A stretch of 64,000 bases of DNA from Perna viridis (taxonomy: Eukaryota). Positions 1 to 64,000 of the stretch are shown here, one piece after another (positions within the stretch are counted from its first letter, which is position 1; every line of letters begins with the position of its first letter). The stretch lies in the NCBI GenBank assembly GCA_037379345.1, contig CM074518.1, forward strand, positions 10,292,001-10,356,000, written 5' to 3'. The notes under the pieces are model-generated. The model made no database searches. It was not told the DNA's origin and worked only from the letters and a program-made list of their open reading frames with translations. The position numbers were made by a program, and so were the translations under genes.

Positions 1-1509
1 TGCACAACAATATTTTGTCTGGAAATCTGTCAATATACCCTTATGTTATAGTCAATGTTTTCAATATTGAAAGTGCCAGTGAAAGTAGCTCAGTAGATAT
101 TTGAATATAAGTTTTATTTGAATACTACTTTGTAAAAGTACAGGAACTTCACTTGTCAAAATCTGGACACAATATAACACTATAACCAGTCAAAAATTAT
201 ATCTCATGTAAATGCACAGTATTCTGAAAGAAACAAACCCAGCAAGGATTTAAATTATTTAAAAACATGTAGGTCTATTGTATACATGTATATCTAGGCT
301 ATCATGAATGCATTTAACTCTGCATAATTTTTAGCCTGTATTGTGTTTAAATCTGTTGTCATTTTTTAGTTGGAAAAGTACATGTACACTGTAGGTTCTA
401 TTATTTACATGCTTATAGATAGTATTTTCAAAGTATCAAGTCTAGCATAAAAAAACTGAATTGTTTTTGATCATCAGAACCAAAGCTACCCATTAAAATT
501 TAACAATAATGACACTAGTGATGAAAGAGCTCAGTTTGGTTGTTGATTACCTTACATAGCCACAGTATTAATATATGATTGTAAAAGATGATACAGTGTA
601 TATTTGTTGTTAAAATAATCAGTCAGGTACTTGTACATGTAATATCTGACTGGGAATTGAAGAAACTTTGATACTGGTACATGTATTTAGTAACAGTATA
701 AGAAACTAATTGAAATATAAGTTTAAAATGTCAGGAAATACTTGATTCTTGATAGGATAATTACAGTTATAAAAATTAGTTGCCTGCTAAACTTCAGATT
801 GTTTTACATTGTCCTTGCCAAATTAAGCTCAAAAGGATACTTAGTACATGTACGAGAAGTAGGATTTTAGAGGCATGTGATGTGTTTAGTATTGGTGAAT
901 AGGCCAAAACTATAAGATTTTGTTCTAGTTGAAATATAGAACTTCTCAATTATTATGTAAAAGAATAAAAAAAAAGAACTCTATATGTACTCCCTGAATT
1001 AAAAAAAAACCCTTAAACTAGATGTAAATGTCAGAAACCTGACCCATGGATGTAAGGTCACCCACCAGGTTACACTTACATGTACCAGTATAATTATCTT
1101 TAATCAGTACAGGTATACTGGTATACACTTGAAGATTACACTAAAATGCTGTGGCTGCCTCTAAGTATAGTGGCAATGTGAAAAACACAGTTCAACTTGA
1201 ATTTCATTTTAGGAGAATTGCTTCATGTAGTTATGTATTAATTTTTTAAATTTTTTTCCCACTATTGGGGAGGTAGAACATAGAAATTTAAATTAATATG
1301 TATCCAAAGGGTAGTTCTACCACCAAAACACTATATTTATATAAGCTGTGCATTCAGGCAGAGATCTTACTAAGTATTTTGACTGATTGCTAGTTATGTG
1401 GCCTAAGGGTAGTGTCAGGATGATGCAGACATCTATTTTGAAAAGTCACACACATAATGATAAAAAATTAAAGTTATCTAGATGACTTTCACAACTAATT
1501 AAACCTTTT

Positions 1510-1566
1510 CCCTGGATTACATTCTTTTGATTACCGCAATAACCTTGGTTCCCTTAATTACTCTTT
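1510..1566 (+). repeat. Short 3'-terminal fragment of the same Penelope-like element
   Basis: cctggattacattcttttgattaccgcaataaccttggttcccttaattactctt matches ~4685-4739. Confidence 0.8.
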
Positions 1567-2116
1567 CGTTTTTTAAGTGGACAGGAAACTGAAGAGTAGT
1601 TTAATTTGAGTCACTAAAATGTCACACCATATAAACAGTTTGTTGTCAAACATTGGAGGTTATAAATAGTTAATGTGACTAACATAGTATAATAGGATAG
1701 TCCAGGCATTTAAATTTCATATCTCCTGTGTGTAATAAATTGAAAGGATATTGTTCATTGATCATGATTCAGAAAGAAATAAAGGTAAATAGTTATTTTG
1801 TAATTATAATGTCAGATTCACAAACGTATCCATGATGGGGCCAATGACCCTTTTAGAACATGGGATGCTTGGGCTCATTACCCTAACCTGTATTGATTGA
1901 TGTTGCTGGGGTCAGTTACTGTAACCAACTTAAAAATGTACCAATCAATTTTAAAACAACACATAATTAAATCTCTAGTACCTCCAAAACAGAATTGACA
2001 GTTGTTAATGTTGCTGTATTAAACTACATAAATATTTGTCATGGTTTATGTTAATTTGTAAATAATGTGAGAAAGGTAAAAAAAAATAATCTAGATATTA
2101 ATGAAAATTGTTTACA

Positions 2117-4740
2117 CAGACTAGGTACTGCAATACCTTAGGGATGTAATGACAACATCAAAAGTATAGGAAACCTTACAAGCCAATATAACAATAGCAT
2201 GAATGTGATGAATTTATTTGACAAAATTCCAAGACGGGAAAGGAGTCATGGCCATCGCCACTATACGTCACCTAAGTTACATGATGTCTCCATAGATGGT
2301 CTCCTTCCTTTCATACAAAAACCTCTTGGACTTCATCATATTAGAACCAAACTTTATTCTATACCTCTCACTCTACTACACTCCCTTTACAAAACAAGTC
2401 TTGACACTCCTGTTTCTGACCCCACCTCATCATTATACAGACTTGTTGCCATCATTTTGGATATTGGTTTCCACAGACTCTTTAAACCACTTTGTGTGAA
2501 AAGTCAAGATGAAGAAAAACGATCATTTCTTCCACTACCGTTTGTCAACAAAGGTATAGATGCAATTAATTTGGCTAACATCCTCCATCACAAAAACGTT
2601 ACCAACAAAATTCCCCCATATTTCAAAGACAAATCCATACCAATTATTTCATATTCCTATACTTCACCCATTGCATCCAAAATTTTCAATTATAAAAGGC
2701 TATTGCAGAACCTCGAGATTGAGGACTTCAAGGCTAAACCACCTGACTGTTCTTGCAAAAGTTCTCCATTCAAATATGGTCCTTCTGGTCGCGTCGTTAC
2801 AGGAGATCTAACCATTATCGAAAACGAATCTCTACGTAATATCCTTTCTAAAGGTCCCAAGTACCGTGAACCACGCTCCATAAATTGGAATTATAACTTT
2901 AAAGTTCTTATGGTTGCTGTCGAGGACTATGCAAGAAAATGGATAAAACGAGAACAAGAAGACATTGATTCTCTGTCAGAGTGGTTAAAGGCCGTGAGGT
3001 CTTTAATTTTGAAACGAATGAAAGTTTTAAGTAGGTCAATGAGTGCCAAGGCTACATCAGTTTTTGAAGACCCCGATGTAGCAAAAACATTGTCTACTAT
3101 ACATGACAAGTATGTTGTCGTACCAGCAGACAAAGCCCAAAACAACATTGTTTTTGTCTGCAAAACGTTTTATATCCAATGTTTATTATCAGAGGTAGAC
3201 GTAGGAAATAATAGCAGTGATAAGACCTATACTGCTACCACTCTCTCCAAAGAAGAGATTGTGGAAAACCATAAATCTGTGCTATCCTCTTTTGGTCTCT
3301 CTACCAAGGACGATGATTGTGATTTACCGTCTATGTACTGGATTCCTAAACTTCACAAGAATCCATACAAACAACGTTTCATAGCTGGATCTGCAAAATG
3401 TACCACCAAACCTCTTTCAAAACTTTTAACTTCTATACTCACAACTGTCAAAGAGGGTCTGCAGTCCTACCACAACACTTGTTACTCCCGTAGTGGTATT
3501 AATTCAATGTGGATCCTGAAAAATTGGAAAGATCTTTTGGAGACAATCAGTTCAAGACTATTATCTGAATATAATAGCATTAAAACCTATGATTTTTTAA
3601 CACTTTATACTTCTATTCCCCATACTCAGTTAAAATCCCGACTTAAAAACATTATACATCATTGTTTTTCCAAAAAAGATGGTACACCTAGATACAAATA
3701 TATAGTTCTTGGTAGAGATTCCTCATACTTTATAAGAAATAATTCCAAATCATCTTTCAAATATACAGAGGAAGATGTTTACAAAATGCTGGAATTTTTA
3801 ATCGACAACATATTTGTCCAGTGTGGTGGGCATGTTTTTCAACAAATGGTCGGCATTCCAATGGGAACAAATTGTGCTCCTTTACTTGCTGACCTATTCC
3901 TTCACTCTTATGAGGCTACTTTACAGCTGATCTGATCAGAAAGAAAGAATATCATTTGGCTTTATCCTTTAATCTCAGTTTCTGCTATATAGATGACATA
4001 TTATCTTTAAACAATCCTAATTTCGGGGATTTGATACATCGCATCTACCCAAGAGAACTTGAGATAAAGGATACTACAGACACTGTGAAGTCAGCCTCAT
4101 ATCTTGACCTACACTTAGAAATCGATGGTAAAGGAAAACTATTGACCAAACTTTACGACAAACGTGATGACTTTTCATTCAGAATTGTTAACTTTCCTTT
4201 CATCTGTGGCAACATCCCTTCGGCTCCTGCGGATGGAGTGTTCATATCACAACTCATACATTATGCCAGAGCTTGCCGAAACTACGCAGACTTTTTGTAT
4301 TGCGCTAGAACTCTAACAAATAGGCTTCTGGAACAGGGTTATGTTGCTACAAGATTGAAGTCATCACTACAGAAGTTTTATGGTCGTCATCATGAACTCG
4401 TGGATCGTTATGATGTATCCATCAGCACCATGAAAACTGATGTATTCAACGGGTCATAGTTTTCCTTTCCTCGTTTGTCTACCCCAGACTTGACTTTTTA
4501 TGATCAACTCGGCGGGTGTTTCTAGAAAAGCAGAGGACACTTACCCTACCGGTGCACCTGGTCCATGCTCCCAGCTTTTAGTGGAGTCCGAGTTGCTCAT
4601 TTACTTTTTTTACTTTGTATGTATGATTTTAGTTACTTTATGTTCTTTGTTGTATGTGTCTGTTTTCCATGTCTGGTCTTTGTCTCTGGATTATATTCTT
4701 TTGATTACCGCTATAACCTTGGTTCCCTTGATTACTCTTT
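2117..4740 (+). mobile_element. Penelope-like retroelement, Naiad-type (N-terminal GIY-YIG remnant, CxC linker, RT); 5'-truncated and frameshifted, with 3' terminal repeat
   Basis: In frame upstream of ORF 2199: LGTAIP*GCNDNI (end of a GIY-YIG endonuclease). Then PPDCSCK (CxC), VVPADKAQNN, YWIPKLHK, TYDFLTLYTSIPH, GIPMGTNCAPLLADLFL and, after a 1-nt deletion near 3917, YIDD, YLDL, LYDKRDDF. No endonuclease after the RT. Non-coding 3' end 4460-4740 recurs elsewhere in the window. Confidence 0.88.
2199..4459 (+). pseudogene. Frameshifted reverse transcriptase ORF of the Penelope-like element (ORFs 2199-3935 and 3956-4459 are one broken gene)
   Basis: Here GAGGCT-ACTTTA; the sister copy near 9735 reads GAGGCTGACTTTA. 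Restoring the G gives HSYEADFTADLIRKKEYHLALSFNLSFCYIDD and joins the two ORFs. Confidence 0.85.
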
Positions 4741-5815
4741 AATAATCTTGCAGTACAAAATAACATATTTTGTACTACATGTACACTGGTCTGAAAAAAT
4801 GAAGAAAACAAACTTTTGCATTTTATATCTCAGATTGATATTGTGACCATACTGATTTATAAGGCCATCTAAACAAGCCATGGCAGTGTCAATGTATACC
4901 ATGTTAGTAATGCTATTTGTTAAGTATGAAGAATGATGTTTGTCCATTTAAGCTCATAATGATGTTGGTCTTTTCTGGGTCTGCTGAACATTCAGAACTA
5001 GGGTGTTTTTCTTAGATGTGTTTCATTTATATTTTTTAACTTCTTGAACTATTCAAAGGTAATAAAATTACTTGTTTTTTTCCACTTTCAGTAGCCTCAT
5101 ATTCTTATGAGTTTCTAATCCTATAGATCGTGGGGGCATTTTTTTCTAGTAACAATTTTTGTAATCTGTAACCAATTTTGGTAAATTGTGGAACTTTAAA
5201 TTCATGGTTTTCATTAGAGCACCAATTAGCATCTATGTTATCATTGAACAGTGTACACTTTGTTTTGGAATATAAATTTGTGGTTAAATTTAAACATAAA
5301 AATTGGTACCCACAAAGTTTCAGTATACTGTACAATGAAGATATACATGATAGAGGTACATTGATAATTCAACTTAGCTGTATCTTTTTGACTGAAGGTT
5401 CCAAAATGGTGTGGTAAAGTGGTACAAGACAATTTTGTGTGTATGCTTCCAGCAAAATATCTATTATATTGAATATACAATGTGTTAATTTAAAGTTGAA
5501 AAAAATTACTGGTATCTGCACACATAGTTAATTTATCGCTTACAATTATGATGTTTTGTTATCAGCTTATTTCAAAAGTCTAGATACATGTATTACATGT
5601 ATGCATTTCAATTAGTAATGTAATTATATACAAGTATCTGTGGTACTTAACTGTAGGGGTTGAAAACAATTAAAACTAATGGTATGTTTCCATTGATGAC
5701 TTTTTGCTAATTCCGTTGAGTGTTTCCGTTTTTTTTTTCTAATTTTGATGATGTGTATTTGGCATGACTATTCTGCATGATTTGACATTTATGTTGATAT
5801 TTAATGTTTTTACAG

Positions 5816-29745
<23,930 letters not shown>

Positions 29746-31190
29746 ATAATGCCATTAATGACTATTTACGTTTAATATACTACACATACTGCTCATGATA
29801 AACCAGTGGGAGAATTGGTTTTATTAGTGGTTATTGTTAGCATGATATATGATCAACATCAGCTGTTATGAGTTCTGGTATTCTCAAGATATAATTAACA
29901 ATTTGAATAGAACTAGATGCAATATACATCATCATTCTATTAAAAAGATAATTCAAGATCAAAACTGATACATGTAGCGAACTTATTTTTTCTTGATTTT
30001 CAGCTGAAAATTTAGTAGGTTTTACGAAGGAGGTAGTTTGGAAACATTTTTGAGTTAACTTTTGAAATTTGCAATTTCACAGTCTATAAAATTACCCATG
30101 TCATTTGGTAAATGAACTAGTTGTCTTTTCATAATCATTTATAAATTTGACATTTGATTTACTTTTTGTAGTACCTTTAAACGTCAAACATTTTTTTCAT
30201 GTTAGTTTTGATTTAACATGTTTAAAGTTTTGAGAAAATATTTTGACTTCGATAAAAAGCTTGCATTACAGACTAATATATTAATTTTGCTTTCATCTGG
30301 TCTTAATTCAGCTTCTTGAATTAGTTCACAGTGAATAATGGAAAACCTTCAATGAATTTGTCTAAAATAGATGGAGAATATTTATTATTCATTTTAATTG
30401 TAAATACCCATTTTTATAAATGCACAGTTTTTCAAAAACATAAAGGTAAAGCAATGTTAAAAAATGTATACATCTGCCATGCTGAAGGGAGACCAGTCCT
30501 CGTGAATTTGTCTATTTGGCATTAAATTGAATACCGCTATTTATTAGAGAATACTTCTGCCCATGGTTGTCTTTTCTAGGATTTCCTACAATCATACCTA
30601 CTTCCTAAACTAATGAGCATTTCTATTACCACTGAATGGGATCCATATTGTCATGAGTCCTAATGATTGAGATCTGACTGTAGTGCCAAAAACTTGAAAA
30701 ATAGTAAACATTTTCTTAATAAATTTAAAGTCCCTGGATTTCAAAGCATCCTAAACAAATAAGATTTTGTTCAGACTTGAGTAGATTGCTTAGTTTTGTG
30801 GCACAGGGATCAGGTGAATATATGTTTTAACACAATACACAATAGCAAGACACATGATTGTTTGAAAGTGTATTGTTATTAAACCATCGTCATCCTCTGT
30901 AAAATCATTTGTGTAAATTCATAATTTCTCAGGTCAAAACTATTTGTAAATGAAATCTTTTTGAGAATACGACATTTTTTATCATGTTCCCAAAGTTTTA
31001 TATTTACAAGATTGTGTGTTTAAATTAGATATATACTTGTTACTATACTGTCAGAGAGATTGTTTTATGCAAGTTGTGCCTTTCATCAAATATTCCATGT
31101 TTTCATTTTATTCTTCTCCCTCCAGTTACCGGTAATATTTTTCAGCCATAACCAATCAATTCTTGTTATTTTAACTTCAGCATTGGGTCC

Positions 31191-31470
31191 TACACAGGCA
31201 AATGTGCCACACATGAGAATGATATAGTTTGCATCATATGATTATCATATAAATCGAGCACCATATGATAATCATGTTTCAGTATACATATGATTATCAT
31301 ATGATAATCATATATTTTTCACAGACATATGATTGTCATATGTTTTTAAGCCAAAATTACCATATGAGAATCATGTGACTGTCATATGTTCAATATCATA
31401 TAATTGTCATATGATTACCATATGAATCGAGCACCATATGATTATCATATGTGACACATCTGGCTGTGTA
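31191..31470. mobile_element. Fold-back MITE with CATATGAT internal repeats
   Basis: tacacaggcaaatgtgccacacatga versus reverse complement of right end tacacagccagatgtgtcacatatga; TA at both ends; interior built from catatgattatcatatg palindromes. Confidence 0.75.
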
Positions 31471-34400
31471 GACTATGCCTTAAAACCATTTCCTTGTTTC
31501 ATGAATATTACTACGGTGTAACCCTTAAAATATAGTGCAGCTTACATACCTACTATAAGCTAGTGTTTAGTTTTTCTATTGTAAGGAAACATACACATGA
31601 GACTTAATAAAAGTCCATAATTTAGACTACTGAGACTTGGGATGCATTCTATTTTACTGTTTGTACCTATTGAACTACAGATTTGTGTTCTATTATTGGT
31701 TCATGCAAAGTGGTTGGTCTCACAATGAATCAGATGAACAGAAGGTAGAATTAGAGAACGTGGGAAAAAATATTTGGTGTCATTTCTGCTGCTGTAATCT
31801 TAAATTGGTTAATAGTCCATCTTATATTAGCCTGAAATGTTCATTTTATTTATAACCCTTGTTTAATTAACCAAATGATAAGAAATATTTGTACCTACCT
31901 AATAGTGATGGTTCATCTCAATGCTATAATTATTATACCTGAACCTCTACATGTTTTCTCTGGTTTTGTTATTTTGACACCTTTTTATTTGAGAAGCAGG
32001 TACAAGAGAGAAAAACTGATAATCATACTAGTCCTATTTATTTTATCTATTGCTATATATTATTGTATAATTAACATACAGCTATGAGGGTGATAGAGCA
32101 GTTTGTTACCAACTGGAGGCGAAGGTGACAATGTAATTCAGGGGTTAACAGACTGCTGTATCCCCGTCTTAGCTATATGCTATTTACTTCATTATACTGC
32201 ATGTTCCATTTTCTGGAGAGGGTATTAGATAAAAGAACTATCACCCTCTGAGACATGTGATAGAGCAGAATATTGCCCTCGTATTTAACCAATCAAAATA
32301 CAGAAAATTGACATGAAGTATAATGAAGTGCTTTATTAATCTTTAGCATTAGTAAGATTAAACTAATTTGAGGAAGGTTTGATGGTGGATATTATTTTAA
32401 TGGATGATGCAAGTTAACTATGTTTTATCTTATATGTAGTAACTGGTTAGATAAATTAACAAGAGTTCCTTGTGATAATATAGTTATTTCAAAAAGGTAA
32501 ACATGACATTGAAGTAAGAGGGTAATTAAAAATGTATAGATATTTTTATCTCCTTGATTTGTTTAAACTAAGATAAAACCATAGCTCCATTCCATTGTTT
32601 GGTGAGAGTTATTTCCCCTGTGTATTTGTATGTGATAGTGTTTGGATGAAATTTCGTTTGTTTCTGAAGGTATTTGTTGTGATTTTTTTTCTTCTTTTTT
32701 CTAACAATAAAGTAGTGCTTATTAAATTATGACATAACAACATGAAGCACTGATGTGATATTTTACCAGGGCATTTAAGTTGTTATAAAAATTTTATTTA
32801 ATGTACTTTTTGTTCCAAATGTATTTGTTTATACAGTTGTATAAGTATTACTTTTATACTGAATATTTTTTTGGAAAAAATATGGAACAAATCGATTTTA
32901 CTGCATTTTATGCCGGAGTATAGTATTGGTTAAAACAAGGATGCAATTATTCACTATTGATAATTATCGTCTTGCTTTCAACAACATTAATGTGGGCAAC
33001 AGTCTTATCCTATTTGTCATATGTTGTCAATTTCTTTTTGAAATAGGATGCTAATTGCGCAAACACATAATTAAAAAATGAATTACCGTGCATTTGTTGT
33101 TAAGTGAGAAGTGTGTAATTGACAAATTTTATGAAGACTACTAAAAAAATTAGTTTTGACTCTTTTGATAACCAATGATTAAATACCCTTTCCACTTTTG
33201 TATAGCAGACTATAGTCTTAGTGTTTCTTTTTTATTTAGTACCCTTAGATACCTTATGAAAATGGACTGATATTTATTTTTTTCTTACCATAGTTTATAT
33301 GGTATAAATATCTGAAGCCTGACCTTTGTCCTTTTTTTACCCCTGGTAGTTGTGGGGAAATTCATTCTTGACCTATGTATTATGATACTGTCATCTATTT
33401 GTAGTTGTAAAATTGTTTTCTGTTATCATCTGTTGTGCTATGAATACATTATTCAAAGTATTTTATTAAATTCTTTCATAAAAAATAAAAATGATTACCC
33501 ATTAGACTTGAGTATTCATTGATTGCATAGAAATAAATAAAATTTTCTGAATAGATGGGGGGGTTAAGTTAATGGTCTTGAAATTAAACCTGGAGATTTA
33601 GTAGTTAAAAGAATTTTAGAAACTCTGATTGCATGTATATCCTTCAAATCAACACGTGTTATTTATTCAAATATATTAAGGCAATTTATTTCTTCGTTTG
33701 AAATTCAAGATATTTTACAATAATCTTTTACTCTGAAAAGTATTTTAAAAATTACTGACCTTGCTTAATGGCCTCATCCTACATTTTAGCCAACTTGTGA
33801 TGTTTAAAAAAAAATATTAAATACATTAACACATGCTGTAGAAATGAAAGAAATTCTTACGTTGAATACATGCATAACATCAGACTAAGAATCTAAATTG
33901 TACTTACTAGTAGCTACAACACCAGAGAAACATATCCATAGCTTATCTGTAGCACTTTTGAAGTATGTAACAGTGTATGGCAACATGTCAATAGTGTTTT
34001 ACTAGCATACTGGATGTATACCAAGCGCACACACACAGCATCTGTTTAATATGCATGTATAGCCTGCCAGAATGCATTTTGAGGATCTGATGAACCACCA
34101 TACCAAGTTTATTATTAAAGTAGATATTGATAAACATGTCACCTAAAGGTCATGCAGACTTGATTGATATGCTTTTTGTTAGTAACAAGGGCACCAAGTC
34201 ATTTTTTATATATTAAAAACACATTTAGTAGGTTTTCAAGTCATCAGCCCAACATTGAGGACATTTATATGCATTCTGGAATGTTCTATAATATAGTTAA
34301 TGAGCATTGCCTTATCAAACACATTTCAACATGTAAGAAATTACTATATAGTGCATATGAGTGTGTGAATAACATATCTATGGCTTTTGTCTGATGCGTT

Positions 34401-35318
34401 TCTAACTTAAAAACACCATGTTGACACATATTGGAAAAATTTGAATATGTTCAAAATTTTGCAGTGCACTAGACATATAACAATGTATGCCAATGTCTGT
34501 CAATATGTTTGTAGCTTGTTAAGAATGTGTTCTTAACTAAGACATAACACACAAGCGTGTTAGAAAACATCACATGATCACACATGTTGTGTTATAGTGT
34601 GAGAGGACACACGTTGTCACTGTGTTATAGTATGAGAGGACTTAAGTGGTGTTGTTTTGAAATACTGTTTGATTTTCCTATAAATATCAGCTGCTGTAGT
34701 TAAAACAAGAACATAAGTGAGGGTTTCAGCTCCTTTTATGGATTATATTTCAACTAGAAGCAACTGAAAAAAATACAAAGTAACCCCAGCATGTGCATTA
34801 AAAAGACCTTTTGTAGGAAGACATAAAAGCAAGGATACCATGATTAGAATAAGGAACATAATCTGGGGTCAAAAACAAGAACAGACAAAACAGACATAAC
34901 ACAATAACACACAATAAGTACTGAATAAATAGGCAACCCTAACTTCAATAACAACTGGGAGTATGGTAGGGTCCTTCTGGTAACATCCAATGAGTTGCTT
35001 ATATGATGTCGAATCTGAGAAGAAATGAGAGAGAGGAATTACAACATTTATAACAAATCTGTTCTCATGGTGAAGACAGCCACAATATTAGATCAACAAT
35101 TTTAAGATGTTGACTGCAAAAATTTTGAAGTGATAATTATAGAACAGTTGACTTTGGGACAGTTTTGATTGGAATTACTGACCTTTGACTGTCAAAAATA
35201 GATGACACAGCTTCTTGCAAACCAAAGTCTTGTAAAATATAGGAAATGTGAATAAATGTTTTAGGCAGGTGTATCACAAACCATTCTCAAAAAAAGAAAA
35301 GATTTAGATAGCATCAAT

Positions 35319-38300
35319 TTAATTGACTTTTTCATCACTTTCATCTAAATTTGATAAGTCTAGTTGTTGAATTTTGTTTTCTAAATCACTATCTTTTATG
35401 TCTGTTTGAAGTGAATCAATGTTTTCCTCATTACTTTGTCTTTGTTTGTCAGCTAGCTCAGACTCAATATTGATCACTTTTGCTTCCATTTCCCTCAATC
35501 TTGATTGTGCTTCACTAAGGTCACTTCGATAGGGAGACAGATGTATCTCAGAACTCTGTGTTACATTTGTAGCAACAGTACTGTGAAACTCTGAACCTGT
35601 AATCAAATTTTTTGTTATATACATAGCTAGTCTTCTAAAAGTAAGGGATCAGTGGTATTCACATCCTATACCATATATGGGGTAATTACAAGCAATGCAA
35701 CCATTTAAGCAACATTTTTACACTTTAATTAAATTCCTAAATGTCAACAATTATGTTTTTACATCAAGCTACAACAATCAATGTTTGTTGAAGTATCTTT
35801 GGGTAAAAGCAGCAAAAAAATATAATGCTACATAAATGTTAAAGAACAAATCAGAATAAAAATAATGATAAAAAATATACCAGAGGCTCACGTGAGCCTG
35901 TATCGCTCACCTGGTTTAATTACTTGCTAAATATTTCATATAATTTTGCGTAAATTTACAAGGAATTTTCCTTAGATGAAGATTTTCTTGTAATTTAAAG
36001 CATTGGTAAACAGGAATTATTGCATGGGACAGGTTGGAAAGGGGACATAATGCATAGTTTGCAACCCCAACATACTAAAATCCGGAACCAGGCCTTTAAA
36101 AATGCAGAAATTGCCATTGTTTTGCGGAATCCATGAAATTTCTGCAAAACACAGCGTTTCTTAGCCTCCAACATGATTACTTTGCTAAAAAACTAATCTT
36201 ATTAAACTAGGCATTTCACATCCAGTTTTGTATGGAAATATAGTTTACAAGGCACATAAATGCAAACAATGTCCATCAAATCTTAAGAATTATTTAAATA
36301 GACTGATTCATAAAGGACATAAATTTGACATTGTTGTCAGATCATTAAATCTTGTCTTTGTAGGAAAAAATATTGATACTCTTATTAGATCATTACATTA
36401 TAACTTAATCATTCATATTTTAGCATTTTAGTCATTGCACAACTTCTTGCTAGACCAACATAGTCTATGATGTTGCAGTTCTAAATCCTTTGGAAGTTTT
36501 GTAACTGATATTTTTTGTGTTGGGAGGCTTGAAGATTTGTCATCCTTATTTGTGTCCTGAGCTTGCTTTCAGTAACTGCGAGCATTCATTGTTTATACCT
36601 CATTTGTTTGTCTTCTATGTTATTGTTAATAATGGTTGAGGTACTTTTCTAATGAATTGGATGTATTTCAGGTTGATTTTTACTGTGTGTCTAACTTTGT
36701 ATTTATTTTAGCCTTTGACCGTATAGAGGGGGAGGGTTTGGATCCAACAAAACTAGTTTAACCCCGCTGCATATTGTTTGCGCCTGTCCCAAGGCAGGAA
36801 ATATAGTCACTGGCATGTAGTTGTCTTTTTTTTAAAACATTTTAGTTTCTTACCATAAATGATAAACTGATATAGTATTGAGGAAGGGCCGGACCTTTTT
36901 CGGGATGCTGGGATCAGAGGTTTTTAAGCTCAGGATTTCGGGATTTCTGAGAATTAAGCCCGGGATTTTGGGAAATAAATCCACCGGGAATCGGGATTTT
37001 AGCAGTTTTTAAGTTCCTTTGTTGTTCGGGATTTCAGGATTTAGTAAAAATAAAGTCGGGATTCCGGGATCAGACCCCCTCCAGCCTCCCCTCAGTATTG
37101 TGTTCACTGATTTATCCACTTTGTTTTTATTGGGGCAATTTAGAGCTTGCTACATGGAGGAAATTTCCCACTTGTTGAAGATCATGTGGCGACCTCTAGA
37201 TGTATATTTTCTCGAGCGGAAACTTTGGTTAAGTTAAGATCCACAGTGGCAGCCATTTTGAAATGGCAAAAGAATCACAAGCTTTCATCTCCTCATGCCA
37301 ACGATCATTTGTTTCCAGTTTTGTTTCATTTGGTCAAGCGGTTTCCGAGAAAAAGATTTTTACATGTTTTTCTCATAGGGTCCAATGTTAAAGTAAGATC
37401 CTCGGTGGCGGCCATTTTGAATTTCCGATTGGCACCAAAATCACAAACTTACATCCCTTCATAAAAGTGAACATTTGTGTCAAGTTTTGTTTAATTTGGT
37501 CAAGCGGTTTCCGAGAAGAAGATTTTTACATGTTTTTCCCATAGGGTCCAATGTTAAACTAAGATCCTCGGTAGCGGCCATCTTGAATTTCTGATCGCCA
37601 CCAAAATCACAAACTTTCATCCCCTCATATCAGTGAACATTTAATAGTGTCAAGTTTTGTTTAATTTGGTCAAGTGGTTTCCGAGAAGAAGATGTTTACA
37701 TGTTTTTCCCATAGGGTCCAATGTTAAACTAAGATCCTCGGTGGCGGCCATTTTGAATTTCCGATTGGCACCAAAATCACAAACTTTCATTCGCTCATAT
37801 CAGTGAACATTTGTGTCAAGTTTTGTTTAATTTGGTCAAGTGGTTTCCGAGAAGAAGATTTTTACATGTTTCTCCCATAGGGTCCAATGCTAAACTAAGA
37901 TCCTCGATGGCGGCCATCTTGAATTTCCGATCGGCACCAAAATCACAAACTTTCATCCCCTCATACCAGTGATCATTTGTGTCAAGTTTGGTTTTATTTG
38001 GCCCTGTGGTTTCAGAGAAGAAGATTGAAATGTAAAAGTTTACGGACGGACGACGGACTGACGACGACGGACGGACGGACGACGGACGGACGGACGACGG
38101 ACGCCAAGTGATGGCAAAAGCTCACATGGCCTTTGGCCAAGTGAGCTAAAAAGTAATTTACAAAAATGTGTTCAATAAAAGTAAAAAATTAGGAAAATAC
38201 ACGAAGTGTTACTTATTGTAGCACATATTTTTGTTATTCAAGCTTACCATACTATCATTTTTAACAATGTTTAATTACAGGTTAAAACATAATCAGATGA

Positions 38301-41300
38301 AAGTGTTTAGATCATCAACAGTATAATAACATTGTCTTCAAGAGTAATCAAGGGAACCAAGGTTATAGCAGTAATCAAAAGAATGTAATCCAGGGACAAA
38401 GACTAGACATGGAAAAAACAGACATACACAACTAAGAACATAAAGTAACTAAAATCATACATACAAAGAGTAATTAAGGGAACCAAGGCCATAGCGGCAA
38501 TCACAAGAATGTAATCCAGGGACAAAGACCAGACATGGAAAACAGACATGCACAACAAAGAACATAAAAATCATACATACAAAGTAACAAATGCAAATGA
38601 GCAACTCGGACTCCACTAAGAACTGGGAGCATGGACCAGGTGCACATATGGATTATTAATCTATAATATGATTGAATATCTGATGTTAAAACAAAATCTA
38701 AGAGCATGTTATTGGCAAGAAGGGAATGTAAGTGTAACTTTAACTTACACTGTGGTGCTTTCAAATTTCCAAAACCAAAAATATAAAGAACAGGTAATAT
38801 ACAATGGATTTTTTAAGCAAGTACAACAGAGAAAGACACAATAAGGTAAATGCATGTAAAAAAACTAATAACCAAACAGAAAACAAAGCACAGCACTTTT
38901 CAACTTTATATGCATATCTACTTAATAAAGGCTTAAGCTAATCCAAAATGCAAGTACAAACATGAAGTTGCATGGTTTATTGTGCCAGGAATGTCCTTAC
39001 TTGTACAGGAAGTTGATATCTGAAAGCAACCAAAATTGCTAACAACATATGCACTATCTACCGGTATATACTGAATTTGAAATCAATCCATCCATTAGGA
39101 GCTGAGATGTTTGTGACAAAAATTTTCCCTATCACTCCACATAGTTAATAAAGTCACACTATCAGTAAATAGAAAGTTGATATCAGACTGCAACAAAAAT
39201 TGCTTACATTATATGCCCCATCCATATTAACCACACACCAAATTTCAAATCAATCCATCCATTGGGAACCAAGATAATTTCAAGAAAATTTTGGAATGAC
39301 GGACAGACAAGGTGATACCACCCACTCTTTGACTGGTGGTATAATGATGTTTTCTCTAACTTTTGACTCAATACTGAATAAAGCATTTTTTTTAAAACTG
39401 ATATTGCACTTGTACTAAATTAAACAAGTCTAATAGAAATTTTGTTTTGTAAAATAAAATATGGGTAGTTGATGTTTGATGGCTATGCCACTTTATTTAT
39501 ATACCCTAGTGTTAGCTTACACTGCCTGTCAGAAAAATATGTGAAAAAATTTATATCTATGAAAATTCTTAAAATCATAATTCATTGAACTTAACAAACT
39601 TGTATTAATATGTTTATGTGAGTGGTTTTAACAAGTACCTGCAGAGTAAGCTGCTGTAGAGGCCTCAGTAACCAGATTGTAAGCAGATATGTACAACAGC
39701 TGTAATTCCTGAAATGTACATGAAATTCGAAAATAATATTGTGTGAGTAATGTAGCTAAATCTTGAGCACTTCCCAAGAACAACATTTTAAAAACTCCTA
39801 CAAAATTATTAAATATTAGTATATTTCTCCACTGCCAGATCTACCATAATAATTATTATTTCACTGCAAAAGACTGATCACTTTAACTGTACAAGCTCTT
39901 GAGCATTATTGTTTAAGGCATAACTCATTTGCTGAAGGGTTTATTTCTTTACCATTTTAAGTTTTCTTATTTCCTCCAGGCTTCATGTTTTACAAATCAA
40001 CAGTTACCTCCCTTCTTATCCAAATTGAATGTTTACAATATGATGCATTTATAAATGATACTATGGACACACATGTTTGTTTATTATGGTATTCAAATGT
40101 GTATATTTATGTAAATAAGCCTTTCATGTATTTGGTTTTAGGCATAGACTATAAATGGTATTTTATTGGGTCAACTAACAACTACCTTTCTTACAGTAGA
40201 GCTTTTCCTTTAAAATCTTGATTTATGGCAATATATTTTATTGATTTATTTTTAATGAAATGTTCTTTTATAGATTGTTTGATATACCCGATGGTAAATT
40301 GTGAGCAGCCTTACTGGATAGTTTCCTGGAATATATCTAATTTGTTAATATACTATGAAAATTTTCAGTATGTACCACTCTAAAATTTTTTAACTTGATC
40401 GATAAACAGGAAGTAGATGGACAATAAACATGAAAAAGGGAGACATAGTACAAGTCATCATGCAAAAGCAGTATACAAAGTATTTGAGTGTTCCCTCCCT
40501 AACAAGCTGAGATATCTACTACAGAAAGTGTAATAGACATACGAGCTGATTGCCATATAGTCCACACTCTACTGAGTGGGCATATAATAATAATTTCAAC
40601 CTATCTATATAATTCAGTAGTCTAGCTAGATTTATACTGAAATCGGTATCACTCTATTTCATATTACTATAAAGCCAATTACTGAACTGTCAGGTGAGCT
40701 TGTATTCAAACATGGTCTTGTAATTTATTTATAATTAATTTTATATATACAAACATACAATCTTTTATAATAATTTAGATCTGCCAAAAGGTATTTTGAG
40801 GAGTTGATCTTGAAAGAGATTGTTGACAATGGAAGGTAACATTTACAATTTGCCCTAGACTTGCTTCAAGTCCCTCTCTTTAAATTCAAGAATAAATGAA
40901 AAAGAAATTATTGATTTCATGTATCACTCTGATAGCAAATGTACTAATTATTGCAGCAGAGAGGAAGTTAGTAGTGGTGTTATCTGAGACCTTAATTAGA
41001 GTCTGTGCCATATTAATACCATAAAAAGGGGTTTGTAGCAAATCTACGTGAACTATTTGACAGTAAAGTGATAAATAGCTTACCTGGTTCCTGGTCTTGA
41101 ACTTGTTAACTGAAGCCCTAGCTTCCAAAATAAGGTCGGATATTTTCTGTTCATTTTTTTCATTGTCTAGAACTTTCAATCTGTACTCCATCAATCTGAT
41201 TAACACAAACAAGGCCTGAAAAAATATAATTATTTAAAAATAGTAACTGCAGTTGTACTTGTACTATTATAATACATCTATTGTTTAAGTAAACCACCTT

Positions 41301-44300
41301 CTTTAAGTGTGAAAACAGACACAAATCCTTATGAGAAAGTCTAATATACATTTCAACTTAGCATGGTAGCTATATTGACTTGCATTTTATGGTTCAAAGT
41401 CCTGTTTTAATGTTCAAAAGTAGTATATTTATTGTAAATATTCTAACCTTTGTAGTTGACAATTTTCATTATTAGTGTTCAAGGATTTTTCAATATTTCC
41501 CACTATCAATGTCTCTTTCTGAATTTAAGAAGAACAGCTTTTTGCCCTTGATCAACATGTTTACCAAATAGGTTTTTTCAAACCTGCTGTTATAATATCA
41601 CACCTAAATCAAAGTTTTTTTTTATGATTTTGATCACATTTCCATCAAAATACTATTTCTCCTAATTTTTTTATTATGTCCATTTCTAAATACTATAATT
41701 TTGTTTTTGTTTTTTTGTTTTTTTTGATAACTGTTAAACCCAGTGGAATTTATATGAGAAATAATATAATTTTGTCTGCATACATTAATATAAAACAGAG
41801 ATAATTCATGCACATCATAAGGCCAATTACCAAATGGACCTTTAACATTTGTTTTGATAAAATGTTATTGTCTTATGAATAATTTTTGTTATAATTTGAA
41901 ATGCCCTTAATAGGCACCATGATTAGTTTAATAAAAAAAAATGTCTGTATCTGTATCAATACCCCTATCTCCTGTTAATACATATTAAATCTACTAGTGT
42001 GGAAAACAAGAGATCTGAATTCAGTGTATTCAAGAATAGATCACATCCTTAAGCATAGTATCAATTGTGACAACAAAATAGTTTTGGAAGATTGATTGAC
42101 CAACATCAACAGAATATCCTTCTTCTTAGACGCTTACCCTACCGGTGCACCTGGCCCATGCTAACAGTTTTTAGTAGAGTCCGATTTGCTCATTTACTTC
42201 TGTTACTTTGTACATGTATGTATTATTTTGGTTATTTTATGTTTTTTTGTTGTGTGTGTCTGTTTTCCATGCCTGGTCTTTGTCCCTAGATTACATCTTT
42301 TGATTTCCACTAGAATCTTGGTTCCTTTAATTACTCTATGATATAAATGAACAGCATAAAGTATTGACCTTAGTGTACTGTTCATAGCTCTCAGCCAGAC
42401 TAATAGTGACCTGTGAAAGGAAAGTTGTGGTAGCTTCTACAACACTAAATGATGCATTCCTCAGTAAAACCTCTGTTGTTAAGGTAGATGGATCTGGTGC
42501 CTGTAAAAAACAGTATACCATATCACTGTATGAGATAAAAATGAGTGTATACCAATTTATTTTCACAAATTTGAGTGTCAATCCAATTTTGTGGCTATTT
42601 AATTTCACAACTAACAATCACTGAAAGGTATATTATACATGTATCATAAAGAGACCTCTTGGCAGTGATATATTTTACAGTGTCTAAAAAATGTAAATTG
42701 AGTAAATGTAATGCAAATGTAATTGAGTATCAGTAACAATTTTATTTATTTGTACCTTTCTGTGATGTCTTTTGAATGCAAATGTTTGAAACTATTTTTT
42801 AGGATGGTAACAAAGCAGCTATTTTTCATACATGCTAGCTGAATTTCTTTTTACCCTTTAAAGTAGCATAATGTAAACAAAAATTCTATCGAAGAATCAA
42901 AGAATCACTGTCAATTAAATTTTACAAGATACTGGGTTATTATATCCCATATAATGTTCACCCCCCCCAAAAAAAAAATAATAATAATACCACTGCTTCA
43001 TGCTACCTTAATTGGTTTAAATTTTTTGTACCTCCTATAAACATTTTATGACTATTTTGGCTCAAGCACCATCAAAGTTAATATAATATTTTCTCATTTA
43101 CTTAATGTAAAATGTTTTTGAATAATAATTTTCCTACCTACCATATTTTTTTCTGGTTGGTAGCAGGAAACAAGAATACAATTTTACTTGGCATCAAGGA
43201 ATAATATAATTTATAAAATCTGGTCTTTAAGTGGTTTTTGTTTAAAAAAAATATATGGCCACTGGCTCAATTACAAAAACTACAAATGATGATAAAAGTA
43301 CTAAACTGTGAAAATTCTAGAAATACTAGAAGTATGTAATCTAAAACAGCTCTCCATATCAGGCCAAATAAAATTATACCTCTGTTTCCTGTTACCTGAC
43401 CGACTCATGCCTTGACATTTTTTTCAAGTTCACAAACAACAAAAAGTACCACCAAATGACCTGACATTTTACATTTTATAATTTTCTATTTCCACAAAGT
43501 CTGGGTGATTAATAAGGAATCTTGAAGTTGTTTTCTATGAAATTTGGGAAGAAATAAGTAAATAAAATAAAATAAAATCCTGACCTACCGACCCATTTTT
43601 TTCTGACATGTAACAGGAAACAGAGGTATAATTTTATTTGGCCTTACCAGAATGCAGTGTTTCTATCCCTTACATGTATTTAATTTTGTGCATAAACATC
43701 ATAATCTACATTATTACAAACAGAAAGCAAATAAATAACCAAAGACAACTCAACAATTAACTTTACTCTTTATAAGCCATATTTTGATGAACATTTATGT
43801 TAGTTTATTTTTTATTGTTTACTACAACAATAGATTTCTACAAAACTAAGGACTTGATGGAACACTCGTACAATACAGTACTACTAAGTCAAATTACAAT
43901 GTGCAAGGGTCCAAAAGAGGAAAGGTCCTAGACTTTTTTCAACTATTAATTAATGGTCCACTTGAGTAAACTAAAAAGTGTTCTATTAAGTGTCAATGAT
44001 AATAGCTAAAGATCCTAGACCTGGGTAAATGAAATTTAAAAGGTCCTAGGTCAGAAATTGAAGGCTCTGGACCTCAGACCACTATTAATTTGACCCCTGA
44101 ATGACAAACTTATTAGTCTTATTTCAAATCAAGGAATTACAATTAAAGATGAAAAGTATAAATGTCTTGGTCTTAGGTAGTCATGCCTTTCCAAGCAAGT
44201 TATAGTCAATCCTTCAGGAAATGCATGTTTATAAATCTGATGTTTTCAAGAATGGTGAATCAATTAAACAAGTTTTGAAAAAGTTTTGTAAATTGATAGA

Positions 44301-46035
44301 GAAGGGAAACAGTCTTTACCACGTTAAAGCAAATTTGATGTAAAAATGCAATTATTTTTATTTTTCAGACACAGAAAATATATAGTCATTTTGACCAAAA
44401 ACCTTCCACAAATCTTACATTTTTTGGTGGGAGATTCTAAATTTTACATTAATTTTGTGGGAGTCTCCTTGTTACATGTATGTGGATACGTACAAATGTA
44501 TGCATATAGCACATATCAAATACTTCCTAATTTAAGTTTTAGTATAATGATAACACAAACTCATACAGAAAAGCAAAATTCAATAACTCTCTCTCTAGAA
44601 TAAGAAAGACAGAACATGACAAACAATCATTTGACATTTTGCCAAATTTTACTTCTTTCAATCAAGTCATATATCAGGTATATGGGACAGAATATGTAAA
44701 AAATTGTCATGAAGAATCTGCTGAAGATGGAATTAATTTTCTTTAAGAAATTTATTCAAAAGAGACCTGATCTACATGTAGTACACCCATGTCTTCACAA
44801 AACTATTGTAACAGCGGCCATTCAACCTAATTTATTTAGCTTTTCAATAAAAGGACCTGAAAAAATGTAGAAATAATAGTAGATATAGAAATACTTTTTT
44901 CTCTATTAAGAAGTTAAAGCTTTGTGTCTGACTAGTTGGTGTCAGCTGATCTGGAATTAATGATATTATGTTCTGAGTGTACCTATAACATAATGCCTCT
45001 ACCCACCTCTCCCTATTTCTAGTCGCAATCGAAACTTGTTAGGCCAAAAAAAATGTATTTGTGTTTGCTGTACCCTGCTAAAAAAAGTAGGTCAACTTTT
45101 TTTTTTTAAACTTCCCCTACCTTGAGGGTCGGAGTAATCATGGTTTCTTTCTTAGCTTAGATAAAACACTTGTTGTTTTTCAAATTAAATTTATATAATA
45201 AAATCATGGTGTCTGTGGAATATATCCACAAACATTGTATTGTCACTGAACGGGACTATTACACTCGTTTTTCCTTTCAATGGGTGCATTCTTTGAAAGA
45301 TAGAGACCAGACACTTGGCATGGGACCCAGCTTCGGTGATCACCATGTTTGTTTGAATTTGTAATAGACAAAACCGGATGCCAACAGAGCAAAATTTTCG
45401 GATTTTTCATTTCCGCTGATTTTTCCAATCAAAATTTTTATGTAAGGCATCAAAAAAATAATGTCAGTCTGGCACTGTAAACACATAAATATTTTTTTTT
45501 GCCTTATCCTTTTGTCCTATCCCATATTTCATAATCATTTCATGTCCTTTTTACCATCCATTTCATGTTTGTCACCTCGATATAGCTGAAATATTGCTGC
45601 TCGGGCGTTAACCCAATAATCAATCAATCCTATTTGTTCTAAATTGAGTTGTCCCCTTTGAACACTCTAGTTTGCATATTGTTGTGATTTATAAATATCA
45701 CAGAATTATGTAGCATTCTATTTCTTCTTTATAAGTGTGTGCTTTACATCATTGTGTATCATGTTCAATTTGAACTTTCTATAATAAAGAATTTGTAATT
45801 TGTATATTTAATTTACCATTATTGCGTCTTCTGTTTTACATTGTACTCTCGAGATCCAAGGAAGCTTTACCAAAGCTATACCGGTTCCAATAACTGTCAT
45901 ATTATGTAGACTGGATTTCAGTGACATAGTTTTATATTGTAGCGGTTTTTGGAGAAACACACTAATTATCCTATATGATTGTTTGTGAAATTTAAATATT
46001 CTACTGATGTTCTTTGCTGTCATTTTGAGGAACAT
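35319..46035 (-). CDS. DIABLO: Smac/DIABLO homologue (mitochondrial intermembrane-space protein), 5 exons, ~276 aa
   Basis: Minus-strand exons 46035-45817, 42500-42369, 41215-41084, 39708-39639, 35596-35319, canonical splice sites, phases 0,0,0,1. Basic presequence followed by a hydrophobic stretch (VIGTGIALVKLPW). Core resembles the Smac helical bundle: PSTLTTEVLLRNASFSVVEATTTFLSQVTISLAESYEQYTKAL (cf. human [40 protein letters not shown]), LILEARA, EASTAAYSAG (cf. MAAEAAYQTG). Confidence 0.88.
36190..36830 (+). mobile_element. 3' remnant of a second Penelope-like family (RT C-terminus plus terminal repeat)
   Basis: GISHPVLYGNIVYKAHK...LNRLIHKGHKFDIVVRSLNLV resembles PLE RT C-termini; followed by ...gtttaaccccgctgcatattgtttgcgcctgtcccaaggcagga, a typical bivalve PLE-type 3' end. 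Recognised by eye only. Confidence 0.5.
36880..37093. mobile_element. MITE with GAG...CTC ends and internal CGGGAT repeats
   Basis: gaggaagggccgga ... tccagcctcccctc imperfect TIR, flanked on both sides by AGTATT (36874-36879, 37094-37099); many (C)GGGAT motifs inside. Confidence 0.65.
37215..38040. repeat. ~166-bp tandem repeat, ~5 units (bivalve satellite-like core of the HINE)
   Basis: ttgg(t/c)c motif at 37332, 37498, 37668, 37834, 38000 (spacing 166, 170, 166, 166); shared ccatagggtccaatgttaaa and ggcggccat(c/t)ttgaatttccgat. Confidence 0.92.
38341..38645 (-). mobile_element. Partial tandem pair of 3' terminal repeats of the Penelope-like element
   Basis: Reverse complement of ~4553-4740 (38467-38645) followed directly by a second ~127-bp copy of the extreme 3' end (38341-38467). 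Confidence 0.85.
38955..39345. repeat. Degenerate HINE-like element with two ~167-bp units
   Basis: aattt(g/c)aaatcaatccatccatt repeated at ~39074 and ~39241; ends gacggacagac...ggtataa. Similar remnants at ~5980-6330, 11940-12185, 40400-40590, 54570-54760, 57640-57930. Confidence 0.5.
42128..42337 (+). mobile_element. Solo 3' terminal repeat of the Penelope-like element, ~30 nt from a DIABLO splice donor
   Basis: gacgcttaccctaccggtgcacctgg...ttggttcctttaattactct matches ~4537-4738. Confidence 0.85.
43362..43643. mobile_element. MITE with long perfect TIRs (PIF/Harbinger-like, TNA flanks)
   Basis: ggccaaataaaattatacctctgtttcctgttac ... gtaacaggaaacagaggtataattttatttggcc; flanks TCA and TTA. 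Related elements at ~45041-45505 and a fragment at ~43133-43195. Confidence 0.82.
45570..45630 (+). repeat. SINE 3' tail fragment
   Basis: cgatatagctgaaatattgctg...gcgttaa...aataatcaatcaatc, a mollusc SINE-type tail ending in (ATCA)n; recognised by eye. Confidence 0.5.
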
Positions 46036-46455
46036 GTGTCTTTGTTTACTTCCGGTTTGAAAGACGATTAAAAATTTTTCTTCCCGATCCCGTTCATAAC
46101 ATTCAAAGCAGATTCAAAGTGTTTCAGATAACAGATGATTTTTTGCTATCACATGGGTTGAGGTCAGTTTGAAATAACGTCCATTCAATGCGAAAAAAAT
46201 GTTGAAATGATAGATATTTGAATTTTTTGTCATAATATTATGGACCGGAAACAGGTGCTCGAGTCCTGCACATGCGTGTAAATCTTTGGCAACGCTTACA
46301 AACAAGTGTCAACCTATTTGATTTTTATTTACTTACACGTGAAAATCTTTATTGTAGCTTATACTATAAAATGGAGATTATTTAAATGAAGAAAGAAAAT
46401 AAACTGGATATTAAACTCGATAAATTGAAAAAATAAGCTGTAAAACCGTAAGTTA
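46036..46455. promoter_or_regulatory. Probable bidirectional promoter between DIABLO (-) and the PLAT-repeat gene (+)
   Basis: Locally CpG-richer, repeat-free. ETS motif ACTTCCGGT 46048-46056, forkhead-like TGTTTAC 46043-46049, RFX half-site TGGCAAC 46287-46293, E-box CACGTG 46336-46341. A + strand donor CC|GTAAGT at ~46448 could end a non-coding first exon spliced to the acceptor at 47948. Confidence 0.55.
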
Positions 46456-47960
46456 TTCGTCATTTTCATAATACGAGTCACGACTATATGATATATCGGT
46501 ATAAGAACTCGTAAGCCAATATTTTTTTTCATGAATCGGCATCTTCTTACTCATGTGTTTATATAACCTTTGCTACGATAATAGTTTGAGTTTTTTTGTG
46601 GTGCATTGAATATTGCAAAATGGTTTTGAATAGTTGAAACAAAAAATGATGTGCATTTGAAATTATGGTGTTGCCCATGGCCCATCTTTTTACCATCTCA
46701 ATTTGTTCGGTTAACCTGGTCCAAATGATTATGCATTTACTTATTCTTGGCTTTTGCTCATCAGTCAACTTTCTAACTACATAAATCACATAAATATTTG
46801 AAAGCTTTGCTAGTGATGTTCACACAGGTATATGATGCTTTGCTTGAACAACATGTAAATACTGGTATGCTTTGTTTTTACATTTGGTATAGCTTAGGTT
46901 TATAGGGTTTTTAATTATTGTTGAAAAAATTGCTTTTAGAGCTTTTAAACTGTACAAATACATTACACCTTATGTGATAATAAAAAAAATTGAGTTTGAT
47001 GATAGAAATCAGTTTTAAAAGTTGAGACTATAGGTGTACACAACTGGCAAGGATGTGTTCCAGACCTGATTTTCTTCTGCTTTTCAAAATCTGGAATTTA
47101 CAGTTTGGGTTCTGTTTTATATTCACTTCCCACTTTTTTTTTTGCTTCTTTTTTTTTTGATTGGCTCTGTTAAACCACATCTGATATTTGATGGTGGATT
47201 CCTGCATTAATTTTGTTTTAACTATACTCCTGTCCTTCCAGTTTCAGTATATTGTTTACCTGGCCTACATGTGTGGTGATTTAAATGCTGGATTTTGCAC
47301 ATTTTTATCGTTTATTTGATTATCCTGCACATGCATGACATTTGCTCTGGGACAGTACAGTTGCTAATGATTCAATTTATGCTTTAGCGGTACTCCAGAC
47401 ATTGAATACATGTATAACAGAAAAATATGCATTCGGCTGGCATGCTTAGTATCCCAATTGAATTTTTCCTGTATTCGTGAAGTTAATACATAAACACTAC
47501 AGTAAGGGTTAGAAACTTGTACATGTACATATATCAGGAGACCTCAATTTAATTCTAAGATGTTTGGAATATACATTTGTACATGTATGAGATTTGTAAA
47601 AGAAAATGTGCTTAACATACTAATAAATTATTCCTTTAACTACAGAGACTTTTTAAACTCTTCTAACACCTTACCTTAAATGCAAGAGCCAATATACATG
47701 TACATGTACAATATTGATGAATGCAAACCTTAAACTATATTTGCTTAGTTACACACATATGCATTTGAACTTTGCTTTGTAAATTATCAAGTTTTTTTTA
47801 AGTCTACAAAAGGGAGCTTTTTACATGTTGTATCTCCTAGGATAATTGAATTTATCTTGTGCTGAACTGTGGATAAACTACAGCAGTACTATTGAAAGCA
47901 AGGTCTTACATGTATTTATTGCTTGATCAATATTTTTCTTTGTTTTAGTTAAAACACACA

Positions 47961-50900
47961 ATGCAACAGCCTTTCACTAATTCTGAAGCTGTAAAAAGAT
48001 GTTTGACCATACCAAATGCTCCTATTCCTGGAGTACCTAGTTATAACCCACGTCCACCTTATGCAGCTGGAGGAAATGTAAGAAGCAGACCTTATTCTGG
48101 TATGTATATTTTAATTCATCATGTTCATATTTAGATCATTTTCAGTGTAGTATGTGCATAATTATACCAGTCATGTAAGTTTCCTCAGAGTCTGTTTTCT
48201 TTGAAACAGATGCTCAGACCAGTAATCAGTGGATAATGGCTTCAAATCACTTCTCAAAATTACCGGGTACTACTGGAAATTTGGTCCAGTTACAAAATGT
48301 GAATTGCAAACAAGGCAATGTTATCATAAATTCTACAAAATGATTATTGGTGTCTCCTACATGTGTATGAAGTTTTATAAGTCCATGTATGAAAGAAAAA
48401 TCGTAATGACTTCAGTTACACTGAATGCAAAGAGATCCAATACATGTACCACCATATTCAAGTAACCAGTATGTGAGAAATAATTATTGACTCTCTAACA
48501 CCTATAAATTATCTAACCCACTTTCACCTTCGATCAGAACAAATGAAGCAGTCACGAAATTAAAGGATAAATTTGTATAACATCTTAGTAATGATAAATG
48601 ATGGTAACTGATTGCACAATCAACTATAAATTACAATAAAGAGAAGAACATATCATTAATAATTAATCCTCTTGTTTTAAATATTTATCAAGGAAATTGA
48701 TGGTAGTTTACCATGACATTGTACTTTAAAGAGAAAAGTATTGATTAGTAAAGGTTTTATATGATTATATCATCCACATTAATGTTAATTGTTCTAGCTG
48801 TAGAGGAAAAGATGTCATGTTTATTATTTACCTGTTGCTATGATCTAACCAATGATTTTTGTGTTATTTTTAGATATTATGAACATTGCTACATTTATTC
48901 TTGTTAATTTTTCCTTTTATAGTTATATTCAGCATACTGATCAGCAATTAATAAAGACAGCTTTATTGTCATGTTGTTTTAATGTTGCTATATGTTTGTT
49001 ATTGGAATTCATGGAGTCAAGGCCTTTAAATGTCTTCAATAGTTGCAAATATTTTCTTATTGAGAATTTAAATAAGTTGATGATAGAACATTTAAACCCA
49101 TCTTAAGGAGTGTTTATTTCTTCTTTATTCATAAGTCATGGAGATTTTAATCCTTTTCAACCCATATCTGAAGGACAACACTGTCTTCTTAATTTGCACA
49201 GAACTCATTTCATAAATGCAAAGTTCCCTTTTTGTTTTTTAAGACTAAGCTTTTGTACCAGATTAACTAGTTTGTCTGTTTATACCTGTACATGTGTCCA
49301 ATTGTAATGCTTATCTGTTTATACAGTGTACATGTGTCAGATACAAATGATTATATGTATATACATGTTTCTGGTTTATAAAGAAACTTCATGAAAATGC
49401 AATGATCCCTAACAAACATGTACAGTTTTGCTTTCCAAATAATATCACAAAGCGGTAACAATCAAATTTTTTCTCTTTTAATGTTATAAATTCTTGTACC
49501 TGTACATATTTTTCATTAATGAAAAGTAGGCCAGGCATGTATAACTATAAATTCCATAATATATTACGTGTCAAAGAACATACAACAGACTTTCTTTAGA
49601 AATGTACATTTTAAATCAACGTTGTATTATATGTACATTTAATCAAATTCTCCCATAGTTTTTAAGTGATTGAAGTTTCTGGTGCATTTTGTTCAGTTGT
49701 CTTACAAAGTAAATAATGCTACAATAAATTTATACCATGAAATGACAAATGTATGAATTGCATTTAATTGTATAGTTGGTTATTTATATTTGACTTAACT
49801 TCAGGCAATAAAATGCTGAATACCAATCATCCAGTGTTCAATCTGGGGTATAAGTACATGCTATATTGACTTCATAAGTATGTTACACTTTATTGAAGTT
49901 CTATGAACTTTTGATTTGATTTGATTTTTTTTTATTTGTATATGCTCAGTCTATGTTATCAGTGATTTTGTTACCCTTTTATTGCAGTCAAATATCTGCT
50001 GTTTCCCCTGGATACTTTTCCCAAAATGTTGAAAAGTATTTTTCCCAAAGGAAAGAAAATTCCTAATTTTTTTGAAAACCGGGTAAAAAAGCCAGTAAAA
50101 TGTTCCTTGAGATGCGACTTCTTTTGCCTGGTGCTTTGTTCACTTTTGTTGGAATGTTTTTCTTCAGCAAGTCATAACCTAATGAATATTGGGAGTACGT
50201 ATTTATCAAAATATATCGGTTTTCAGTTCAGGGTTTGGCATATGACACATTTCTTTCCCCTGTAAAATATTTTCCCGATGTGTTCGAAGAACTTCAAAAT
50301 TTCCCAAAAATAGAGGGTTGCTTTTAAAACAAGGAACAAAATCAGTGATTATTGGTTATTGATACACGTGTATGCTTATCATTAATGAATAAGTGGTCAA
50401 ATGTAAGCAAAAACTGTTGAAAAGGGCAGTCATATGGAAACTTGATCGGTAAAATTTCAAACAATTTTCTTTGGATTTTGTATCTTTTTTTGTTTGCTGT
50501 GTTTAACATTTTGGATCTAAATATTTTTTTAGTGAAAAAGGAACCTGGAACTAAATTGCCTAACATCCTTAAATCAAATTCTGACATCTGTTCCATACAT
50601 TGTAGTTTGACAGTTTGTCCCTTGTTTGGGTTGATTAGATCATAGTTTTCATCTCAGTCAGAATTTCCTGCTCAGGGTGATTGGAACTAAGTTTACCTCT
50701 AGTCATACATGTATGCAGATTTTCCATAGCTGAAGTAGATTTGAAAAAGGAATTTTAGATCACTTATTGTATTATTACTTTCTTTTTTGTTCGATCTGTA
50801 CTTTTAACCATTTGTCATTTGCCACAGGCAAGTCAAATTTACAAATGTATGAGTAAATTTTGTACTATTAAACATTTGGCAGATATTTATGAAGTCATAT

Positions 50901-53900
50901 AGTGGAAAAAAAATTGAGAGATAGGTATCCAGACTAGCAATTGTAATGTTGAGTTAATTGATGTGTACATATAGTGTTCAGTAAACAAATCATACAGTAC
51001 AAATTTCTTTAAAAAAAACTCGAGACTTTTGTCATACAGTAAAAATCACTTTTTGTGCCTTATATATTATTAAACTTTTTTGTATCAAGTATCTTATTTC
51101 ACAATACAATTTTGAATAATTGCAGCTCCATCAAGAAGAGTCACAGCTGGAAATTATGGAGAACCATGGAGATCATCTGCTTACAAAGAGCCACATGTAC
51201 CTTTACCCAAACATTACATGACAAAGCTTTCAGAGAATGCTGCACCTAATGCGCCCTATGCTGGTAAGTATGGAGGTCTGTTTTGGTCATTTAAATATCT
51301 GTTTATAAAATAACCACTGTTGGAATTGGACTAGCATCACTACAATATTACATGTATATAGATGTACAGGTTGCTTACCACCACTGTTTATAACATTTAT
51401 GACTAATACAGCTGCTGAAACTCTACACAAATCATTTAAATGGTATTAAAGCTTGTCATTAATGAATAAGTGGACAAATTTAAAAAAAAAAGCCCTTGAA
51501 TAGGCATATGGAAAATTGATCGGAATATGGTAAAATCTCAAACAATCACCTTTCTTAATTCATTTAAGTTATTTGTATTTTAAATTTTAAAATGAAATTT
51601 AGTCAATTTTCAGTGGAGTGTTTTGTTTCTGTTGTAGCCAGAAGAAATTATTCTTTCATGAATTCTACTTTATTCAACAATACTCCATCAGACAGTCGCT
51701 GTTCCATTCCCCTGCCTGCTTATGACCCTATGAATGACCCACATCTACTGGAATACTTTGAAAGAAGATTTGGTCAGATACAGAGAACTTCTAAGGTGTT
51801 TATAATATGACCTACTAATTATTCAATAGAAATACAAAATATATAATTTCTCTATTATACAGAATTATTTTATTGTTTCAACATATGTCAACATTTTTAA
51901 GAATGTTAGTGAAAATAGAACTTAATGATGTAATCATGTGGATGTAATTCCGTATTGTTTTATAAGTGTTAGTTAACTGAATAAAATTAAAAATTATTTA
52001 CTTCAGCGAAACATTTGGAACAGACCATCTAGTGCCTCCCCCAGTCTTAGGTCAGGATCTGGTGTTGCAAAAAAGAGTAAGCTGAAAGGAGAAGAAGGAG
52101 ATGTTTTGTATAAAGTAGCTATCACTACTGGGGAGAAGAAAGGGGCTGGTACAGACTGTAAGGTTGGTATTACCAAGGATACGTTAATCTTTCCAATTTG
52201 CTTTAACTTTCTTGCATTAATTTAATAAAATTTAAAGGTTCAAATGTATCTAAAAAAAAAGCAGGGGATGTAAATTCAACTGTTAATTACATATGACAGC
52301 AAAATAGAGTTATCTCCCTTGTCACAATTTAATTTTATTTTCTTTGCTGCATTTTTCTAGGTGTTTATCACTATGAAAGGAACCAAAGGAAAAGTGAAAA
52401 AGCATAGACTGACCAAAAAGGCAGGATCGGTGAAATCAAATAAAGATGTTGCCTTCAGATTTGCCAAAGGAAGCACCCATCTTTTCAAAGTGAAAGGACC
52501 TGAAATAGGGGAACTGAAATCCATAAATATTGAGGTAAAATCCAACAGCCTAACAAGTTTAAAAACAAAACCATGAAAAATATTAGTGCTTTATAAAAGA
52601 ATGCACAAACTGAAATTGGTCTGTGTTCCAGACATCTCATTAGAATAGTTGTTTTTCACATTTACGGAATGCAAGCCATTTTAGCAAGTTTTTCAAAGGG
52701 ATGTAAACCACCAACACCCAACAACCTGGTTGGCAGTCTCATTGGGGAAAGGAAGAATAGTAATAATTTTTCTTTGAAACTTAAACTATTTACTCTTTGG
52801 TGAGTAGCTAAAAGGTTTGAAATTAGTAATTCAAAAGTAACCAAGTACTTACCACAGCTATAATAAGTCAAATATTTAAATTTTTTAAGTCTACTGCTGT
52901 CCATTGCTCCAATCAGACAGTAAACCAGTCTTTTGGGTTGGAAGGTTTAATAATTGAACGGCTGTTCCAGAAATAAAAGAAACTAATTACAGGTCCCATG
53001 ATAATGTGTACATAAGAATTGTAAAGTAAAAGCCCTTAATCAGGAATGGAAACATTGTCAGTAATAATTATATAAGTGACAAGACGTTGTCCAAAGGACT
53101 TGATTCAAGTCAACTCTAAGAAATTTCTTTTTTAAAGTACGTTTCAAATACAATCTATAAATATCTTTATTTTAATTATAAGTTTTGTTAAACTTTCATT
53201 GATGTCGCCCGATGTTTACTCCCGTATAAAAATACCTCGCATATATATACTATAGTTGTGTATTTTTAGAAATTTAAATGAACACATTGTTTACAATGTC
53301 TGCGATGTGTGTCTGGTCATTAAATGGATTGCAATTAATTATAATTGCTCAATACAAGACTGTCATGAAGTTTGTATCAACGATAAATATCTTTTTTTTT
53401 TTTGCGATTTTCACATTATATTTTTGTCAATCTTTAATACCACATGCTAATCATCTCAATCACTGCTTTATTGTACAGATGCCTTGGATTAAAGCTGGAC
53501 AAATCAACTTGTATGGATTTTGGCAATTTGATTTTCACATGTCCTTTGGACTCCTTTATTGTGATTTTCTGAGGTCCCAAATGAATTTTGGAGGTCAGTG
53601 ACCTGGGAGCTCAGGTACTAACGTCCATATTTTCGGCATAGATCAATGAGATTAACTTCATTGTGCTGGATGATTTTTCTCCCAGGTCGGTGGTTCTCCG
53701 TACACAATTAACAACTGGAATATACGATGTCCCAGCTGGGTGGGTGTAACACTCATATTTCATCGTGAAAAAATCAGACTGGCACCATGTTTCATTGACT
53801 AACATGGATTTAAAACTCTGACTTGAGTATTAGAGAAACACAAGTCCCTGAGTGCATTGTATAGAGTGAGAATAATTGTTGTTATAGAAAAATGGTTCTT

Positions 53901-56900
53901 TGCATTTACATTAATTTGAAAGAAATCAACATACATTCATCTGGCAACTTTAGTTTTTGAACCCTATTAAAAAATCAGTTTATCTAATAAAAAACCTATG
54001 AGCTGAGAGTATCACAAAGCAATGTCTATAAAGCAATGTTATACAAGTCCATTGATTGTCTCCCTTTATTGCAGACAAATGCCAAAACCAAAGAGGAAGC
54101 CTGGTTCCTACAGGAGGTGGAGATAGAACATGTAAAGAAAAAGAAAAGATGGGTGTTTCTTATTAACAAGTGGTTCTCATTGTTTCATACAGATCAACAA
54201 CTTTCCAGAGAACTTTATCCAATGGTCTCATCTAATACAAGTAAGCAAGACATTGAACTTATCTTTTCATCTATTAGTGTACATGAACTTTTGTGTGGAA
54301 TGAGAAGTTGAATGATTTTTAGTGAATTTATTTTAGTGGGTGATCATCTGTACTTGTCAGTTTGTTTAAAAGGAAGTGAAAAATGCTCATTGAAGATACT
54401 TTTAATAAAAGATTAAGTGTCAAACAACTTGACTAAAGTACAATGATAGTCTATTATATATCACATTTGATATGAAATAAAAGATGGGGGAGTAGTACTG
54501 GACTTGTACTTTTTATTTTGATTATGAAGAAGCAGTATAACTTAGTTTTTAAGGCATTATCTAAATAAATGAATTATGTCTCCTCCACTTTTCATGTTTG
54601 TCCTGTTCATCACGCCTTTTTAGGCACAACTCCTTTGGGACTACTGCACCAAATTTCATGAAGCTTTGTAGGTAGTTAGGATTAATATGTAGTTATGCAA
54701 ATTACCAGGAATTTATGATCCACTGAATTTTGTGGAAGTTACTCCCCTTTGAACTATGGAATTGGGAGGACATAGTTTTTTTTCTGAATCAACTTTAATT
54801 TGATTCTGGTCTTATCAGAGATGGTAATATTGTAATTTATTAAGTACTCTTTATAATAAAAGAAAACATTATGAGAACATTCTTTTCCAACAAAGTTATT
54901 ATTGAGGCTAATCAAATACATTTCAGCATATGAAATACTCATTGTGACTGGTGACAAAGCTGGAGCAGGAACAAATGCCAACTGTTTCATCACAATTTTT
55001 GGAAAATCAGGGATTACACAAAAAATACCTCTAAAGAAAGGTGGAAAGGGAGAATTTAAACAGAACAGTAGTGAAATCTTTAAAATGAAATCTAACTGTG
55101 TTGGGCCAATGAGGAAGATAAGACTAGAACATGATAATACTGGGATAATGCCTGGCTGGTTTGTGGAAAGGGTAAGATGGTGTAATCAGTTAAAAATGAT
55201 CTGGAGTAGGTATTACAAAGCTGAATAAAGTCTTATTAGGCTATTATTTACATGAAATTGTCTATTACCTATGTACATTTCAATGAGACATAATGTATTT
55301 GTGCTAATTTTTATGCCATTAATGCCACTAAAAACCACACAGGGTGGGAGGGATTTTGTTTTAACCTGTTATTGTACCCAAAAGTGAATAGGGTGCTGTT
55401 TACAATTTTCCTTGCCAGAAAAACATGACAGAAATACTGTAAAGGTATCAATTTTCGTGGTGTACTAATTTTCCACTATTTCCACTATTTTTGCAGTGGA
55501 CTGAAAATGCAAAAATAGATTCTGCAAAATTGATTTTTTATGCTATGTAACCTTACAACAAATTTTTAGTTGAGTAGACATATTCCTGGGTACTTAATAC
55601 ATGTAGTTTGTTTTGTCTTTATAAAATCATTACAAATGTTTACCTCGGACCTCAAATGAAACTTTTATGTTGCACAGTTGTATGGATCAAGCTTTTAGTA
55701 GACAGTAAATACTGTTGCATTGTTTAAGCGTAGATATTAAAATGTCCTCTTGTGCAGAAATTTTGCTTATGGTCCAATGTCATGGAATGTATTACTGAGC
55801 TGATTTTTACTTATATTTTTAAAAATAATTAAAAATCTGGCACATTATGTTGACAGGTTGTAGTGACAGATTTAAAAAATCCACATTGGCGATATTTCTT
55901 CCCTTGTGGTGAGTGGCTATCTCGGAGAGAAGGAGATGGGAAAATCAGTCGAGATTTAGTTGGCAGCAAAGATGAATTTGCACTGAGGAAAGGTGAGTTT
56001 AAACCATGAACAACTTTAATTAGGATGAAAGTATTTTTAATTTCTTTTTAAGAAAAAAGATGTAGAACTCCTTAAAACTGAAATCTTTTCTCTCCCTTGA
56101 ATGGAAACTTATAAATATGACTTTAATCTTTCTTTAAAGCAAAAAAATATGATTTTTCCTCTATAGATTATAAATATACAATGACAATATTTACTGGAGA
56201 TAAAGCTGGAGCTGGTACAGATGCAAATGTTTATGTTACACTGTTTGGGGAGATGGGAGACTCTGGGGAGAACTTCCTGAAAAAATCGTTCAAGAGGAAC
56301 AGGTAAAATATACAACAGTTTTTCATGAATTGCTTACATTTAAAAAAAAATCTTGATTAAGTCTTTTACTGATACATTTTTCAACAAATCCATGTATTGG
56401 CATTTGAAATTGTGTAGTACACATAATAATTAAGTACACAGACTATATAGTAGTTTTGATATTCTATATAGAAGAACTGCTTGATGTTTTCAGTAACTTG
56501 AGAATATGAAAATATATTACCAGTACAGATTAACTGCTATCAGTTATCACAACTGTACACAATGTTCACTATTTCTTTACAGTAAGAATGAATTTATTCT
56601 GAAGTGCCCATGTTTAGGGAGACTAGACAGAATAAGAATTGGTCATGACAACTCTGGTTTTAAAGCAGGATGGTATCTGGATAAAGTAAGTATCAATTCT
56701 ATCTCTATCTGTAGGAGACAATTAAAGAGAAGGTAATTAACTGTAGTTAGGGGAATCGTTAAAATTAATAACTAGGGTTTTATCCCTAGAACATTTATAC
56801 TTTTGTTAATTGATCTTTTTAAAAGTGTAATTTGTTGTCATTACATGTTGAAGGTAGACTTGTAACAAGTCCCTTTATATATGAAAAGTTAATTGATTGC

Positions 56901-59900
56901 ATGTATTTGTCTGATAGTAAATCCACTAATTATCACTGCATAGAGCAGCATTTAGTCATGGCTTATCAGAGAGGTTTATTACACAGATTTTCTGTGCCAT
57001 ATACATAATAAAGAGGGACTTGTAGCAAGTCTAATGTTGATAGTTTAAAAATAGATTTTTAAGAAATATCAGCATTTAGATTGAACTAAATCAATTTTGA
57101 AGACCCAAATAACTTTGATGATTTTAATATAGAAACACTTAAGTAATGTTATTACAGCTGTTCATGGTTTGTACAGTGATTAAATGATAACAGATGTATA
57201 TACATAGTCTTTGTTTAGACTTATAGGAAAACTACATGACTGATAACAAATGTAATCCATCAAGTAACTGTCTGAAACATTCTTATTGTCCTCTGCCAAT
57301 CTCCTAAAATGAGCTATTAATTAAAATATACTCTTGTCCTAATGAATGTTCTGTTGTTTTGGACTACCCCTAAGGCACAACATAGTGAGTTTTCTCCCTT
57401 CACATGAAATTATTTCCCTTTGTCACCTATGGTAGAGATTTTCCGCATTCATACCACCTTGGTGTTGGAGTCATAAATGATAGGAATCCAAGGTGGGGTT
57501 TCTCGTCCCATTGTTTCCTCAGGAAGGCTGTAAGGAGATAAAACATGAGTAACTCAATGGTTAACATAAGCTTTTCAGATAATTGATAAAAGATAATTAG
57601 TTTAAGTTACAAAAACATACTTCTGCATTGTCTTTCATGCAAAATGTTCTATAGTTTTGTCCGCTATTGTAACATGCAAGGTCACATACATTTTGTTATA
57701 CTGGTGTCTGCACTTCTGTTCATCACAGTTTATGGAATCTACTCCTTTGAAACCGATCAACAGAATTTGTTCAAATTTTGTGGGATTATTATTTACCATA
57801 TGTAGTTGATCATATTGTGCTACCATTTTGTTTGACAAATTTTAAAGTCCTGAGGTATGGAACTTTTTCACTTCCTCTTAACTTGCGGCTGGGGGTGGGA
57901 GGCACATGGCTACGCAAAAAAAATCTTGTTACTTCGAAAATCATTCTGCTCTTTATAGTTAGAATATAATACTAATAAAAATCATTGAAGTCTAGGTGAA
58001 AGTTGAATGTAAGGACCCTTTTTTCTATCCACTTCTTCCTTGACGCAAAAGATGATTAAATCTTATTTAAATAAATAAAATAATCATTGCTTATAATTTG
58101 TTGAGAAATGTTTTGCATGTACAATTCTCATGCATTCACATGCTTATCTAATTGGTAATCAACATGATCTTTCTCTGTGTGATTGTTTATTCAGAACTTT
58201 AAAATTTCATGGTAGAAAGGAGCTGTGATGAGAACAATCCCCTAGACATATATAACTTACATTGATTTGATGAACAGGCATGAAAATTATCACATAATTA
58301 ATAGAATGATAAATCAGATGTTTGTACCTTGTGGTACTGAAGTAAAAGCCAAGGTCATGCCAATGAATGAAACATGTCTTGTTAATCAATTAACAGTATG
58401 TTATTGTATCTGGTCTGTCTTTTGGTTCAGTGTGATTATAGTCTGATATAGTTTTATCATAGATATTTAGGATATACCAGTAATTATTAGTAAATAACTT
58501 ACACAATCAATGAAGTTTTGATACAGGAAATGTGGTTTCATAAAGGGTTTAGTGTACTAAATTTGCTTTTCCTTTTTTGATTTTAGTTTGTTTTTGTTGA
58601 AGAAAAATGATCTTATGAAGAGATTTCGTTTTGTGTTGAAGTTTGTGTTAAACCATCATAAATAGATAGTTTAAGTTGGCATACTAGTAACAGCATTAGA
58701 ATTGAACAGATAAATATAAACAAAACTAACCTTTCATGCCCATTGGTGACGGGTGCTTAATGTCTACTTTAACTTCCTTCTCTGTTTCACCTCCAATGAA
58801 TTGACAGTGGTCTTGTCCATATCCATATTGGTCAGCAATATCCAGAAATTCTTCATCAAGTGAATTGCCTAAGAAGATTTTGTACCTAGTTGGAGAGCAG
58901 AGCTGTACCCCAACATATGTCCCAAGTCCATTTTTTGTTACTTTGTTACGCTTGACTAATTGTTTTTTGTTACAAGCATTGCTCAGCGAGTGTTGTGTAA
59001 AGTTGAATTCTATCCATCTGTCATGACCTAACTTTTGTTCTAAGTGGATGAGGTCTAACACTTTATTCATGAGATCATGGTTGTTTTTTAGGATGGTTTG
59101 ATTTCGTTCAATTTCTAGTATTCGTTGTGCATGATCCTGGAGGGATGTTAGCTGCCACTCAATACTTTGAGTTTTAGAGTTCAGTTCAGATAGTTTTATG
59201 TCCAATTTTCTGTACCCAGTTGATGAGTTTTTCTTCAAAGCTTCAATACTTCTTTCAGAAAATAAATAGTCCATTTCTAGGTCTTGTAGCCTGTCTTCCA
59301 AGTCAGCCACATTGGTTTTCTCAGAAATTTCTTCTTTAAGCCGATTTTCAAGTTCGCTGATGTCAGACTTCATACTTTCAAAGTTGACATGAGTTTCATT
59401 ATGGTTGTGTATGATTGTTTTCTTGAAATGATTTACTAGAGTTAGTGATAGGTTGCTCTGTCTTTCTAGCTGAGAAATTTTGTTCTCAAATGAAGAGACA
59501 CTTGACTGAATTCCCAACAAACTCATTTCTAAATTAGTTTTAATACTCTCTACCTTAGTCTGGATTTTAGAATCAAGAGCCACATCATTAGTGTAACTAT
59601 CTATTCTCCTGTCCATTGATTGAATATCAGTTAGTATCTGTGATACTGTCCTATTTAGTATTTTTATATTATCAGAAAAGTTAACTTTTTGTACAAGTCT
59701 AGTAAGATCATGTTGTTGATCTGTGAGATTTGATGCCAATCCTTGGAATTTCTCATCCAGACTATTAGTATTGTCACCAAGTTCTGTAACTTTTTTGTCT
59801 AACTTAACACTGAAGTCTCCTATAGCCTTCTCTAGTTTTGCTTCAACTTCCTTTCTCACTAATTCAATTTTATCATTGATTTCTTTTGCCATATTCTTTT

Positions 59901-62900
59901 GTGCCATGCTTTGAAGCATATTGATGGTCTTTTTTAAACTTTCTGTTAGTATATATGGGTTCTCAGATATTTCTGACTTGGTAGAATTTCTGTTTGTTAT
60001 GTTTGTAGTAGATTCAAAGTCATTTGTAATATTTACAGAAACTTCACTTTCCAAATCCTCCACAGAAACATTTACATTATCATTTATTGTATGAATTGTT
60101 CTTGCCATTTCTTGCATTGTTCGATCTTTGGTGACACCTTGATCAGCGGCCATATTTAGCATATTTATTTGTTGATTGACTGGTTGTATGGAAGCTTCTT
60201 CACTTATATGCTCTCCTATTTCATCAGAGGAACCTATTTCTTCATTTTGGTCCAGCATTTTGACTGTCATTCTATTTTTCATACTTTTAAGAATTTCTTC
60301 TTTCACATATTGCATTTCAGCCAAGATAAGTGGTTTGATGGCAGATGTTAGTTTGTCATCTGTTAATGTTTCCATCTTCTCCTTATTGTTTTCTTTTATG
60401 ATTTCTTTAAGTAATTCTTTTCTAAGGTCTTCCTTCATTTGTTGTAGTTCAGCCATAACATAAGGCCGTAATGGGTCAAGAAGGGTGTCAGGTTCACTTT
60501 GTTGTGTTTTCTTGTTGCTTTCACTAGTTTTAGAGAGAGCTTCCTCTAAAGCTTTAATTTTACCATCCATGTGTTTGAAATAAGTAGATTCTTTTGCTAT
60601 CATAAGTTCTAGTTGTTCCACTTTATCATTATAGCGATTCATATTTAGTACTATCTCAGGTAATCGTATTTCAAGAGCACCAACAAGTGTTTTATAATGG
60701 TTGAATTGTGATTCCATTGACTGCATTTTACGTAGTAACTGTTCATTCATACTACAGTCACTTTTTATACTTTCTTTAGGAATAGTTAGTGTCAGAACAC
60801 ATGATTCCTGACCTTTTTGTACTGACACCTCAGACTGTGGTGCTCCAATGGTGTTACAAATCCAAAATGAAATAAAAAATAAGCCATGCACAAATCGTGC
60901 GACTTTTCTGAAAGCATTAATTGTGAACATTGTAAAATTTAGTGTAGCCAATGGCGGCACAACTTAAAGCTTTCCTACTGTACAATACTATATGTTGGTC
61001 ATTACTATAAATATAAATCCAACTTGAAGATTCTGGCCATGCCTGTGTTAGTCATTTCACAATTGTAAACAATTACATAACTGTAAGTACCACACTTCCT
61101 TTGTATTAATGAACTTCTCTTATCTTCGGCAGTTCATTAAAAAATCAGGCAATTTGTCTGCGTTATGTTTAGTGTCAATTTATACATCACAAGGAGTTTA
61201 CCTTCAAATCATGTTGAAATCCTCTTCTGAAAAATCTCAAGTTACTTATTATTCACAAACAGAATGAACTTATGTTATTGTTTCTGAGCACACTTCCTCT
61301 TACCTACTTTTCTTGAAGCATTTATGTCAAGATGTTGAATTCCTTTCTCTCTCTGATCTTTCTTTTTCTAGAATATGGTTGTATCAGTTAATAGCCTGTT
61401 TACACATGTATATATCTCCCCACAGTATATAATCTGTTCCCTGAAGGTTTACTCAGCAGGGAGCCAGAGATAATGGAAATTTCACCTGGTATTCTTATAA
61501 AGGTGTCAAGGCTTTCAGTTTTGGGAGAATTACTTCAAAGGAATCTATCTTAAAGTCAAATTAATTAGTTTAGAATCAAATTATAAAATCCAGTTTTCTG
61601 ATAATTTGTTGATTTGATAGTGATTTTCTGGAGTTTCTTACAGAAATTTCACATAAAAATTAGTTCTACACCTGCATAAAATTTTGATATTATGATTACA
61701 TAAATTACATAACTATATATTAATTAATAATACTAAATTACTGAAGAGGAGAAAGTTAAAAATTGAATGGATATCTAAAGTTCAAATTTTACAATAAAGT
61801 GAAGACTTTTTTGTGTATTATTTAAGGCTGTTTTTTTTTATAATAAAAAGATAAAAAATGCAAACCAATAACTGTTTACACAGACATATTTAAGTAGCCG
61901 TCTTTGTAAGAATCATGCAAAATCTGAAAAATGTGATATACCCCAAAAAAGGCTACATATTTTTATTTTTGTAATTAAGTTGTTTTATGGGTCTGTACTG
62001 TGAAATGAGTAATTATTCATTCAAATCTGCCTGCTCTTAGGACATAATCAACATTGAAAATCCAGTAGATTCTATTGTATTTGAGCGTCATTTACAGAGT
62101 TATCTCCCTTAATTTGGAAATCTACAGTGCATTCTATATAATTTTTATCTCCTAAGAGCACGGGTTATATGAAAAACCACATATTATTTTCTGTTAACTA
62201 TGACATTTCAAACAAAATATCAAAAATAAAAATATGTAGGCTTTTTACCCATGAATCACATTTTGCATGATCCTTAGCTGGAATGCTACTTAAAATAATT
62301 GAAATGCTTTTTCAATAAGAATTCATATTACCCCCCATTTTTTGGTTCTGTACTAATGATAATGGTATAAACTAATTGAATGCTAATGGTCAGGGATAGG
62401 CTTATCTACAGTTAGGGTGTTGAATTTATTACTTATCCTTTATCAGATGGTATAGATTGATATTTTTGTGGAAAGGTTCTTTTCCTTATCTCTTTAACTA
62501 CATGATGTATATATTTTAGTAGAAGTCAGTTTTCATATTAAGTGGGTGGAATAGATCTGACACAGATATTGCAATACACCACATCAGTAACCATTAAGCT
62601 ATATTTTCATTAACATTTTTGGGGGTTTCTCCTCTATGATAAATAGATAAATAGAGAATTGACTTGTAAAACTAGATTTTCACACTTATTACCATTTTAA
62701 TAGTATTTTGAACGATACTTTTTTAAAAAATTTTTCAAAAACCTTACTCTGTTATGAAAAAAAAATTCACAGTTATCTGTAAATGAAAAATGGACTTAAG
62801 CCAGGATTGGGTAGAGAGATGAAATGATTGTATAAAATCCTAGGTGTAAAGATAGTGGGCTTCCATAGGTGTCTTATAAACTGATTTCTAATGTCTAAGT

Positions 62901-63248
62901 TGGGTAAAACGTCTTCTTGCAGACAGTTTTTGTTATGTCATACAAATGTAGTAATTTAAAAATCAGGTTTTGATTGTAACACTGGTCTTCTCAATTAATC
63001 AAACATTCCCATCATAAAAGTCTAATTCAATAAATCAAACAACAATATAGAATCATGTAACTACTTATTCTTCCAATATACACATGATTAATATCAGAGA
63101 TGATTTTTTTACCAGGTGATAGTTGATGACACCCAGAACAATATTGTATATGAATTCCCATGTTATCGTTGGTTTGCTACTGATGAAGATGACAGGCAGA
63201 TCTCTAGAGATTTGTTGGCAGGAGTTGGACCAACATCCTCTGCTCCAG
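47961..63248 (+). CDS. Lipoxygenase homology (PLAT/LH2) repeat protein, LOXHD1-like; first 11 coding exons, continues past the window
   Basis: Phase-consistent exons: 47961-48099 (ATG), 51126-51263, 51638-51795, 52007-52162, 52361-52534, 54075-54240, 54927-55171, 55857-55992, 56167-56302, 56583-56685, 63116-63248. Three PLAT repeats, e.g. YEILIVTGDKAGAGTNANCFITIFG...IRLEHDNTGIMPGWFVERV...FPCGEWL and TGDKAGAGTDANVYVTLFG...IRIGHDNSGFKAGWYLDKV...FPCYRWFATDEDDRQISRDL. No stop codon reached. Confidence 0.9.
57427..60930 (-). CDS. Nested secreted coiled-coil protein with ABI3BP(TARSH)/FNDC1-type C-terminal domain, 2 exons, ~766 aa
   Basis: Exon 1 60930-58731 (ATG; donor AAG|GTTAGT), exon 2 57527-57427 (acceptor CTTACAG; AFLRKQWDEKPHLGFLSFMTPTPRWYECGKSLP*). 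Signal-peptide-like N-terminus (LFFISFWICNTIG|AP), ~600 aa of heptad-rich sequence, many N-x-S/T sites. C-terminal motifs C..KQLVKR, YVGVQLCSPTRYKIFL, DIADQYGYGQDHCQF and WYECG match the ABI3BP/FNDC1 tail (FVGVQLCNSLRYKIYL, IGDQRGHGEDHCQF, WYECG). Lies wholly within intron 56686-63115 of the PLAT gene. Confidence 0.88.
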
Positions 63249-64000
63249 GTTTGTATTGTATGTCTAATCCAATACATTAAAATGCCTCATATCTTCAGTC
63301 ATCAAAACTAATTCTAAATATTTAATGGACCCAGAAAGCAGGTCATGGTTGAAACCAGAAATATCCTAATAACCTGTCTACTGACTAACTAAAGATTAGA
63401 TGTAGATATATTGTGTATCAACATTTGCCACATTGCATCATTCAAATTGTTCTTATACACTTGAAAGCAGTTTGTTGCACCTGATTTATATCACCGCATG
63501 ACAACATAATGTCAAACTGGTGGCTGTAAGGAAAACAGCCTTGCCAGAAAATATCATCACATATTTACCCTAGTCTGACAAGATATGGGGGATAATTATA
63601 TGGGAAACCACTACATATATTGTATGGGTCACCAATGCAACAAGAAGAAGAATATAAAAAAAGTTTAATTTGTTATTTTTCAAAAAATACCAGACAAGGG
63701 AAGAAAACTATCCCTTGCCATCAGCTGTTTGATTATGCCAAATTTCAATTTAAAAAGTGGCCAATTATTTCATGCACAAAGGTCTTCTTCATTAGCGTTC
63801 CCATATCTTTCTAGTTCTGTTACTTCTGACATTTCTGATACTCAAACATTTCCTTTTTTTCAAAATTGATTTGTCATGTTAAGTTACATTGAGCAATAAA
63901 ACAAAAGAATTTCGAATGATATTTTGGCAGGGTAGGGCTCGCAAGGGTAAGAAAGCATATACATTAAAGTAAATCCCATGGCTGAGAGAAAAAAAGGCAT

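Follow-up and report, generated by a model that had tools for sequence, protein, structure and literature searches.

A minus-strand gene nested in a PLAT-repeat gene of Perna viridis encodes a coiled-coil protein with a C-terminal TARSH_C domain and belongs to a pan-molluscan family

Introduction

The locus described here raises an unusual question: what kind of protein carries the tail domain of vertebrate ABI3BP (TARSH) and FNDC1 at the end of a long, heptad-rich stalk? It lies in a stretch of 64,000 nucleotides of the Perna viridis genome (GenBank assembly GCA_037379345.1, contig CM074518.1, positions 10,292,001 to 10,356,000; hereafter the window, to which all coordinates refer unless stated otherwise). 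A preliminary description, made from the letters alone, had proposed a nested antisense gene for a secreted oligomer in which this domain takes the place of a fibrinogen, olfactomedin or C1q head.

Gene structure, expression and genomic setting

The gene is intact and transcribed. It consists of two exons on the minus strand:

57131-61433, minus strand: whole transcription unit (mRNA of about 3 kb, two exons; RNA-seq contigs)
58731-61433, minus strand: exon 1 (5' UTR and coding sequence 60930-58731)
57528-58730, minus strand: intron inside the TARSH_C domain (1203 nt, GT..AG, phase 1; RNA-seq joint)
57427-57527, minus strand: exon 2, coding portion (final third of TARSH_C, W-Y-E-C-G-K-S-L-P and stop)
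57131-57426, minus strand: 3' UTR (contig ends at 57131, 57153 and 57169)

The open reading frame at 58726-60960 (minus strand) is present, its likely start being the ATG at 60930, and exon 1 contributes 733 codons, followed by the first base of the codon that the intron divides. As had been proposed, the 744-aa frame continues past its TAG: the donor GT (58730/58729) follows exon base 58731 in phase 1, the acceptor AG (57529/57528) lies ahead of exon base 57527, and the frame past the splice runs through the hidden exon to a TAG at 57429-57427, giving a predicted product of about 766 aa. The joint 57527/58731, CT..AC on the plus and thus GT..AG on the minus strand, was found in spliced reads and contigs of four RNA-seq runs. 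In run X21 it is carried by 26 raw reads with 16 start points; read depth in this run is 35-55 over both exons, with the first mate always on the plus strand, and RNA-seq depth within the intron is about 0. Runs X1, X3 and X6 delivered one contig each (2857-3076 nt), leading from 57131, 57153 or 57169 to 57527 and then from 58731 to 61190, 61344 or 61433, so that the transcript ends fall at 57131-57169 and 61190-61433. In addition, exon 2 shows 82% identity by tblastn to a naturally spliced mussel transcript. The 5' UTR extends from 60931 to about 61190-61433 and contains short upstream ATGs; no canonical AATAAA was seen for the 3' UTR, and an ATTAAA is located at about 57125. No joint upstream of exon 1 occurs in the RNA-seq transcripts, and these contain no upstream coding exon.

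The antisense nesting could be confirmed as well. The gene is enclosed by an intron of a PLAT-repeat (LOXHD1-like) gene that runs on the plus strand and has exons on both sides of it:

54929-55177, 56175-56306 and 56579-56687, plus strand: host PLAT exons just upstream of the host intron (PF01477 matches)

An RNA contig covers the host exon 56579-56687, and PLAT exons on the plus strand resume about 1.9 kb past the window end (C8:10357949 to 10390227). Mytilus, Pecten, Biomphalaria and Patella likewise have the gene nested in a PLAT-repeat gene. For Mytilus, Pecten and Biomphalaria the host intron is the same one, its flanking exons being 67-87% identical and matching in order; the Patella nesting is taken from its gene calls. 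Being common to bivalves and gastropods, this nest represents a further case of very old nested gene pairs.

The TARSH_C head

The C-terminal domain is split by the intron, and its larger part is encoded by exon 1:

58731-59016, minus strand: first two thirds of TARSH_C (aa 639-733, with C653, C678 and C709; Pfam PF21731)

Exon 1 matches the Pfam TARSH_C profile (PF21731) with aa 639-721 over profile positions 1-80 of 127 (101.4 bits, E 7.5e-29), and exon 2 alone over positions 90-127 (21.4 bits, E 4.4e-4; curated cut-off 27 bits). Within the window the domain was scored per exon, and whole-domain values stem from a related-mussel transcript contig (L002) and from database orthologues: the spliced orthologues P0003 (Mytilus trossulus) and P0004 (contig L002) reach 134 bits over the full profile 1-127. 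With profile matches on both exons, the hidden exon indeed completes the ABI3BP/FNDC1 tail domain. In an alignment of 61 sequences, four cysteines (C29, C54, C85 and C137) as well as D76, D83 and R113 are invariant, the fourth head cysteine sitting within the W-Y-E-C-G encoded by exon 2. The intron after domain position 109 (phase 1) is common to the window gene and those of Mytilus, Pecten, Biomphalaria and Patella.

Conserved and extracellular, the TARSH_C domain always has extracellular modules as its partners in other proteins (FN3, trypsin, WAP, EGF, CUB and Ig). A sequence profile search against PDB revealed no solved structure for it; the only matches were to coiled coils, among them the myosin rod, and fell on the stalk. 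The predicted fold is confident (pLDDT 93.4, pTM 0.88), and a Foldseek search of this model against PDB found nothing at E <= 0.001. Among solved domains, only SRCR domains, namely those of enteropeptidase, CD5, CD163, hepsin, factor I, CD6, DMBT1 and SCARA1/5, extend over most of the model (Z 2.5-5.0, rmsd 2.7-4.1 A, 76-92 residues), yet these Z values are under the shared-fold level and no SRCR profile matches. The likeness of the modelled head to SRCR domains is weak, and the model appears to have no clear match to any solved fold. A literature search found no paper on the mollusc TARSH_C family or on the domain itself.

One might consider the gene a plain molluscan counterpart of ABI3BP/FNDC1, that is, an ordinary matrix protein doing the same job, whose N-terminal part has drifted. 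The vertebrate proteins likewise carry a TARSH_C domain with four invariant cysteines, G-x-G-E-D-H-C and W-Y-E-C-G at or near the C-terminus, the mussel head is well conserved relative to the vertebrate domain, at about 37-42% identity, and a profile scan of the 723-Mb P. viridis genome detected this single TARSH_C locus (103.5 bits). However, vertebrate ABI3BP and FNDC1 comprise 900-2200 aa with FN3 domains upstream of the head (e.g. fish P0064) and no heptad signal, whereas in the window protein a Cys motif and a coiled-coil stalk take the place of FN3, and a proline-rich or mucin-like region is absent. No Pfam fn3 match was obtained in exon 1 or in full-length orthologues; together with the missing upstream joint, this supports the absence of FN3 noted before. 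Furthermore, in a quick IQ-TREE analysis of the domain the mollusc group (SH-aLRT 90) falls outside the vertebrate FN3-type clade (SH-aLRT 99), although the backbone of this tree is without resolution because it is quick, midpoint-drawn and based on 129 columns. Finally, the form with Cys motif and coiled coil is also present in amphioxus and hemichordates and is therefore not a mollusc-only degeneration. Thus the window protein is not an FN3 protein of the ABI3BP/FNDC1 type, and we regard the drifted-counterpart explanation as unlikely.

N-terminus, stalk and linker

The remaining part of the protein comprises five segments:

60844-60930, minus strand: predicted signal peptide (aa 1-29; hydropathy)
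60754-60801, minus strand: Cys-x14-Cys motif, C-V-L-T-L-T-I-P ... C (aa 44-59; conserved)
60256-60747, minus strand: helical, heptad-rich stalk segment 1 (aa 62-225; AF2 and heptad heuristic)
59959-60255, minus strand: disordered acidic/Ser/Asn-rich linker (aa 226-324; AF2 and 4 sequons)
59029-59958, minus strand: helical, heptad-rich stalk segment 2 (aa 325-634; AF2 and heptad heuristic)

The N-terminus is signal-peptide-like by hydropathy, in agreement with the preliminary description: a basic n-region and a 13-residue hydrophobic core are followed by T-I-G before A-P, and the end of the predicted signal peptide (...NG|AP) recurs in orthologues. Such a hydrophobic stretch could alternatively be an uncleaved signal anchor, making the product a type II membrane protein that bears its head at the far end of a coiled-coil stalk, like the class A scavenger receptors. 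In the AF2 monomer aa 2-28 form one helix, and the weak SRCR-likeness of the head would fit, as SRCR domains cap such receptors. However, the hydrophobic core of only about 13 residues, the small residues at -3 and -1, the G|AP boundary conserved in relatives, a cytoplasmic tail of at most 12 residues and the absence of a collagenous segment all speak against an anchor, which we consider quite improbable.

The Cys-x14-Cys motif is found in 46 long-form sequences and also in the short forms of amphioxus and hemichordates. Its two cysteines and the four of the head are the only ones outside the predicted signal peptide; AF2 models the motif region with pLDDT <50.

Instead of the single coiled coil of about 600 aa initially assumed, the heptad-rich helical stalk consists of two blocks with about 100 aa of disordered linker between them. 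Among aa 62-634, 419 of 573 residues are heptad-flagged (164 +/- 53 in shuffles). AF2 places helices at 62-135 and 154-225 in segment 1 and at 325-415, 421-537 and 541-634 in segment 2 (pLDDT 70-87), where heptad windows span 342-631. The linker shows no secondary structure (pLDDT about 30-36) and bears sequons at 287, 300, 310 and 315. With 12 N-X-S/T sequons in total, against 8.0 +/- 2.4 expected by composition and with 78 of 1000 shuffles reaching 12, the protein does not deserve the label "N-glycosylation-rich" that it had been given. N511 in segment 2 is the sole widely conserved sequon (25 of 33 relatives). The stalk-plus-head architecture is well supported; the AF2 model is a monomer, in which a parallel coiled coil and a folded-back helical bundle look alike, so that an oligomeric stalk is a suggestion drawn from the heptad pattern.

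Molluscan orthologues and other relatives

The protein belongs to an uncharacterised, pan-molluscan orthologous group. It shows the order of signal peptide, Cys motif, coiled coil and TARSH_C as well as the C-x14-C motif by which this group is recognized. The same architecture was recovered in Pecten, Biomphalaria, Patella, Haliotis, Sinanodonta, Mactra, Argonauta and Liolophura, and about 30 clusters at 50% identity share it. Every long-form member that bears a species name comes from a mollusc, with bivalves, gastropods, a cephalopod and a chiton represented, in line with the suggested uncharacterised invertebrate family. Examples are Mytilus trossulus P0003, Pecten maximus XP_033751257, Biomphalaria glabrata XP_013065659, Patella vulgata XP_050409623, Haliotis rufescens XP_046335491 and Liolophura sinensis XP_064602221. 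Proteins of other mytilids are 56-59% identical to the window protein, those of the remaining molluscs only 18-30% overall; linker and stalk vary in length. Shorter proteins with Cys motif, coiled coil and TARSH_C occur in amphioxus and acorn worms.

An exhaustive HMMER search was needed to reveal this family, as a word-seeded search with the P0003 domain returned four mytilid proteins only. Automatic annotation serves it poorly: gene models often drop the last exon and with it one third of the domain, and database names of orthologues are uninformative or misleading, e.g. 'cytospin-A-like' or 'leucine-rich repeat-containing protein DDB_G0290503'. Taken at face value, such names would suggest an intracellular structural coiled-coil protein, with which the long helical content is compatible. 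Yet they stem from coiled-coil composition, LRR and cytospin profiles do not match, the leader of the protein resembles a signal peptide, its conserved cysteines are paired, and its head is otherwise found only with extracellular modules. We thus deem an intracellular role very improbable.

Comparison with stalk-and-head proteins

Olfactomedin family members (noelin/OLFM1, myocilin) and angiopoietins/ANGPTL have the same overall plan as the window protein: a signal peptide, a short Cys motif of the type C-x-(Y/C/L)-(T/S)-(F/V/L)-x-(V/I/A)-P...C, a coiled coil and a globular C-terminal head. The cysteine pair of the window protein had been likened to the CxYxFxVP...C segment of angiopoietin-like proteins and myocilin. 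This pair is indeed conserved and located just ahead of the heptad-rich stalk, but homology to angiopoietins or myocilin did not emerge. In Pfam searches (E <= 10), Noelin-1 reached 11.3 bits (E 0.39, cut-off 25) on the window protein, with an alignment confined to the coiled coil. When the Cys motif and stalk of amphioxus P0045 served as query, a word-seeded search retrieved Branchiostoma orthologues and no angiopoietin, and with a small Cys-motif HMM hemichordate and unknown short forms ranked highest among non-training proteins at insignificant scores. A Noelin lead from Atlas (0.81) was discarded; this value is under the trust level and is also reached by a third of shuffled proteins.

In contrast to olfactomedins and angiopoietins, the window protein has no OLF or fibrinogen-like head: no OLF match was obtained on it, and no Pfam fibrinogen_C match in exon 1 or in orthologues. 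For the proposed exchange of heads one direct data point exists, as amphioxus P0055 combines a significant Noelin-1 match (PF12308, oligomerising olfactomedin-type N-terminus; 28.4 bits, cut-off 25) with a subsequent TARSH_C domain. As judged from sequence, the likeness to olfactomedins and angiopoietins appears to be one of working principle and not of membership, with an N-terminal resemblance probably at pattern level only.

Class A scavenger receptors (SCARA1, MARCO, SCARA5) carry an SRCR-type head on a coiled-coil stalk. The window protein differs from them by lacking a membrane anchor and a collagenous segment.

Proposed mode of action

We consider it probable that the product is a secretory-pathway protein in which signal peptide, Cys-x14-Cys motif, two helical segments, linker and TARSH_C form a stalk displaying heads. 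The signal peptide would be cleaved as the protein enters the secretory pathway. The helices would most likely pair in parallel to a dimeric or trimeric coiled coil, with the N-terminal cysteines stapling or cross-linking the chains and a flexible, probably glycosylated linker between the helical segments. Compact, presumably disulfide-bonded TARSH_C domains, at least two per molecule, would thereby be displayed at one end of a long stalk, where contacts between head and ligand, each of them weak, could together bind a matrix or cell-surface partner strongly. Heads are employed in this multivalent manner by angiopoietins, olfactomedins and class A scavenger receptors.

A farther-reaching scenario can be envisioned, albeit a speculative one that we regard as rather unlikely in its entirety. 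TARSH_C might be a ligand-binding head of divergent SRCR type that, in its ancestral bilaterian setting, sat on a coiled-coil oligomer stapled by disulfides in the manner of angiopoietins and olfactomedins. The FN3-rich vertebrate ABI3BP and FNDC1 would then be derived, and the mollusc gene would have been kept in one LOXHD1-like intron since before the split of bivalves and gastropods. As part of this scenario, the long-held nest could mean that the two genes are regulated together, for instance in ciliated sensory cells with their extracellular covering.

The mollusc family shows TARSH_C in a much simpler setting, a stalk and one head, with clear orthologues throughout the phylum, and amphioxus and acorn worms possess shorter relatives. 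It is therefore a convenient system for questions on the ligand and the multivalency of this domain. In humans TARSH_C is carried by ABI3BP and FNDC1, which come up repeatedly in the retrieved expression studies on matrix, valve disease and cancer.

Exon structure and expression of the nested gene

The nested gene is a genuine, expressed minus-strand gene with a conserved architecture, located in an intron of the plus-strand PLAT-repeat (LOXHD1-like) host gene. It comprises the following features in the window:

57131-61433, minus: two-exon transcript, maximum extent
58726-60960, minus: open reading frame (ORF), its stop TAG overlapping a GT donor
60930, minus: likely start codon, opening a signal-peptide-like leader
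58731, minus: end of exon 1, followed by the GT donor (58730-58729)
57529-57528, minus: acceptor AG
57527-57427, minus: 101-nt coding stretch directly behind this AG, in a phase matching the donor, ending W-Y-E-C-G-K-S-L-P and a stop

The preliminary description had proposed that the donor at 58730 is spliced to this hidden exon, completing an ABI3BP/FNDC1-type C-terminal domain. Both claims hold. Positions 1-80 of the Pfam domain TARSH_C (PF21731) match amino acids 639-721 of exon 1 (101 bits), while positions 90-127 match the small exon. Thus, the raw ORF carries a truncated domain which the splice completes. Four RNA runs were mapped onto window positions 56400-62300 (5901 letters). In the raw stranded reads of run X21, 26 reads with 16 start points skip 57528-58730, with CT..AC on the plus strand and hence GT..AG on the minus strand. 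All 26 have their first mate on the plus strand, the signature of minus-strand RNA in the usual stranded library. The three other runs, which stem from other studies, each delivered a single contig of 2857-3076 nt with the same joint (57131/57153/57169-57527 joined to 58731-61190/61344/61433). Read depth within the intron is close to zero, and no joint besides 57527/58731 touches the gene in the four runs. Taken together, the contigs and the single joint define an mRNA of two exons whose 5' and 3' UTRs measure about 260-500 nt and about 300 nt, respectively. Since this mRNA contains no upstream coding exon, FN3 domains are excluded, as had been claimed, and Pfam found none in the protein. The Perna viridis genome holds only one TARSH_C locus.

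Protein architecture

The exons of the nested protein were searched separately, while the entire domain was represented by L002, the contig of a naturally spliced transcript from a related mussel, and by database orthologues. The leader combines three basic residues with a hydrophobic core of about 13 residues and has T-I-G ahead of A-P; in mytilid relatives it ends ...N-G|A-P. The mature chain would be expected to begin close to A30. Six cysteines lie outside the leader, namely C44 and C59 in the motif C-V-L-T-L-T-I-P-x7-C and four in the head. For exon 1, an AlphaFold2 monomer computed with 33 family sequences predicts helices at residues 62-135, 154-225, 325-415, 421-537 and 541-634, with residues 226-324 unstructured. 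A heptad heuristic flagged 419 of the 573 stalk residues; in 200 shuffles it flagged 164 +/- 53, at most 313. A profile including the stalk matches coiled coils in the PDB, the myosin rod among them. The stalk thus comprises two coiled-coil-like blocks and, between them, a flexible linker. Consequently, the helical, heptad-rich character of the proposed coiled coil of about 600 residues stands, but not its description as a single rod. The suggested richness in N-glycosylation sites was not found: the 12 sequons are no excess over composition, and among relatives N511 alone is widely and N643 partially conserved.

The head was modelled with AlphaFold2 from a 61-sequence alignment (pLDDT 93.4, pTM 0.88), in which four Cys, Y59, D76, D83 and R113 are invariant. 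A sequence search found no TARSH_C structure in the PDB, and Foldseek of the head model against the PDB gave no significant match. In an all-against-representatives search and a second look, SRCR domains were the sole structural matches spanning most of the head, with Z values of only 2.5-5.0, below the level that demonstrates a common fold. As a separate and curious observation, these weak matches are SRCR domains of membrane serine proteases, and proteins that join a trypsin-like serine protease domain to a C-terminal TARSH_C exist as well: P0068, P0116 (Anneissia japonica and an unnamed source), P0097 (Saccoglossus) and P0017.

A conserved molluscan family

A word-seeded search returned four mytilid proteins with 56-100% identity. 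The C-termini of Mytilus trossulus P0003 and the transcript-derived P0004 are exactly those expected from the predicted splice, while P0001 and P0002 continue into the conserved intron like the raw ORF and lose the last exon. An exhaustive HMMER search with the L002 domain gave 294 clusters at 50% identity. About 30 of these, 600-850 amino acids long, share leader, Cys motif (consensus C-[VIL]-x-S-[LF]-x-[VI]-P-[KR]-[DE]-x-[IMV]-K-x-[ST]-C), heptad-rich stalk and C-terminal TARSH_C. All named members of this long form are molluscs, comprising bivalves, gastropods, a cephalopod and a chiton (Pecten, Sinanodonta, Mactra, Biomphalaria, Patella, Haliotis, Argonauta and the chiton Liolophura). Their database names are uninformative or wrong, such as 'cytospin-A-like', 'LRR protein DDB_G0290503' or 'Fibronectin type 3 domain'. 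In many family gene models the TARSH_C match halts at about query position 90-109 (e.g., P0001, P0002, P0032, P0049, P0073, P0080, P0082, P0087, P0095, P0111); beyond P0001 and P0002, whose sequences show the read-through, these models appear to be truncated systematically in the same way by ORF callers, without the last exon. Literature searches found no paper on the molluscan family or on the TARSH_C domain. The nested protein belongs to a conserved, unstudied molluscan group, in line with the supposed uncharacterised invertebrate family, and is not an ABI3BP/FNDC1-type member. What is new is the undescribed architecture of stalk and head that carries this known domain; its sequences are already present in databases under uninformative names.

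Relatives outside molluscs and the proposed oligomer

Branchiostoma, Glandiceps and Ptychodera have shorter forms, in which a similar Cys motif (C-A-Y-T-I-A-I-P..C, C-V-Y-S-F-Q-V-P..C, C-M-Y-S-L-V-V-P..C, C-A-H-T-F-V-L-P..C, C-A-Y-T-F-I-V-P..C) is combined with a short coiled coil and TARSH_C. In other proteins TARSH_C comes after trypsin, WAP or EGF modules or precedes CUB-EGF-Ig-FN3, and in the nemertean Lineus it occurs as six repeats. In all contexts examined it lies beside extracellular modules. In a quick tree the mollusc proteins form one group (SH-aLRT 90) and the vertebrate FN3-type proteins a separate clade (SH-aLRT 99), with an unresolved backbone.

From the architecture, and by analogy with the angiopoietins, olfactomedins and class A scavenger receptors, we infer that the nested protein would be secreted, that its stalk would oligomerise in parallel with the chains stapled by N-terminal disulfides, and that the TARSH_C heads might bind ligands multivalently. 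The observation made in the preliminary description is confirmed, and its interpretation is partly supported. The Cys pair, likened there to angiopoietin-like proteins and myocilin, is indeed a conserved motif ahead of the stalk. Homology of the N-terminus to angiopoietins, olfactomedins or class A scavenger receptors is not established. The clearest support for the idea that TARSH_C can replace an olfactomedin head on an oligomerising stalk comes from amphioxus P0055, where a Noelin-1 domain over the Pfam cut-off (28.4 bits) is followed by TARSH_C.

Two further database entries were noted. P0164 (Branchiostoma floridae C3ZG03, 223 aa), an older gene model that shares its 90% cluster with the Cys-motif/coiled-coil/TARSH_C protein P0033, is named 'Fibrinogen C-terminal domain-containing protein' in UniRef, and Pfam finds just the start of TARSH_C in it. 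The bacterial P0024 (Panacagrimonas sp., 3138 aa, type I secretion target protein) gave 21 weak matches to TARSH_C query positions 83-137 (summed E 9.5e-26), with no single stretch at domain E <= 0.01 in local phmmer. This may represent either a compositional repeat or, for the C-terminal half of the domain, a distant relative in bacteria.

Age of the nested arrangement

The intron after domain position 109 is common to the window, Mytilus, Pecten, Biomphalaria and Patella, and absent from Ptychodera and Branchiostoma. In the same four genera the nested gene lies antisense within a host gene whose PLAT-repeat product is about 2540-2564 amino acids long; the Ptychodera and Branchiostoma relatives show no such nesting. 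In Perna viridis, plus-strand PLAT exons lie on both sides of the nested gene. Three host exons adjoin its 3' end in the window. In Mytilus, Pecten and Biomphalaria their best matches (67-87% identity) lie just past the nested gene, on the opposite strand and in unchanged order, so the host intron is the same. Since the nest occurs in bivalves and gastropods, it is older than their split.

Other elements in the window

At 35319-35624 (minus), a 101-aa ORF of coiled-coil character, with a weak ATG16-like match below cut-off (E 3.4e-4), may be an exon belonging to a further gene that lies upstream of the PLAT-repeat gene. Two adjoining long ORFs at 2199-4459 (plus; 578 and 167 aa) show reverse-transcriptase-like motifs by eye (..Y-I-D-D-I-L..) and no significant Pfam match, and are probably a decayed retroelement. 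ORFs on both strands at 27749-28212 are built of a repeated unit of about 15 amino acids, so that the DNA is a tandem repeat with a period of about 45 bp. Finally, at 61890-62300 all four RNA runs reach very high depth on either strand (contig depth in thousands), with numerous variant letters and with loose ends at 61888-61890 and 62293-62295. These features suggest a transcribed, highly repeated element of some 400 bp, immediately upstream of where the nested-gene transcript starts.
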